From Candidatus Komeilibacteria bacterium CG11_big_fil_rev_8_21_14_0_20_36_20 (GTDB taxonomy: Bacteria > Patescibacteriota > Patescibacteriia > UBA1558 > GWA2-36-10): a stretch of 64,000 nt of DNA. Under the pieces are notes generated by a model. The model was given only the letters and a program-made list of their open reading frames with translations, was not told where the DNA came from and did no database searches. Position numbers and translations under genes: made by a program. How positions within the stretch are numbered: position 1 is the first letter of the stretch; every line of letters starts with the position of its first letter. Below are positions 1 to 64,000 of the stretch, one piece after another. The stretch covers positions 31,296-95,295 of the forward strand of contig PCWQ01000007.1 of assembly GCA_002787405.1 (NCBI GenBank), read 5' to 3'.

Positions 1-942
1 TACAGCCATCTCTGTTATTTTCTTCCAATCAATCCCTCGACCATTATCAGAAACCTCCACTTGGATCTGATCATTTTGCAAAGAAGCTTCAATTATAATG
101 CGTCCATCTTTCTGTTGAGAGCTAATGCCGTGCACCACTGCATTGGTTAATAATTGAATGACAATCTCCACTAATTCATCAATAATCGCCTTATCTAGAG
201 ACAGGTCATTATCTCTAATCACCAATTCCACATTTTTGCCTTCCTTATTGGCAATATCCCTCACCAAATAAGGCAAAGAAGAAAATATCTGCGATAAAGA
301 TACTATTCTCATTTTCTCCAACTCTCGCTTTAAATTGATAACAATCCTATCAATCTCCATATATGAACTCAAAATTTTGGTATCACCAATTTCTTTAGCT
401 AAGCCCTTAGCTCCCATAATATTGATTAATAAATCATCTAATAAGTTATGCAGGGTATTCAAATTATAGGTGGATAATGTGATTTCAGTTGGTGTATACC
501 AGCTATAAGACATGCTGGATTTTTTGGAACCAGCACCTTGGCGGGACCCTTTAGATTTTTTTTCTACCTGTTTCAAAAACCTATTTAAAAAACTGCTATA
601 TTTAGTTAAATTAATCTCTTGGCCTTTATTTTTTATAGACTTAAAATTAGACTGCAAAACCTCTAAATAATCAAAAAAAGTATCCATGATTTTCTGATTA
701 ACCGATAATTCTTGACGATAAGCGGCGCTGAACACATCTTCAATAGAATGAAGCAAAATTACTGTCTTTTTATAACCCATCGTAGCAGAAGCTCCTTTCA
801 TAGAATGGATCAAACGCAAAATGTCTTCAATTATATCTCTATTTTGCGTCTCTTTTTCCAAGGAAATAAATAAGTCAGCCAGCTTCTTTAATTGCTTACT
901 CGCTGTCGCTACGTAAAAATCTTTATACTTCTCACTAATCAT
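1..942 (-). CDS. cheA: CheA-like chemotaxis histidine kinase (partial; C-terminus runs off the window edge)
   Basis: Minus-strand translation starts MISEKYKDFYVATASKQL and has an HPt motif (HSMKGASATMGY). The HATPase_c N-box and G1 motifs (LTNAVVHG, DNGRGID) lie near position 1. It overlaps the 3' end of cheW by 8 nt. Confidence 0.8.
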   Translation of the reverse strand, partial: MISEKYKDFYVATASKQLKKLADLFISLEKETQNRDIIEDILRLIHSMKGASATMGYKKTVILLHSIEDVFSAAYRQELSVNQKIMDTFFDYLEVLQSNFKSIKNKGQEINLTKYSSFLNRFLKQVEKKSKGSRQGAGSKKSSMSYSWYTPTEITLSTYNLNTLHNLLDDLLINIMGAKGLAKEIGDTKILSSYMEIDRIVINLKRELEKMRIVSLSQIFSSLPYLVRDIANKEGKNVELVIRDNDLSLDKAIIDELVEIVIQLLTNAVVHGISSQQKDGRIIIEASLQNDQIQVEVSDNGRGIDWKKITEMAV

Positions 943-1369
943 AAATATCAACTATTTTCCAGATTTCTTCTGGATATAAAATATAAACTTTATTTTGCCC
1001 TACTTTAATATACTTCTTGAAATATACCTGAGATTTATCAGTTAAAACTCCCTTAACAGTCACTGTTTCACCTCCTTTTGTAGCCAATAAAGCATAAGTA
1101 TCATTTTGAAAGTCAAAGAGTAGACATTGCTTATCTTCCTGACTCTCTTTGATTTTATTTTTGGGAAAGACTTTCTGTAATATTTTAAATGTATTCAAGA
1201 CCGTCACTATTCTACCTTTATTATAAATCAAGCCAACAATATTAATATTAACCTTTGGTATTGGAGTAATATTGCCACCGTCGATAAATTGAGTACCTGG
1301 CAAAAGCGGCAAAGCCCATAGCTTTTGCTCGATCATGAATAAAACAAATTTTTCTGATTTAACAGCCAT
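935..1369 (-). CDS. cheW: CheW-like coupling protein
   Basis: A 144-aa ORF with a CheW-domain-like sequence and size, positioned between the MCP and CheA genes. Confidence 0.75.
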   Translation of the reverse strand: MAVKSEKFVLFMIEQKLWALPLLPGTQFIDGGNITPIPKVNINIVGLIYNKGRIVTVLNTFKILQKVFPKNKIKESQEDKQCLLFDFQNDTYALLATKGGETVTVKGVLTDKSQVYFKKYIKVGQNKVYILYPEEIWKIVDIYD

Positions 1370-1370
1370 T

Positions 1371-2519
1371 TTAAGTTTTGCCGACTAAACTATTTAAAGT
1401 GCCAGTTACTTTATTCAAAGATCTTGATGATCTGTTCAGGTTTCTAGTAACGGCTGATTGTTGATCAATAATCTTAGTGATATCATTTGTCTGTTTAACC
1501 AGAGATTTAGCTTCATTGTTTAAATCGCCGATCATGGAATTAATTTTACTAGCTTCATTGTCGGTCTCCTCTGTTTCTTTACTAATTACTTTAATGCTCT
1601 GCGATATGCTACTGACATTATTAATTATACGACCTAAAAATTTAATTGCTTGAGTGATAATATTAATACTTTTACTTGTCTCTTCCTGTTCAAAAATAAC
1701 TGTTTGCTTAGACTGCTGGATTTGCCTCTGCATATCTTTAGCTAGTGTCTGAATGCTGGTCGCTGCCTGTTCCGTATTAATATTCAACTCTCTAATCTGT
1801 AAAACTAAATCCGAAAATGCTTCGCTAAAAGAAGTTTTATTGGCCTCAATAGAAACATTAAGACTTAAAAAATTAGCTGTTTCAGTCAGAGCTTCCGCTC
1901 GTTTGGCAATATTTTGCACTTGCGTGGCATATTCACCTAAAGCCTGGGTTAATTTCTGGTTTTCAGTGGCTAAATGCTTCAGAACCACCAAACTATCTAG
2001 AGACAACTTAGCTTGATCTCCGCCTTGGCTAGCTAATTTGTCAATTCTAACAGCATCTTGGGCAGATGCTTTTGTCTTTTGAGTAATTTGATTAAGGGAT
2101 TGCACCATCTCTTCTACTGCCTGATTGCCAGACTTTAATCCTTTTTGCTGTTGACGACTACTAGCCAACAGAAATTGGGCTACTTGACTATTATCTTTAC
2201 TAATTTCTAATAAATCCTGAATCGATTTAGATAAAGACTTAACTACTCTGGATAACTCTTGCACCGAAATATGAATAGGTTTGGTAATCAGCCCAGCTAA
2301 ATATTTAGTGGCTATCAGCGACAAAATTAAAACAAAGGCCAATGATATAAAGATGCCCAACAAAACCGCTCTTTGCAATCCTGAAGTATCAATGGTATTC
2401 ATTTCCGGTTTAAAAGCGTAAAAAATAATAAATAAAATGGCGATTGGTAAGAATGAAACGCCAATAAACCAAAAAATAAACTGCAGATAAATTTTTGTTT
2501 CGGCTAACTTCACTGCCAA
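1371..2519 (-). CDS. methyl-accepting chemotaxis protein (two N-terminal TM helices, then HAMP and MCP signalling domains)
   Basis: 382 aa with an N-terminal hydrophobic pair and a long coiled-coil. An MCP-signal-like segment reads LSLNVSIEANKTSFSEAF. It forms an operon with cheW and cheA. Confidence 0.7.
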   Translation of the reverse strand: MAVKLAETKIYLQFIFWFIGVSFLPIAILFIIFYAFKPEMNTIDTSGLQRAVLLGIFISLAFVLILSLIATKYLAGLITKPIHISVQELSRVVKSLSKSIQDLLEISKDNSQVAQFLLASSRQQQKGLKSGNQAVEEMVQSLNQITQKTKASAQDAVRIDKLASQGGDQAKLSLDSLVVLKHLATENQKLTQALGEYATQVQNIAKRAEALTETANFLSLNVSIEANKTSFSEAFSDLVLQIRELNINTEQAATSIQTLAKDMQRQIQQSKQTVIFEQEETSKSINIITQAIKFLGRIINNVSSISQSIKVISKETEETDNEASKINSMIGDLNNEAKSLVKQTNDITKIIDQQSAVTRNLNRSSRSLNKVTGTLNSLVGKT

Positions 2520-2624
2520 AATTATAACTTTTTATCTCCTAAATTATAACATATTCTAGCCCTAAAAACAAAATCGTCTAGCCAAAATAGACTAGAACGA
2601 CTGGACGAGATAATTAGAATAAAA

Positions 2625-4739
2625 CTATCTTATAAAACTATTAATCATCTCCGCCAAAGCAGACTGATTATTCTCCTCTAATTGCCTGGCAAATTGTTGG
2701 AGATGTTGATACTCATCATCCGTCAAGGCCTGCTTTCTTTCTGAAAAATTAATTTCCCTAATCTTATTTAGATTCTCCTCCATACCTGACAAATCGCCAC
2801 TAATCAAATAAACCTGGAACAGATTCCAATAGACCGGTTTAGCCCAAGGAGCTAGATTTTTTAATTCTATAGCGTTCTCCTCAGCCGCCTGAATATCACC
2901 GAAGATTAAATAGGTTCTAGTTAATTGTAAATAAATATCCGGCCTCTGGGGAGCTTGATTTTTTAATTTATTTAATAAATCAAGATTTTTTAAAATAAAC
3001 TCCTGATCAATTGTCGCAAAATCACTATAAAAACTGGACAGCATCATGTTTAACCTAACGTCGTAGGGATGCCTTTTACTCTCCTCTTCTAGATAACCCT
3101 CCACCAAGACAAACAACTTAGTTTTACTTTGATCATCAAGATAAGGATTAGTGGATACGTTTAGCATCATTTGCAATAAAACCTCCACTTTCTCTTTCTC
3201 GCCTAAACTACTTAAAGTAAAGGACCGCTGCCACTCCTCCAGGGCTTGATCAAAACTTTGCTGATCCCGAGCTAAGCTAATATTTCTAAATGATTTAGTT
3301 AATAATAAATTGCTTCCCAGTGGATTCCAGAAAAAAGTTAAAGAAAAACTAATGATAATCATTAAACTCAGTAAAGCATGAACTCCGTGTCCTCTTTTAA
3401 AAGGAATATGATCTCTCTTTTGTTGCTTAACACCGACCATAAATAAAAAAGAAAGGATCAGATACAAGATAAGGTTAGTATTTAAATTATCAAAAATAAA
3501 AAAATCATGAAACAGAAAACTTATCAGGAAAGCGATCCAAAAAAAACTAAAAAACCAATCATTATCCTGTTTATATTTTTGATATAAATAAAATATCAAG
3601 AAAACAAACACTGACAGATACAAAAAAAATCCGACAATACCCCCTTGCACCAAATGCTGAACTAAAATATTATGAGGCCGATCAAACCATAATTCCGAAC
3701 TTTCATCACGAAAAATTTCTATGGGAAAATAACCATTAAAAACATAATGAAAATTTTCTTCACCCCAACCCAATAAAGGCCTCTCCTGAACACCTCGCCA
3801 GCTATTACGCCAGATAGTTAAACGGGATTGAGTGGTAATATCATTTAAAGAAATGTGGGTTAATTTATAAGCCAGATGAATTCTGTCTACCCAGGCGCTA
3901 TCTTTTTGTTGCCATAATAATCCCAACAGTAAAAAGCTAGCCAACAAAATCCCTAGAGCAAAATAATACCCTGCCTTTCTTTCCCTTCTTTTAAACCAAA
4001 GATAGAATATTATTAATAAGAATATAAAAAATGCTAGACCTAAAAATGCCCCTCTAGTTTGAGTGACTATTAAAATAAAAATAAATAAACCGACGCTTAG
4101 AATATACCAAAAATTCAAAAAAGACCAACCTTTTAACCTTAATCTATTAAATAAGAGATAAACTGCCACTACTGTCTGAAGGAACATATATGACCCAACA
4201 TAAGCCGCATTACCTAAAGTGGAAGTTAATCTGCCTCCACCATATGATGGTAAAATAAAATTTAAATTAAATTGCTGCCCTAAAGCAACTAAAGCGACCA
4301 GCCAGGCGGCAATCAGAGAAATATTGAGAAGCTGCCGCCAAGATTTAGTGCTATTAACAACTCCCAACAAAACAAAAATATACATTAACAAATGATACCA
4401 ATTCACCAATCCATCCATTCTTTCAAAATTGCTCCAGAAACTAAAAGAAAAATTCATTCCCAGAAGACTGGAAACTGTTAACCCGATGACAAATAAAAAT
4501 ATAAAAATAAAAGCTTTATTAAATTTTGGACGAAAACTTTTGTTAGTTAGAATTAAATAAAAATAAAGACCAAAAATAATATCTATAATTAAACGAAAAA
4601 ATAAATTTCTTGGAACGATGAAAGGAAAATAAAAACCATCAATCACCACTAAAGGCAAAAATAGAACCAATAACAGCCCGATTTTAATTAATAATAATAG
4701 GCAATTATCCAGTCTGTTTAATTGAGATAAAACACGCAT
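2625..4739 (-). CDS. O-antigen ligase-like (Wzy_C domain) polytopic membrane protein with C-terminal TPR repeats; candidate O-oligosaccharyltransferase or polymerase
   Basis: 704 aa with more than 10 TM helices and a Wzy_C-like core (QTRGAFLGLAFFIF). The C-terminal third is soluble, TPR-like and helical. It is a paralog of 47034..49307. Confidence 0.65.
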   Translation of the reverse strand: MRVLSQLNRLDNCLLLLIKIGLLLVLFLPLVVIDGFYFPFIVPRNLFFRLIIDIIFGLYFYLILTNKSFRPKFNKAFIFIFLFVIGLTVSSLLGMNFSFSFWSNFERMDGLVNWYHLLMYIFVLLGVVNSTKSWRQLLNISLIAAWLVALVALGQQFNLNFILPSYGGGRLTSTLGNAAYVGSYMFLQTVVAVYLLFNRLRLKGWSFLNFWYILSVGLFIFILIVTQTRGAFLGLAFFIFLLIIFYLWFKRRERKAGYYFALGILLASFLLLGLLWQQKDSAWVDRIHLAYKLTHISLNDITTQSRLTIWRNSWRGVQERPLLGWGEENFHYVFNGYFPIEIFRDESSELWFDRPHNILVQHLVQGGIVGFFLYLSVFVFLIFYLYQKYKQDNDWFFSFFWIAFLISFLFHDFFIFDNLNTNLILYLILSFLFMVGVKQQKRDHIPFKRGHGVHALLSLMIIISFSLTFFWNPLGSNLLLTKSFRNISLARDQQSFDQALEEWQRSFTLSSLGEKEKVEVLLQMMLNVSTNPYLDDQSKTKLFVLVEGYLEEESKRHPYDVRLNMMLSSFYSDFATIDQEFILKNLDLLNKLKNQAPQRPDIYLQLTRTYLIFGDIQAAEENAIELKNLAPWAKPVYWNLFQVYLISGDLSGMEENLNKIREINFSERKQALTDDEYQHLQQFARQLEENNQSALAEMINSFIR

Positions 4740-4854
4740 TGTTAATAAATAAAGGCAATAAAAAGATAATCCATAAATAAACTAAATAAATAATAAAAAT
4801 TTGACAGTTAAGGTTATTTATATTATAATATAAAATACTATTTAATTCAAGCAA

Positions 4855-6219
4855 ATGAAAAAAATTACCCTATTTATCATTGACATTGTTTTACTCTATG
4901 CGAGTTTAGCTCTAACTTTATGGCTGCGCTATGGCCAGATCAACAAAGATTTATGGATGAGACATTTCTGGCCTTTTTCTATAATCTTTGCTCTTTGGAT
5001 TGTTGTTTTTTTTATTAATGGCTTATATGAAATACGTAAAGTTAGAAATGATTTTAAATTTTATGGAAATTTAATTCAAAATTTGCTAATCAATGCTCTG
5101 CTAGCCGTCTTAGTTTTTTATGTAATCTTAGGTAACTTCACCACCTTAAAACCGCAAACAGTTTTAGTTGTCCTGTTAATTATTTTTACAATACTTTTCC
5201 TTGTCTGGCGCAGATTATTTTACGAACTTATTTCCAGCGCTACCCTCAGAGACAATCTAGCTATTATCGGGATTAATGAAGGGTCACTACTCTTAGCTGA
5301 AGAAATCATTACTAAACCGCACCTGGGTTATAATTTAAAACTAATCATCAATCCCGATTATTCTTTGATCCCTGAAAAATTTCACATTATCTCTATTAGT
5401 AAAGATATCTCTGATTTAAAAAATCAACTAGTCACCCACAAAATTAACACTGTGGTCAGCGTTAATAACCCGAAATACAGTCCCGAAGTGGCTCGGTATT
5501 TATTTGAAACTATTGATTTAAAAATACAATATCTGAACCTCACCGACTTTTATGAAAAAGTTACTGGAAAAATACTGGTTACTGCTTTGGAGCGCAACTG
5601 GTTTCTAGAAAATATCACCAGAAAAAATAATGAATTATTTAAAGCTACTAAAAGAACCATCGATATAGTTTGCTCTGTTATTTTTGGCTTAATATCATTA
5701 ATTATTATGCCTATCCTCGCTCTATTAATTAAATCAGAATCAAAGGGTCCTTTAATTTATAAACAGGAACGAGTAGGGTTAAACGGCAAAAAAATCACGG
5801 TCTATAAATTTCGTTCTATGGTTCACAATGCAGAAACTACTCAAGAAATCTGGGCCCAAAAAAACGATAATCGGATCACCCGCATAGGCAAATTTATTCG
5901 TAAAACTCGGCTGGATGAAATACCCCAATTTTGGAATATCTTCAGAGGCAATATGAGTTTTGTCGGGCCAAGACCGGAAAGGCCTAAATTTGTAGAGCAA
6001 CTCAAAAAAAAGGTGCCTTTTTATAACGAAAGGCATCTGGTCAAACCTGGCTTAACCGGCTGGGCGCAAATCAATTTCCCCTATGGATCTTCAATTGAAG
6101 ATGCCCATGAAAAACTGCAATATGATCTGTTCTATATAAAAAATCAGTCAATCTCCTTAGATATTTCCATTATTTTAAAAACTATTAACGCTATTTTTAG
6201 TATTAATCTAGGCAGATAA
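4855..6219 (+). CDS. polyprenyl-phosphate hexose-1-phosphate transferase (WbaP/WcaJ-like initiating sugar transferase, Bac_transf domain)
   Basis: 454 aa with N-terminal TM helices. The C-terminal region reads IDIVCSVIFGLISLIIMPILALLIKSESKGPLIYKQERVGLNGKKITVYKFRSM...PRPERP, which is typical of this family. Confidence 0.85.
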   Translation: MKKITLFIIDIVLLYASLALTLWLRYGQINKDLWMRHFWPFSIIFALWIVVFFINGLYEIRKVRNDFKFYGNLIQNLLINALLAVLVFYVILGNFTTLKPQTVLVVLLIIFTILFLVWRRLFYELISSATLRDNLAIIGINEGSLLLAEEIITKPHLGYNLKLIINPDYSLIPEKFHIISISKDISDLKNQLVTHKINTVVSVNNPKYSPEVARYLFETIDLKIQYLNLTDFYEKVTGKILVTALERNWFLENITRKNNELFKATKRTIDIVCSVIFGLISLIIMPILALLIKSESKGPLIYKQERVGLNGKKITVYKFRSMVHNAETTQEIWAQKNDNRITRIGKFIRKTRLDEIPQFWNIFRGNMSFVGPRPERPKFVEQLKKKVPFYNERHLVKPGLTGWAQINFPYGSSIEDAHEKLQYDLFYIKNQSISLDISIILKTINAIFSINLGR

Positions 6220-6232
6220 AACTTTTAACCCT

Positions 6233-7216
6233 ATGAAAAATAAAAAATCAAACCTAAAAAATAAGACTATTCTTGTAACCGGCAGCGCCGGTTTCATTGG
6301 TTTTCATTTATCTAAGAGACTTTTAGAAGAAGGTGTCAAAATAATCGGACTAGACAATTTCAATAATTATTATGATCCCCAACTGAAAGAATCTCGAAAT
6401 AAAATCCTGGAAAAGTTTGATAACTTTAAGTTATATAGAGGCGACCTAACTGATTTAAATTTTGTCAAGAAAATTTTTCAAGAAAATAAAATTGATAAGG
6501 TTTGCCATCTAGCCGCTCAAGCTGGGGTAAGATACAGCTTAATTAACCCCTACGCCTATATTCAATCCAACTTAGTCGGCTTTCATCATATTATTGACGA
6601 AGCTAAAAATGCCGGCATCAAAGACTTCATCTATGCTTCCAGTAGTTCTGTTTACGGTAATAATAAAAAGGTTCCTTTTTCTGTAGATGATAGGATTGAT
6701 CATCCAATATCATTATACGCAGCCACTAAAAAATCTAATGAACTCCTAGCTCATACTTACCATCATCTTTATGACATGAATTGCACCGGTCTACGATTTT
6801 TTACAGTCTATGGCCCTTATGGCCGTCCAGATATGGCTTTATTTCTATTTACCAAAGCTATTCTAGAGAATCAACCAATTAAAGTATTTAACTTCGGCAA
6901 AATGGAAAGAGACTTTACTTATATTGATGATATTATTGATGGGGTTGTTTCCAGCTTAGAATATTCTTATCCCTATGAAATATTCAATCTAGGCAATAAT
7001 CAACCGGTCAAACTTGAAGATTTCATCCAACACATTGAAAATGAATTAAACCAAAAAGCCCAAAAAGAATATTTACCGATCCAACCCGGTGACGTGCCTA
7101 AAACTTTTGCGGATATAACCAGCAGCAAAGAAAAACTTAACTATCAACCCACTACACCTATAAAAAAAGGAATTAATAAATTTATGAATTGGTATAAAGA
7201 CTATTATAAAATATAA
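6233..7216 (+). CDS. NAD-dependent nucleotide-sugar epimerase (UDP-glucuronate 4-epimerase / WbpP-like, SDR family)
   Basis: The Rossmann motif reads TGSAGFIGFHLSKRL. A YASSSSVYG serine and a YAATKKSNE YxxxK motif are present. The N-terminal sequence matches UDP-glucuronate 4-epimerases. Confidence 0.8.
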   Translation: MKNKKSNLKNKTILVTGSAGFIGFHLSKRLLEEGVKIIGLDNFNNYYDPQLKESRNKILEKFDNFKLYRGDLTDLNFVKKIFQENKIDKVCHLAAQAGVRYSLINPYAYIQSNLVGFHHIIDEAKNAGIKDFIYASSSSVYGNNKKVPFSVDDRIDHPISLYAATKKSNELLAHTYHHLYDMNCTGLRFFTVYGPYGRPDMALFLFTKAILENQPIKVFNFGKMERDFTYIDDIIDGVVSSLEYSYPYEIFNLGNNQPVKLEDFIQHIENELNQKAQKEYLPIQPGDVPKTFADITSSKEKLNYQPTTPIKKGINKFMNWYKDYYKI

Positions 7217-7291
7217 TGTTTCAAAATTTAAGGCATAAGAGTTATTTTAATTGCAAATAAGCTTATAACTCCCAATAATTGGCCTATATAA

Positions 7292-8047
7292 CTATACAAT
7301 TATTTTGATAATAATACCTTTACCAAATAATTTAGGGAATATTTTATTTAAAATCGGAAGCCCTTCGTAAATTATAATCTTGTCCAATTTTAAATTTAAA
7401 GCCTTGCTCCACCATCTAACATCCTCTGCTGTCCAAAAACGCAAATGCTCTCCAGGATGAGCCATCCACTGCACAGGAAAACGGCCGCATAACAACCTCA
7501 AACGATGAATATAGTAACCTGTGTTGGGTATAGAGAAAATCAGTGCTTTCCTAGCTTTACTTTTTATATTTAAAACGAATTCCTCTGAGTTAGACATGTG
7601 TTCAATAATCTCTAACCCCAATATATAATCCACCTCCGGCAAATTCTTTAAATTATCAAAATTATTGATATCCATAGTTATTGTTTTGATACCTTCCTGT
7701 TTAGCTTTAACTAAAATTTCACTACTAATATCAACACCAATTCCATTTATACTCATCTTCTCCTTTAAATATTTTAAGATTCCACCATCTCCACAACCTA
7801 TATCTAGAACTTCTGAATTTGGCTCTAACATATCTAAAATATATTTTAGCCTTTGTTTTTGCCAACCAGACAAAACAGAAACCGACCCTTTTCTTTTTAA
7901 TTTCCAATATTTATTATAATCAACGGCTGTGCCGTTATTTAAATCACACCTTGGATAATTAAATAATGACGAAAAATCCCGTTTAATTTTGTATAAAAAA
8001 ATTTTAAACATATTATTAGACATATATATTAGTTTTATATAACTCAA
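7292..8047 (-). CDS. class I SAM-dependent methyltransferase (MetW-like)
   Basis: A SAM-binding motif reads LDIGCGDGGILKYL. The C-terminal segment PNTGYYIHRLRLLCGRFPVQWMAHPGEHLRFWT resembles the MetW family. Confidence 0.6.
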   Translation of the reverse strand: MSYIKLIYMSNNMFKIFLYKIKRDFSSLFNYPRCDLNNGTAVDYNKYWKLKRKGSVSVLSGWQKQRLKYILDMLEPNSEVLDIGCGDGGILKYLKEKMSINGIGVDISSEILVKAKQEGIKTITMDINNFDNLKNLPEVDYILGLEIIEHMSNSEEFVLNIKSKARKALIFSIPNTGYYIHRLRLLCGRFPVQWMAHPGEHLRFWTAEDVRWWSKALNLKLDKIIIYEGLPILNKIFPKLFGKGIIIKIIV

Positions 8048-8093
8048 TAATGTCTTTTGCTATATTTTCACTTAATTAATCAACCTATGATTA

Positions 8094-9407
8094 TTAAGAC
8101 AATCTCTCGAAACTAGAATGCACCACTGGCCCTTCTAATAAATCATAAAGTTTATGTGATACAACCGCTTGCTCTAATAAATTACAAACCTTTTCTGCTG
8201 CCTTCACATATAATTTGGCATAATCTTCTGTGAGGCTATAACTAACATATATAGTAGCCGAAGCCAAAACGCCTCTTTTAAGCATTTCTTGAGTAAATAA
8301 GGTACGAATAGCTTGACTATCTTTACCATAATCAAAAAAAAGATGAATCAATGGCGGTAATCCACTAATCTTAAGTTTCAAACCGCTATTTTCAGCTGAT
8401 GTCTTTAATCCTTTTATTATTAAGCGTCCAATTTTATCAAGCTGTTTAGGGACATCTTTGTCTATCATCTTCTTAATGGTCGTTATAGCCGCCATTGGGC
8501 CAACCCTCTCTGTCCAATAAGAACTGCTAATAAATGAAGTTTGAGCCGCTTGCATAACATTCCTATTGCCAATAATAGCCGCCATTGGGAAACCATTGCT
8601 CATTCCCTTAGCAAAAACAGCTATGTCAGGATTTACGTCGTATTTTAGATGAGCACCCCCAACATTAAGACGCCAAGCAATGGTTACTTCATCAAAAATG
8701 AGAACCGCTCCAATTTTATCAGCCAGATTTCTTATTTTTTTTAAAAAATCATCCTCTGGCTCATCATTCCTTAAAGGCTCCATAACAATTGCGCCAATAT
8801 CATTGTTTTTTAAAACAATATCCTCTAACTCCTTTATTTTATTATAGTGAAAAGGGATCGCTGTGCCAGCCAGCCCTCTTGGCACGCCCCTTGGCTCTAA
8901 TCCTGCTAATAAATGCCCATCCAGATGTTTATCGTTAAATAAATTAGCAGCTAAATACCAATCATGCCAACCATGATAGCCACAAAAAGCAATCTTATCT
9001 TTCCCTGAATATGCCCGAGCGATTCTGACAGCTACTGCCATTGCTTCTCCGCCACCTCTGGTATATCTAACCATCTCGGCCCAAGGATGCAATTTACATA
9101 GCAACTTCGCCAATTCTACATCTTCAGGAGAATTGAGTGTACAGATAGAACCTGATCTAATTACTTTTTCTACTGCTTCATTGACATCTGGATCGGCATA
9201 ACCCAATATACAAGCACCGACGCTAGCATAAGTATCAATATATTCATTGCCATCTAAATCCCAAACTTTAACGCCTTCCGCTTTTTTAAAATAAGAAGGC
9301 CAATGTTCTGGCAAAAACATCTCTGAACGTTTTGATAGTAATTGTGTTCCACCTGGAATAATTTTCTTTGCTTCGTTCCATAATAGAACACCTTTTGTTG
9401 ACTTCAT
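8094..9407 (-). CDS. class III aminotransferase (glutamate-1-semialdehyde aminomutase-like)
   Basis: 437 aa. The N-terminus (IIPGGTQLLSKR...KAEGVKVWDLDGNEYIDTYASVGACILGY) matches HemL-type PLP-dependent enzymes. Confidence 0.8.
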   Translation of the reverse strand: MKSTKGVLLWNEAKKIIPGGTQLLSKRSEMFLPEHWPSYFKKAEGVKVWDLDGNEYIDTYASVGACILGYADPDVNEAVEKVIRSGSICTLNSPEDVELAKLLCKLHPWAEMVRYTRGGGEAMAVAVRIARAYSGKDKIAFCGYHGWHDWYLAANLFNDKHLDGHLLAGLEPRGVPRGLAGTAIPFHYNKIKELEDIVLKNNDIGAIVMEPLRNDEPEDDFLKKIRNLADKIGAVLIFDEVTIAWRLNVGGAHLKYDVNPDIAVFAKGMSNGFPMAAIIGNRNVMQAAQTSFISSSYWTERVGPMAAITTIKKMIDKDVPKQLDKIGRLIIKGLKTSAENSGLKLKISGLPPLIHLFFDYGKDSQAIRTLFTQEMLKRGVLASATIYVSYSLTEDYAKLYVKAAEKVCNLLEQAVVSHKLYDLLEGPVVHSSFERLS

Positions 9408-10254
9408 AGCTGTTTGTTTTAAGTATAAAATAATTTTCTAAAAATAAAGCATCTAGCTCAGTATTGTTAAAAAGATTTAATGCCTGCTCAGGATTCTCCA
9501 CAATAGGTTCTCCCCTACCATTCATTGATGTATTCATAACAAGAGGGATCCCTGTAATTTTGTAAAATTCTTTTATTAAATTGTAATATGATTCATTAAC
9601 ATCTTTTTTTACAACTTGTGGTCGCGTTGAATTATCAACATGTAAAGCCGCCGGAATTTTATCTTGCATATTATTTTGTATATATCTAGCAATAATCATA
9701 AAATCGGCACAATTGGGAATATAGCCCTGGAGATATTTATGTTTATATTCATCTAAAATTGATACAGCAAGTGGCCGCCACTGTTCTCTATATTTTATTG
9801 TATTCATTCTTTCTTTGTTTTTCTTTTTTGTTGGGTTTGATAAGATACTTCTGTTCCCTAAAGCTCTTGCACCAGCTTCCATTTTGCCATTAAACCAACC
9901 AATAACTTTATCCTCAGCGATTAACTTTGCTGCTTGCTTATATGGTTCTTTAAGATATTCAAATCTTAGACCCTTAGATTTTAGCATTTTTTCTATATAA
10001 CTATTACTATATTTAGTGCCATAATATAGATGGCGCATCTCTTCAAAATCATTCCTCCCAGTTTTTTCAACATATTTCAACATTGCTGAACCAATCATAC
10101 TACCATTATCTCCAGCTAAAGGCTGGATAAAAATATCTTGAATCAACCCTGACTCTAAGATTTTACTATTCATAACGCAGTTCATCGCCACGCCACCAGC
10201 TAGACATAAATTATTACTTTTAAATTTCCTTTTCCCTATTTTTATTAGAATCAA
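9286..10254 (-). CDS. carbamoyltransferase (NodU/CmcH family), C-terminal part of a gene split by a frameshift
   Basis: Contains NLCLAGGVAMNCVMN, typical of O-carbamoyltransferases. Reading on in the +1 frame from the upstream ORF across the T8 run at 10323..10330 gives an uninterrupted sequence. Confidence 0.75.
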   Translation of the reverse strand: MILIKIGKRKFKSNNLCLAGGVAMNCVMNSKILESGLIQDIFIQPLAGDNGSMIGSAMLKYVEKTGRNDFEEMRHLYYGTKYSNSYIEKMLKSKGLRFEYLKEPYKQAAKLIAEDKVIGWFNGKMEAGARALGNRSILSNPTKKKNKERMNTIKYREQWRPLAVSILDEYKHKYLQGYIPNCADFMIIARYIQNNMQDKIPAALHVDNSTRPQVVKKDVNESYYNLIKEFYKITGIPLVMNTSMNGRGEPIVENPEQALNLFNNTELDALFLENYFILKTNSYEVNKRCSIMERSKENYSRWNTITIKTFRDVFARTLAFLF

Positions 10255-10268
10255 TAATACTTCTTCAA

Positions 10269-11090
10269 CTAAATCCTGGACCGCATAAGCAAGATCAACA
10301 TATTTCTTATCAAAATTTTCTCTTTTTTTTCTTCTAAAATATCAATTGCAAATGTAGCTTTAATATAATTGAATCTATCTTTCCAAGACGATGCTAATTT
10401 CTTGTGTCTTATTTGATAACCACTTCTTCTAAGTTTCATTATTTTTTTATCAAATAACTTTTTTATTTTTTTATCATAATTTCCATAAGCAGATAGTCCC
10501 ATAGTTTGACCTTCACCACTTATTGGTTTAAAACCTAGGAATCCTGTTATATCGGTATATATTTCTCCAATCGAATTAGGCCAATCAAATACTTTAATTT
10601 CTTTGAGCTTACCCTCCACTCCTTTAAAAATAACGGAAGATTCTTTTTCGCCAGCTCCATCTACTGTAATAACCAATGATTCATCAAACCCACTCAAATA
10701 GTAAGCTGATGCGGCGTGTGATAAGTGATGATTATAAAATGTAATTGGTGGCATTTTTAAATTACCAAATTTTAATTTAAGTTGATCATATATAATATCT
10801 TTTGCCTCTAATATCACCTCGCTATGTTTTAATCCTTTTTGTTTTACAAAAGGCCATTGTGTGGGTTCAAAAGGAATGGTGATATAATCTATATCAGATA
10901 AAGTTAAATTATTCATATTAAGTGTTATACTAATAGCATTAATAGGAAATTGTCCTTCTGCGTGCTTAACCCTAGTAAATCTTTCCTCTTCTAAAATTGA
11001 TATAATTTTGTTATCTTCCAATAAAATTACCGCCCCATCGTGAGTTCCAAAATAAGGTGGTATGCTTGGTTTAAAAGATAAAATTTTCAT
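10269..11090 (-). CDS. carbamoyltransferase (NodU/CmcH family), N-terminal part of a gene split by a frameshift
   Basis: The N-terminus reads MKILSFKPSIPPYFGTHDGAVILLEDNKIISILEEERFTRVKH, as in the carbamoyltransferase N-terminal domain. With 9286..10254 the total is about 595 aa, a normal size for the family. Confidence 0.75.
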   Translation of the reverse strand: MKILSFKPSIPPYFGTHDGAVILLEDNKIISILEEERFTRVKHAEGQFPINAISITLNMNNLTLSDIDYITIPFEPTQWPFVKQKGLKHSEVILEAKDIIYDQLKLKFGNLKMPPITFYNHHLSHAASAYYLSGFDESLVITVDGAGEKESSVIFKGVEGKLKEIKVFDWPNSIGEIYTDITGFLGFKPISGEGQTMGLSAYGNYDKKIKKLFDKKIMKLRRSGYQIRHKKLASSWKDRFNYIKATFAIDILEEKKEKILIRNMLILLMRSRI

Positions 11091-11106
11091 AATGTTATTT
11101 TAAATT

Positions 11107-11948
11107 ATTAAAATTTATTATATATTTTTTTCTTTCTGCAATAACCATAAAAGTATAGCTTTTTGTATATGTAATCTATTTTCAGATTGATTAAAAATAA
11201 TAGAATTATCGTGATTAATTGCATCACGAGAAATTTCATATCCTATTAACTTTACCATCAGTAAAAAATTCCATATTCATCCAAGTATCTGTATGTATAT
11301 AATTAACATCTTTTAATGCCTCTTGTAAATCTAGTGTTCTAATAACTAACCCAGTTGATTCAGCTTGTTTATTAAGCTTTGCATCAATGCTGCTTTTATC
11401 TGCTTTAGGGGAAACAATTATAAATTGAATGCCTAATTTTACACAGGCTAACATTAAAGTATTTGATACATTATTTTCAATCCCTAACCAAGCTACTCTT
11501 TTAATTTTATCTACCCCTTGGAATGCTCTGCCATAGTTAATATATCACTCAAGGCTTGGGAAGGATGATATTTTTCACTACATCCATCAATAACTGGAAT
11601 TTGATTATGCTTAGCAGCACTCAAGATATCATCTGTATTCACGGCACGAAACATTAAAATATCGCCAAAATTCATCATTGATTTTATTTCATCATTGAAA
11701 TCTGTTATAGAAAACTGAGTTGTTCGTATATCTATAAAAATAGCGTGACCACCTAGTTCGGTCATGGCTGTCTCATAAGACAATCGAGTTCTTGTAGATG
11801 TTTTTTGAAATAACATGAGTAAGGTTTGATTATGTAAATAATCTGGCAAATAATTTTTCTTTCTTTGCTTTTTTAATTTTTGTGCTAAAGTTAATATAGA
11901 TAAAATATCTTCCTTGCTTTGCTCTTTAAGAGAAATTAAATGTCTCAT
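11107..11948 (-). pseudogene. ornithine/aspartate carbamoyltransferase-like gene disrupted by at least two frameshifts
   Basis: STRTR and HPSQ motifs are found in ORF 11511..11948. The polypeptide continues in other frames (KIKRVAWLGIENNVSNT...VSP, then ISRDAINHDNSIIFNQSENRLHIQKAILLWLL). The HCLP active-site motif is replaced by EFFT. Confidence 0.65.
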
Positions 11949-11980
11949 AATCCTTTAAAGTTATTAAAATTGTTGATTGA

Positions 11981-12976
11981 TTATCGTGCCCCTTTTATAG
12001 CAATCACCACCATATGAGATGATAAACCATTATCTGCTAACCACTTCTGAAAAGAATCTGAGTATTTTTCCCATTCATCAATTAAGACCCGCTTGAAAAA
12101 TGCTTGTTTATCAAGTGAAATAACCCCCTCTCTTACTTTGTTTCTAACTAACTCAGCATCTAATTTACCAGGAGTTTTAATCTCCAAAACTTCAAAACCG
12201 TTGGTTTCTAATAATAAAGAAATGGATTCTGGATGAAAATAATTCAAATGATCTGGAGCAGTTGTATTATCAGAATGCTCTCCTAAAACTAATAAATCAA
12301 AACCTTTAATATTTGGGGTTGTTAAAAATAATAATCCACCGTCATTTAATTTATCTGATATGCTCTTAAGATACTCAATTGGATTAAACACATGCTCTAT
12401 GGACTCAATACTTGTCGCCACATTAACTTTATTAATATTCACATTTTCAATAAAACCCTCTACGACCTGCAAACCTTTCTGACGACAAGACTCTGCTGGA
12501 CTTGGGTCTGGCTCAACAGCAATTACTTGTTTAAATTTTCCTGTCTTTTTTATCTGCTCACAAAAAGTGCCACAACCAGCCCCAACATCCATGAATGATT
12601 CAGTAGGAATTTTATATTTTTCACAAAATTTAATAATTTCCTTCACCCGTGGCATAATAATATGCTTTATTCTAGCTGCCTCTGATTGAGGATAAACGTT
12701 TTCGTTCCAAAATTTTTCAGCTAAAGAAGTTTTATAATGTTCAAAGACTATTTGCTGCGTCGGTCGAGGATTTACAAAAACTGTTTCGCAAATATTACAT
12801 TGTACAAAAATAAAGCCGTCTCTTTTATAAAAAAAATTGTACTCTTTCTTGCCACAGGCAGGACAATTTATCTCTACAAATTGATCTTTCTTTGACAATA
12901 CCCTATCCTGATCTAATTTGTATAATCTCCTACCCTCGGCACGAAAATTATCCGCCCTGATATCATTTTCCTTCAT
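11981..12976 (-). CDS. SAM-dependent methyltransferase with an N-terminal Cys4 zinc ribbon (sugar C- or O-methyltransferase-like)
   Basis: A zinc-ribbon-like CPACG...CNIC is followed by the MTase motif DVGAGCGTFCEQI. 331 aa. Confidence 0.65.
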   Translation of the reverse strand: MKENDIRADNFRAEGRRLYKLDQDRVLSKKDQFVEINCPACGKKEYNFFYKRDGFIFVQCNICETVFVNPRPTQQIVFEHYKTSLAEKFWNENVYPQSEAARIKHIIMPRVKEIIKFCEKYKIPTESFMDVGAGCGTFCEQIKKTGKFKQVIAVEPDPSPAESCRQKGLQVVEGFIENVNINKVNVATSIESIEHVFNPIEYLKSISDKLNDGGLLFLTTPNIKGFDLLVLGEHSDNTTAPDHLNYFHPESISLLLETNGFEVLEIKTPGKLDAELVRNKVREGVISLDKQAFFKRVLIDEWEKYSDSFQKWLADNGLSSHMVVIAIKGAR

Positions 12977-13001
12977 TACTAATAAATTAATATTTATCGA
13001 G

Positions 13002-14105
13002 CTATTTGATTGGATCTTTCAATATCCACTCCCCTATTTTATTCTTTTTCCACATTGGTCCCCTAAATTTTTCAGCTACATTCCAGAATTTATCTAAAGT
13101 GATACCGATATAATCACAAAACTGTTTGATAAATTTCACGCCACATTTACCATCATATTCCCTAACGAGTTTGACGCCCTCTTCTCTGGTTATTCTACCA
13201 GCCCAGATATCAGCGCAAGCTTCATCGGTGGCAAAACCATAACCAAGTTTCATATGTTTTAACATCTGATTCATAATTCCCGTATCATCATCAAGGGCGT
13301 GATATTTTGTATAACGTCCCAACTCCAAAGCATCATCGGTTCTAATATGTAGACCTCTATTAATGGCAAACATTGCATGCTCATGTGGCGACCATCTCTT
13401 ATAATAGCCAAGATATATCATTTTGACTCCTGATTGTCTTATCTCCTCTTGAGATGGATAATGATAAGGGATTAGATCTTTAGCTGTCACACCATCACAA
13501 AGAAGATGGGATGAGTCACCCGAAAAACCTAAAGTATTTTGTTCATTAATTCTTGATGCATCACCACCATTTTTGTCTTCAGTGTCATCATCTAAAGTCG
13601 TAGTTTCAATATCAAAAATAACTAAGGGAACTTTATACATAATAGCTGCTCTCACCGGCGTTGCATATAAAGCATATTCCGAAGGCTTAACAGGGTTCCC
13701 CCAAGTATAAAAAGCCATTTTAGCCACTTTTTGACAGACCTTAGGATTAGGTCTAAACATAAAACAATCAAAGCCCATTTTTTGTAAATTATTGATATTA
13801 TGTCTGCCTATTTCAGTGATACCGTCAGGAACCATGTTGGCCAGCAGAACATTAAGACCAAGTACATCTCTGGCATAAAGCGCCATATAAGTACTGTCTT
13901 TGCCACCACTCACTCCAACCACACAATCATATTGAGCCCCTTTGTTTTTAGCTTCCTGAGCTATGTCTATAAGCTGTTTCCTCCTTCCCTCCCAGTCTAT
14001 CTTATCCAAGGATTCATAATAACGACAAAAGTTACAAACACCCCTGTCATCGAAATTTATACCTGGCCTTGTTTCAGGTACAACACATTTTGTACAATAC
14101 CTCAT
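13002..14105 (-). CDS. N-acetyl sugar amidotransferase (WbpG/PseA-like PP-loop ATP pyrophosphatase)
   Basis: An N-terminal Cys-rich region (MRYCTKCVVPETRPGINFDDRGVCNFC) and the PP-loop VVGVSGGKDSTYMALYA fit the WbpG/PseA family. Confidence 0.75.
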   Translation of the reverse strand: MRYCTKCVVPETRPGINFDDRGVCNFCRYYESLDKIDWEGRRKQLIDIAQEAKNKGAQYDCVVGVSGGKDSTYMALYARDVLGLNVLLANMVPDGITEIGRHNINNLQKMGFDCFMFRPNPKVCQKVAKMAFYTWGNPVKPSEYALYATPVRAAIMYKVPLVIFDIETTTLDDDTEDKNGGDASRINEQNTLGFSGDSSHLLCDGVTAKDLIPYHYPSQEEIRQSGVKMIYLGYYKRWSPHEHAMFAINRGLHIRTDDALELGRYTKYHALDDDTGIMNQMLKHMKLGYGFATDEACADIWAGRITREEGVKLVREYDGKCGVKFIKQFCDYIGITLDKFWNVAEKFRGPMWKKNKIGEWILKDPIK

Positions 14106-14130
14106 AATTTTATTATTAGTTTATTAATAA

Positions 14131-14985
14131 TTATCTTGATGTTAATTTTCTTTTTTTGAAAAATAAAGCTGTTTTTAACCAACTATAATATCTTAAATAT
14201 GTTATTAATATTAAAAATGGAAGAATGGCGATATCTTTAACAAAACCCGAACTTTTAAATGGTGTAATAAAATCGGTCATAAATGGATGACAATAAGATT
14301 TTAATTTTCTACTAATGCTCCAATTCTTAGCGTATTTCTTATAAAATAAACAGTCGCCACGACCATAACGAATCCAACGATCTATAATTGCTCCTATTGA
14401 AGCAAAACCCTTTTCATAACAAATAGCCTCAGAAATGGCAAATTTATGACCATCTTTAGCCATTCTAGTACAAAGATCTGTATCATCACTATTAGTCATA
14501 AAAGTATCATATCTATACTTTTTTAATACCTCTCTTAGAAAGAGAGTTGGCGTGCCAACTACATTCTTATAACCCGGCTTATATTTTTCTCTGTAAATAT
14601 TCTGAGCCCAACCAAGATAAGAATCTGTTTCACTTAACATTGTTATAGCAGAAACTATCGCACACTTATACTTCTCTAGATACTCTATCATCTTTATTAA
14701 AGATCCCTGGGGCATTATATTGTCAGCGCCAACAAAAACGATGTATTTACATTCGGCTGCATCTAATCCTATGTTTCGTGCATTGCCAAGCCCTTTTCGG
14801 CTATCATTAACAATTTTATCTACAAAAGGTCTGGCTATCTCTGTTGTTTTATCAGTTGAACCAGCGTCGACTAAAATTATTTCTTTAGGATTATTTTCTT
14901 TAACCGAGCTTAAGCATCCTTCTATTATCTCCTCACAATTATACGAACAAACAACCACCGATAGATCTAATAATTCATCTTCCAT
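14131..14985 (-). CDS. family 2 glycosyltransferase
   Basis: A GT-A signature reads LSVVVCSYNCEEII...ILVDAGSTDKT. 284 aa. Confidence 0.75.
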   Translation of the reverse strand: MEDELLDLSVVVCSYNCEEIIEGCLSSVKENNPKEIILVDAGSTDKTTEIARPFVDKIVNDSRKGLGNARNIGLDAAECKYIVFVGADNIMPQGSLIKMIEYLEKYKCAIVSAITMLSETDSYLGWAQNIYREKYKPGYKNVVGTPTLFLREVLKKYRYDTFMTNSDDTDLCTRMAKDGHKFAISEAICYEKGFASIGAIIDRWIRYGRGDCLFYKKYAKNWSISRKLKSYCHPFMTDFITPFKSSGFVKDIAILPFLILITYLRYYSWLKTALFFKKRKLTSR

Positions 14986-14986
14986 A

Positions 14987-16417
14987 TTATCTTTTCATGA
15001 CTAATTTTAAATAATGCATAATATAAATAAAGCTATCTTTAGTGTTTTTCACTTCATATTTTAAATTCCTTCTAATAGATGGCACGTCTTTGATTATTAA
15101 AAAAATTCTATTTGGCGGCAATTTAATCAATAAATTTACTAGCCATTTCAAATTCGGGAAACGAATTAAAAGATAACATAATTTATCTAAATTTATTAAT
15201 TGTCTTATATTATCCTGTTTTATAAGCGAATTATTGCTATCGGCGGTTGAACCAGCATTTTTGTAGGTAATTATATCTTTAAGATAATTATTATCAAGGC
15301 AATAATTCCCTATCTGAGTTTTAGGATAAGGTACCAAGACATTAGAGTTAATATCATCTAAATCAAGCTGCCTACATAAATTTATAGTCTCATAAGCATT
15401 ATCCATAGTTTCTCCTGGCCAGCCAAATATAATATCTGCGCCTATTCTAATTTGATATTTTTTTAACAGTTGACAAGCTGCTATTATTTGCTTATTGCTC
15501 ATGTTACGATTTAATAGCTCTTTTCTTAAAGTTTCATTGCCAGTTTGGATACCAATAACAAGCTTATCGCAACCAGCTTTTTTTAAAAGAGCAATATATT
15601 CTTCACTAATATCTTCAACTCTGGCATAAATTATAAATCCTGGCAATTTTTTTTCTATGTACAATTTCAAAAACTCTCTTACTTGTTCTAATTTTACATT
15701 AAAAGTTGCATCTTGAAACCTAGCCCATTTCAAACCATATTTATCTTTAACATATAATAGCTCCGCTATGAGCTTTTGAGGCGAATATAAGCGAAAATGA
15801 GTCCCGCCTCCATCCCTATAAAATTGATTTATCCAATTAGTATAGCAATAGGAACATCGAAAAGGGCAACCTCGTGATAAAATGAACGGTTTTGTCTCTA
15901 ACTTTCTTAATTTCTCATATTTCTTAAAATAAATATCTCTATCAAAAGAAGGTAAATGTTCTATATTATTAACATATGCTATGGCTGTATTTTTTTCCAC
16001 TTGTCCATTTTTCTTAAACCAAATTCCTGGAATATTGAAAAAATTTTCTTTCTTGTCTAGTCGATTTAAAATTTCTAGACAAGCTAACTCGCCGTCACCC
16101 ACACACATTAAATCTATACAATCCTCATTAACTATTTCCGGAAAAACTAAAGTAAATGCCCCGCCAATTAAAGTTAAAATATCTTTATTTATCTTCTTTA
16201 TCTCTCTCAAAATTGCAAGAACATCTTCCTGCTCTCCGATACATAAACTACAAGCAACTATATCGGGCTTAAAATTCATTACTGATTCGTAAAAACTATC
16301 TTCTTCCTCTAAACAAAAAACATCAACTACATGACCATGCTCCTTCAAAACTGAAGATATGGCCATGACGCCTAAATTTTCTAACAAGATATGCTGAAGA
16401 AAAGCAATTCTGGCCAT
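14987..16417 (-). CDS. cobalamin-binding radical SAM enzyme (class B radical SAM)
   Basis: An N-terminal B12-binding-like domain precedes the radical SAM motif CPFRCSYCY. The start codon overlaps the stop of the upstream paralog. Confidence 0.8.
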   Translation of the reverse strand: MARIAFLQHILLENLGVMAISSVLKEHGHVVDVFCLEEEDSFYESVMNFKPDIVACSLCIGEQEDVLAILREIKKINKDILTLIGGAFTLVFPEIVNEDCIDLMCVGDGELACLEILNRLDKKENFFNIPGIWFKKNGQVEKNTAIAYVNNIEHLPSFDRDIYFKKYEKLRKLETKPFILSRGCPFRCSYCYTNWINQFYRDGGGTHFRLYSPQKLIAELLYVKDKYGLKWARFQDATFNVKLEQVREFLKLYIEKKLPGFIIYARVEDISEEYIALLKKAGCDKLVIGIQTGNETLRKELLNRNMSNKQIIAACQLLKKYQIRIGADIIFGWPGETMDNAYETINLCRQLDLDDINSNVLVPYPKTQIGNYCLDNNYLKDIITYKNAGSTADSNNSLIKQDNIRQLINLDKLCYLLIRFPNLKWLVNLLIKLPPNRIFLIIKDVPSIRRNLKYEVKNTKDSFIYIMHYLKLVMKR

Positions 16418-18150
16418 TAAAGAGCCCCCCCTTCCAACAAATTCAATTCCTTGTTTATATCAATTTTAAAATGCTTAAAATAACTTCTAGAAGTCTCACT
16501 TGTCTTTAATATATCTTGAGCTTTATGCCAATTATCTTTAACCTTTAATAAATCCCCTTTGATTTCATACGCTTTGCCGAGAACATAATAAGCAATCGCA
16601 TGATCTGGTGCTAATTCAATCACTCCTTTAAAATCTCTAATTGCCTGATCTACTCTATCAGAATTTAAATTTCTGGAATTTATAAAATTGACCTCGAGAT
16701 TGGCTAAATAATTTTTTTCCAAAATATATTCTTTAGAAAAATTTGGCCAATCTACATTACTTGTAACCAAGGGATACCCATATCTTATACTATCAGCCAC
16801 AATATATCCTTTCTGGAGACACTCTTCAAATATTCTTGACCCAGGAATTGCTTGATAATTCCTAATTAAAGCCCAATCTAGATCTAAAGATCGAGCAAAC
16901 TCCAAAGTTTCTTCAACTTCTTTTTTAGTTTCAAAATGAAAACCCGAAATAAAAAAACCAATAATATAACCCTTGCCTAATTTTCTTATTCTTCTAACAA
17001 CATTTTTTGATATCTCTAAATTTAACACTTTGCCAATTTCTTTAAGTGTTTTCTGGCTGCCAGATTCAAAAGCAAGATTAAAGATAGCTATGCCACTATC
17101 ATACATCTTTTTTATTATTTCTTCATCTAGAAAATTTACACCTAAACCTCCTCCAACTCCCCAGCGAATATTCAAACCTCTTTTGATTATTTCATCCATA
17201 ATAGCCACAGCTTTTTTGGTGCTAACTGTAAAATTATCATCATTAAAAACTATTGCATTAACACCATATTCCTTAATAAGTAATTCTATCTCATCTACCA
17301 CATTTTTGGAATTACGATAACGTATTGATCTACCCCAAATGTGTTTTGCTGAACAAAAAGAACAAGAATATGGACAGCCTCGAGAAGCAGTCATAATGCC
17401 TATTTTAGCATTGTTACGACCTAAAACACGAAAGAGAAAATTTCTGCTTAAATTTCCATATTCTGAAAAATCATTGGGCATAATATAGTCATCCGGCGAT
17501 ATGTTAGTTCTGTCAGGAAAAGGCAACTCGTCTAAATTTTTGATTAAAAATTTATTTTCTTTAAATATAATATTTTTATCATCTCTATAAGCTATTCCAT
17601 GCAAATTTTCTACTCCTTTTTCTTTATTTAAAAAAAGAATTAAATCCATAAAACAAATCTCACCTTCTCCAATTATTGCATAATCTATATTATTATCTTT
17701 TAAAGCATCTGAATAAGAAATTGTAGGATAACTGCCGCCTATGACAGTGATTATGTCTGGTGATATTTTCTTTATAAGTGTACATGTTTGATGAACAATA
17801 TGTGATGTAGAATGAAACAAAGAACTCACTCCTATAATATCTGGGGAAACTTCTTCTATTTTATCTTTTAATAAACCCCAAGCTGCAGACATATCAACCT
17901 TCCCCTTAGAAATAAAATGCTTCATAGCCATTAAATTAGCATCAAAAATTTCAATCTCTACATCATTAATCTTACTTTGCAGATAAGAAGAAATATAACC
18001 AAGACCCAGTGGTGACTCTGCAAACTGACCACCAGATATTACCGTCTCGTAATTATAAGAATTGGTCTCTATAATAAATGGATTTATTAATAAAATTTTC
18101 TTGACTCTAGGCATAATTTTTATATAGTTTTTTTGATTTCCAGACAGCAT
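16417..18150 (-). CDS. cobalamin-binding radical SAM enzyme with a C-terminal TPR-like extension
   Basis: A B12-binding-like N-terminal domain precedes CPYSCSFCS. The C-terminal roughly 100 aa are TPR-like. Confidence 0.8.
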   Translation of the reverse strand: MLSGNQKNYIKIMPRVKKILLINPFIIETNSYNYETVISGGQFAESPLGLGYISSYLQSKINDVEIEIFDANLMAMKHFISKGKVDMSAAWGLLKDKIEEVSPDIIGVSSLFHSTSHIVHQTCTLIKKISPDIITVIGGSYPTISYSDALKDNNIDYAIIGEGEICFMDLILFLNKEKGVENLHGIAYRDDKNIIFKENKFLIKNLDELPFPDRTNISPDDYIMPNDFSEYGNLSRNFLFRVLGRNNAKIGIMTASRGCPYSCSFCSAKHIWGRSIRYRNSKNVVDEIELLIKEYGVNAIVFNDDNFTVSTKKAVAIMDEIIKRGLNIRWGVGGGLGVNFLDEEIIKKMYDSGIAIFNLAFESGSQKTLKEIGKVLNLEISKNVVRRIRKLGKGYIIGFFISGFHFETKKEVEETLEFARSLDLDWALIRNYQAIPGSRIFEECLQKGYIVADSIRYGYPLVTSNVDWPNFSKEYILEKNYLANLEVNFINSRNLNSDRVDQAIRDFKGVIELAPDHAIAYYVLGKAYEIKGDLLKVKDNWHKAQDILKTSETSRSYFKHFKIDINKELNLLEGGAL

Positions 18151-18914
18151 ACAGATAGTTGTTGGGGAATTGAATCAGATGATGTTCCATCATTCCATCC
18201 ATAATTATTATCATAAACAAAAATCTTTTTTTCTTCAATTTTAATATTAGGAAAATCTAACAATTTGTTTAAACGTTTATTGTCATATCGCAGCTCCAAA
18301 GCATACAACCCTAAACTATCTTTTTCAGTAATTATTTTTTCTCCTCCAAAAGGAACTGTTAATAATAGTTTGCCTCCTGGTTTTAAAACTCTAATCATTT
18401 CTTTCATTACCTTAAAATCTTCAGTCCATGTTTCAAGAGATGGAAAAAAATCAGGTAAATCTTTAGAACGATCAAATGAAGACCTCCCTCCCGCTAAATT
18501 AACCTTATCAAAGCCAATATGCTCAATGGTGGATATGCACATAATTTGGTTAAAAAAATTATCCGGATATGGTATATTGCGGGCATCAGCTTTTTGAAAT
18601 TTAATCTTTTCTTTCAACAAATCTGTCTCTACAAAATCTGCAAATCTTTTATAATTGAATGGAATAATATCTATAGAATAAAAATCTTCAGTGGAAAGTA
18701 TGAGTGATTCAAAAAAAACTTTAAAATATTTCCGATCAAAAAATGTTGTACTTAGATCTAATACTTTTTCATGTTTATCTTTTAAAACCCGTAAAATAAC
18801 CCAAGGAATTTCCACGCAACGCATTGATTTTTCCATTAACAAACTACTAAATCCCTGCTCACCGTGGCCAATATCATTTTTTTTATCTTGAAGGAATTTT
18901 TTTATTTCTTCCAT
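18120..18914 (-). CDS. class I SAM-dependent methyltransferase
   Basis: Methyltransf_11-like motifs are present (IPYPDNFFNQIMCISTIEHI and LKPGGKLLLTVPFG). Confidence 0.55.
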   Translation of the reverse strand: MEEIKKFLQDKKNDIGHGEQGFSSLLMEKSMRCVEIPWVILRVLKDKHEKVLDLSTTFFDRKYFKVFFESLILSTEDFYSIDIIPFNYKRFADFVETDLLKEKIKFQKADARNIPYPDNFFNQIMCISTIEHIGFDKVNLAGGRSSFDRSKDLPDFFPSLETWTEDFKVMKEMIRVLKPGGKLLLTVPFGGEKIITEKDSLGLYALELRYDNKRLNKLLDFPNIKIEEKKIFVYDNNYGWNDGTSSDSIPQQLSVCCLEIKKTI

Positions 18915-18915
18915 A

Positions 18916-21084
18916 TTAATGACTTAAATCAATGACTATTTTATTTCTAAATAAAGAATCTGATGAACTCAATAATTTTTCCTCTTTATTAGCTATAACA
19001 ATTATCTCTGAAAATTTGACAAGCTCTTTCAAGTTATCCGTCAATAATGAAGATATATGTGGAATATGATTTATAATATAGTTTTTATTAGCTCCAAATA
19101 TTCTTGCCATATAAATATTTTTATCAAATATTGACACTTCAATCCCTTTGCCTATTAAATGCTCTACTATATCTATCATGGGGCTGTTTCTTAAATCATC
19201 TGTATTTTCTTTAAACGATAAACCAATTATCCCAATTTTCTTTTTATTAAAAGATAAAATAGTCTTTAAAATATTCTTTATATGCATGTTGTTGCTATTT
19301 AAAATATTAAATATCACCGGCAATTCTAAATCTCTCTTTTTAGCTCTGTTAACAAAAGCATTCAAATCTTTAGGAAGACATGAACCACCAAAGGGTTTGC
19401 CTGGCTTTAAATAATACGGTGATAAATTTAATTTTCTATCTTTGCAAAATATCTCCATAACTTTATGAGAATTAACACCAGCTGACTTACAGAATGTATC
19501 AATTTCATTAGCAAATGAAACCTTAAGAGCATGAAAAACATTATCAACATATTTAACAGTCTCTGCTGTTTTAATGTCAGTAACCATTTTCTCGCCAGAA
19601 ACATTATTATACAATAAATCCATCAAAAATTTGCCATCCTTTTCATCTTCTGCTCCAATAATTATTTTAGGGGGATTATAAAAATCAAAAATAGCTGAAC
19701 CCTCTCTTAAAAACTCCGGATTATGACATAATTTAATATTCTTGAATACTTTTTCTCCACATATTTTTAATAACATTGGCTTAATTATTGAATCAATTGT
19801 CCCTGGTAAAATAGTACTCCTAATTATAATAGTATGTTCCGAATTCTTTACCAATAAAGCTTTTGCTATTGTCGTAATAGCTTTTTCAATACTTGTATAA
19901 TCAATGCTGCCATTAGCTAAAGATGGCGTACCCACGCAAATCACGCTAATAGCCGTATTGATTATTGCAAAATCAACATCATCGGTGGCTTTTAATCTTC
20001 CGCACTCGACAGCGCTTTTTATTAAAGGACCTAATTCTGTTTCTATTAATGGGGCAACTCCTTGATTAATGGCTCCGATTTTAATAGGATTAACATCAAC
20101 ACCGATAATTTCAAAATTATTCTTTGCTAAACAGGCAGCGGAAACACAACCAACGTAGCCTAAACCGAAAATGCTGATTTTATTTATTTGATCTACGGAG
20201 GGCAAGCTTATTTTATCAACCGGCTCGCTTACCTTGTGTACACTAGAGAAATCCTGATGCTGCATCAAACTTCTAATTGCTAATTGCTCCTCTTCTTTCA
20301 AGGATTTAAAATAACCATCATCTCTTTTTATGTCACTATTGATTTCTAGCAACTCCGGATAATCTTTTAATAAATTAAGTATATCTTTCATGAAAAAAAT
20401 ATTTCTATCTTTGTATAAATTCTTATACACTTCTCTGACAAATTTTAAATCGCGTTCTTCATCAACTGTCCAACGCATTTGAGAATAATCCTGATCACAA
20501 TCATCTCCCTGAAAAGTATTAATTTTAAAGATTTGAGAATTATTCCAAATATAAGGCGTCACATGTTCTCTCTCGGATTTTAACTTTGCTTCTTTCCATG
20601 CTTTTTCTAAAGAACTAAAATTAAATACTTCCGTGTCTAAACCATCAGGATATGCTGAATCCATTGATTTATTAGTATGAGCTGTGCTAACATAATCAAA
20701 ATTATTTTTTAAGAAATATTCTATTGTTTTATCTATGATATTTGGATCTATCAAAGGACAGTCGCCTGTGATCCTTACAATGATATCAGTTTTATATTTC
20801 TTTGCTGCTTGATAATATCTATCTAAAACATCTGATTCGCTTCCCGTATAAACATCAATGCCTATTTGAGACGCGACTTCAACTAACTTCTGATCTATCA
20901 GCTTGTCACTAGTGGCTAATATTACTTTATCAATTTTACTAGTGCTTTTGACCCTATTTACTACATGCCAAATCATTGGTTTGCCAGCAATATCAGCTAT
21001 TACTTTATTAGGCAACCTTTCCGCACTCATCCTAGCTTGAATAATTGCTACTATCATAATATTTGTGGGGCTAGACCATAACAA
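18916..21084 (-). CDS. bifunctional fusion of an N-terminal PseF/SpsF-like acylneuraminate cytidylyltransferase and a C-terminal UDP-sugar 6-dehydrogenase
   Basis: The N-terminus (IIQARMSAERLPNKV) is characteristic of the CTP_transf_3 family. The C-terminal half carries the NAD-binding motif GLGYVGCVSAACLA and the catalytic-Cys motif FGGSCLPKD of the UDP-glucose/GDP-mannose dehydrogenase family. Confidence 0.75.
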   Translation of the reverse strand: MLWSSPTNIMIVAIIQARMSAERLPNKVIADIAGKPMIWHVVNRVKSTSKIDKVILATSDKLIDQKLVEVASQIGIDVYTGSESDVLDRYYQAAKKYKTDIIVRITGDCPLIDPNIIDKTIEYFLKNNFDYVSTAHTNKSMDSAYPDGLDTEVFNFSSLEKAWKEAKLKSEREHVTPYIWNNSQIFKINTFQGDDCDQDYSQMRWTVDEERDLKFVREVYKNLYKDRNIFFMKDILNLLKDYPELLEINSDIKRDDGYFKSLKEEEQLAIRSLMQHQDFSSVHKVSEPVDKISLPSVDQINKISIFGLGYVGCVSAACLAKNNFEIIGVDVNPIKIGAINQGVAPLIETELGPLIKSAVECGRLKATDDVDFAIINTAISVICVGTPSLANGSIDYTSIEKAITTIAKALLVKNSEHTIIIRSTILPGTIDSIIKPMLLKICGEKVFKNIKLCHNPEFLREGSAIFDFYNPPKIIIGAEDEKDGKFLMDLLYNNVSGEKMVTDIKTAETVKYVDNVFHALKVSFANEIDTFCKSAGVNSHKVMEIFCKDRKLNLSPYYLKPGKPFGGSCLPKDLNAFVNRAKKRDLELPVIFNILNSNNMHIKNILKTILSFNKKKIGIIGLSFKENTDDLRNSPMIDIVEHLIGKGIEVSIFDKNIYMARIFGANKNYIINHIPHISSLLTDNLKELVKFSEIIVIANKEEKLLSSSDSLFRNKIVIDLSH

Positions 21085-21710
21085 GATCTAATAACCAGAT
21101 GGCGATGGATATTAAATCCATTTTTATTAATTTTTTCTGGATCTACATAACGTCCTATATAAACCCTATCACCATTGTGGTCCTTGTCAGAACACCAAAT
21201 AAAATCGTGCGCCCATAAAATCTGACCCTTATTTAATAAATAATAAGAAAAGAAAGTAAAAGCTGCTAAAATGGCTGAAGGGAAACCTTCCTTCATTTTT
21301 AAATCATTGTGTATTGTTTCAGGACTTTTACCACGACTATCTTCTGTAACATTTTTTTTAATTAAATACCATTTAAAATCTAAAACTTGATCATTAGCGA
21401 ATTTCTCATTCAAATACCAGTCCTGACTATAAAAACAGGGCTCTGATTTATCAGGCTGCCAACCAAAAATTGATCGCAGTTTGTTGATTGTTAATTTTTG
21501 TCCATCTGAGCTTTCGGGCATTCCTAGAATCAAAATATAATCATGTTTAATATTAATTTGCTCTAGATAATCCACGCTAAAAGGAACTTTTGGTATTGAT
21601 GATCTAAAGTTAAACGTATTAGATATTTTAAACTCGGAACTTATCGTCTTAAGCTCTTCCGGCCCAATAAAATCCGAGCCCATTATTTTTTTTATTTGTT
21701 GAAAATCCAT
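21054..21710 (-). CDS. hypothetical protein
   Basis: A 218-aa ORF in operon context with no recognisable motif. Confidence 0.4.
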   Translation of the reverse strand: MDFQQIKKIMGSDFIGPEELKTISSEFKISNTFNFRSSIPKVPFSVDYLEQINIKHDYILILGMPESSDGQKLTINKLRSIFGWQPDKSEPCFYSQDWYLNEKFANDQVLDFKWYLIKKNVTEDSRGKSPETIHNDLKMKEGFPSAILAAFTFFSYYLLNKGQILWAHDFIWCSDKDHNGDRVYIGRYVDPEKINKNGFNIHRHLVIRSCYGLAPQIL

Positions 21711-21716
21711 ATTTAA

Positions 21717-22310
21717 CTACTTTTGTTTCTCTTTCCAACTTTGATAATCCACTGCTGCTCTAATACTAACCAGATGGCCCTTTTTTCTATATTGTTTTAT
21801 TTTTGCCAACTCCACCCCTAAAAGTTGCAAGCGAGTTAGATTAGAATAACTAGTTTGTTCAAACCAGGAAAGGTCGCGAGCAGGCGCATTAAATATTTGT
21901 ATTTTTAATCTTGCCTGCTTCATTGCTTGTAAAAATGTAAGAAATGCTCTATCTTGATGAAAATGTGAAGCAACCAAAATTATTTTTTTCCACTTTTTAT
22001 TCCTTACTATCTTCATCACCTCCACCCCCTGATCATAGGTGTTCTGAGAATTATCTTCTATAACAATTTTATTTTTTGGTACACCTGCTTTTAATAATTT
22101 TTTAGCTAATAGACCAGCAGGAATAGTAAACTGCGGTACACTAGTGCACCCGCCTGAGACAACAATATTTTTTGCTAAGCCATCTTGAAATATTTTTAAG
22201 GTCTGTTTGAATCGATTATAACCATCTCCTTCTAACCAAATAACAGCATCTGATTTTTTAACAATGTCATTACTAGTGATGGCTATTAATGCTACCTCGT
22301 TAAATTTCAT
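21717..22310 (-). CDS. hypothetical protein (possibly DUF218/YdcF-like)
   Basis: 197 aa. The IVVSGG stretch is reminiscent of DUF218; the similarity is weak. Confidence 0.35.
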   Translation of the reverse strand: MKFNEVALIAITSNDIVKKSDAVIWLEGDGYNRFKQTLKIFQDGLAKNIVVSGGCTSVPQFTIPAGLLAKKLLKAGVPKNKIVIEDNSQNTYDQGVEVMKIVRNKKWKKIILVASHFHQDRAFLTFLQAMKQARLKIQIFNAPARDLSWFEQTSYSNLTRLQLLGVELAKIKQYRKKGHLVSIRAAVDYQSWKEKQK

Positions 22311-22325
22311 AATTATTTTAATTAT

Positions 22326-23438
22326 CTAATTAAGATCTCCCCAATATATTGCTTCTCTGGCTTTAATATCATTCTTAGCTCTGCGTCCAACTATAGTATC
22401 CTTATGTTTTGGAAGAATACCTACCGCTGGTCTTAATTCAATAATATCATCATCTTTAATAACTTCGCCTTTATTAATGTCTTTCTTGGCGTGCAATGAA
22501 CGACGTTGAACAATTACCGTTTCTGCTTCTTCTTCAACCACATCTTTCACGGTACTGCCAAGGGCTTTCTCTAATAATCTTATTTGCTCAACCATTTTTT
22601 TGAATTTTTGTGCTTCCATTGAATGAGGATGATCTGGTCCATTGTCTTTATTGCTCAAAGTAAAATGTTTTTCAATCACCCTTGCTCCTAAGGCGACTGC
22701 TCCTAAAACCACTAAACTGCCAGGGGAATGATCAGAATAACCAGTCATAACATCAAAAGTGTTTTGATACGTTTTTAATACATTAATATTAGCACTCTCA
22801 ACTTTTGATGGATAATTAGTAATGCACTGCAAAAGCACTAAATCATTATTGCCTGTTGATTTGATAATTTTAACCGCCTCATCTATTTCAGCGAGGGTGC
22901 TATCTCCAGTTGACAGCATTATTGGTTTATTTTTCTTAGCAATGTATTTTAATATTTCATGCCAAGTGATATCTCCTGAACCAATCTTAAAAAAATCAAC
23001 TCCTAACTCATCCAAAAGATCTACAGCTGCAAAATCATAAGGAGCAGAAGTAAACAAGACACCTATTTGCTGACAATAATCAAAAAGTTCTCTATGCCAT
23101 TCTCTTGGAAATTCAGCTTCCTTAAAAACTTCATCAATAGGCTTATCCCATGTTCCATGCACTCCCTTTAACTTCATTTTGGAAAAACTTGGCCCAGAAA
23201 CAATCGTATCAGCCGAAAAAGTCTGAAACTTTACTACATCAGCACCAGATTTTTTAGCAGCCAAGGCTAACTTTTTAGCTTTTTCTAAACTACCATCAAA
23301 ATTTGCTCCAATATCAGCTATAATTAAGGTAGAGTGACCTTCACCAATAAATTTATGAGCAATGGGAATATTTTTAGAAAATTTACTCATACACTTTACT
23401 TTAATAATAATTTCTTTAAATCTTTTGCTGTCATCCAC
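22326..23438 (-). CDS. nonulosonic acid synthase (NeuB/PseI/LegI family, with C-terminal SAF domain)
   Basis: LIIADIGANFDGSLEKAKKLALAAKKSGADVVKFQTF is typical of NeuB-family aldolases. 370 aa. Confidence 0.85.
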   Translation of the reverse strand: MDDSKRFKEIIIKVKCMSKFSKNIPIAHKFIGEGHSTLIIADIGANFDGSLEKAKKLALAAKKSGADVVKFQTFSADTIVSGPSFSKMKLKGVHGTWDKPIDEVFKEAEFPREWHRELFDYCQQIGVLFTSAPYDFAAVDLLDELGVDFFKIGSGDITWHEILKYIAKKNKPIMLSTGDSTLAEIDEAVKIIKSTGNNDLVLLQCITNYPSKVESANINVLKTYQNTFDVMTGYSDHSPGSLVVLGAVALGARVIEKHFTLSNKDNGPDHPHSMEAQKFKKMVEQIRLLEKALGSTVKDVVEEEAETVIVQRRSLHAKKDINKGEVIKDDDIIELRPAVGILPKHKDTIVGRRAKNDIKAREAIYWGDLN

Positions 23439-24367
23439 TCTTTATTTGTGTCGCTAACAAAACCAATGTTAGACTCCATCTTCTTCCCCATATCTAAAAA
23501 CTTTTTAAAATGTTCTTCCTTATTATAAGACTCGGACAAAACAACAAAATATTTATCTAACTCTACTGTATGTCTGGTTTCTTCTTTAGTTACCAGTGTT
23601 TCGTGTAATTTTTCACCAGGCCTGATGCCAATGATTTCCCTAGGGACGTTAGGCGCTAGGGCGTTAACTAAATCAACTAGTTTCATACTCGGAATTTTTG
23701 GTATAAAAATTTCTCCTCCCTGCATATTCTCTAGAGTAAATAACACTAATCTAAAAGCTTGCTCTAAGGTTATCCAAAATCTAGTCATCCTTTCATCAGT
23801 TATATATACCTTTTCAAGACTTGATTTCTTCAAAAGATGTTCCACAATACTTCCCCGACTGCCTATAACGTTGCCGTATCTAACACAACTAAACTTAGTT
23901 TTATCAGTGGCGTAAGAATTACCACTGCTAAATAATTTTTCTGCACAAAGTTTGGTCGACCCGTATAAATTGACCGGCTGAGCAGCTTTATCAGTCGAAA
24001 TTAATACCACTCTCTTAACTTGCTGATCAATAGCGGCATCAATAACGTTCTGGCTGCCTAGAATATTCGTTTTTACTGCCTCAAATGGATTATATTCTAA
24101 TGTTGGAATTTGTTTTAAAGCCGCTGCATGAATAATAATATCAACCCCACGAAAAGCCCGTTGCAATCTCTGTAAATCTCGCACATCACCAAGAAAAAAT
24201 CTTAACCTATCATCAGATATTTCTTTTTTCATTTCTGACTGCTTTAATTCATCACGGCTGAAGACGATTAATTTCTTTAGTTGATAATTATCAAGTAAAA
24301 ATTTTGTAAAGCTTTTGCCAAAAGATCCGGTTCCACCGGTGACTAAAACGGTTTTATTGTCTAACAT
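23396..24367 (-). CDS. UDP-GlcNAc 4,6-dehydratase (PseB/CapD-like SDR)
   Basis: The N-terminus reads MLDNKTVLVTGGTGSFGKSF...IVFSRDELKQSEM, as in PseB/FlaA1. Confidence 0.85.
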   Translation of the reverse strand: MLDNKTVLVTGGTGSFGKSFTKFLLDNYQLKKLIVFSRDELKQSEMKKEISDDRLRFFLGDVRDLQRLQRAFRGVDIIIHAAALKQIPTLEYNPFEAVKTNILGSQNVIDAAIDQQVKRVVLISTDKAAQPVNLYGSTKLCAEKLFSSGNSYATDKTKFSCVRYGNVIGSRGSIVEHLLKKSSLEKVYITDERMTRFWITLEQAFRLVLFTLENMQGGEIFIPKIPSMKLVDLVNALAPNVPREIIGIRPGEKLHETLVTKEETRHTVELDKYFVVLSESYNKEEHFKKFLDMGKKMESNIGFVSDTNKEWMTAKDLKKLLLK

Positions 24368-24414
24368 AAATTTAAAATTATAATTTATTATTATTTTATT
24401 AAAATTTAAGATTA

Positions 24415-25836
24415 CTATTTTAATGCCTCAATTACTCTCTTGGTCATATTAGACATACTCTCTTGTCTACTAATTTTTGTTGGTAAATCAGTGGGATTGA
24501 TAATAAAAGCATCAAAATTAATATTATCGACGCTTTTCAAATAATTAATAATATCCTGCTGATTTATACGAAAACCATTTTTAATTCTATTAAAAGCCAC
24601 CTTACAACTTTCAACATTATTCACTCTAAAAACACCAGGACAATCTCTATACCAGGGAAGTCCGAAGATAAGAGGTGGCTTAGAATTTAATAATGCTTCC
24701 CAGCCAGCTGTCCCAGTAACTGTAGCCACCGCTTGTGCTTTATAGATAAGATCAAAGGTACTAGTCGAAACTGGGATTAAAGACACATTCTTTAATTTTA
24801 AAATCTTTGTATAATAACCTGGATAGCGACCATCTGCATAATTTATTCCATGAAACCACCATTGAGCAGGGTGTTCCTTTGTATATATAACCCAATCATC
24901 AGGCAAGGCGCTACTCAAAACCTCTAACATAAGAATTTGATCAACAAATACATCGCCCATAGGGCTAGTTGTATATTCGGGCTGATATTGCAGTGGTACG
25001 TAAATAAATTTTTTGGATAAATCCGGAACACATTGAAATTTAAGATATTCTTTTTTGGTATTTTGTTTTAATCTCTTATTAAGATGCCCCATGGCCGATT
25101 TCAAAATCTTCCCCCGCTTAATATGCTTACCTGTAATTTTTAATTTAGTTAAAAATAAATTGACCCCAGTATACTGCCTCCTTCCTTCTTTCATATATAT
25201 TGGCGTCGCATCGCGATTCTTATCCACACCTTGAATATAGTGTTCTCGTAAATCATTACTAAGATCTTCGATGGAAAAATGTTTACCTCTATTACTCTCT
25301 ATTTCCTTACATAAGACCTGACTACCCTTACGAAAGTCTTCGTACATGATAGTTTTACCAAACTGCCATGTTGATTCGAACATTAGTGTTTTTATTCTGA
25401 ATAATTTTGCTAAGGAATAAATCACATAATCATGCGATGAATGAGGTGGAAAGGCATAAACAATAGCATCTGGTTTATATTTTTTAAGAACGCCATTCCA
25501 ATATTGTAAAAGGTTGTAATATAAATGTTTGCGTTCATCAACCCTCTGCATGCCATGACACTTTCTATTCATCATGGTTAAAATTAAAGATTCATCATGA
25601 TATAATTTCTCTATTAAATCAACACCCGGCGCTGGAAATTGCGATGTATCAACACCCGGCGCTGGTTTAGCGACCCAAGCATCTGGATGATTATGAAAAA
25701 TAATTTCAGGATATTTCTTTTCTACTCCCCCAGAAAACCCTAGCCAATAAACAACCTTATGAGAATTTCTTTTTAATTCTAATAGTAATTCTTCTATTTC
25801 TGGCCCACATTGTGTCCAACTCAAAAGTATACGCAT
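24415..25836 (-). CDS. capsule-polysaccharide-biosynthesis-like protein (KpsC/KpsS family, Capsule_synth); candidate retaining Kdo or nonulosonic-acid transferase
   Basis: The segment YVPLQYQPEYTTSPMGDVFVDQILMLEVLSSALPDDWVIYTKEHP matches the Capsule_synth core pattern (vLfPLQ...vvKeHP). Confidence 0.5.
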   Translation of the reverse strand: MRILLSWTQCGPEIEELLLELKRNSHKVVYWLGFSGGVEKKYPEIIFHNHPDAWVAKPAPGVDTSQFPAPGVDLIEKLYHDESLILTMMNRKCHGMQRVDERKHLYYNLLQYWNGVLKKYKPDAIVYAFPPHSSHDYVIYSLAKLFRIKTLMFESTWQFGKTIMYEDFRKGSQVLCKEIESNRGKHFSIEDLSNDLREHYIQGVDKNRDATPIYMKEGRRQYTGVNLFLTKLKITGKHIKRGKILKSAMGHLNKRLKQNTKKEYLKFQCVPDLSKKFIYVPLQYQPEYTTSPMGDVFVDQILMLEVLSSALPDDWVIYTKEHPAQWWFHGINYADGRYPGYYTKILKLKNVSLIPVSTSTFDLIYKAQAVATVTGTAGWEALLNSKPPLIFGLPWYRDCPGVFRVNNVESCKVAFNRIKNGFRINQQDIINYLKSVDNINFDAFIINPTDLPTKISRQESMSNMTKRVIEALK

Positions 25837-25841
25837 ACAAA

Positions 25842-27623
25842 CTAATTATTTCTTAAATTATATATTTTAAAAAAATAAGAATTTTTATTTTTTAATAATG
25901 CCTTTGGCCTTCCTTGTTCAATAATTTTACCTCCACTTAAAACAATCAATCTATCCGCATCAGTTATCGTTGATAATCTATGCGCAATCACTAGAACTGT
26001 CATATAACCTTTAAGATGATTAATAACTTCTTGTATTTCTTTTTCCGATTCAACATCCAAAGCGCTCGTTGCTTCATCAAAAATCAATAATTGTGGATTT
26101 TTAACCAAAATACGCGCAATAACAACTCTTTGACGCTGTCCAGCTGAAAGTAAAATACCGCGCTCGCCAATTATAGTATCAAACTTATCAGGATAACCTT
26201 GAATAAAATTATAGATACTAGCCATCTTAGCAGCTTGTTCTACTTCTTGATCACTAATGGAGTTATCATAAAATTTAATATTATTGGCAATTGTATCGTT
26301 TATTAAAAATATATCTTGAGAAACATAACCAATGTTCTTTCGCCAATCATCTAAACTAATGGAATTAATATTTTTTCCGTCCAACAAAATTTGTCCATCC
26401 TTAGGATTAAATAAACGCAAAATCAAATCAATTAACGTGGTCTTTCCAACTCCCGAAGGACCTATAATACCAATCATCTCCCCTTTCTTGACTCCAAAAT
26501 TAATATTAGACAATATTTTTTTATGATGCTCATAATAAAAATTTATATTTTTAAATTCTAAATTTTTATTAAACAAAAAGGGAGCTGATCCCTTATTAAT
26601 TTCTTTGTTAGCGACAGCTTTTTGTTCGTAACTTAATACACTATTCAAATATGGAACAAATTCATTAATAGTATTTAAATTGCTTTGTAATTGCTGAAAA
26701 TATACAAAAATTCTTTCTATTAAATATATTATTGCCGCTAGAGACGCAAAATTAAAATCGGGTGATTTATAGAAAAAAGCAAAGATTAAACAAATAAAAA
26801 TTATACTAACAGGTTGAATAAGAGAATATGAGATGGCCTGCAATAAAAGAATTTTTATTGATATTTTTTTTAACTTATTAAAATAATCTTGCCCCTTTAA
26901 CAATACTTTATTCTCAACAGACATTCCTTTGACTGTTTTAATCCCCATAATATTCTCATTAACATAATGCGCTATCTCCTTATTACTATCTGACATCTTT
27001 CTAGAAGATACTTTAATCTTATAAATTATCGGTTTTAAAAAAAGAAACAGTAACATTCCTATGGCGAAAACCAGTGCAGTAATAGTCATAGAAATGTTTA
27101 TTGCTACTAAAGTATAAATCAATAAACTAGTTATTTGCATTATAGCGGCACTAATTTGTCTTAATAAAACCGCACTGGCACGCACATCTGTCATTATGAC
27201 AGTTTCTAGATAGCCTAACTTTTGCTTTAATAAATATGGCCAGTCGGCCTTAAGAGTTTTATCTAATAATAAGCCCCTGGTTTTTTCTTCATAATCCGAA
27301 GTTATTTTTATCTTAATATAATTAAAAATAACTGTTGCAACTGTTTTTAAAAAAAACAAAATACTAATAAATATTAGTAGCCATATTACACTTGGGGTAA
27401 TATGAATAAACGAGAAAAAATTACCAATAATTCTAGATATCAAATTATCGCCAGATTGATCCTTTAAGATAAAAGAAAATAAAGGAATTAAAGTATTAAT
27501 TCCAATACCTTCCAACAAACTTGCTATAAAGCCCAATATTACTAAAATTATGATTTGTGATTTATATTTTCCAAACGCTTCTTTTGATAATTTTAGAATT
27601 GTAGTTACTCTATTATTTCTCAT
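25842..27623 (-). CDS. ABC exporter, fused permease and ATPase (MsbA/PglK-like)
   Basis: Six N-terminal TM helices are followed by Walker A (GPSGVGKTT), the ABC signature (LSAGQRQRVVIAR) and Walker B (LLIFDEATSALD). Confidence 0.85.
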   Translation of the reverse strand: MRNNRVTTILKLSKEAFGKYKSQIIILVILGFIASLLEGIGINTLIPLFSFILKDQSGDNLISRIIGNFFSFIHITPSVIWLLIFISILFFLKTVATVIFNYIKIKITSDYEEKTRGLLLDKTLKADWPYLLKQKLGYLETVIMTDVRASAVLLRQISAAIMQITSLLIYTLVAINISMTITALVFAIGMLLFLFLKPIIYKIKVSSRKMSDSNKEIAHYVNENIMGIKTVKGMSVENKVLLKGQDYFNKLKKISIKILLLQAISYSLIQPVSIIFICLIFAFFYKSPDFNFASLAAIIYLIERIFVYFQQLQSNLNTINEFVPYLNSVLSYEQKAVANKEINKGSAPFLFNKNLEFKNINFYYEHHKKILSNINFGVKKGEMIGIIGPSGVGKTTLIDLILRLFNPKDGQILLDGKNINSISLDDWRKNIGYVSQDIFLINDTIANNIKFYDNSISDQEVEQAAKMASIYNFIQGYPDKFDTIIGERGILLSAGQRQRVVIARILVKNPQLLIFDEATSALDVESEKEIQEVINHLKGYMTVLVIAHRLSTITDADRLIVLSGGKIIEQGRPKALLKNKNSYFFKIYNLRNN

Positions 27624-27644
27624 TGATAATTATAAAATATTTGA

Positions 27645-27932
27645 TTACCATTTATTAATTTTATTCACTACTTTTTTCTTGGCTGTCAAATAATATTTAG
27701 TCGCCTTTTTTTCTGCTTTAGGGGATATCAAACGTAATATTTCCTTACCCAAAATTCTATATTGTCCGCCAACTTTGTTAGCCCTAATAAGTCCCTTTTT
27801 TAACATGCGCTTAATAGTGCTGTTACTTATTTTTAACAGCTCTTGTGCCTCACTGGTAGTGTAAACAATGTTTGGTCTTATTTCTCTATTATCCATAATA
27901 ATATAATACACTGAAGTATCAAATGGTGTCAA
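27645..27932 (-). CDS. excisionase-family HTH (HTH_17) DNA-binding protein with a Lys-rich tail
   Basis: The sequence TTSEAQELLKISNSTIKRMLKKGLIRANKVGGQYRI has the MerR/excisionase-type HTH pattern. Confidence 0.6.
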   Translation of the reverse strand: MTPFDTSVYYIIMDNREIRPNIVYTTSEAQELLKISNSTIKRMLKKGLIRANKVGGQYRILGKEILRLISPKAEKKATKYYLTAKKKVVNKINKW

Positions 27933-28017
27933 TAAGTGTCAATGTGGATAAAAAATATATCCAACCTTGCTAAATTGAATATATTTTATCATTTTTGGCT
28001 CTAATAATCATATTGAA

Positions 28018-28728
28018 TCATGGACGTTCAATAGATCTTAAATAATTTGAACATTCTTCATTGTCAATGTTATCTAATTTAAGTTTACCGTCCGTTTTTT
28101 CAAAAAGATATTCCTCTACTTCCTTATAATATCTATGCCATTTATCATAAAATTTCTGATCTTTAGGAACCTTTGCTTTATTTTTGTCTCGTGCTTCTTC
28201 AAGAGAAACTACATTAACATTTCTTACTCTAGCATCAGAATAGGCTATTATAAGTTGTTCTAGGGGTATCTCATCAATTGCTTTACTTCGTGCCTCATTA
28301 TCTTCAATATAAATTTCAGGTACTCGACCTGCATATGAAGCAGTTTGTATGAATTGTTCTGAATAACCAGCCTGTTCTAGTAAAATTGTAAGTCGACCCT
28401 CTTTTTTTTCAGTATCGTATCTAACATCCCTTTCTATATCTATCCTTTTACTGACATCATGTAAAATAGCAGCTGACTCAACTAGTTCTGGATCAATGTC
28501 TTGGCCAGCTGTTTTTAATTTTTCTGCTAAAAATCCGGCTAAAGAACTAACCACCATAAGATGTTCTGTAACATTACGCCAATCCTTATTATCTTTTCCT
28601 AAGAGTCCGGCCTTTTTAATAACTCTCATTTCTTTCATATGCCTCTTAGCAAAGCTATCCCAAGTCTTTATTTTTTCTTTTTCCCCACCAGTAAATTGAG
28701 TAGTATCTATATTAAATTTTTCTGGCAT
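28018..28728 (-). CDS. HD-domain phosphohydrolase
   Basis: The segment VTEHLMVVSSLAGFLA...AAILHDVSKR fits an HD motif. Confidence 0.55.
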   Translation of the reverse strand: MPEKFNIDTTQFTGGEKEKIKTWDSFAKRHMKEMRVIKKAGLLGKDNKDWRNVTEHLMVVSSLAGFLAEKLKTAGQDIDPELVESAAILHDVSKRIDIERDVRYDTEKKEGRLTILLEQAGYSEQFIQTASYAGRVPEIYIEDNEARSKAIDEIPLEQLIIAYSDARVRNVNVVSLEEARDKNKAKVPKDQKFYDKWHRYYKEVEEYLFEKTDGKLKLDNIDNEECSNYLRSIERP

Positions 28729-28806
28729 AGATTATTTTGTTTCATGATACATATAATTATATTAGACGGTATCATATTAAAATTGAATTTTTATTCCTTT
28801 TATTAT

Positions 28807-28818
28807 CCCCCCCCCCCC
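28807..28818. repeat. C12 homopolymer tract (G12 on the coding strand) about 80 nt upstream of the HD-domain gene start
   Basis: Twelve consecutive C residues were counted directly in a region that is otherwise about 25% GC. Confidence 0.9.
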
Positions 28819-28864
28819 TCTTATTCCAAATATAGTTTTTTACTTCATCATCATTAAAAAAATT

Positions 28865-29968
28865 TTAATTTTTCTGACTATAGTATTCATAATATTTACT
28901 AACTGTCTTATACCAAGAAAATCTACTGGCAAATTCTTGAGAATGATGTTTCCACTGCTCTTGATCTGATGCTAACACTTTTATAATTTTATCATAGATA
29001 TCATTAGGTTGTCTCTGCTCGGCCAGATATCCGTTATAGCCATTCTGCAAAGCGTCTTCTATCCCACAATTTTTACTGCCAATGACTGGTAAACCAAAAG
29101 TTGCAGCCTCCAAAAAGACCAAGCCGAATCCTTCAAAATAATCACCGTTATTAACTGAAGTCATAATAAAAACATCAGATCTTTGATAAAAAAAAGATAA
29201 AACCTTGTCGCTCGCTTTATTGATGATGATGACATTATCAGAAATTTTATTGTTATGGCAATATTTCTTTATCTTATCAACATATTTTTTGTCAGCATCA
29301 GAACCGATGATAAAGTATCTAAAATCAGGATATTTTGATTTTAATTGCGTTATAGCTTGTAAACTATAATACTGGCCTTTTCTGCTCTTGATGGCGCCGA
29401 CTGTCAAAAATACAGGATAATGGTCTTTCAGCTTGTATTCTATTTTAAATTTACTTACCTCTTCATCAGACAATAAATTTAATCTCGTGGCACCCAACAA
29501 GACAGTTAATAAATTAGATGGTTTTAGCTTTTCTGATATTTTCTTTTTGGTGTAATCACTAATGCAAAAAATTTTTTCTGCCCTGATGAATGCTTTTTTC
29601 ATCAACCATTTTTTGCATTTAAAGTTAAACGGATCCACCGAATAAGTGCCTACACCACTAATAAATAATTTTTTATTCCTCCCTAAGGAGGAAAAGTAAC
29701 CATAAACGGCATAAGGCCAACCATCAAAGGCATGAATAATATCAAAGTCTTTGGCTAGTTTTCTGACTTTGAAAATATTACTTATTAATTTAAAAACGGA
29801 AATAGTGGGAGATAAAATATTCAGTTCATTGCTCTGATTGCTCCCTTTTTCCGTCACTACTTTATAGACCAGACCAAACTTAAGATACTCCTTAAGAATT
29901 GAAGAAGAATATCTGCCCCAACCGGATTTATTATTTATATCATGAGTAATAACTAGAATTTTTATCAT
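28865..29968 (-). CDS. family 4 glycosyltransferase
   Basis: A GT4 C-terminal motif reads EGFGLVFLEAATFGLPVIGS. Confidence 0.8.
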   Translation of the reverse strand: MIKILVITHDINNKSGWGRYSSSILKEYLKFGLVYKVVTEKGSNQSNELNILSPTISVFKLISNIFKVRKLAKDFDIIHAFDGWPYAVYGYFSSLGRNKKLFISGVGTYSVDPFNFKCKKWLMKKAFIRAEKIFCISDYTKKKISEKLKPSNLLTVLLGATRLNLLSDEEVSKFKIEYKLKDHYPVFLTVGAIKSRKGQYYSLQAITQLKSKYPDFRYFIIGSDADKKYVDKIKKYCHNNKISDNVIIINKASDKVLSFFYQRSDVFIMTSVNNGDYFEGFGLVFLEAATFGLPVIGSKNCGIEDALQNGYNGYLAEQRQPNDIYDKIIKVLASDQEQWKHHSQEFASRFSWYKTVSKYYEYYSQKN

Positions 29969-29992
29969 AATCTTTTTATCTATTGTAACTCA

Positions 29993-30254
29993 TCAGGTTA
30001 TAAAATCTATTATCTGTTTGGCTCGCTCCAACCAAGTATACTTTTGAACTTTAGAATAAGCTTTATCAGATAATTTCTCTCTTAAATCAGGATTAGGATT
30101 ATCTAATAGAAATTTAATCTGCTTGGCTAAATCTGCAGGATCATCCGGCTGTCAGAAAACCATTGGCCAATGGTGTCTGGCCTAAATCTAAAATTTTAAC
30201 TAAATCTTTTGAACCACATATTCTACAATCATCCTTATGTATATAATTCCTCAT
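29993..30254 (-). pseudogene. gene remnants: the N-terminal 35 aa of a sugar C-methyltransferase (TylCIII/TcaB9-like zinc ribbon) abutting the C-terminal roughly 50 aa of a GT4
   Basis: Minus-strand translation gives MRNYIHKDDCRICGSKDLVKILDLGQTPLANGFLTAG followed by a stop. The next frame reads DDPADLAKQIKFLLDNPNPDLREKLSDKAYSKVQKYTWLERAKQIIDFIT, homologous to the C-terminus of the GT4 at 31673..32863. Confidence 0.6.
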
Positions 30255-30264
30255 AGTTAATTAT

Positions 30265-31128
30265 CTAGTATCTAAGTAATTTTAAAGTAGGAAGCCACTC
30301 TTCTCTAAGATATTCTTCTAATGCTTTTTGCCAATCTCTGGCTAAATCAAAACGTTTTGAGACCATACTTTCGTTCATACCTCTTTGCGCTGGTAAATTG
30401 AAATAACTTGAATCCACTGGCATTACTTTGACATCTTTCCCCAGCACTTCAATAATTTTCACTACCATATCATAACGTGAACATACGCCTTTATTGCTAA
30501 GATGAAAAATTCCTTTAGCATCTTTTTTTATGAGGTATTTTAAATGATTTATCAAATCTTTACCAAATGTCGGCGAGATAAATGAATCGTTAATCGCTTT
30601 TATCTCCTGACAATCTTTTTTCTTAAGCTGATTAATTATTTTACTGACAAATTTCTGATCTTTCTTGGGGCCACCTCCAAAAACTCCACATACTCGAGCA
30701 ATAATATAATCATCTGAAATGTCCCTCACTACAACTTCTCCGATATATTTTGACCGTCCGTAAAAATACTGTGGATTAGTTTTATCATCCTCACTATAAG
30801 GATCCTTGCTAAATCCGTCAAATACCGCTGAAGTAGAAACATAGACCATCTTTGCTCCTACTTTTTGAGCGGCTACCGCCACATTATAAGTGCCGATTGC
30901 GTTAACAAAATAAGCATACATAGGGTCTCTTTCACATCTATCAACATCTGTCTCAGCCGCTAAATGTATAATTGCTCTTGGTTGGTATTGATCAATAATT
31001 TTCATTGTCTCCATAAGATCAGTCACATCAAGCAAACGTTTATTTACTTTGATACCAAAATCCACATAAGACCCCACCATGCCATTGGCACCGGTAATAA
31101 CAGTTTTATCTAAAATATTATCATCCAT
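30265..31128 (-). CDS. NAD(P)-dependent sugar reductase/epimerase (RmlD-like)
   Basis: An N-terminal Rossmann motif reads VITGANGMVGSYV. 287 aa, SDR fold. Confidence 0.65.
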   Translation of the reverse strand: MDDNILDKTVITGANGMVGSYVDFGIKVNKRLLDVTDLMETMKIIDQYQPRAIIHLAAETDVDRCERDPMYAYFVNAIGTYNVAVAAQKVGAKMVYVSTSAVFDGFSKDPYSEDDKTNPQYFYGRSKYIGEVVVRDISDDYIIARVCGVFGGGPKKDQKFVSKIINQLKKKDCQEIKAINDSFISPTFGKDLINHLKYLIKKDAKGIFHLSNKGVCSRYDMVVKIIEVLGKDVKVMPVDSSYFNLPAQRGMNESMVSKRFDLARDWQKALEEYLREEWLPTLKLLRY

Positions 31129-31142
31129 AATTATTCAATTAA

Positions 31143-31598
31143 TTATCTATTTTTAACCTGCCAATCAAAACCAATCTCCTTAGAATCATAAGGAATACGA
31201 TGTTCATCAGGATTGTCGGCGTCATAACGCTCGGTGGTATGATAAAACAATCCAACTTTCTTATTACCTAAAACACTATAACCATGCGCTACCCCTTTGG
31301 GTATATAGATTAAGACCGGATTGTCTTCTCCAGCGCAAATCACCTGTGTCTCCCCTTTAGTTTTTGATTTATCTCTCAAATCATATAAAACAACCTTGGC
31401 CATGCCTCGAGAAACAAACCAGATATCATCTTGCTTTTTATGATAATGAAAGGCCTTAATAACACCAGGATGCGTCTCGGTATAGGAAGTTTGTTTTATG
31501 ACAGAAAAAAATGGATCATCCGAGGCCAATATTTCAGCAAAAAATCCTCTGTCATCACAATATTTGACTATTTTCTTTATTTGTACGCCATCTATCAT
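31143..31598 (-). CDS. dTDP-4-dehydrorhamnose 3,5-epimerase-like cupin (RmlC family)
   Basis: An RmlC-like pattern is present (DDRGFF...HYHKKQDDIWFVSRG...PKGVAHGYSVL...Y). Confidence 0.7.
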   Translation of the reverse strand: MIDGVQIKKIVKYCDDRGFFAEILASDDPFFSVIKQTSYTETHPGVIKAFHYHKKQDDIWFVSRGMAKVVLYDLRDKSKTKGETQVICAGEDNPVLIYIPKGVAHGYSVLGNKKVGLFYHTTERYDADNPDEHRIPYDSKEIGFDWQVKNR

Positions 31599-31672
31599 AA
31601 TTTATGTTTTAATTTATTTAATTCATATAAACATTAACAATTATAAACCCAAAAGACAAATATGACAACCAA

Positions 31673-32863
31673 TTATGACACAAAATCTACTATCTTGTCC
31701 ACTCTGTTCTGCCAAGTATAATTCTGCACCTTATTATAAGCTTGCTTGGCTATTTTTTCACTTAACATGTCATCATTGAGCACTACTTTAATTTTCTCAG
31801 CCAAATCTTTTGGATTATCCGGTTGGAAGAAAACACAGTTTTCTGAATCCAAAACTTCTCTGGCGCTAGGCAAATCAGAGCTGACAATTGGTCTTTGCAT
31901 CGCCATATATTCAAATAACTTCAAAGGTGAAGTATATAATCTTGAAATATCATTTTTCGCAGAATTAGGCAACACCAAAATATCAGCCGCTCTCAAATAT
32001 AAAGGCACCTCCTCATGGGGCTTGCGTCCAGCTATTAAAATATTTTTATGCTTATTATTTTTTTCCTTAAATTTTATAATATCTTCATCTGTACCTCCAA
32101 GAAAAATAATTAATTCCTTTTCTGACAAAAAACCTGCTGCGTCCGCTAAAATCTGCGCGCCCTTCCAGTCATATAAATGTCCCGAATAAAGAATTACTTT
32201 TTTATCTAGTGGAAATTTTAATAAACTTCTTATTTCTTCTTTACTTTTTTGATCACCTGAAAATAGTTCTAAATCCACTCCATCCGGAGCAACAATTATT
32301 TTATCTCTACTTAATCCTAAATTAATCAATTCACTTTTTAAACCATTACTAATCGTGATAATACCCGCGCACTTCTTCCAGTATTTTAAATAATACTTAT
32401 GATGTTGCGGTAAATCATGACACTCCCAATAAACTTTACTGGAAAATAATTGCAACACCGGCAATAAATATTCATCTCGTGTATAAAATATTTTATCTTT
32501 CTTATTTTTCAAAAAAATAAAATAGAAAAATAATCTTACAATAAAAAATAAGGATTGAAACTTTATATAGGTGCCCGCTGGAAATTTTAAAAGAAAACGC
32601 GGATCAATCGTCCAAAGTTTTCTAATTTTAAAATTTTCTTCAATTTTATAATAATCAAAAATATTCTCTTTACTAAAAGATGGATTTTTTCTTTTTGGCA
32701 AAATTAATGTCAAATCAATATTTCGAACAGCAAAAAGATGGCACATTTTTAATATCTGTAAACCATGCGCCTTCTCTGTGGGAATTCTTGAATTTGCTAT
32801 GTATAATAATTTCACCGCGCTAGAAATTTCACTTTTATTACTTCTTATTTTTTCCATAGTCAA
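31673..32863 (-). CDS. family 4 glycosyltransferase
   Basis: A 396-aa GT4-like protein whose C-terminus ([13 protein letters not shown]) is shared with the remnant at 29993..30157. Confidence 0.75.
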
Positions 32864-32894
32864 TGATGGTTATCCCCGTGATTTCTAACGGGGT

Positions 32895-34742
32895 TCACAT
32901 CTTATACTTTTTATACCAAATCTGAAAATTAATCAAAGACCAAACAGTGTTCAAGGCATATTCCTTTTGGCTAATATGATTATCCAAAATTACTTTTATT
33001 GCCTCAAAATTAAACAATTCTTTTGTTTCTGGATTATAATCCGGTGATAAAACCTCATAGGCCATATTTTTCATGCCCGTCCTTAACCACTTGGCGGTTG
33101 GCGCAAAAAATCCTCTCTTCTTCTGATTATACACAAAATCAGGAATATATTCTTTCAAAGCTTGTTTGAAAATTAATTTACCTTGTTCGGCACTATTTAT
33201 TTTATATTTACTGGCAATCTTCATAGATAATTCAACTACCTCTTTATCTAAAATAGGCACTCTTTGTTCCACTCCCCAAGCCATACTCATTTTATCTGAT
33301 TGAGCTAAAGACTCGTCAATCAGCCAAGTGTCTATATCTGCTTTCATTAATTTTTTCAAAAAATCATCTGGTTTACCTTTGAAATTATGATCAGCAATAT
33401 ATTCTTTATTGGCTGTTAAATTACTAACTTGAGGATTAAGAAACCGGCTAACCATTTTTTCTTTTTGAGCTCGCCAAGACCAAAAGACATCAAGTGGCGC
33501 AGTTAAATTCAGTTTATTATAATTCTTTTGTTTGCCTGATAAAGCAAAAATTTTTTCAATTAAACCATTCTGGCGCAGAACTTTTGGCATCCTCTGCCAG
33601 CGACGAATTAAATTATAATAATAATAACGATCATAACCACCAAATAATTCATCACCTCCATCACCACCAAGCACAACCTTGATGCCCTCTTGTTTAGTAA
33701 ACTTAGATAAAAGAAAAATTGAAATTTGGGTAGGGTTGGCTACCAAATCATCCATATGCCAAATGACCTCCTCTAAATTATCCAAAACATCCTGCGACTT
33801 AATAATCAGCTCATGATGCTCCGTCTGATAATGTTTAGCCGTCTGACGGGCCAAAAGATAATCACTATTAAATTTATCCTGTTCCACGTCTATATCAAAG
33901 CCAACGGAAAAGGTCTGAATTGGCTGATCAGTAAATTCCGACATCAAACCCAAAACTACTGTTGAGTCAATGCCACCTGATAAAAACATGCCAACCGGCA
34001 CATCGGCAATCATTTGTCGTTTAACTGCGGCTTTTAGCGTCTCTCTAATTTTATCAATTGACTCCTCTCTATTAAAACTATCTTCGTAATCCTCTATTTG
34101 CCAATATTTTTGAATATTAATTTTATTATTTTTTAAGACTAAATAACTAGCCGGTGGTAATTTATAAATATTCTGCCAAATTGTTTCCGGACCATTAATA
34201 TACAAAAACCTGAAATATAAATTTAGGGCATTAATATTGAGATCTCTTTTAACATCATGTTTTAAAACCGCTTTAATCTCTGAGGAAAAAATAAATTTGG
34301 AACCGTCAAAATAATAGAAAACTGGCTTAACTCCTAAATGATCGCGAGCAATAAACAACTCTTGTTTCTGGTTATCCAAAATAGCTAGAGCAAAAATGCC
34401 ACTAAATTTATTTACACAATCATAGCCCCATTTTCTATAGGCAGCGAGAATAACTTCCGTGTCGCTCTGCGTCTTAAACGGATAAATATCCTTTAATTCT
34501 TTTTTTAATTCACGATAATTATAGATTTCTCCATTAAAAACAATCCCCTGTTTTTTATCAAAACTAAACATTGGTTGGTTTGCTTCTTTTGATAAATCAA
34601 TAATGCTCAAACGATTATGCCCTAAAGAAATATCACTACTAGTAAAAACCCCGGCATCGTCCGGGCCACGATATGAGATTATTTCATTCATATCTAGAAT
34701 TAAGGCCTCATCTTTATAATTAAAACCGTTAATAGAGCACAT
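32895..34742 (-). CDS. asparagine synthetase-like glutamine amidotransferase (AsnB/WbpS-like)
   Basis: The N-terminus MCSINGF provides a Cys2 nucleophile. The PP-loop SGGIDS is present. 615 aa. Confidence 0.85.
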   Translation of the reverse strand: MCSINGFNYKDEALILDMNEIISYRGPDDAGVFTSSDISLGHNRLSIIDLSKEANQPMFSFDKKQGIVFNGEIYNYRELKKELKDIYPFKTQSDTEVILAAYRKWGYDCVNKFSGIFALAILDNQKQELFIARDHLGVKPVFYYFDGSKFIFSSEIKAVLKHDVKRDLNINALNLYFRFLYINGPETIWQNIYKLPPASYLVLKNNKINIQKYWQIEDYEDSFNREESIDKIRETLKAAVKRQMIADVPVGMFLSGGIDSTVVLGLMSEFTDQPIQTFSVGFDIDVEQDKFNSDYLLARQTAKHYQTEHHELIIKSQDVLDNLEEVIWHMDDLVANPTQISIFLLSKFTKQEGIKVVLGGDGGDELFGGYDRYYYYNLIRRWQRMPKVLRQNGLIEKIFALSGKQKNYNKLNLTAPLDVFWSWRAQKEKMVSRFLNPQVSNLTANKEYIADHNFKGKPDDFLKKLMKADIDTWLIDESLAQSDKMSMAWGVEQRVPILDKEVVELSMKIASKYKINSAEQGKLIFKQALKEYIPDFVYNQKKRGFFAPTAKWLRTGMKNMAYEVLSPDYNPETKELFNFEAIKVILDNHISQKEYALNTVWSLINFQIWYKKYKM

Positions 34743-34743
34743 T

Positions 34744-35553
34744 TTACAAAGAATTATACAATTTACTAATTATTTTTTGTGCATCTTCATCTACATTTAG
34801 ATATTTAGTTACAACTATTCGTAAAAATCTGATAGCTACCAAAGTGATATAAATAATAAAAAACCATTTTAAGAAATGACTACTATTAAAGAAATCAACA
34901 ACGTAAACCAGTAAAAACATAAATATCATTAAATCATTTCTAGCGATGATAGTTGAAAATTTAAGAATCTTTAATAGCTTTAATAATGCTCTATTAGCTG
35001 GTGTGATTTTCCTTTCCTGATTATGATATTGCCTAACCCATTCTATCTTCTTGAAAAACAACATAAAATAGATAAAAGTTGAGCTGATAGTATTAAAAAT
35101 AATTAAAACTACAACTAAAAGAGTTAAAAATAGATAAATATTGTCTTGATAAGTAAAAAATAATTTTAGTCCCAGACCAGTTAAAATACTCGGCATAAAA
35201 ACAAAATGGTAAACTTGTTCTAATAATCCCCCCCTTAAGGTGTCTCTTTTTAGATAACGAGCTAATTCCCCATCAACCTTATCCAAAAGAATACTCAGAA
35301 TAATTAAAATGAAAGCTAAAATATTTATACGAAAACTATGGTGGCGCAGCGTTAGGCCTCCAAGTATTATTAATATAATATTCAAGACGGAAATAAAATT
35401 AGGGTTTATTTTTTTATTAGTAATTAACAAAAAAAATTTTGTAATGTAAATAGAAATATCACGATATAATAAATATCCTGCCATACTAAACTTGGGTGGT
35501 TTATTTCTTTTACTAGCTTGGCAAATTTCTTTTAACTCTTTAATTGATTCCAT
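34744..35553 (-). CDS. polytopic membrane protein with a degenerate CDP-alcohol phosphatidyltransferase-like motif
   Basis: LDKVDGELARYLKRDTLRGGLLEQVYH matches D-x2-DG-x2-AR-x8-G-x3-(D>E)-x3-(D>H). Confidence 0.4.
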   Translation of the reverse strand: MESIKELKEICQASKRNKPPKFSMAGYLLYRDISIYITKFFLLITNKKINPNFISVLNIILIILGGLTLRHHSFRINILAFILIILSILLDKVDGELARYLKRDTLRGGLLEQVYHFVFMPSILTGLGLKLFFTYQDNIYLFLTLLVVVLIIFNTISSTFIYFMLFFKKIEWVRQYHNQERKITPANRALLKLLKILKFSTIIARNDLMIFMFLLVYVVDFFNSSHFLKWFFIIYITLVAIRFLRIVVTKYLNVDEDAQKIISKLYNSL

Positions 35554-36875
35554 TACTTTGTATATCTAAAATTAATTATAGGTGTTAAACTAAAAATTTT
35601 CTTCAAAATATTATTTTTCTCCAAAGCGGTCCAGACATATTCAGCTGCTTGACTCTGCTTTAAACTAACTGATTCTTTGTGCCGGAAAATTGAAAAATTA
35701 ATCTCATTCTTTAAAGCTATTTTTCTAACCTGATGATTAGTGTATTGATTTTTATTTTGCAATTCAGTAGTTGAAAAATTACTAGTGGCTTTTCCATAAC
35801 CATGGTCAGACAATTTTAATATCTCATTATTAGGTATTCCTCGGCCAACATAACTTTTCAAATTATATAACCCTGACAAAACCACCGGCTGATCATCCTT
35901 GACTAAATTAGCATTATTGGCATAAAGAAAATAAATACTGTCTTCTTTTTTTATTTCTTTGACAAAATCATGAGTGTGATCCGAAAAATAATTTAGATCA
36001 GTAATTTGATTCAAAACATCCTGCAACAACATAAAAGTAGTCAAACGAGTAGCCAAACCGTAATTTATCAAAACCTTAAGCGTATCTCTAAAAATATTAT
36101 AATATTTATTACCTTGATTAAGGCCGATAAATTCTGACCGATAAACTATTTTATTTAAAATTTCTGAATTAAGCACAGAGCTTGGGCCCCCTTGACCCAT
36201 ATGATAAAGAATAAAAATCTGCCCTTCTTTAACTCCCCATTTGCTGGCCTGTTCTTGGTCAAAAATCTCGTCAGCAACTTGAACTTCAATAAAATGATTA
36301 CCTTGCAGAAAACTCCCAATATTATTCCTTAAATATTGATGGCCATTTTTCCAATCATCATTAAAATAATCAAAAATATCTTTATTGATATTTGCTACTT
36401 GGGGAGAATCTACATTAAATATATTATCAACTGATTGTTTAAATTTACTCTGCAAATATGCCGGCCCTTGCAGACACACTTCATAAAACTCCTTCCGACT
36501 TAAAGAATATTTATTAGGCAAAGGACGTCTTAATTTAGAAAATATTCCTTTAATAAGGCCTTTATTAAAATTTAATAAAGCTTTTTCCAGCTTATCTATG
36601 GTCTCGGTGCTATAACTCAGTTCTGTTTTGATTAAAGACTTTCCGCAATTAATATTAACGGCGCTTAATTGGGGATACAAAATATCTCTACTTAGCGAAC
36701 CAAAACTGGATGGGATATATCCTTTGTACCCCATTCTGGCTCCTTCTTTTTTTAAATGTATATCAGGCAAAACTAAGAGCTCTTCTACGCCAGGCAAACT
36801 CGCTATCTCCTGAATTCTTTGCAAAAGTTTTGTTGATAATTTTTCCTTATCAATGGTAAATTTTATATTTGCCAT
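35553..36875 (-). CDS. divergent RtcB-family protein (RNA 3'-phosphate ligase fold) embedded in the glycan operon
   Basis: RtcB motifs were found in order: LPGVEELLVLPDIH (PDxH), AVNINCGKS (the D/N-I-N-C-G metal site), GNHFIEVQ, and HMGQGG in place of HSGSRG. Confidence 0.6.
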   Translation of the reverse strand: MANIKFTIDKEKLSTKLLQRIQEIASLPGVEELLVLPDIHLKKEGARMGYKGYIPSSFGSLSRDILYPQLSAVNINCGKSLIKTELSYSTETIDKLEKALLNFNKGLIKGIFSKLRRPLPNKYSLSRKEFYEVCLQGPAYLQSKFKQSVDNIFNVDSPQVANINKDIFDYFNDDWKNGHQYLRNNIGSFLQGNHFIEVQVADEIFDQEQASKWGVKEGQIFILYHMGQGGPSSVLNSEILNKIVYRSEFIGLNQGNKYYNIFRDTLKVLINYGLATRLTTFMLLQDVLNQITDLNYFSDHTHDFVKEIKKEDSIYFLYANNANLVKDDQPVVLSGLYNLKSYVGRGIPNNEILKLSDHGYGKATSNFSTTELQNKNQYTNHQVRKIALKNEINFSIFRHKESVSLKQSQAAEYVWTALEKNNILKKIFSLTPIINFRYTK

Positions 36876-36880
36876 AAATC

Positions 36881-37954
36881 TTACTTTTTATATAAATCTA
36901 CAATTTCTTTAGATAATACTTCCAAATTTTGATGATGCTGAATATATTGACTTAAAGACAGTAATAACCCCCCTGAACTTTCATTGATAGCTTTGATCAC
37001 TTTATCCGCCATATCTTTATGGTCGTATATATATAATGAAGGATGCAGAGAGTTTAAAATATCTTCAAAAGCAACATTAGAAGATATTACTAAAGTTCCG
37101 CAACTCATTGCTTCTAGAACATTTTTATCTAAACTGCCGGTCTTGCTAAAATTTAAGAAAATATCTGCCTCCTGATAGAACTTAGGGGTATTAACATTGG
37201 AAACCGAGCCGACAAATTCCACACTGTCCTCTAGATTAAAACTCTTCACGTTTTTCTTTAATTCCTCCAGATAAATTTTATCCCCAGCCAAACTTGGCGC
37301 GCCCACAATTTTTAATAAAACTGGCTTGGACAATTTTTGCCTTAACTCACGAACTAAGTCAATCATCAATTGAATATTTTTAGTTGGTGAAATCCGACTG
37401 ACGGATAATAAAATTAATTTTTCTTTATTAATTGTCTCTTTAAAATAAAAAATGTCACTATCAATACCATGATGCATGACGATTAATTTTTTGCTCGGCA
37501 AACGGAAACTTTCTTTAGATGCTGTAACCATTACATCCGAAAGCATATTTAATAGCCGCAGCTTCCAGTTAACGCCCTTGTGTGTATACCAAGCTATTAA
37601 TTTTTTTCTAAAAATTTTAGCCCAAGGGGCAATCAAAATGCCATACTCCGGATTTTGATGGGCAAAAACGCCATCCACTTTTGGCAATAATCTGACTGCT
37701 AACCGCTGAAACTGCCAAAACTCTTGCCAACGATTTTTACCTTTTTCCTTACCTAAAGAATAAACTCTAATATTATCCGGCAAGCCGCTATCATTGCCTT
37801 TTTCCAAACAAATAACGTAAAGTTTATCCAAGTTAGCGGCTATTTTTTTAATCCAATTATAAGTAAAACCGGCCAAACCGTCATCTTGATCTACTCTTCT
37901 AGTAATCATTAATAATTTCATCTTGGTAATTTTTGCTCTATAATATCTTCCCAA
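36881..37954 (-). CDS. family 4 glycosyltransferase
   Basis: The GT4 C-terminal domain reads NVLEAMSCGTLVISSNV. Confidence 0.8.
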   Translation of the reverse strand: MGRYYRAKITKMKLLMITRRVDQDDGLAGFTYNWIKKIAANLDKLYVICLEKGNDSGLPDNIRVYSLGKEKGKNRWQEFWQFQRLAVRLLPKVDGVFAHQNPEYGILIAPWAKIFRKKLIAWYTHKGVNWKLRLLNMLSDVMVTASKESFRLPSKKLIVMHHGIDSDIFYFKETINKEKLILLSVSRISPTKNIQLMIDLVRELRQKLSKPVLLKIVGAPSLAGDKIYLEELKKNVKSFNLEDSVEFVGSVSNVNTPKFYQEADIFLNFSKTGSLDKNVLEAMSCGTLVISSNVAFEDILNSLHPSLYIYDHKDMADKVIKAINESSGGLLLSLSQYIQHHQNLEVLSKEIVDLYKK

Positions 37955-39057
37955 AATTTAACAATCTGTTCTGTATTATCACTAAATTTTTCCCTCATTA
38001 ACTGACGCCCGTTTTCTCCTAGGCGCTCTGCTTCGGTTGGAGAATTTAATAAATATAAAATTTTATCAGCCATAGCTTGAGCGTCTCCGATCGGCACCAG
38101 CCAGCCGTTATAACCATCTCGCACTATTTCTTTGGCTCCGGTGGTGGCGGTTGCCACAACCGGCTTGCCACAGGCGTTGGCCTCCACTAATACTTTGCCG
38201 AAACTTTCAGAATCTGATGACAAAACAAACAAATCACAATTTCTATATTCTTTCGGTAAATCATCATGATCTTTGGCTCCTAATAATTCTATATAATCTA
38301 AACCAGCTGTTAATTTTTTTATTTTATCTTTTTCAGGCCCCGCACCAGCAATACGAAGTATGATATCCTTTCTTTTCTTATAAACAATCTCTATTGCTTT
38401 TATTAACAAAGGAATATTTTTAACTATTACCAATCGTCCTACCGAAAGAATAATTTTTTTATCTCTACTTTGTTTCTTTTCTACAGGTAAAGAAAACTTC
38501 TGTAAATCAACGGGCGTGGGGATTACTCGAATTTTATTTTCTCTAAGGCCAAAATTAATTAGCTTATCCTTAATGCCTTGACTCATTACCCGAATAGCGT
38601 CCGCTTGCCTAACGACCTTCTGGCCTAAAATCAATAACAAGCGATTATACCAATCTTCTCTCAGCCATAGTTTGTTGTCAAAAAAATCTCCGTGAAAATG
38701 GATTAACAACTGACAATTAAATTTTTTCTTCACCAAAGTGCCAACCAATCCTGTCAAAAAAGGATCCTGCGTCAAAACTAAATCAATTTTATTTTGTAAA
38801 CAAATATTCTTAGCAATCTTCCAGGCATCCCACAAAAAATTTATCTGATTAGCCGAATTAGTCGGATAAACAAAAACATTATGAGATAATTTTTTATTTT
38901 TTAAATTTAAACTTTTCTTAGCATAAGTAATAGAATGAATACTGTTAACATATTTACCATATTCTATATTGCGAATCTGCGCATCACCAAAATCCGGCTG
39001 ATTCATTGCCAAAGTCGGATCCCAGGAAACAGTCAAAATGTTAATTGCTCTAGCCAT
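37918..39057 (-). CDS. family 4 glycosyltransferase
   Basis: The GT4 motif reads FGKVLVEANACGKPVVATATTGAKEIV. Confidence 0.8.
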   Translation of the reverse strand: MARAINILTVSWDPTLAMNQPDFGDAQIRNIEYGKYVNSIHSITYAKKSLNLKNKKLSHNVFVYPTNSANQINFLWDAWKIAKNICLQNKIDLVLTQDPFLTGLVGTLVKKKFNCQLLIHFHGDFFDNKLWLREDWYNRLLLILGQKVVRQADAIRVMSQGIKDKLINFGLRENKIRVIPTPVDLQKFSLPVEKKQSRDKKIILSVGRLVIVKNIPLLIKAIEIVYKKRKDIILRIAGAGPEKDKIKKLTAGLDYIELLGAKDHDDLPKEYRNCDLFVLSSDSESFGKVLVEANACGKPVVATATTGAKEIVRDGYNGWLVPIGDAQAMADKILYLLNSPTEAERLGENGRQLMREKFSDNTEQIVKFWEDIIEQKLPR

Positions 39058-40493
39058 TATGTTTTTCTAATAAGATTATAAATTTTTCTTAAAGCTTTAC
39101 CTAAAACGCCTTTCTGCTCAATGGCGATGCCTGATAAATATTCCACAGCGTAAATATCAAGGGCTAAGCCAAAAAAACGATGACGGATCCTCCACTCAAA
39201 CCAGCTGATCACTGGACCTAATCTCCAATTTAAAAATTTAAAATATTCCCGAATGCGCCAGACCTTTTTAACGTCAGTCCAAGGCGATTCAAAATTCTTG
39301 CGAAAACGATCTATTTTGCCCCAATCCTCGGTTCTGGTTGGCGGCTGAAAACCGCTTTCTATGGCAAAATCATACATTTTTGAACCAGGATAAGGCAAAT
39401 AAGCCCCAAGGGTAAAAACGGCCTGCGGATGAATTTTATAGATTTGATACAATAAATCAATAGTTGACTCAAACTCTTCTTCGGTCTCTGTCGGCAGTCC
39501 AACAATCACCGAATAGCTGGCCGGCAAATCGTATTTTTTTAAGATTTTCACTGCTTCAATTATTTTGTCTGTCGTGAATTTTTTGTCTATTAACTTCAAT
39601 AAACGGTTACTGCCAGATTCAACGCCAATAAGCATATCAAACACCCGATACTCTTTTAATTTCGCCGCTACCTCATCATTAATGGAATCAATCCTAATCT
39701 CCAGATGGGAAGGCAGATTAATGCGTTCTAATATTTCCAGAGCCCGATACTTATTAACAAAAAAATTATCATCATAAAATTTAATGGCGTCAATATTGTA
39801 TTTTTCTTTTAAAAAGTTAATATCCTCAACCACCGCATCAATAGACCAAGTGCGCCATTTATTTTTATTAAAGGCATTATTATAACAAAAAGCACAATTA
39901 AAAGGACAACCGCGGGAACTTTTATAAGCAATCGCCCTTTTATACTTTCCTAAAGGGAAAATAAATTTAGACATGTCAATTAAAGAAAAATCTAAACGGT
40001 ATTGATCAAGATTTTCTATAAAAGGCCGCCAAGGATTAATCACCGGCTGATTATTCTTTTTATAACCAACGCCCAACACTCCTTCCATTTCTTTCTGATC
40101 TACAATCCGCTGGGTAAACTCAACCACACTGATTTCACCCTCGGAAATAATAACATAATCAATATAATCTTCCTGCAGACATTGTTCTGGTAAAAGTGAA
40201 GGATGGATACCGCCCCACAAAACAGGAATGGAACTTTTGGCTTTAATCCTTTGTGATAACTCGGCGCTGTGTTGAGTTTGGATACCGGTCATGATCGACA
40301 AACCAAAATATAACGGCTTTTCTTTAACAATATAATCAGCCGTGTCATTAATTTCTTTTTCAGTAATATTAATCAACTCTACCGTAAAACCTGCTTCTTT
40401 TAGAGCACTGCCCACGCATAAAATCCCCATTGGCAGAATCTTCTCTGAATGATCTTGACTATAATTAATTTGCGCTAAAATAATCTTAGGCAT
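39057..40493 (-). CDS. cobalamin-binding radical SAM enzyme
   Basis: A B12-binding-like N-terminal domain is followed by CPFNCAFCY. Confidence 0.8.
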   Translation of the reverse strand: MPKIILAQINYSQDHSEKILPMGILCVGSALKEAGFTVELINITEKEINDTADYIVKEKPLYFGLSIMTGIQTQHSAELSQRIKAKSSIPVLWGGIHPSLLPEQCLQEDYIDYVIISEGEISVVEFTQRIVDQKEMEGVLGVGYKKNNQPVINPWRPFIENLDQYRLDFSLIDMSKFIFPLGKYKRAIAYKSSRGCPFNCAFCYNNAFNKNKWRTWSIDAVVEDINFLKEKYNIDAIKFYDDNFFVNKYRALEILERINLPSHLEIRIDSINDEVAAKLKEYRVFDMLIGVESGSNRLLKLIDKKFTTDKIIEAVKILKKYDLPASYSVIVGLPTETEEEFESTIDLLYQIYKIHPQAVFTLGAYLPYPGSKMYDFAIESGFQPPTRTEDWGKIDRFRKNFESPWTDVKKVWRIREYFKFLNWRLGPVISWFEWRIRHRFFGLALDIYAVEYLSGIAIEQKGVLGKALRKIYNLIRKT

Positions 40494-40498
40494 ATTCT

Positions 40499-41941
40499 CT
40501 ACTTGGTGACAAATTTCTTAGCTAGTTTAAATTCTAATGGAAAAGCAAAAAACTTTAATTTCCATCTCAACTTGCATAAGAGCACAAAAACTAATTTAAT
40601 CAATTTTTGCGCCTTAATGCTGGAGCCCATCGCGCTACTGATACTATGCGCGCCAAATCTAACATAGGCCTCCATTGATTCCACAAAATCTTTATGCTTG
40701 ACCCAAGGAAAATTTTGGACAGTTAAATAACTTAATTCATTTTCTACTAAGTGCGCCCATGCTTCTGAGTTTTGTGGAGCTTTCCAGCCAGCGGCCAAAC
40801 ATTCCTGATATAATTCTGATCCAGGATATGGCCGAAAAGCTTGTGGGCCTAAAATCTGCACTTTATTATCTAATTTAATCAACTTGTCAATCAAATCCAA
40901 GGTCATTCTCATATCTTTTTTGGATTCACCGGGCAAACCAATCATAAAAGAATATTGCGGGATAATATCATATTTTAAACACATCTTAGCTGAATGTAAA
41001 ATTTCCGCCGGTGTAATATCTTTTTTAATTTTTTTTAAGATAATCGGACTACCTGACTCCGCGCCAAAAGATAATAAATAACAACCTGACCTTTTCAGTT
41101 TTGCCATTAACTGATCATCAATCCTTCCTTCTCTAATATAATTAGCCCTGACTGTTGTTTCCCAAGGAATAGTTAATCCTTTTGCAATCATACCTTCGAT
41201 AATTTTCTTTGATCTTTCAATATCCACAAAAAAATTTTCGTCCCAAAAACGCAATCTCTTACCTTTAAAATAATCTTTCTCCTTAATTATTTTGATATCT
41301 TCCAAAACCTGCCCCACTGTGCGATATCTCCACCTATTCTTCAAAATGGCATTAATACAAAAAGTACATCTGTGTGGACATCCTCTCGAAGTTAAAGAAG
41401 GAATGATATCTAATTTATACAAAATACTCTTAGGCATTAGATCCCATTTAAATAAAGGCATCTTGGCCGGATCATGTAATTCCTGAGGCGGATTAATAAC
41501 AATGCTGCTATCTTTATAGGCAATGCCTTGAATTTTATTTAAATCCTTATGACTGGCGATCTCATACAAAGTATGTTCTCCCTCACCCACACAAACAATA
41601 TCCACTAAGGGATGGTCAATGGTCTGCTCAACAAAAAATGTTGGGTGCGAGCCCCCCCAAATAATCGTGCAGTCTGGCTTAATATCCTTAATAAATTTAC
41701 TAACTTCCAAAGCATTGGAAATTTGAGTGGTCATCACGGAAATGCCAGCATAATCACAGTCAACAATCTTTTCTTTTATTAAATCAAAATAATTCTTTTC
41801 ACGAGCACCATCAACAATCTCCACCGGCATGTCTTTACTATTCAAATAACTAGCTAAACTTAACAAGCCAACCGAAATTGAGCTGTCATAATTTTCTTTG
41901 GCAATATTAAAAGGTGGATTGATTAATAAAACTTTACTCAT
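40499..41941 (-). CDS. cobalamin-binding radical SAM enzyme
   Basis: A B12-binding-like N-terminal domain is followed by CPHRCTFCINA. Confidence 0.8.
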   Translation of the reverse strand: MSKVLLINPPFNIAKENYDSSISVGLLSLASYLNSKDMPVEIVDGAREKNYFDLIKEKIVDCDYAGISVMTTQISNALEVSKFIKDIKPDCTIIWGGSHPTFFVEQTIDHPLVDIVCVGEGEHTLYEIASHKDLNKIQGIAYKDSSIVINPPQELHDPAKMPLFKWDLMPKSILYKLDIIPSLTSRGCPHRCTFCINAILKNRWRYRTVGQVLEDIKIIKEKDYFKGKRLRFWDENFFVDIERSKKIIEGMIAKGLTIPWETTVRANYIREGRIDDQLMAKLKRSGCYLLSFGAESGSPIILKKIKKDITPAEILHSAKMCLKYDIIPQYSFMIGLPGESKKDMRMTLDLIDKLIKLDNKVQILGPQAFRPYPGSELYQECLAAGWKAPQNSEAWAHLVENELSYLTVQNFPWVKHKDFVESMEAYVRFGAHSISSAMGSSIKAQKLIKLVFVLLCKLRWKLKFFAFPLEFKLAKKFVTK

Positions 41942-41942
41942 G

Positions 41943-43097
41943 CTACACTTCTTTTAACAATTTTACTGTTTCATTAATTGTATTTTCCCAATTAAATTTC
42001 TTTAAAGTTAACTTAGCATTATTAACTAAATTATCAGCAAATTGTTCATCACTTAATATTTTGATAGCTGCATTCTTTAATTCTTCAATATTATTATAAC
42101 CAATTAATAAACCATTTCTATGATTCTCAATAACTTCCGGGTTACCTCCAATATTAGTTGTAATGATTGGAACGGCTGCTTTAATAGCTTCTAATAAAGT
42201 ATGTGATAAACCTTCATAATTTGTATTTAAAACAAATAGATCTGCTGCCTTAAAATAATTGATAATTTCATCATGTCTAATTCTGCCCAGAAAATGAACA
42301 CTATCGGCAACGTTGAATTCATTGGCTAGATGCTTTAAATTATCCATTTCCGGACCATCTCCCAAAACAAGAAAATTAACGTTACCTATTTTTTGTTTAA
42401 TCTGTGGTAAGGATTTGATAATCCCATCAACTCCTTTCCAGCGGGTAAGCCGACAGGCGGTAACAATTATCTCTGCATCCTGACCATATTGTTTTTTAAT
42501 TTCTTCAACTTTATCTAGTTGAACAACGTTGTCTTTAATAAAATCTATGGAATTATAAATAACTTTAATTCTATCTTTATCAACACCAATTTTTTCAGCG
42601 ATCATGGCAATAAAATTACTAACGGCAATAATTCTATTGGCATTAACCAAAATTTTCTGCCTTCTCTTTTTTAACCTTTCAATCTGATCATTATAAACCT
42701 TATCCTGAAAATCAACGATGTAATCCTGAGTCCAACCGCTGGCTACGGCCATCTCCCAAGCTCCGTCACCGGCAAAACGCACAATATATTTCTTACCGGT
42801 CATCTTTTTAATTAAGTAAGCAAAATATCCGACGCTATAAGTATCGGTAACATAAATTAAATCTGCCTGGCGTGACAATCTGAACATCTTCCATAAATAC
42901 TGCCAACGGCTAAAAAATTTATTTTTGACAATTCTAAAAACTTCTTCCCTATCATTATTATGTTTTTTAATATTGGAATAAGTAATTATCTGTACACTTA
43001 AACCTTTCTCCTTTAAAGAATAGGAAAGGGCTTCCAAAATTGTTGCTGGTCCTCCAATATCCGGCGGATAAATACCTGTTGCGATTAAAATTTTCAT
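41943..43097 (-). CDS. family 4 glycosyltransferase
   Basis: The GT4 C-terminal domain reads EGLSHTLLEAIKAAVPIITTNIGGNPEVI. Confidence 0.8.
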   Translation of the reverse strand: MKILIATGIYPPDIGGPATILEALSYSLKEKGLSVQIITYSNIKKHNNDREEVFRIVKNKFFSRWQYLWKMFRLSRQADLIYVTDTYSVGYFAYLIKKMTGKKYIVRFAGDGAWEMAVASGWTQDYIVDFQDKVYNDQIERLKKRRQKILVNANRIIAVSNFIAMIAEKIGVDKDRIKVIYNSIDFIKDNVVQLDKVEEIKKQYGQDAEIIVTACRLTRWKGVDGIIKSLPQIKQKIGNVNFLVLGDGPEMDNLKHLANEFNVADSVHFLGRIRHDEIINYFKAADLFVLNTNYEGLSHTLLEAIKAAVPIITTNIGGNPEVIENHRNGLLIGYNNIEELKNAAIKILSDEQFADNLVNNAKLTLKKFNWENTINETVKLLKEV

Positions 43098-43202
43098 AAT
43101 TTCTATTTATAATTTATAGTAGCAACCCTGAGCGACCTCGAGTCTGTGAAGAGGGAGTCGAAGGGTGGCGATTAAAATTTTCATAATTTCTATTTATAAT
43201 TT
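43081..43202. repeat. 35-bp perfect direct repeat (43081..43115 and 43168..43202) flanking a 52-bp GC-rich insert
   Basis: The sequence gcgattaaaattttcataatttctatttataattt occurs twice. It contains the start codon plus 18 nt upstream of the GT4 gene at 41943..43097. The intervening sequence is about 60% GC in a background of about 30% GC. Confidence 0.85.
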
Positions 43203-43923
43203 TCTTAAAAATACACACTAATGCTTGACCATAATTTTTAAACATAGGCAGTTTACAAAAATAATTATCAATAGTATGAATAAACTTATTAGAAAACCAA
43301 AATCTTGGTATCTTTAAATAATGAAGTGGAGGAAACAAAGTGCTGGCTCTGGAATCAACTAAAACGAAGTTTTGCTTCTCCATAATCTCAATCCATTTTC
43401 TTAATTTAAAATCATATTGATGTTGATTAGGGTCCCACCCTTCTTTATAAACCGTCTTGCCTTTTCTTCTAATAATTTTACGCCCGACAAATCGAAATAA
43501 ATTTTCCCATTTATCATGCATGGCCGGAAAAGTAATTAATACTTCTCCATCATCTTTTAATAACCTATAAATCTCACTTACTAACTTATCTGGATTAATA
43601 ACGTGCTCGATAATATCAATAGCAATACATTTATCAAAGGGTTCATCTAAAGGTAAATCTTCTACATTGGCTTCCCTGGCCTCAAAATTATCTATTTCAT
43701 AATATTCCATCAATTTTCGGGCGGTTTCTAAACTCTTAGAATTTATATCAACGCCTACCATTCTCTTAAAATTTCCTTTGTAGGTCAGCGCCTGTACACC
43801 GTCACCACAACCAACATTCAACACGGAATCTTCTTTGTTGATTGGAAAAAATTCTGGATAAATAACCCCCGATGTTAATTTCCCTTTTTTAAATTCAAAG
43901 TCTGGATATTTTCTTTCTCGCAT
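43114..43923 (-). CDS. class I SAM-dependent methyltransferase
   Basis: LNVGCGDGVQALTY and LKDDGEVLITFP are present. The last 17 aa or so are encoded by the GC-rich insert and the second repeat copy. Confidence 0.7.
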   Translation of the reverse strand: MRERKYPDFEFKKGKLTSGVIYPEFFPINKEDSVLNVGCGDGVQALTYKGNFKRMVGVDINSKSLETARKLMEYYEIDNFEAREANVEDLPLDEPFDKCIAIDIIEHVINPDKLVSEIYRLLKDDGEVLITFPAMHDKWENLFRFVGRKIIRRKGKTVYKEGWDPNQHQYDFKLRKWIEIMEKQNFVLVDSRASTLFPPLHYLKIPRFWFSNKFIHTIDNYFCKLPMFKNYGQALVCIFKKIINRNYENFNRHPSTPSSQTRGRSGLLL

Positions 43924-43925
43924 GA

Positions 43926-45068
43926 TTATCTTTTCATATTTTGGAAAATAATCTTCATTTTAGCGGCAACGCTGTCCCAAGAATATTTTTCTAAAACAAG
44001 CTGGCGACCGTTATCAGCAATCCGCTGATATAAATCTTTATCCCTGACATATCTCTCTACGGCCTGGCCAATACTAACTGGATTTCTAACTTTACAAAAA
44101 ACTCCGGTTTCTCCATCTTTTAAAAAATCGGGAATTCCACCTACCTCTGTGCCAATAATCGGCGTGCCAAGCACCATCGCTTCCAAAAAAGAATTACCTA
44201 GTCCCTCTGATAAAGACGGGCGGATAAAAATATCAGACATTTCCACATATTTTGGCAATTGACTGTGCTCCATATAACCTAAGAATAAAACATGGTCGGC
44301 TATACCAAGCTTCTTGGCCAGATTTTTCAATTCCTCTTCATCTGGTCCAGTGCCTAAAATAATCAATTTGGCTTTAATCCCACTTTTAAACAACAAAAAA
44401 TTCATAGATTTAATCAAATCATCTAAACCGTTTTTTAAAGCCAAACGCGAAGTAGTGATGAGTACAGTTTGATCAGGGCTAATGCCTAATTCACTTTTCA
44501 TTTTCTCTTTTTCCTCCACCGACAAAGTGTTTTTAAAAACATTAAAATCAACTCCATTGGGGATTAAGACTATTTCTCCTTTATTACCCTCTTTCCTAGA
44601 ACGTTTGGCTAAAAATTTACTAATCGCCTGGGTAATTTTAGCCCGACGGTAAATTCTCTTATATAAAAAACTCCAAAACCAAGTTCTCTTTCTTAAAAAT
44701 TCATCGCTGTCTCCGCTTTGTAAAGTTAAAAGATAAGAAACTTTGATTCGGTATTTCAAAAACAAAGCAGCCAGGCCAGCATAAAAAGCCATCATACTCC
44801 AAGCAAAATCAAATTTAATTCGTCGATGGAGTTTAACCGCATAGGCAACAGCTCGAAAAGGAAATAGATATTTATCGATTTTTTTGCCTTGGCCCAGACG
44901 ATAAATATAAACCTGGCCGATTTTTTCCTGCTCCGGCCATTGGGCGTCGAATTTATTAGTAATTAAATGATATTCATTTTCCGGCAAACGATCGGTTATT
45001 TCTTTAATCGCTATTTCTGCTCCGCCGACAAAAGGATAATAGGCAATGGAAAATATTAAGATTTTCAT
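43926..45068 (-). CDS. family 4 glycosyltransferase
   Basis: The GT4 C-terminal domain reads EGLGNSFLEAMVLGTPIIGTEVGGIPDFL. Confidence 0.8.
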   Translation of the reverse strand: MKILIFSIAYYPFVGGAEIAIKEITDRLPENEYHLITNKFDAQWPEQEKIGQVYIYRLGQGKKIDKYLFPFRAVAYAVKLHRRIKFDFAWSMMAFYAGLAALFLKYRIKVSYLLTLQSGDSDEFLRKRTWFWSFLYKRIYRRAKITQAISKFLAKRSRKEGNKGEIVLIPNGVDFNVFKNTLSVEEKEKMKSELGISPDQTVLITTSRLALKNGLDDLIKSMNFLLFKSGIKAKLIILGTGPDEEELKNLAKKLGIADHVLFLGYMEHSQLPKYVEMSDIFIRPSLSEGLGNSFLEAMVLGTPIIGTEVGGIPDFLKDGETGVFCKVRNPVSIGQAVERYVRDKDLYQRIADNGRQLVLEKYSWDSVAAKMKIIFQNMKR

Positions 45069-45142
45069 AAAACAAGACTTGCTTTACCTTATTAAATACT
45101 ATAAAATTATACCAGTATTTACGAAATAAATCAATTGATAAA

Positions 45143-46342
45143 ATGCCTAATCTTAGCAAAAAAGATAAATTAAAAAACCAAAAAATCCTCTTCTTAATCA
45201 CCCAAACTAAGTGGGGTGGAGCCCAGAAGTATGTTTTAGAATTGGCTGAATACTTTAGCCAAAACAATGAAATTCACCTGACCTATGGAGAAACTGATAA
45301 TATTAACCAGCAGTTTCTAAATTATTGTAAAGAATTAAAAATCAAAACCATACCAATCCCCACTTTACACAGGAAAATAAATTTTACCAAAGATTTCCTA
45401 GCCATAGTCGATACGCTCAAAATTTTGAATAAAGAAAATTATAATTTAATTCACCTCAATAGTTCTAAAGCTAGTTTTGTCGGCAGCGTGGCTGCTAAAA
45501 TGTACAGCTATAACCCAGCCAACACAAAAACGCGGGTTGTTTACACGGCTCATGGCTTTGTCTTCAATGAACCATTGTCTAAAATAAGAAAAAAGGCATA
45601 TATCTTTTCAGAAAAAATAGCGGCTGCTTTTCAATATTTAATCATTGCTGTTTCTGAAACCGACCGGCAAAGTGCTATTGACCAGCAAATATGTAATCCT
45701 AATAAAATTTTCACCGTGCACAACGGCTTGAATTTTGATAAATATAATTTTTATAGTAAAGAAGAAGCCAGAAATAAATTAAATTTATCAGCAGATAAAA
45801 AATATTTTGGCACGATTGCCAGCTTTTATGAAACTAAGGGCTATGAATATTTAGTAGAAGCCATTAAAATACTGCGAAATAAACAGTCTCAAATCTTAAA
45901 AAATTATCAGTGGGTCTTAATTGGTGAAGGACCAAATCTAGAAAAAATAAAAAAACAAGTCGCAGACAATAATTTGTCTCCCTACATTAAATTTATTCCT
46001 GCTCAAGATAATGACTGGAAATTTTTAAAAGCTTTTGACTGTTTTATTTTGCCTTCAATCAAAGAAGGCCTGCCTTATACTATTCTGGAAGCTGGCTTAG
46101 CTCAAATTCCGATCATTGCCACCAAAGTTGGCGGTCTTCCTGAAATCATTACCAATGAAAAAACCGGCTTATTGATAACGCCGGCTAATCCTCTCTCTTT
46201 AGCGCAAGCTATGGAAAAAATGTCTCAAGATCATGATCTCTCTGAAAAATTTGCAGAAAGCAACTATCAAAATATTAAAAATAATTTTAATCTCCAAAAT
46301 ACTTTAGATAAGACTGAAGAACTATATTTAAAATTATTTTAA
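45143..46342 (+). CDS. family 4 glycosyltransferase
   Basis: EGLPYTILEAGLAQIPIIATKVGGLPEII. This is the only plus-strand gene in the right half of the cluster, divergent from 43926..45068. Confidence 0.8.
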   Translation: MPNLSKKDKLKNQKILFLITQTKWGGAQKYVLELAEYFSQNNEIHLTYGETDNINQQFLNYCKELKIKTIPIPTLHRKINFTKDFLAIVDTLKILNKENYNLIHLNSSKASFVGSVAAKMYSYNPANTKTRVVYTAHGFVFNEPLSKIRKKAYIFSEKIAAAFQYLIIAVSETDRQSAIDQQICNPNKIFTVHNGLNFDKYNFYSKEEARNKLNLSADKKYFGTIASFYETKGYEYLVEAIKILRNKQSQILKNYQWVLIGEGPNLEKIKKQVADNNLSPYIKFIPAQDNDWKFLKAFDCFILPSIKEGLPYTILEAGLAQIPIIATKVGGLPEIITNEKTGLLITPANPLSLAQAMEKMSQDHDLSEKFAESNYQNIKNNFNLQNTLDKTEELYLKLF

Positions 46343-46908
46343 CCTTCGAGGTCGATTTCAACTAATCTTCTGATATAAACATCTAAATTCTTAGTATACT
46401 CTTGAAAGTCAACTAGATAATCCTGGTTGACTAATTTAAATTTTGCTCGATGAATATAATCATAATGGGAGCTGTAGAGCCAATCATTAATATTCTTTGT
46501 TAACTTATGTTTAAGCGGATTTAGATTAATATAACTAATGACAGTCTCAAGATAATTATCATCTTCGACAAGTTTAGACTTAAATGAACCCGCAAAAATT
46601 CTCCCTGAATGCTCTTTATGTATATTAAAATATTTACTATAAGAATTAGATAAAAGTGAAATAAAACGAGATATAGCTGATGATTCGACCTTCGAGGTCA
46701 AATCCGGCTCTTGCAATAGAAAATGCCAATGGTTGGGCATTACGCAATAAGCTAGAATTTTAACATGCGTTTTTTCTTTATAAAATAAAGCTTTTTCAAG
46801 AAAATAAGTATAATCTTGCTCCGTATAAAAAATAGTCCTTTTTTCCACCGCACGATTATAAATATGGTGGATAGTATTGGGGAAAAAATTTCTTGGTTTA
46901 TTAGGCAT
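46339..46908 (-). CDS. IS200/IS605-family Y1 (HUH) transposase-like protein, probably a REP-associated tyrosine transposase (RAYT)
   Basis: The HUH motif reads CVMPNHWHFLLQ. A C-terminal WLYSSHYDY (W-x-SS...Y) is present. 189 aa. The gene is flanked by palindromic repeats. Confidence 0.75.
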   Translation of the reverse strand: MPNKPRNFFPNTIHHIYNRAVEKRTIFYTEQDYTYFLEKALFYKEKTHVKILAYCVMPNHWHFLLQEPDLTSKVESSAISRFISLLSNSYSKYFNIHKEHSGRIFAGSFKSKLVEDDNYLETVISYINLNPLKHKLTKNINDWLYSSHYDYIHRAKFKLVNQDYLVDFQEYTKNLDVYIRRLVEIDLEG

Positions 46909-46919
46909 AAAACAAAATC

Positions 46920-46950
46920 AACCTCGAAGGTTGTTTCAACCTTCGAGGTT
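46920..46950. repeat. REP-like hairpin: 13-bp perfect stem (aacctcgaaggtt / aaccttcgaggtt) with a 5-nt loop, immediately 5' of the RAYT gene
   Basis: Inverted repeat verified by eye. Related copies of aaccttcgaggtc lie at 46341..46355, 46686..46700 and 47023..47036. Confidence 0.8.
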
Positions 46951-47033
46951 ATAAATCAAAAATAAAAAAACCGCTTTTCTTCATATGTAAAATAATATCC
47001 AAATCTTACAATATTGTCAACCAACCTTCGAGG

Positions 47034-49307
47034 TCAAGACGGCTGAAACTCGCCGTTTTTAATTCTCTCGATAAAATCTTCGGATTGAGTCAAATATGGC
47101 TCGCCGAATTTTTTAACTTCTTCAGCAATAGCAATGGCCTGATCATTCATCCCCAAACTAGCGTAGGATAAAGCTAAACTAATATAATACTGGGGATTCT
47201 CTGAATACTGCTGCCTCAAAATATCGTAAAAATAAGCCGACCAAGTAAAATCTTGGGCGTTGACTGCTGCACTGGCCATGCGGTTCAAGGGTTCCTCTTG
47301 TTTATAATTCAAATTCATTGAATCCATGGTTTCAAGATATGGCTGCACTTTATCCGGCTGATGACTGGCCAATAAAACCATAACCATATTAATATAAGAT
47401 TCTAAAACATCGTCATTCAAATCTATGGCTTTTTGAAAATTAACCACCAAATCGCTCTGATACTTAGCGGCTTCTTCTGGTTTGCCCTGATCTGTCAGCC
47501 ATAAATAAAGATACAAATCAGCATAGCCCATTTCCTCATAAATTTGCAGTCTAGTAGGACTATATTTTAAAGCCGTTTCTCCCAACGGAAAAACTTTATA
47601 CAATCTATTTGGATCTAAAACATAAGTATAGTTATAATGACGCATAAATAACAAATAATTAGCTACGTCAGCTGGATTTTCTGCAATGCGTTTTTCCAAT
47701 TCCTGATCTATATGTGTGACATACTGTGTGGCATTATAGGGCGTAATTAACTGATGAACAATTAAACCATCAACAAATTCAACAACTCTTCTCCTAAATT
47801 CATTGGTGCCGGAAGTACGGTAATCAATTGCCTGAAAATAAGTATTAACCGCCTGAGGAACATCAACATTTTCCAAATGCAAGGCATCAATCACAGTCAA
47901 ATTGGCTTTAGCTTCTTTAAGATTAACCCAATACATAATTGGACCCAAGGCAATAAGGTAAACCACCAAAATAGCCGCCATAACTTTACGTCCAGTGAAC
48001 TCAAATTTAGGTTTGGTATATTTTTGAGCTATCAAAACTATAATCAAAAACAAAGGTAGATAAGTAACCATGGCCTCAAAAACAAAAATTCCTTGAACAA
48101 TAAAAGCTATAATGGCTAGAGCCAAAATTTGATTGCCAAAATCAATATTTTTTGATTCCTCTTTTCTCCCAGCCGTTGCTTTCTTTAAAACTATATAAAG
48201 CGGCCATAATATTAAAAGACTATACAAAAGCAAACCAATAATGCCCCCCGTAACTAAATGATCAAGAAAAATATTATGAGCTCGGTCAAACCAAACTTGT
48301 GAACCGGCGTGTGAATATATTTCCGGATTAAAATACTTGTTAAAAACAACAGAAAAATTTTCCTGACCATAACCCAAAATCGGCTTTTCTTTAAATCCCT
48401 GCCAAGCGGAATTCCAGGTCATTAAACGGGTCTGGGCGGTTCTTTCTGATAAAGAAATACTGGTCATTCTCCTTAGAGCTTCATTATTCTGAATAAAATC
48501 GCTTGAGCGATTGACATAGATAACGGCGCCCAGCACACACAAAATCAACCCCAGAGCAATTAATGAATATTTGATTTTTTTATGGCTTATTCGAAAAATA
48601 TTGTAGATAACAAAAATCAAGGCACTAGCTAAAATTGCCACAAAAGCACCACGAGTACCGGTCTGAACCATGACAAACAAATCAATCAAAATGGCCACAA
48701 TATAATAAATACTTAAATACTTATTGTGACGTTTAATCATCAAATAAAGACCAAAAAAGACCGCCAACAAAGAATAACCAGCCAGATAAGCAGCATTACC
48801 AATAGTCGAAGCGACCCGACCATCAGTCACTCCTGTTCTATTAATAAAATCAACATTAAAATACTGCAACAAGCCGATTAAGACCACTATTTGAGCGGCA
48901 ACGAAAAATACTTCCCATAAAAATAGCCACTCTTTTCGGTTGGAGATAAAATTACGCAGGATAAAAAATAAAATAAACATGTGAGACCAGAGCAAAAGGC
49001 CTTCTGATCTCTCAATATTACTCCAGAAGCTAAAATAAAAATTATCACCCAGTAAAGAGGAAAGAAACATAGAAACCAATAAGATAAAAAAGACAATCGT
49101 CAGCCAATCAATTTTAACCTTAATTTCTTTCTTCACTAGAACGTAAATGAGCCACAATAAGAGCAAGACTTCCACTAAAATTCTAAAAGCCAGGGCTTTA
49201 CTGTAAATATAGGGAAAGAAAAAATTACTATTAATATAAATAGGGGTCAGCATAATTAGAATCAAAGCTGACCAAATAAGCTTGGAAAATATTTTATCTG
49301 CTTTCAT
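47034..49307 (-). CDS. O-antigen ligase-like (Wzy_C) polytopic membrane protein with C-terminal TPR repeats; paralog of 2625..4739
   Basis: 757 aa. Shared blocks with 2625..4739 include FSFWSNIERSEGLLLW and QTGTRGAFVAILAS. The C-terminal half is TPR-like and soluble. Confidence 0.65.
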   Translation of the reverse strand: MKADKIFSKLIWSALILIMLTPIYINSNFFFPYIYSKALAFRILVEVLLLLWLIYVLVKKEIKVKIDWLTIVFFILLVSMFLSSLLGDNFYFSFWSNIERSEGLLLWSHMFILFFILRNFISNRKEWLFLWEVFFVAAQIVVLIGLLQYFNVDFINRTGVTDGRVASTIGNAAYLAGYSLLAVFFGLYLMIKRHNKYLSIYYIVAILIDLFVMVQTGTRGAFVAILASALIFVIYNIFRISHKKIKYSLIALGLILCVLGAVIYVNRSSDFIQNNEALRRMTSISLSERTAQTRLMTWNSAWQGFKEKPILGYGQENFSVVFNKYFNPEIYSHAGSQVWFDRAHNIFLDHLVTGGIIGLLLYSLLILWPLYIVLKKATAGRKEESKNIDFGNQILALAIIAFIVQGIFVFEAMVTYLPLFLIIVLIAQKYTKPKFEFTGRKVMAAILVVYLIALGPIMYWVNLKEAKANLTVIDALHLENVDVPQAVNTYFQAIDYRTSGTNEFRRRVVEFVDGLIVHQLITPYNATQYVTHIDQELEKRIAENPADVANYLLFMRHYNYTYVLDPNRLYKVFPLGETALKYSPTRLQIYEEMGYADLYLYLWLTDQGKPEEAAKYQSDLVVNFQKAIDLNDDVLESYINMVMVLLASHQPDKVQPYLETMDSMNLNYKQEEPLNRMASAAVNAQDFTWSAYFYDILRQQYSENPQYYISLALSYASLGMNDQAIAIAEEVKKFGEPYLTQSEDFIERIKNGEFQPS

Positions 49308-49314
49308 ATTTAAT

Positions 49315-50019
49315 TTAAAAAGTATGCTCCGGGTCTAATTCTAAAATTTTGTTTTTATAATACTCGGCCTTATTGGCGTCTAGTTGTTTATCTTTAAAGA
49401 AATAATACAAATACTGGTAAAAATTAACATCCGACTGTCCGGCCGGCTTACTCATTCCATCCAACATAATAGTCTCTACTCTATAGGACTCTGCCGGTAA
49501 ATAAGTTTCGTATAAATCAGCATAAGAAACATAATAGTGATAATAGCCAATATTATCTTTGTTAATGGATAAATCAAAATAATAAGCAGCCTGATCATAA
49601 TCTCGGGCAAATGACTTGTAATAGTTGCCTAAATTGGAAAAAGCTAAAGGATTGATGGGATTTAAAACAGTGTCATATTTCCAGGCCTCTACCGCCCCCT
49701 CGAAATCCATCAAGCCAAGCTTAAGATTGCCGATTTCTATCCATAAATCATAAACATCATAGTCATCCGCCTGATGTAAATATCCATAATCATTATTCAG
49801 CCGGTCCACTAAGTTCTGGGTAGACTCTTCATCCATATCCGTATCAGGAAAATCACTAAGCTGATAAACATAATCAATCGGTGGTTGATTATTATTATTT
49901 TGACCTTGGTTGTTATTAGAACCAAAAATCAACCAAATAGCTAGGGCGATAACCGCCAAAATTAAAATAATAAAAAGATTTTTTTTATTCACCCTGTTAG
50001 AAATTTTAAGATTATTCAT
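49315..50019 (-). CDS. hypothetical membrane-anchored protein (N-terminal TM; Asn/Gln-rich linker; Tyr-rich TPR-like C-terminus)
   Basis: A 234-aa ORF with a single N-terminal hydrophobic helix. Confidence 0.4.
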   Translation of the reverse strand: MNNLKISNRVNKKNLFIILILAVIALAIWLIFGSNNNQGQNNNNQPPIDYVYQLSDFPDTDMDEESTQNLVDRLNNDYGYLHQADDYDVYDLWIEIGNLKLGLMDFEGAVEAWKYDTVLNPINPLAFSNLGNYYKSFARDYDQAAYYFDLSINKDNIGYYHYYVSYADLYETYLPAESYRVETIMLDGMSKPAGQSDVNFYQYLYYFFKDKQLDANKAEYYKNKILELDPEHTF

Positions 50020-50117
50020 AAAATAAAACTTAATAATATGACCTCGCTAGATTTTGTGAATTTCTAACGGGGTTCATAATACTTGTCTATTGTATTATAT
50101 CTGCTTATATTTGACAA

Positions 50118-50147
50118 CACCCTTCCCCCTTTACAGGGGGAAGGGTG
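50118..50147 (-). terminator. candidate intrinsic terminator hairpin downstream of the surface-protein gene
   Basis: A 12-bp GC-rich stem (cacccttccccc / gggggaagggtg) with a 6-nt loop lies about 45-70 nt 3' of the stop at 50191. On the minus strand it is followed by a T-rich stretch. Confidence 0.5.
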
Positions 50148-50190
50148 AATTGTCTATCTCTAATTACTTATTGCAAGTAAAAAGATTTTC

Positions 50191-53100
50191 TTAACCTGAC
50201 CAGCTAATAGTATAACTTGGAGTTGACGTAGTGACAGCTCCTAAGCCGGATACGAGGTATCCATTATACCATTGTCCGTATTCTGTAGCGGTAGCTCCTG
50301 TTGTGTCTATACCTCTACCTTTATAGTTGTCTGACCAGACAAAGTTACCTTGATTTAAGGCGCCCCAAGCATCAGCATAGTTAGTATTAATATCTGTGGT
50401 TGGATTACCATAACCATCAGATGACGTCGAAGAAGCAGTATCACCTAACATAGCTACACTAACATTCTCTCCTGTTCCAGCAAGAGCAATAGTACAATTA
50501 TAGTAATAAGTCTCGCTAGAGCCGGCTGAAATTTGTAAAGGCTCTAATTCATCACTATGTGAAATAAGAGGATTATCAAAGGTGTAAGTATTATAGCCAC
50601 CATAGCCGTCACCTCCATCTAAATCGGTTGGATCAGCAGCAGTGCCGACAACATTACCGTCGCTATCTCTTAGATAACAACTGGTAACATTAATAGTACC
50701 ACCAGTAGCCACAGTAAGAGTAGCGCGATATAGCAACACTTCATTGCCCGAAGCATCAGCCGCCACATTAAAGGCATAAAGATCAATTGCGCCGTTAGTC
50801 AAAGATGTAGCTGCGCCTAAAGGAGCGCTGGCAGTTGAATGAGTAACAGTTGGCAAAGCTTTGTGAAGCACCATACCAGTAGTGGTTGAACCATTATAAG
50901 TCTCGGAAGTAACCACATCGTTAGAATCAACACCTGTGGTTTTAACACCATCTGTGCCGCCTAGACCAAATCTGACATCAGCGCCTGGAGTACCAGGAGC
51001 ATTATCAGCACTTGAACTAATAGTTCCTAGGTCAGCTTTAACAGTAATGGTTTTTGAACCGTCTTGAGGAATGGTTAAAGTGTTATTAGGAAAGTTGAAA
51101 GTATAGTATCCAGTTGATGGAATGGCAGCACTACCTAATAAAGTAGAACCGTCATATAAATACACTTTTGAGACATCCTGATAATTACCGGTAGCTGTAC
51201 CAGTAATATTACCGTCAGCCACAAAAACTTTCAATTGATCAAGATCAAGATTTTCATTAAACGCTTCCAGTCGAATATTACCAAAGGTTACTCCAGTAGC
51301 GCCGGCTCTAACAATTGCGGCGCTAGGATTGTTGTAAGTGCTAATGGTCAAAGTGCCGGCTGTGGCTACAGTCATGGTAGCACCCATGTCAGCGGTCAAA
51401 GTAACTATCCCTCTGTTTCCACTAGTAACACCATAAGCAATGACTGAAGCATTAGCTGTGGTGCTTACATCAACTAAACCAAAGATACCTACTTGTTCAG
51501 CAACAGCTCCGGTATTGACATCGGCAATCAACTGAATGGTCTTTGAAGTTCCTTTAGTAAGCACAATTGGATCATCAAAGGCAAAAGTTGAAGAAGCTGA
51601 ATCATAGCCATCGTTGTCTGCTGGGGCATCATTGACTGGACTCTTGGCTACACCACCGCTGCCAAAGACACCGTCATAAATAGTCAAGTTGGTGAAATTG
51701 GTGGAAGAGGCATGAACAACTATTGAAGTTATTCTAATATCTTCACCTGAATTTGTACCGTCAAAGTTCCAAGAACCCACTAAAACATCTTGAGCGCCGG
51801 CAATTACTGTAGCGTTGGCTGGCAAGGTGTTTCTAGTGACAGTCAAATTAGCGGCCTTAACTGTCTGGGTGTTGGTATCAACATTAGCTGCTGGGCTAGC
51901 GGTAATTGAATTACCGGTTACCTGACCAGTAGCAGTAATAGCGCTAGCTGCAGTTGCAAGTCTAGCATAAATAGTATCGTCAGTAGCCCATCCGCCGCTG
52001 ATATTCAAATTACCCATAATTGTATATTCACTCTCGCCAACTGGCAAAGTAAATGTATCCGTGAAAGCTACGGTTAAAGCATCATTGGTAATATCAGTTG
52101 GACCGGCCACAGTTACGCCATTGCTATCAACTATTTTAACTCCTTCCAAAGCATCTTCAATCTGAGCGCCAGAAGAAGAAACAATGGTTAAGGTCAATTC
52201 AGTGACGTCAATTGGTTCACCTTTAACCGTAAATTTAAAGGCGCCTAGAGTTTGGTCGCTTCCAACTGTAACATTGTCAGCACCAACACTGGATCCTCTT
52301 TCCACAGTCATATTACCATTAGCAATTTGAAATTCATTAGCGCTTAAGACTGGCTTAGTAGCAGCAGAACCAGTACCGCTATAGGTTGGGGTAATATTAT
52401 AACCATAAGTATTACCTTTTACTAATAGGTCTGTAGTTCTGTAGATACCTAAATCAACTGTTCGGGCTGAACCGCTCTCAACATCGGCTTGCACCTGATA
52501 TTGATAGGTCTGGCCTTTAGGAATAGTGGTGGCAGCAATACTAAAGTTAATATACTTACCATCAACCACACCGTCGGCGATCTTGGTACCGTCTTTTAAC
52601 AAGGCATATCCAGAAAGATCTTCACTTAAGCTGGCTGTACCTTCTTGGTAAACAGAAACCTGATTAAAGGTCACATCTTCAACTGAACCTGCTTGGATTT
52701 GGAAAGCAAAGAAAGTATAGTCCTGTTTGCCTACTTCAATGGTAGTAGAACTAGCATTGTTATAGGAACCTCTTTGAACAGTAGCTGTACCAATTGTAAT
52801 GGTATGGTTTAAAGTCTGGGTATTACCATAGGCAGGCAATGAGCCAATAACTGAACCACTACCTTTCAAAGTAATAGAAGCTAAACCAAGGGCTGGATTT
52901 TCACCAGCATAGCTGTCTAAAGAAGCAGCCATATTACCGGCTAAATAAATATATTGAGTGGTGTTGGCTGGGATGACAACATCCTTGGTAAAGGTAGCTT
53001 GGTGATTGGAGTTGAAAGTCTTTGAGTTTTGATCAAAAGGAATCATGGTGCTGCCGTCCAAAACATCAATGGTTGAAAAAGCAGCATCCTGCCCGATTCC

Positions 53101-53994
53101 ACCTCTTTGAACAACCATTGTGTCAATGGTTACTCCTTCGCTACCGGTGGTTAATTTAAGTTTGGTGAAAGGATATCTAGCGGCACCTTCAACTACAATG
53201 CCGGAAGCTGGCGTATCGCTAGCCAATGACACTGTTAGGTCGCCACCAGAAACTGGTCCACCGCCTTCACCCGGCATATAACCTGCCAGTTCTGTTTCTT
53301 CACCGGTGATTGATTCGCCGGTTGAATAACCATCTACGTTAGCCACGTCAATAACATAGTCATAACTAAAGTTATTGGCTTCAAAGGCATCAGAAGTAGC
53401 AAATGGTCGGACTGTATCGCCTTCACCGACATAATACAAATCCTCGCCCACCTGCAGCAATGTACCTTCTGGATACATAGTGCTTAAATCAGAACCAGTG
53501 GTATAGCTGGATGAAAAATAACCTGGGATAACATCTAGAACTCTAGATCCCCAATCGGCACCATACAAATCTTCAGCCACGTCTCCTGTAGGAATCCAGT
53601 GGAGTGTTCCACCCGGACCAACAGCATAAATTTTGGCTGTATTCATATGGGTAACCAATTTGGTTCCCGGTCGATAAGTCACGGCGCCGCCGTCTGCATA
53701 CAAATCCAGTTCAGCTACGTTAACTCTGACCACATTGTCAAAGTTATCATACCAAGTATTATATGTTTTTCCATCTGGGAAAACATATTTCATACCATCT
53801 GAACCAATGTAATAAACAGCTGCACCAGATTGACCTTCTAAGGCAAGCAAAGAGCCTGCTCCGTAATTACCAGCGGCTTTGGCTACTGGCGCAAAAGATA
53901 CGCCAACTGACCAAAGGGCAGTGGTAATCACCAAAGAAAATACAGCAAATTTCTTTAATAAGTGCATGTTTCTTTTTTTTAAAAAAGTCCCCAA
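50191..53994 (-). CDS. large secreted Thr/Ser/Gly/Ala/Val-rich surface protein (S-layer or adhesin-like, repeated beta-sandwich-like modules)
   Basis: 1267 aa. The signal-peptide-like N-terminus reads MGTFLKKRNMHLLKKFAVFSLVITTALWSVGVSFAPVAKAAG. Two related modules of about 90 aa are followed by more than 1000 aa of low-complexity T/S/G-rich repeats. GC content is about 45% against about 30% elsewhere. Confidence 0.7.
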   Translation of the reverse strand: MGTFLKKRNMHLLKKFAVFSLVITTALWSVGVSFAPVAKAAGNYGAGSLLALEGQSGAAVYYIGSDGMKYVFPDGKTYNTWYDNFDNVVRVNVAELDLYADGGAVTYRPGTKLVTHMNTAKIYAVGPGGTLHWIPTGDVAEDLYGADWGSRVLDVIPGYFSSSYTTGSDLSTMYPEGTLLQVGEDLYYVGEGDTVRPFATSDAFEANNFSYDYVIDVANVDGYSTGESITGEETELAGYMPGEGGGPVSGGDLTVSLASDTPASGIVVEGAARYPFTKLKLTTGSEGVTIDTMVVQRGGIGQDAAFSTIDVLDGSTMIPFDQNSKTFNSNHQATFTKDVVIPANTTQYIYLAGNMAASLDSYAGENPALGLASITLKGSGSVIGSLPAYGNTQTLNHTITIGTATVQRGSYNNASSTTIEVGKQDYTFFAFQIQAGSVEDVTFNQVSVYQEGTASLSEDLSGYALLKDGTKIADGVVDGKYINFSIAATTIPKGQTYQYQVQADVESGSARTVDLGIYRTTDLLVKGNTYGYNITPTYSGTGSAATKPVLSANEFQIANGNMTVERGSSVGADNVTVGSDQTLGAFKFTVKGEPIDVTELTLTIVSSSGAQIEDALEGVKIVDSNGVTVAGPTDITNDALTVAFTDTFTLPVGESEYTIMGNLNISGGWATDDTIYARLATAASAITATGQVTGNSITASPAANVDTNTQTVKAANLTVTRNTLPANATVIAGAQDVLVGSWNFDGTNSGEDIRITSIVVHASSTNFTNLTIYDGVFGSGGVAKSPVNDAPADNDGYDSASSTFAFDDPIVLTKGTSKTIQLIADVNTGAVAEQVGIFGLVDVSTTANASVIAYGVTSGNRGIVTLTADMGATMTVATAGTLTISTYNNPSAAIVRAGATGVTFGNIRLEAFNENLDLDQLKVFVADGNITGTATGNYQDVSKVYLYDGSTLLGSAAIPSTGYYTFNFPNNTLTIPQDGSKTITVKADLGTISSSADNAPGTPGADVRFGLGGTDGVKTTGVDSNDVVTSETYNGSTTTGMVLHKALPTVTHSTASAPLGAATSLTNGAIDLYAFNVAADASGNEVLLYRATLTVATGGTINVTSCYLRDSDGNVVGTAADPTDLDGGDGYGGYNTYTFDNPLISHSDELEPLQISAGSSETYYYNCTIALAGTGENVSVAMLGDTASSTSSDGYGNPTTDINTNYADAWGALNQGNFVWSDNYKGRGIDTTGATATEYGQWYNGYLVSGLGAVTTSTPSYTISWSG

Positions 53995-54371
53995 ACATTA
54001 TTTAATCATCTAAAATATAAGCGCTTCTGTTTGTTTTCTAAACAGAAACCAAACCATTATCTTGAGTGCCCCCAGCATACGCCGGACCGACCTTTCAGAC
54101 AACACTAAGCCAATGGGCTTATAAGTTAGTTTGATAAAAATTTTGTTTAGGAACGACTAATTAGAGCCCGAAATTGATTTCTCAACTTCAGGACTTACCA
54201 CATACCAATAAGTATATGGTCAAATCCCTAATCGCGCGCGATTTAGCGATAAGTTAGGGATAATAGCTTTCAAACTTTTTGAAAGCTAAATACCCTCAAC
54301 CTATCTGCCAACTCGACAAGCTGGATAATCGCGCTTTAAGGATTTTTTATAATTAATTATTAAACGACAAA

Positions 54372-55712
54372 TTAATTATTAATTTCCGTAACTGCAGAAT
54401 CATCGACTACTGGTTCTTCTAATTCTACTTCTTTTAATTCTACTTCATCAATCCCAACTGCAGAGGCCTCTACTGTTTCTGACTCTTCTTTTAAATTACC
54501 GTCCATATCAGCAGGAGTCGTGCTGGCTGTCTGTCCACTATCAATAGAATCCTTATTTTCTGCCTGCTTATTGTTGGATATCTGTTCTAAAACTGTTTCT
54601 GCCTCACTATTGATCTCTTTACTTTCAGAAACTTTATTAAGTGCATCTTTCAAGGCACCTTCTCCCAATAAAACCTTGGCTTCATCCAGAACAACCTCCG
54701 CTGCTCCCGGTTTTGACTTAATGCTATTAATGTTTGTTAAATCCTCTTGCTGGCCAACTGATGCATCTGTATTATTTTCTTGTTCTTCACCAGCAACATC
54801 CACCTTTTCTTTAGTGTTTTTAATTTCTGAAGACAAATCGTCAATTTCAGAGGCAATAATTTCAGTCACTAAATTTTTAATTGTTTGAGCATCCCTTTCT
54901 TCAATATAAGTTTGCGGAGTAGTACTATTAGTGGAAATCTCTTGGTCAATTACTGATTTTTTCATAGCTGATTCTACTTCTTCATGAACTTCTACCGCTA
55001 AATTGACCGCTGATTCTTTAGCTTCTTCATTAAATTTTTTAACATCATTCAACGCTTCTTTAAAAACTGCATTTTTACTCTTATTGGCTTCTTCCAATGA
55101 GCTCACTTTATTCTTAGTTTCCTTAGTAGCATCTTTAACTTTTTTAGCTAAAGAGACTGCTTCTACTGGTTTCTTCTCCTCTTTAACTATCTTCAAAGAA
55201 GTGTCAACTGCTGTGACGTCCTGTTCTAAATGGCCGACTGCCTTTTTTATTGCTTTTTCACTTTTGACAGTTTGTCCGGGTTGATCGGTTTTATTTAAAT
55301 CTTTCACAATTTTATCAATTTCTGCCAATCTTTTATTGACATGCTTAATATGAACTTCTGTCTCTCTAACCGGACTAAGAGTAACCGTTAATTCCGCTTT
55401 TTCTATTGATCTCTTAATCGGCCAAAGAACTTCACCAGGCACTGAAGCTTGAGCGGCAAAACCGACTCCTGAACCCATCATGATAATCAAAAATCCAGCA
55501 ATAACTTTACTAACCGAAGGAACAGTGCGGCGCATTACCCGACTAACAAATAAATCAACCTTTTCTGAATTGGTTAATTTTTGCGCTTTCATTAATCTGT
55601 TCTGAGCAGAGATTTCAGAAAGTAAATCATATTTAGTTGTGTCTTCCCATTTTTTATTCGGCTGTAATTCAGCTAAATTCTTTAGTTGGGAAATTTTTTT
55701 AGTTAAACTCAT
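54372..55712 (-). CDS. anti-sigma-factor-like protein (single TM; coiled-coil, acidic extracytoplasmic region)
   Basis: It lies immediately downstream of the ECF sigma gene. A short N-terminal cytoplasmic segment is followed by a TM helix (VIAGFLIIMMGSGVGFAA) and a long helical, Glu/Lys-rich C-terminus. Confidence 0.55.
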   Translation of the reverse strand: MSLTKKISQLKNLAELQPNKKWEDTTKYDLLSEISAQNRLMKAQKLTNSEKVDLFVSRVMRRTVPSVSKVIAGFLIIMMGSGVGFAAQASVPGEVLWPIKRSIEKAELTVTLSPVRETEVHIKHVNKRLAEIDKIVKDLNKTDQPGQTVKSEKAIKKAVGHLEQDVTAVDTSLKIVKEEKKPVEAVSLAKKVKDATKETKNKVSSLEEANKSKNAVFKEALNDVKKFNEEAKESAVNLAVEVHEEVESAMKKSVIDQEISTNSTTPQTYIEERDAQTIKNLVTEIIASEIDDLSSEIKNTKEKVDVAGEEQENNTDASVGQQEDLTNINSIKSKPGAAEVVLDEAKVLLGEGALKDALNKVSESKEINSEAETVLEQISNNKQAENKDSIDSGQTASTTPADMDGNLKEESETVEASAVGIDEVELKEVELEEPVVDDSAVTEINN

Positions 55713-55734
55713 ATATTTGAGATTATTTTATATA

Positions 55735-56286
55735 TTATTTTTCCGTAATTTCTTTTAATTTATTTAAAGCCCTATGTAAAATAACTCGAACATTATTTTT
55801 ATCTTTTTCTATAATTTGGGAAATGTCCTCAATTGATAAATCTTCCACATAACGCAAGAGTAGGATTTCTTGATATTCTGGCTTAAGTTGAGATAACTGC
55901 CGCAATAAATTATCTGCATCTAATGACTTATCTAAATTGGTTATAGTTTTATCAGTCAAATAATTATTTGTTTCGAAGATATAATCCAAAGGTAACTCCT
56001 GTCGATTGGATCTCCGATAATGATCAATCACGGCGTTGCGAGCTATGCGGAAAATAAATGCCTGGAAATTTTTAATATGCCTCTTATCAACTAAATGCTG
56101 CCAAATTTTTAAAAAAATATCTTGAGTTAAGTCTTCTGCTATTTGCTTGTTTGATACCTTGATCATAACAAAGCGGTAGATACGAGATACATATTTGTCA
56201 TAAAAAAAGGCAAAAGCGTCAGAATCCCCGGCTTTTAATTTTAAAAAAGCTATTCTTTCTTGTAAATTGTCTTTAAAACTTTTCAT
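55735..56286 (-). CDS. RNA polymerase ECF-type sigma-70 factor
   Basis: Region 2 (EDLTQDIFLKIWQHL...ARNAVIDHYR) and a region 4 HTH (LSIEDISQIIEKDKNNVRVILHRALNKLKE) are present. 183 aa. Confidence 0.8.
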   Translation of the reverse strand: MKSFKDNLQERIAFLKLKAGDSDAFAFFYDKYVSRIYRFVMIKVSNKQIAEDLTQDIFLKIWQHLVDKRHIKNFQAFIFRIARNAVIDHYRRSNRQELPLDYIFETNNYLTDKTITNLDKSLDADNLLRQLSQLKPEYQEILLLRYVEDLSIEDISQIIEKDKNNVRVILHRALNKLKEITEK

Positions 56287-56339
56287 ATATATAGACGTAA
56301 CAACCCTAAAAATATTACATTTTTAATAATTATAAATTT

Positions 56340-56353
56340 AGCTAATATTAGCT
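56340..56353. promoter_or_regulatory. 14-bp perfect palindrome agctaatattagct in the divergent promoter between the ECF sigma gene and the HTH gene; candidate operator
   Basis: Self-complementary 14-mer verified by eye. A second 10-bp inverted repeat (catctaaaat / attttagatg, 20-nt spacer) lies at 56395..56434. Confidence 0.35.
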
Positions 56354-56619
56354 AAAAAAATAAATAAATCTTAATAATTTTTCTCTAATATAGTCATCTA
56401 AAATAAAGTGGAGCTAATTATAGCATTTTAGATGTTTTTTGTAAATGTAAATTCCCCACAAAATTTGAACTGATGATACCAAATATTAACATATTTTAGA
56501 TTATTTGTCTTATAAAAAGAGCCCTATATTTTATAAAGTTATCCACAGATATTGATAAAAAGTATAGAATATTCTATACTTAATTATATAAAATAATCAA
56601 AATATTAACTGTATATTAT

Positions 56620-56901
56620 ATGGAAAATATTATTCGTTTATCAGTATCTGAAGCAGCTAAATTGTTTGGGGTATCCACTAAAACTATTCGGCAAGCCATT
56701 AAAAAAGAGGAAATAAGATATATTGTGGTCAACGGTCGTTATAAAATAAACTTCGCTTCTTTAATGGAGTGGTCGCAACTTTCTACCCGCCGCGCTAATT
56801 TACTCAAACAACAGGGAGTTGGTCAGTATATTGATCGGTGGAAAATAAGGAATAAAAAATTCAGCCCCAGTGAAAAATTAATAAACAAAAAAACTTTCTG
56901 A
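56620..56901 (+). CDS. excisionase-family HTH (HTH_17) DNA-binding protein
   Basis: LSVSEAAKLFGVSTKTIRQAIKKEEIRYIVVNGRYKI resembles 27645..27932. Confidence 0.6.
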   Translation: MENIIRLSVSEAAKLFGVSTKTIRQAIKKEEIRYIVVNGRYKINFASLMEWSQLSTRRANLLKQQGVGQYIDRWKIRNKKFSPSEKLINKKTF

Positions 56902-56935
56902 ACAGCAGAAAGTTTTTCGAAAATGATTTATATAG

Positions 56936-58030
56936 TTATAGTTTGACTTCTAAATCCTGCTCTACACCCTCTCTAGAAACTTTAATAATAACAATGTCTC
57001 CGGGACGATAATTTTGAATAATTGAAGTTAGGGTTTTATTATTTGAGATGGCTGTATTGTTGACTGCGACAATTTGATCCCCGGCCTGTAAACCAGCTTG
57101 ATAGGCTGGAGAGTTGAAACTAACTGCTCTTAAAGTAGGGTGGAAGATAAAATTGCCTAATTCAGTAAAACCGCTATTATTCTCCTTGTCCACATACCAA
57201 ATACCTAAACTAGGCCTTTCTGTATTATTTAATAAATGTTTAACTGCTTGTTTTAAATATTCAGCCGGTAAAAGAACTTCGCTATCATTAACTTTATAAG
57301 CAAGTCCTAATAAATCCCCTTCCATATTAAAATACGGGGCGGCTAAAAAATTATCATTTGATAAATCATCAGACACCTGCAAATAGTAATCAATCCTATC
57401 ACTTGATAAGTACTGCCCTACACTATAATGAATATTAGATAAAAATGTTGCATAAAAAGTATGATAAAAACTATGCGGTAAATCAATATTAGTAAACAAT
57501 CTTTCTCCTGCTTTCAAACTATCAGTTAATTGAAAATCAACTGGTTGCAAAGACTGGCCATCTACCTTAATAAATACAGCTCCTGTAAATTCATCTATTT
57601 TAATGTCTTCTATAATATATAAATCATCATTAAGAGCCACCACACCCTGCTGATCAGTAATCACTTGATCAGTTGTCATCAACCAGCCATCAGAAGTCAC
57701 TACGACCGCTGAACCTAAAAATTGATCTTCATTAAACAATGGCTGCCCCACTGTCGCAATGGTCTTAACAGGCCGATAGACGCCGGCTACGCTATTTTGA
57801 TATTTATCAGCCACATTAGTCAATGGCTGCTCTATATTAATCTTGATGTCCCGCTGATTATTGATCAAATCTAAATAATTGACATCCGTCATTGGTTTAA
57901 AAGTCTTGGCCATTAGATATCCCCCAAAACCAGCCGCCGCTCCAAATAAAACCGCCAAAAGCGTCAAATTAAACAATGAAGGTGGCCTAGTGGTTGTTGG
58001 CCTCTCAAAATGAGTTTTTCTTTCTTCCAT
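56936..58030 (-). CDS. membrane-anchored HtrA-like trypsin-fold protein with a C-terminal PDZ domain; probably catalytically inactive
   Basis: GSAVVVTSDGWLMTTDQVI aligns to GSGFII..G.ILTNNHVV with His replaced by Gln. FNMEGDLLGL aligns to GNSGGPL with Ser replaced by Glu. The PDZ-like C-terminus reads GDQIVAVNNTAIS...GDIVIIKVSREG. Confidence 0.5.
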   Translation of the reverse strand: MEERKTHFERPTTTRPPSLFNLTLLAVLFGAAAGFGGYLMAKTFKPMTDVNYLDLINNQRDIKINIEQPLTNVADKYQNSVAGVYRPVKTIATVGQPLFNEDQFLGSAVVVTSDGWLMTTDQVITDQQGVVALNDDLYIIEDIKIDEFTGAVFIKVDGQSLQPVDFQLTDSLKAGERLFTNIDLPHSFYHTFYATFLSNIHYSVGQYLSSDRIDYYLQVSDDLSNDNFLAAPYFNMEGDLLGLAYKVNDSEVLLPAEYLKQAVKHLLNNTERPSLGIWYVDKENNSGFTELGNFIFHPTLRAVSFNSPAYQAGLQAGDQIVAVNNTAISNNKTLTSIIQNYRPGDIVIIKVSREGVEQDLEVKL

Positions 58031-58043
58031 ATTTTTAAAATAA

Positions 58044-58775
58044 TTAAGTAATAATTGAAGTGCCCAATAAAAGAAAAATGCTTAATAAAAATAATCCTAA
58101 ATATAGCTGAAAATACTTTAACTGACTAACGATATTGTCTATTATAAAGAAAAACCATAAAGTTGCAATAGTGCCGGCTATATAAAAGCTAACTGGCAAA
58201 AAATATAAAGCCGCCAAGGCCTGGGCTAATAAAAACATAGCAAACCAAACGTAGTATTTATTAATATTCTCTGCAGATTTAAATATATCTTGCATCCATA
58301 AAAAAGTAGCTAGCAACATCAAGAATAGACAAGACAGAGCTGATAAATTCAAAAAAATAATCAGAGAATACAAACTAGACGACAAAAACCAAAAACCAAG
58401 ATAATAAAAAAATCTGCTAAAGGCCAAATAATCCTTATTGCCCGTATCTTTATCTTTAATAACCTGAAAATATTTTTTAAGTAAAATCCACAACACCAAC
58501 CAAGCCAGCACTAAAATAAAAGAACTAAGATATCTAACTGTTTCTGAAGTTAATAATAATAAAAATAATAATTCCGCTATATAAACAACCATTAAATTAA
58601 ACCAAAGTAATTTAAATTTCCAAAAATAGCGTTGAGATAATATTCTGCCAGTCAAAAGAATAGCCAGTAATGAAAGTACAACCAGCCAAACAAGACCGGA
58701 TTGATAATAAAAAAATAGCCAAAAACCAACAAGTAAAATTAAAGGATTGAAAAATAGAACAAGATACTTATACAT
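58044..58775 (-). CDS. polytopic membrane protein of unknown function
   Basis: 243 aa, about 7 hydrophobic helices. Confidence 0.4.
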   Translation of the reverse strand: MYKYLVLFFNPLILLVGFWLFFYYQSGLVWLVVLSLLAILLTGRILSQRYFWKFKLLWFNLMVVYIAELLFLLLLTSETVRYLSSFILVLAWLVLWILLKKYFQVIKDKDTGNKDYLAFSRFFYYLGFWFLSSSLYSLIIFLNLSALSCLFLMLLATFLWMQDIFKSAENINKYYVWFAMFLLAQALAALYFLPVSFYIAGTIATLWFFFIIDNIVSQLKYFQLYLGLFLLSIFLLLGTSIIT

Positions 58776-58778
58776 AAG

Positions 58779-59096
58779 TTAAAATAAAGAATCAGCGTCT
58801 ACCTTCTGCCAATCATCCTTGTCTTCCGACCAAATAAAAATTTCCAGATAAGAAACATTTTCATCTTCGGAATAAATATAATCAACTTTAACATCTGAAC
58901 CAGCCCGATTAGAATAGGTAGTCTTCTTATCTAACACTTTCGGCTTAGTGACAAACCTCATCTGCGTCTTCCCCTGTGGGCCAACAAATTCAACAACTTC
59001 AACTGCGCCGGGAGATAACTCCTCCGAATATTCATTCTCAATACTAAAACTTTCTTTTATTTGATGTTTTATTTCTCGCCAACGTTCTTCGGTCAT
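58779..59096 (-). CDS. hypothetical protein
   Basis: A 105-aa ORF in operon context. Confidence 0.35.
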   Translation of the reverse strand: MTEERWREIKHQIKESFSIENEYSEELSPGAVEVVEFVGPQGKTQMRFVTKPKVLDKKTTYSNRAGSDVKVDYIYSEDENVSYLEIFIWSEDKDDWQKVDADSLF

Positions 59097-59113
59097 ATAT
59101 TTAAAATAATAAA

Positions 59114-59602
59114 TTAAGAACTATAATACTGTATCTTAACTTCATCGCCTACTTTAATATCAAATTTTTCAATACTACCACTAGAAAATTCAAGAACTTT
59201 ATTAACTGGTGATGGTGAAATATATCTTGGTAAATTACTGTCGCTCAGACCTGTTTCTGGAGGAAGCATATTATGTTCAAAACCAACAATTTGATTATTA
59301 TTGATCCATAATAGATCAATCGCAAAATTCATGTCTTTCATCCAAAAAGATCTTAAATCAGCTTCTGGAAAAACAAATAACATTCCTTGATTATCTCTTA
59401 TCTCTAATCGACCTGATAATCCTCTAATCAGCTCTTCACTACTTGCAGCTATTTCAGCATTAATTAAATTATTATTAATAAATACAGAGGCTCCTTCTAC
59501 TTCGATTAACGGACCAATTTCTTTTGGCTGAGACCAAACAAAATAAATAATAGCTGCTAAAATTATCAATAATATCAAAATAATAACTTTAACCTTCTTC
59601 AT
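59114..59602 (-). CDS. DUF192 (COG1430) family protein
   Basis: GMLFVFPEADLRSFWMKDMNFAIDLLWI matches the DUF192 core. An N-terminal TM or signal sequence is present. Confidence 0.6.
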   Translation of the reverse strand: MKKVKVIILILLIILAAIIYFVWSQPKEIGPLIEVEGASVFINNNLINAEIAASSEELIRGLSGRLEIRDNQGMLFVFPEADLRSFWMKDMNFAIDLLWINNNQIVGFEHNMLPPETGLSDSNLPRYISPSPVNKVLEFSSGSIEKFDIKVGDEVKIQYYSS

Positions 59603-60674
59603 TGATTCTTCTTAAGCGATAATTCAGCCAAATGCTTAATAAAAACATAAAAACTAATAAAATTATCAAGGCGCTAATTTTTGCTTTAGTAGTAAAAAAT
59701 ATTGAAACTAAACCAAAACACAGACTGATTAAACTCAAAAATACAACAATCTGCCGTTGCGATAGACCTAATGATAATAACCTAAAATGCAAATGTTGTC
59801 TATCTCCCTTGAAGATATTCTGACCTTTTTTTAAGCGCCAAAATATTACCCAAATAACGTCTAAAAAGGGCAAGCCCATGACTAATAAAGCAGTCGCTAT
59901 TTTGCTGCCGGAAATAATAGCCAAAACACCCAAAGAAAAACCAATAAAGGTGCTGCCTCCTTCTCCTAAAAATATTTTAGCTGGATGCCAATTCCAAATT
60001 AAGAAACCTAACAAAATACCTGCTAAGCTCAAAGATAATAAAGATGTAGTAGAGCCAACTACATCCCAAGACAAACTAACTATAAAAATCACCAAGCTCG
60101 CTATCAGACCAACGCTAGTAGTTAAACCATCAATACCATCTAATAATTTAGTGGTGTAAGTAATGCTCATCAACCAGATAAAAGTAATTATAGCTGTCAG
60201 CCAAGAAAAACTATATTCTAATCCACCCCATTGGAACAACCAAGTAAACAAATTATCTAAATATAACACTCCTCCGTCCGGATGGGTAATATAAGTGATT
60301 TTCAACCCCCCTATGATGATAAGTATAGAAGCAATTATCGGCCCCCAAATAGTGATATGAGCCGGCCAAGAAAATTTATCATCAAGAAAACCGTTAATAA
60401 TCAAAATCAGCCCCGCTAATAAAAACCAGCAAATAATCGACCAACTAATCCGTTCATCCAAAAGTTGGTGACTTTGCCATAATATAAAAACCGCTATTAT
60501 AAAAGAAAAGAAAATAGCCACTCCGCCTAAGAGAGGCATGGGTTGCTGATGAATCTTCCGTTGATCTTTCGGATAATCCAAAATAGCTGTCCTCTTGGCT
60601 AAAACCATCACGAATTTAGTGATGACAAAAGACAAAGCCAGAGAAATGAGAAAGACAAAAATATAATTATTCAT
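59589..60674 (-). CDS. MraY/WecA-family polyprenyl-phosphate N-acetylhexosamine-1-phosphate transferase
   Basis: 361 aa, 10-11 TM helices. LDGIDGLTTSVGLIAS matches the N-x-x-D-G-(I/L)-D-G-L motif. Confidence 0.7.
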   Translation of the reverse strand: MNNYIFVFLISLALSFVITKFVMVLAKRTAILDYPKDQRKIHQQPMPLLGGVAIFFSFIIAVFILWQSHQLLDERISWSIICWFLLAGLILIINGFLDDKFSWPAHITIWGPIIASILIIIGGLKITYITHPDGGVLYLDNLFTWLFQWGGLEYSFSWLTAIITFIWLMSITYTTKLLDGIDGLTTSVGLIASLVIFIVSLSWDVVGSTTSLLSLSLAGILLGFLIWNWHPAKIFLGEGGSTFIGFSLGVLAIISGSKIATALLVMGLPFLDVIWVIFWRLKKGQNIFKGDRQHLHFRLLSLGLSQRQIVVFLSLISLCFGLVSIFFTTKAKISALIILLVFMFLLSIWLNYRLRRINEEG

Positions 60675-61074
60675 TGGTTTGAGATAAAAAAGTATCCAAA
60701 ATAGCTGTAGCGGCGTGTTTATCTATCTCCTGACTAACTCCCATTTTATAAAATAATTTAGAGGTTAATTGTTCATCAACTGTCTTGACTGGTATATTTT
60801 GAGCTAATAAATATTTACTTAGTAATTTAATAAAATTCTCCGTTATTTTTAATCTCTCATTATCATAGCCGGTTAAACTATGCGGCAATCCAACTACCAC
60901 TATACTGATATTTTCTTCTTTAATGATTTTGTCTAAATCATCTATTAATGTCTCTAAATTTTTATTAAACAAGATTTTATAAGGAACAGCAATACTACCA
61001 ACTTCCGCCATAGCCAAACCAACTCTCCGATCGCCATAATCAATACCTAATACTTTTTTTCTTTGATTGCTCAT
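60667..61074 (-). CDS. ruvX: Holliday-junction resolvase-like / pre-16S rRNA nuclease RuvX (YqgF)
   Basis: The N-terminus KKVLGIDYGDRRVGLAMAE is present. 135 aa. Confidence 0.85.
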   Translation of the reverse strand: MSNQRKKVLGIDYGDRRVGLAMAEVGSIAVPYKILFNKNLETLIDDLDKIIKEENISIVVVGLPHSLTGYDNERLKITENFIKLLSKYLLAQNIPVKTVDEQLTSKLFYKMGVSQEIDKHAATAILDTFLSQTNE

Positions 61075-61075
61075 T

Positions 61076-61822
61076 CTACTCTGTCAAAATTAAATAACCG
61101 GTTTCTGTGACTGCTACTGAATGCTCAAAATGAGCCGTTAAGCTACTATCCTGTGAATTGATGCTCCAACCGTCATTACCGATTATTACTTTATGATTAC
61201 CTCCCATAATAATCATGGGCTCAATAGCAATAACCAGACCGGGAAACATTTTATCCAGTTTTTTACCAGAATCATAATTAGGAACCATTGGGTCTTCGTG
61301 AATATCTCGCCCCACCCCATGACCAGCTAAATCACGCACAATACCATAGCCCAAAGGGCTAATATAGGCCTCTATGGCCCTTCCAATATCTCCAATGTAA
61401 CCATCGGGGCTTACTTGAGAAATTCCCACAAATAAGGACTCTCTAGTGGCCTTTAAGAGCTGTTTAACTTCCTCCCTAATCTGACCAATAGCCACAGTAG
61501 AAGCAATATCAGTATAAAATCCCTTGTATTTCATACCCATATCCAAGCCAACTAAATCGCCCTCCTTAAACGGTAGATTATTAGGAATGCCGTGCACTAC
61601 TGTTTCATTAACAGAAACACAAAGGGCACAAGGAAACCCCTGATAATTTTTAAAAGCAGGTGCACCTCCGGCTTCTTTAATCAAATCTTCCGTGATTTTA
61701 TTTAACTCGTGACCAGTTATTCCCAACTTTGCTCTGCTCTCCACTGTACTTAAAATTTGACTTAATATCTTACCGCCTTCCCTTAAGATATTAATTTCTT
61801 CTGATGTTTTTTTGTTTAACAT
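61076..61822 (-). CDS. map: type I methionine aminopeptidase
   Basis: 248 aa with MetAP metal-binding motifs (D...D...H...E...E; GHGVGRDIHEDP). Confidence 0.9.
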   Translation of the reverse strand: MLNKKTSEEINILREGGKILSQILSTVESRAKLGITGHELNKITEDLIKEAGGAPAFKNYQGFPCALCVSVNETVVHGIPNNLPFKEGDLVGLDMGMKYKGFYTDIASTVAIGQIREEVKQLLKATRESLFVGISQVSPDGYIGDIGRAIEAYISPLGYGIVRDLAGHGVGRDIHEDPMVPNYDSGKKLDKMFPGLVIAIEPMIIMGGNHKVIIGNDGWSINSQDSSLTAHFEHSVAVTETGYLILTE

Positions 61823-62450
61823 TTCTTTGTAAATATTCTAAAATCTTTTTATTAACTGTAATGATAGAGCCGTGCCCATCAAAAATAACTAATTTTTGCT
61901 GTTGCATATAATAATCTAACAACTTGCTTGTGTTTTGATGATAGATGATTAATCTTTGGACCACCGCTTCCTCTTGATCATCTATTCTATGATATAAGGG
62001 CTGACGACAAATATCACACTGGTGATCTTTCATTGGCTGACGATAATCATTATGAAAAATATGCCCTTGCGGACAGATTAATCGACCTTGTATCCGCCTA
62101 ATGGCCTCATCATCTGAAATTTCAATATTAAAAACTTTATCAATAAAATAGTGTTTATCTAAAATTCTAGCTTGCCTAATATTGCGAGGAAAGCCATCCA
62201 ACAAAAATCCTTGCTGATATTCTGAATTATCTAATCTGCCAAATATCAATTCTATAATATCTTGATCTGGAATTAAAGCTCCTTTATTAACTAAACGGCC
62301 TATTCTTTTACCTAGGTCGGTTTTCCCCTCAATGGATCGTCTAATAATATCCCCCGATGATAAAATTTTTACTCCTAGAAAATCAGCTATTATTTTGCCT
62401 TGAGTGCTCTTGCCCGATCCTTGGGGACCCAAAATAATTACTCTGTTCAT
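61791..62450 (-). CDS. adk: adenylate kinase (Zn-lid type)
   Basis: The P-loop reads GPQGSGKSTQ. The zinc lid reads CPQGHIFH...CDICRQPL. Confidence 0.9.
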   Translation of the reverse strand: MNRVIILGPQGSGKSTQGKIIADFLGVKILSSGDIIRRSIEGKTDLGKRIGRLVNKGALIPDQDIIELIFGRLDNSEYQQGFLLDGFPRNIRQARILDKHYFIDKVFNIEISDDEAIRRIQGRLICPQGHIFHNDYRQPMKDHQCDICRQPLYHRIDDQEEAVVQRLIIYHQNTSKLLDYYMQQQKLVIFDGHGSIITVNKKILEYLQRNVKQKNIRRN

Positions 62451-62568
62451 TATTGAAAATTAGTCCTACTGATTAAAAGTATAACAAAATCTGGCGATTT
62501 ACTCAATTTCTGACAAAACAAAAAACCTGGCGATTTTAAATAATTAGCCGGGTTTTATAAATCAGATT

Positions 62569-63849
62569 TTAAAATCCTTCGTAATCCCTCATAACTAACT
62601 GCGCATCTATTTGCTTCACTGTCTCAATAACTACTGCTACAACGATCAATAAACTAGTGCCGCCAATAGTCATTGTAGCGAGTCCAGTTAAAGGACCCAC
62701 CACCAAAGGTAAAACAGCTATCAGACCTAGAAATAATGCTCCGGTTAAAATAATACGATTCATTACTGTATTTAAATAATCAGCCGTATGCCGACCGGGT
62801 CTGATACCAGGTATAAACCCGCCCTGTTTTTGTAAATTTTCTGCAATTTGCTGTGGATGGAAAATGACGGCTGTATAAAAATAAGTAAAAATAACCACCA
62901 TTAAAAAATAGAATATAGCATAAAATCTTCTGTTTTGGAAAAAGTCTATAATCCATTGAGAGGAAGCAGCAATCCAAGATACATCTGAATGCAGAAAAAA
63001 CTGAGCAATCATCGGTGGAATAATAATTACGGAAATAGCAAAGATGATTGGAATTACTCCGGCCTGATTAACTCTTAAAGGTAAATGCGTGTTGACTCCC
63101 CCCACACTTTTTTGGCCAACCATATGCCGAGCATAGGAGATAGGAATATTCCTTTGCCCTTCAGTAATAAATACAATAGTGACAATAGTTACTAAAGCAA
63201 TTAAGATAAAAATAACTAAACTTAAAACCATAGTACTATCAAAGGCAACTAAAGTGTTTCTAATAGACTGCGGTAAACCAGCCACAATACCGGCAAAAAT
63301 AATCAAAGAAACACCATTGCCAATATGTTTTTCTGATATTAACTCACCGAGCCACATTAAGAAGATTGTGCCAGCAGTGACAATAATAATAGTGGATAAG
63401 AGCTGAAACCCGGTTATATCAGCTAATAAACGTCCTTGAGTCTGATTAGATAATAATTTAATAAAACTATAAGTCTGGACAGTGGCTAAAGGAATAGTTA
63501 ATAATCTGGTATATTGATTAATCTTCTGCTGACCATAGTCCCCTTCTTTTGACAAAGCTTCCAATTTAGGAACAATCATAACCAACAACTGAAAAATGAT
63601 GGAAGCGGTAATATAAGGTCCGACGCCCAGCATCACTACAGAAAAATTTTCCATTGCTCCGCCAGAGAATAGATTTAAAAATCCCAAAACCTGGTTGCCT
63701 TGAAAAAATTCCTTCAAATCACCAACATTAACTCCAGGAATAGGCACATGGGCGGCAATTCTAAAAACAACCAACAAAGCCAAAACAAACAAAATATTTT
63801 TGCGGATATCTTTAGCTTTCCATAATTGTTTTAATTTATCACTAATCAT
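62569..63849 (-). CDS. secY: preprotein translocase subunit SecY
   Basis: 426 aa with 10 TM helices. The SecY pattern is present (GVNVGDLKEF...GGAMENFSVVMLGVGPYITASII). Confidence 0.9.
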   Translation of the reverse strand: MISDKLKQLWKAKDIRKNILFVLALLVVFRIAAHVPIPGVNVGDLKEFFQGNQVLGFLNLFSGGAMENFSVVMLGVGPYITASIIFQLLVMIVPKLEALSKEGDYGQQKINQYTRLLTIPLATVQTYSFIKLLSNQTQGRLLADITGFQLLSTIIIVTAGTIFLMWLGELISEKHIGNGVSLIIFAGIVAGLPQSIRNTLVAFDSTMVLSLVIFILIALVTIVTIVFITEGQRNIPISYARHMVGQKSVGGVNTHLPLRVNQAGVIPIIFAISVIIIPPMIAQFFLHSDVSWIAASSQWIIDFFQNRRFYAIFYFLMVVIFTYFYTAVIFHPQQIAENLQKQGGFIPGIRPGRHTADYLNTVMNRIILTGALFLGLIAVLPLVVGPLTGLATMTIGGTSLLIVVAVVIETVKQIDAQLVMRDYEGF

Positions 63850-63857
63850 CTTAAAAA

Positions 63858-64000
63858 TTATTCGCTTTTATTTTTTTTCTCTTCACTAGCTGAGAACTGA
63901 CCAACCACTACGGTTTGACCACCGGCTTTCTCAATTTTGGCTTTAGCCGTAACGGAAAAAGCATCGGCCTCCACTGTGAATTTTTTGCTTAATTTTCCTT
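63858..64000 (-). CDS. rplO: 50S ribosomal protein L15, 3' end (partial; continues beyond the window)
   Basis: Minus-strand translation gives GKLSKKFTVEADAFSVTAKAKIEKAGGQTVVVGQFSASEEKKNKSE followed by a stop. This is the L15 C-terminus in the conserved rplO-secY arrangement. Confidence 0.8.
   Translation of the reverse strand, partial: GKLSKKFTVEADAFSVTAKAKIEKAGGQTVVVGQFSASEEKKNKSE

Follow-up and report, generated by a model that had tools for sequence, protein, structure and literature searches.

What lies in the long non-coding gap in front of the gene for a very large secreted protein in Candidatus Komeilibacteria bacterium CG11_big_fil_rev_8_21_14_0_20_36_20, and what might it do for that gene? 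The question is raised by the window, that is, the whole 64,000-nt stretch of contig PCWQ01000007.1 analysed here, in which the surface-protein gene stands behind genes for a sigma factor and a membrane protein in anti-sigma position. All genes flanking the gap are on the minus strand, and the locus is made up as follows.

55735-56286, minus strand: ECF sigma factor gene (Pfam Sigma70_r2/r4; TIGR02937 cut-off passed)
54372-55712, minus strand: gene for a DUF5667 membrane protein in anti-sigma position (DUF5667 match borderline, 27.9 bits against a cut-off of 27)
53968-54371: gap between the anti-sigma gene and the surface-protein gene, 404 nt
50191-53967, minus strand: surface-protein gene, encoding a secreted protein of 1258 aa with a signal peptide; ATG at 53965-53967

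The 1258-aa surface protein, putatively an S-layer protein, has no relative in Pfam, NCBIfam or the PDB, and its more than 289 homologs all belong to Patescibacteria (Parcubacteria, Portnoy-, Buchanan-, Doudna- and Komeilibacteria, among others). Of 69 homologous loci, 45 have an anti-sigma-like gene upstream in the same orientation; a literature search found no paper mentioning DUF5667. The GC content of the surface-protein gene (0.428) is the highest among the 54 ORFs of the window, and a strong hairpin lies 3' of its stop codon, both of which would fit a heavily expressed unit. Shine-Dalgarno sequences are missing from almost all genes of the window.

A first-pass annotation had described 54001-54371 as a GC-rich, hairpin-dense leader between the anti-sigma and surface-protein genes, free of ORFs of 60 aa or more. 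The position was borne out, with the full gap comprising 53968-54371, and no ORF of at least 60 aa is present in it; the sole small ORF on the sense strand is a 31-aa GTG ORF inside domain B of the structure described below. The claim that GC content exceeds that of the flanking genes holds marginally for the anti-sigma gene (0.364 in the noted region vs. 0.357) and fails for the surface-protein gene. The conserved RNA alone reaches 0.384, the window mean is 0.334, and the other intergenic gaps of the window range from 0.15 to 0.34.

Folding of both strands revealed structure beyond chance. The minus strand of the gap has a minimum free energy (MFE) of -140.6 kcal/mol against a mean of -88.4 for dinucleotide shuffles (z = -8.7; 0 of 100 shuffles as good), and the plus strand one of -95.8 (z = -5.9). 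In the window, the remaining three gaps of 300-420 nt gave z values of 0 to -1.5 on either strand. When 23 distinct homologs were each folded singly, all 23 gave a common architecture, and nearly all surface-gene homologs across the phylum are preceded by gaps whose sense strand is strongly structured (z from -2.5 to -18).

This RNA is previously uncatalogued and matches no known family, and it constitutes a new family of Rfam grade. Rfam 15, which includes RNase P, SRP, 6S, tmRNA, T-box, riboswitches and the OLE, GOLLD, ROOL, HEARO and raiA RNAs, gave no match at the gathering threshold, either in the whole window or in the 12 homologous loci scanned, and permissive scans of the region and its homologs (E up to 5-10; 17 homologous loci in all scans) returned unrelated sub-threshold matches only, with no family recurring. 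ARAGORN identified no tRNA or tmRNA genes in the window. The earlier judgement, made by eye, that the region resembles neither tRNA, tmRNA, RNase P nor SRP RNA thus stood. No description of this RNA was found in a literature search. Two resemblances were considered and rejected. RNase P was suggested by GGUAAGUCC and GGCUUA, which look like P4 strands by eye, but the RNase P models yield no hit even with E allowed to reach 10. A similarity to T-box RNAs in AAUUAGGGU was discarded because the T-box model is unmatched and the gene context is wrong.

The RNA is organised into two domains, A and B, between which a variable set of P6 hairpins is located. Its elements are listed below from the 5' end of the transcript.

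53987-54345, minus strand: whole conserved structured RNA, ~359 nt, bounded by the 5' strand of P2a and the 3' strand of P7 (MFE and z value, nhmmer and covariance-model matches)
54221-54345, minus strand: domain A, in which the outer helix P2a/P2b closes a junction carrying hairpin P3 and the P4-P5 arm
54336-54345, minus strand: 5' strand of P2a, AAAUCCUUAA, pairing with UUAGGGAUUU; nine of ten pairs changed on both sides (AU/GC/UA/CG)
54330-54334 with 54234-54238, minus strand: P2b, GCGCG with CGCGC, the upstream GCGCG pairing inside the invariant AUCGCGCGCG
54309-54323, minus strand: P3 hairpin CAGCUU-GUC-GAGUUG, six of six pairs with double changes
54248-54305, minus strand: P4 (GAUAGGUUG.GGGUA / UAUCC.UAACUUAUC), enclosing P5, with compensatory changes in the RNAalifold analysis of the MAFFT alignment
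54264-54288, minus strand: P5 hairpin, very variable in length among homologs
54233-54260, minus strand: invariant core UCCCUAACUUAUCGCUAAAUCGCGCGCG, including the palindrome aatcgcgcgcgatt; invariant in 11 of 11 sequences
54222-54231, minus strand: 3' strand of P2a, UUAGGGAUUU, partner of 54336-54345
54197-54220, minus strand: P6a, from individual folds
54164-54194, minus strand: P6b, with a GAAA tetraloop, from individual folds
53987-54154, minus strand: domain B, with closing helix P7, rod P8, distal junction P9, P10, the AAAGGUCG strand, P12 and P13
54144-54154 with 53987-53997, minus strand: P7, GUUCCUAAACA with the 3' strand UGUUUGGGGAC; 96% paired, with UA/UG and GU/AU/GC exchanges
54088-54095, minus strand: junction motif AAAGGUCG, between P10 and P12; the most widely conserved element
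54023-54049, minus strand: P13 hairpin GUUUCUGUUU-AGAAAAC-AAACAGAAGC, ten of ten pairs with double changes; flagged as terminator-like by a simple scan
53968-53986, minus strand: A/U-rich spacer UUUUUUAAAAAAAAGAAAC, lacking a Shine-Dalgarno sequence and followed by the start codon at 53965-53967

The three palindromes that had been noticed in the sequence are all present and can be assigned to this architecture. The first (ttctgttt/aaacagaa), which had been placed at 54037-54060, lies 12 nt away at 54025-54047 and corresponds to P13, and the third (tagctttcaaa/tttgaaagcta, 54264-54288) is P5. The second, aatcgcgcgcgatt (54230-54243), is not a hairpin by itself and is instead part of the invariant core of domain A, which pairs with the upstream GCGCG. 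In a MAFFT alignment, the invariant blocks UCCCUAnnUUAUCGC-n-AUCGCGCGCG, GUUCCUAGACAA, GGCCUAU and CAGAAAGGUCG are situated between stems that vary in sequence and length. P4 is a long helix with conserved sequence, and P3 in most homologs is a stem of 4-5 bp with the conserved loop YYUAGUCAR. A candidate pseudoknot would join the P3 loop (YUUAGUC) to the 3' strand of P5. The P6 hairpins (54164-54220) vary by homolog in number (one or two) and length and are absent in L082, L087, L092 and L100. A GAAA tetraloop/11-nt receptor, suggested in P4 by UAUGG/CCUAAC in some homologs, was rejected, as its two key positions vary freely. P13 (54049-54023) was also rejected as an intrinsic terminator, because it is flagged in the window only, the tails of its homologs are not U-rich and its stem is an internal helix of domain B.

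Compensatory changes were identified in both domains. RNAalifold on the plain MAFFT alignment recovered P4 and P5, with exchanges between GC and UA in four sequences and between UA and CG in two. Since MAFFT misaligns the variable stems, single-sequence covariance models of both domains were built from the window sequence, and the homologs were aligned to them by Infernal. For domain A (20 sense rows), 92.3% of alignment cells are standard pairs, a percentage inflated by the fitting of the alignment to the model, as against 80.0% after shuffling of partners and 34-47% in a slid control in which the 3' partner was moved by 1-3 columns. Double changes occur in 27 of 48 pairs, and the covariation score is 0.386, compared with 0.180 after shuffling and 0.05-0.10 after sliding. 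Domain B (18 sense rows, model R2) is 90.0% paired, a figure inflated in the same way, vs. 37-44% when slid, and has double changes in 54 of 63 pairs. Shuffles across both domains gave 74-80% pairing, and none of 500 attained the observed values, a count that is not a probability, given the relatedness of the sequences and the fitting of the alignments to the model; the weight lies instead on the slid control and on the multiplicity of pair types. Compensatory changes thus exceed the controls in both domains, and 53987-54345 is a conserved structured RNA.

The strand on which this structure acts is indicated by two further results. Model R1 and the family model R3 of domain A score 50-130 bits on the sense strand in 25 loci and at most 37 bits on the antisense strand. 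In addition, the GCGCG strand opposite the invariant CGCGC changes from C to U only, so that G-U pairs are retained, a pattern that is meaningful for RNA of the minus strand only.

To determine how widely the element occurs, 80 genome loci were collected with a protein profile of the surface protein. Searches by nhmmer with the 404-nt gap gave full-length matches directly upstream of the orthologous surface gene in 10 of these 80 loci, whose surface proteins are 36-70% identical in the best segment, and profile iterations added partial matches in five further loci with gaps of 617-700 nt. Model R2, run unfiltered on divergent 'group 2' loci, yielded only noise, and nhmmer is the sole source of their relationship. 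A context-blind DNA pattern scan with the invariant block over 241 million metagenome records recovered 21 loci, all upstream of a surface-gene homolog on the same strand and, wherever the contig extends, between anti-sigma and surface-gene homologs; the core lies 258-321 nt before the ATG in these metagenome loci. The same pattern had no matches in viral contigs. The domain A core is carried by 31 loci, always on the sense strand and immediately upstream of the surface ORF, with proteins 31-81% identical (tblastn). A single copy is present per locus, with no extra copies elsewhere in the loci, and model R3 detects domain A only in loci with the invariant core. In 14 of 15 homologs, P7 ends 16-20 nt short of the ATG. 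In L091, the closest relative, the RNA is still together with the surface gene, and the anti-sigma ORF is reduced to a tail behind a tRNA gene. The first-pass annotation had proposed that conservation of the structures upstream of orthologous surface-protein genes be sought, and they are clearly both conserved and covarying there, which supports its core idea of a structured regulatory RNA on the gene strand before the surface-protein gene. That idea was only partly supported in its detail, since the kind of element was correct and its extent was understated as a few stabilising hairpins.

The junction of domain B extends much further than domain A. In 43 of 65 homologous loci spread over the phylum, the upstream gap carries the heptamer AAGGTCG (AAGGUCG in the RNA) on its sense strand. 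Within the gaps there are 47 sense occurrences in 25.5 kb (1.84 per kb) and none in antisense, and outside the gaps in the loci the density is 0.03-0.05 per kb. Its context is constant, consisting of a helix strand, one or two bases, AAAGGUCG, a hairpin and the returning helix strand. RNAalifold on a plain MAFFT alignment of ten Buchananbacteria-type leaders recovered the AAGGUCG core, with compensatory changes in 28 of 49 pairs. The structured upstream gaps, the AAGGTCG motif and the anti-sigma synteny together indicate that sigma/anti-sigma genes, a structured leader and the surface gene form an old module. The RNA core shared throughout this module is the junction of domain B, to which one clade has added domain A.

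What, then, does the RNA do? From its position, we infer that it is a leader, and most likely it controls the production of the cell's main surface protein. With moderate confidence, we interpret 53987-54345 (minus strand) as a new cis-acting structured leader of the surface-protein mRNA that caps and protects the message and whose junctions dock a conserved partner. A cis-acting leader is favoured by the 16-20 nt spacing, the open A/U-rich spacer, the lack of a terminator or sequestering helix and the persistence of the RNA beside the surface gene in L091. Structure prediction makes the start region more accessible than the leader (0.51 vs. 0.30 unpaired) in 20 of 20 homologs. No conserved terminator was found between the RNA and the ATG in the window or its homologs, nor a terminator after the anti-sigma stop codon. 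Likewise, no helix sequestering the start region or other expression platform was found, nor a trans-acting partner of the RNA.

Transcription of this leader, presumably together with the surface-protein mRNA, might start at the AT-rich 3' edge of the anti-sigma gene, where a promoter would lie, or proceed by read-through from the sigma/anti-sigma operon. A consensus scan gave weak promoter-like sites only; a -10-like TATAAT and a shared AGTTCATT motif are seen by eye at the 5' edge. The RNA would fold into domain A (P2-P5) and domain B (P7-P13), and this compact fold would cap the 5' side of the message and end 16-20 nt before the AUG, leaving the A/U-rich spacer as an unstructured landing pad in an organism that does not appear to use Shine-Dalgarno sequences. 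For simple 5' stabilisers, one hairpin suffices and 360 nt are not needed, so that stabilisation alone fails to explain the conservation. The invariant unpaired AUCGCGCGCG of domain A and AAAGGUCG of domain B may serve as a docking site for a conserved trans-acting partner, which would more likely be a protein than a metabolite. Such a partner bound beside the ribosome footprint, protection from ribonucleases with stabilisation of the mRNA, or both could set the output of surface protein and couple it to the neighbouring ECF sigma/anti-sigma envelope module. Mimicry of a Shine-Dalgarno sequence by the junction AGAAAGG, which approximates the complement of the 16S 3' end, was retained as no more than a weak lead; the genes of the window are without such sequences, and the invariant part includes UCG.

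A possible, still tentative extension is that the element is the first representative of a hitherto undescribed class of large sensory leader RNAs, in which the ancient AAAGGUCG three-way junction, joined by domain A in one clade, directly senses the status of the envelope and gates translation of the main surface protein. What it senses could be surface protein awaiting assembly, the anti-sigma/sigma module or a precursor of the envelope. If this were true, an ECF sigma/anti-sigma circuit would have the leader as its RNA partner, in bacteria whose regulatory repertoires are minimal.

It is rather unlikely that the RNA instead ends at P7 and a U-run, as a stand-alone non-coding RNA or as the 3' UTR of the sigma/anti-sigma operon, acting in trans or within a ribonucleoprotein, with adjacency to the surface gene being synteny only. 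In the window, as in roughly half of the homologs, P7 is followed by a run of 4-6 U, and TTTTAAAA, just before the ATG, is by eye a possible -10 box of a short-leader mRNA; taken together, these features mean that the RNA could end before the surface-protein mRNA starts. Its size and complexity, which resemble those of the OLE, GOLLD, ROOL and raiA-type RNAs, and the lack of a terminator between the RNA and the anti-sigma stop codon also agree with this explanation. However, the U-run is missing in L002, L003, L004, L038, L085 and L089, and P7 closes a 168-nt multi-branched domain, unlike the hairpin of an intrinsic terminator. The distance to the start codon has been maintained while the sequences diverged, the RNA is found once per locus and never elsewhere, and the domain B core follows the surface gene throughout the phylum, all of which argue against this explanation.

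The combination of invariant nucleotides in junctions and internal loops with covarying stems is the usual signature of an aptamer, and the position fixed just upstream of an ORF and a AAAGGUCG junction kept across classes of the phylum would suit a metabolite- or ion-sensing riboswitch as well, possibly a tandem one with domains A and B as aptamers, that responds to an envelope-related ligand and controls the surface-protein gene. We consider this quite unlikely. There is neither a conserved terminator/antiterminator nor a start-sequestering helix that could act as the expression platform, a length of ~360 nt is far above the size of known aptamers, most lineages do without domain A, and the Rfam riboswitch models are unmatched. 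Moreover, the regulated gene is structural, neither metabolic nor a transporter gene, so that no ligand suggests itself.

Function at the DNA level, with the palindromes AATCGCGCGCGATT and the AT-rich TTAATAATTAAT repeats binding dimeric regulators or the ECF sigma holoenzyme as a promoter or operator, is very improbable for the element as a whole. An ECF sigma gene adjoins, AT-rich repeats and -10-like hexamers occur at the 5' edge, and AATCGCGCGCGATT is a perfect, invariant 14-bp palindrome, whose invariance leaves it without covariation of its own and makes it uninformative, taken alone, about an operator. Yet most of the conserved helices are kept by compensatory, G-U-preserving changes that are meaningless in duplex DNA, hairpins vary in length at fixed sites, and strand asymmetry is strong in folding energy, in covariance-model score and in the AAGGTCG counts (47 sense vs. 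0 antisense). An operator at the 5' edge may well coexist with the RNA and would leave the 360-nt element unexplained. Although inverted repeats fold on both strands (plus-strand z = -5.9), the idea that the hairpins cluster by chance or derive from a decayed mobile or repeat element is effectively refuted by the conservation and covariation data, given that 0 of 100 shuffles fold as well, that one syntenic site recurs in 31 independent loci with proteins 31-81% identical and that extra copies are absent from the loci and from viral contigs.

The cis-acting leader can be compared with several known systems. Structured 5' leaders precede the S-layer or major outer-surface proteins in the mRNAs of Lactobacillus slpA, Thermus thermophilus slpA, Aeromonas vapA and E. 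coli ompA. These leaders, 100-200 nt long, have one or two hairpins each, and their conservation does not reach beyond the genus; that of Thermus slpA is a binding site for regulators. Like them, the present RNA is a long non-coding stretch directly before the gene of a secreted envelope protein, with a presumed role in message protection and tuning of translation. Unlike them, it has ~360 nt, two domains with 48 and 63 model pairs (27 and 54 of them double-changed) and invariant junctions, and several classes of the phylum retain its core motif.

With OLE, GOLLD, ROOL, HEARO and the raiA motif, large ornate RNAs whose functions are unknown or newly discovered, the RNA shares a length of more than 300 nt, a multi-domain organisation, heavy covariation, conserved junctions and discovery by comparative analysis in uncultured or unusual bacteria. 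In contrast to these RNAs, whose covariance models are unmatched here, it is fixed at 16-20 nt from one start codon and tied to one gene family and a sigma/anti-sigma module. It is also similar to ribosomal-protein leaders, the thrS operator and riboswitch aptamers in acting in cis, as proposed, in having conserved loop and junction nucleotides amid covarying stems and in abutting the ribosome-binding region, but it is much larger, its domain A is lineage-specific, and no molecular mimicry, ligand, binding protein or expression platform was found. The intercistronic stabiliser or processing elements of pap, puf and cggR-gapA are simple hairpins or cleavage sites; the present element is comparable to them in lying, terminator-free and on the same strand, between a low-abundance regulator pair and a high-abundance structural gene.

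To our knowledge, bacterial RNAs of more than 300 nt with dense covariation and no assigned function are very few, and every one of them has opened up new biology. The source organism belongs to the Candidate Phyla Radiation, whose members are mostly uncultured and whose gene regulation and cell envelope are almost unexplored. In these bacteria, the RNA is tied to a recurring three-part module of an ECF sigma factor, an anti-sigma factor and a huge secreted protein without known domains, and through this tie it marks a probable major envelope protein together with its control element. Even if it were merely a stabiliser, it would still be a new Rfam-grade family useful for annotation. The shared AAAGGUCG junction provides a testable handle and a search key for annotating the genomes of Patescibacteria.

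The surface-protein gene (window 50191-53967, minus strand) has the highest GC content among the 54 ORFs of the window (0.428; the window as a whole averages 0.334) and encodes a secreted protein of 1258 aa, for which more than 289 homologs have been identified, all confined to Patescibacteria. Searches of Pfam, NCBIfam and PDB returned no relative of this protein; its fold is unknown, and it may be the major envelope protein or form an S-layer. The 171-nt gap 3' of its stop codon (window 50020-50190, minus strand; -56.5 kcal/mol, z = -8.5) contains a perfect G+C-rich hairpin, CACCCUUCCCCCUGUAAAGGGGGAAGGGUG, with no clear U-tract found downstream of it. The hairpin probably either terminates the transcript of a highly expressed gene or stabilises its 3' end. 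Elsewhere in the window, two short gaps (46909-47033 and 2520-2624) reach z = -3 to -4.5 on both strands; they probably form terminator hairpins, with the neighbouring genes in convergent or tandem order. The 649-nt gap 5' of the ECF sigma gene (window 56287-56935) is very A/T-rich (GC 0.20-0.26), is predicted to be moderately structured on both strands (z near -3), and is likely the promoter region of the sigma/anti-sigma operon.

At the 5' edge of the structured RNA that precedes the surface-protein gene, TTAATAATTAAT repeats span the anti-sigma stop codon (window 54346-54400 and homologous positions, e.g., L001:3580-3610), and a -10-like TATAAT/TATAAA box lies 5-8 nt upstream of P2a, the outer helix of domain A, in most homologs. 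The motif AGTTCATT at this edge is common to the window's clade and to Buchananbacteria-type leaders. These elements may constitute a promoter. A Shine-Dalgarno sequence was found at almost none of the 54 ORF starts in the window, the upstream regions of which are merely A/T-rich, whereas AAGAAAGGAAA stands ahead of the ATG in the Buchananbacteria surface-gene homologs.

Within domain A, the conserved loop of hairpin P3 (YUUAGUC) repeats the 5' strand of hairpin P5 (YUUAGYU), both on the minus strand of the window (54309-54323 for P3, 54278-54288 for the P5 strand) and in homologs, and could therefore compete for the P5 3' strand (RRCUA). The two elements might pair alternatively or form a pseudoknot, or the repeat might be a binding site present in duplicate.

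In the closest relative, locus L091 (81% protein identity), the region upstream of the RNA has either been rearranged or belongs to a metagenome contig that is chimeric.

Features upstream of the RNA in L091
Within 75-1000: chemoreceptor-like ORF fragment, tRNA gene and anti-sigma tail
704-776: tRNA gene
750-998: anti-sigma ORF remnant, acidic C-terminal tail only

A longer, diverged form of the leader occupies gaps of 617-700 nt 5' of the surface gene in five loci (L005, L007, L008, L009 and L029), where its variant core reads GCUUAUUGCGCGCGCAUUAAGGG and CCAGCAAGGUCGA. It was found by nhmmer profiles, and single-sequence covariance models did not detect it in these loci.

Across the 80 Patescibacteria-wide loci fetched by protein profile (L001-L080), the gaps 5' of nearly all surface-protein homologs gave z = -2.5 to -18.

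Example upstream gaps of surface-protein homologs
L045:3773-3979
L075:3794-4000

AAGGTCG, the DNA form of the domain B junction motif, occurs on the sense strand in 43 of 65 upstream gaps, in a shared helix-motif-hairpin-helix context. The strong structure of these gaps, together with the motif in its common context, points to a leader RNA superfamily spanning the phylum, of which the window's RNA would be one branch.
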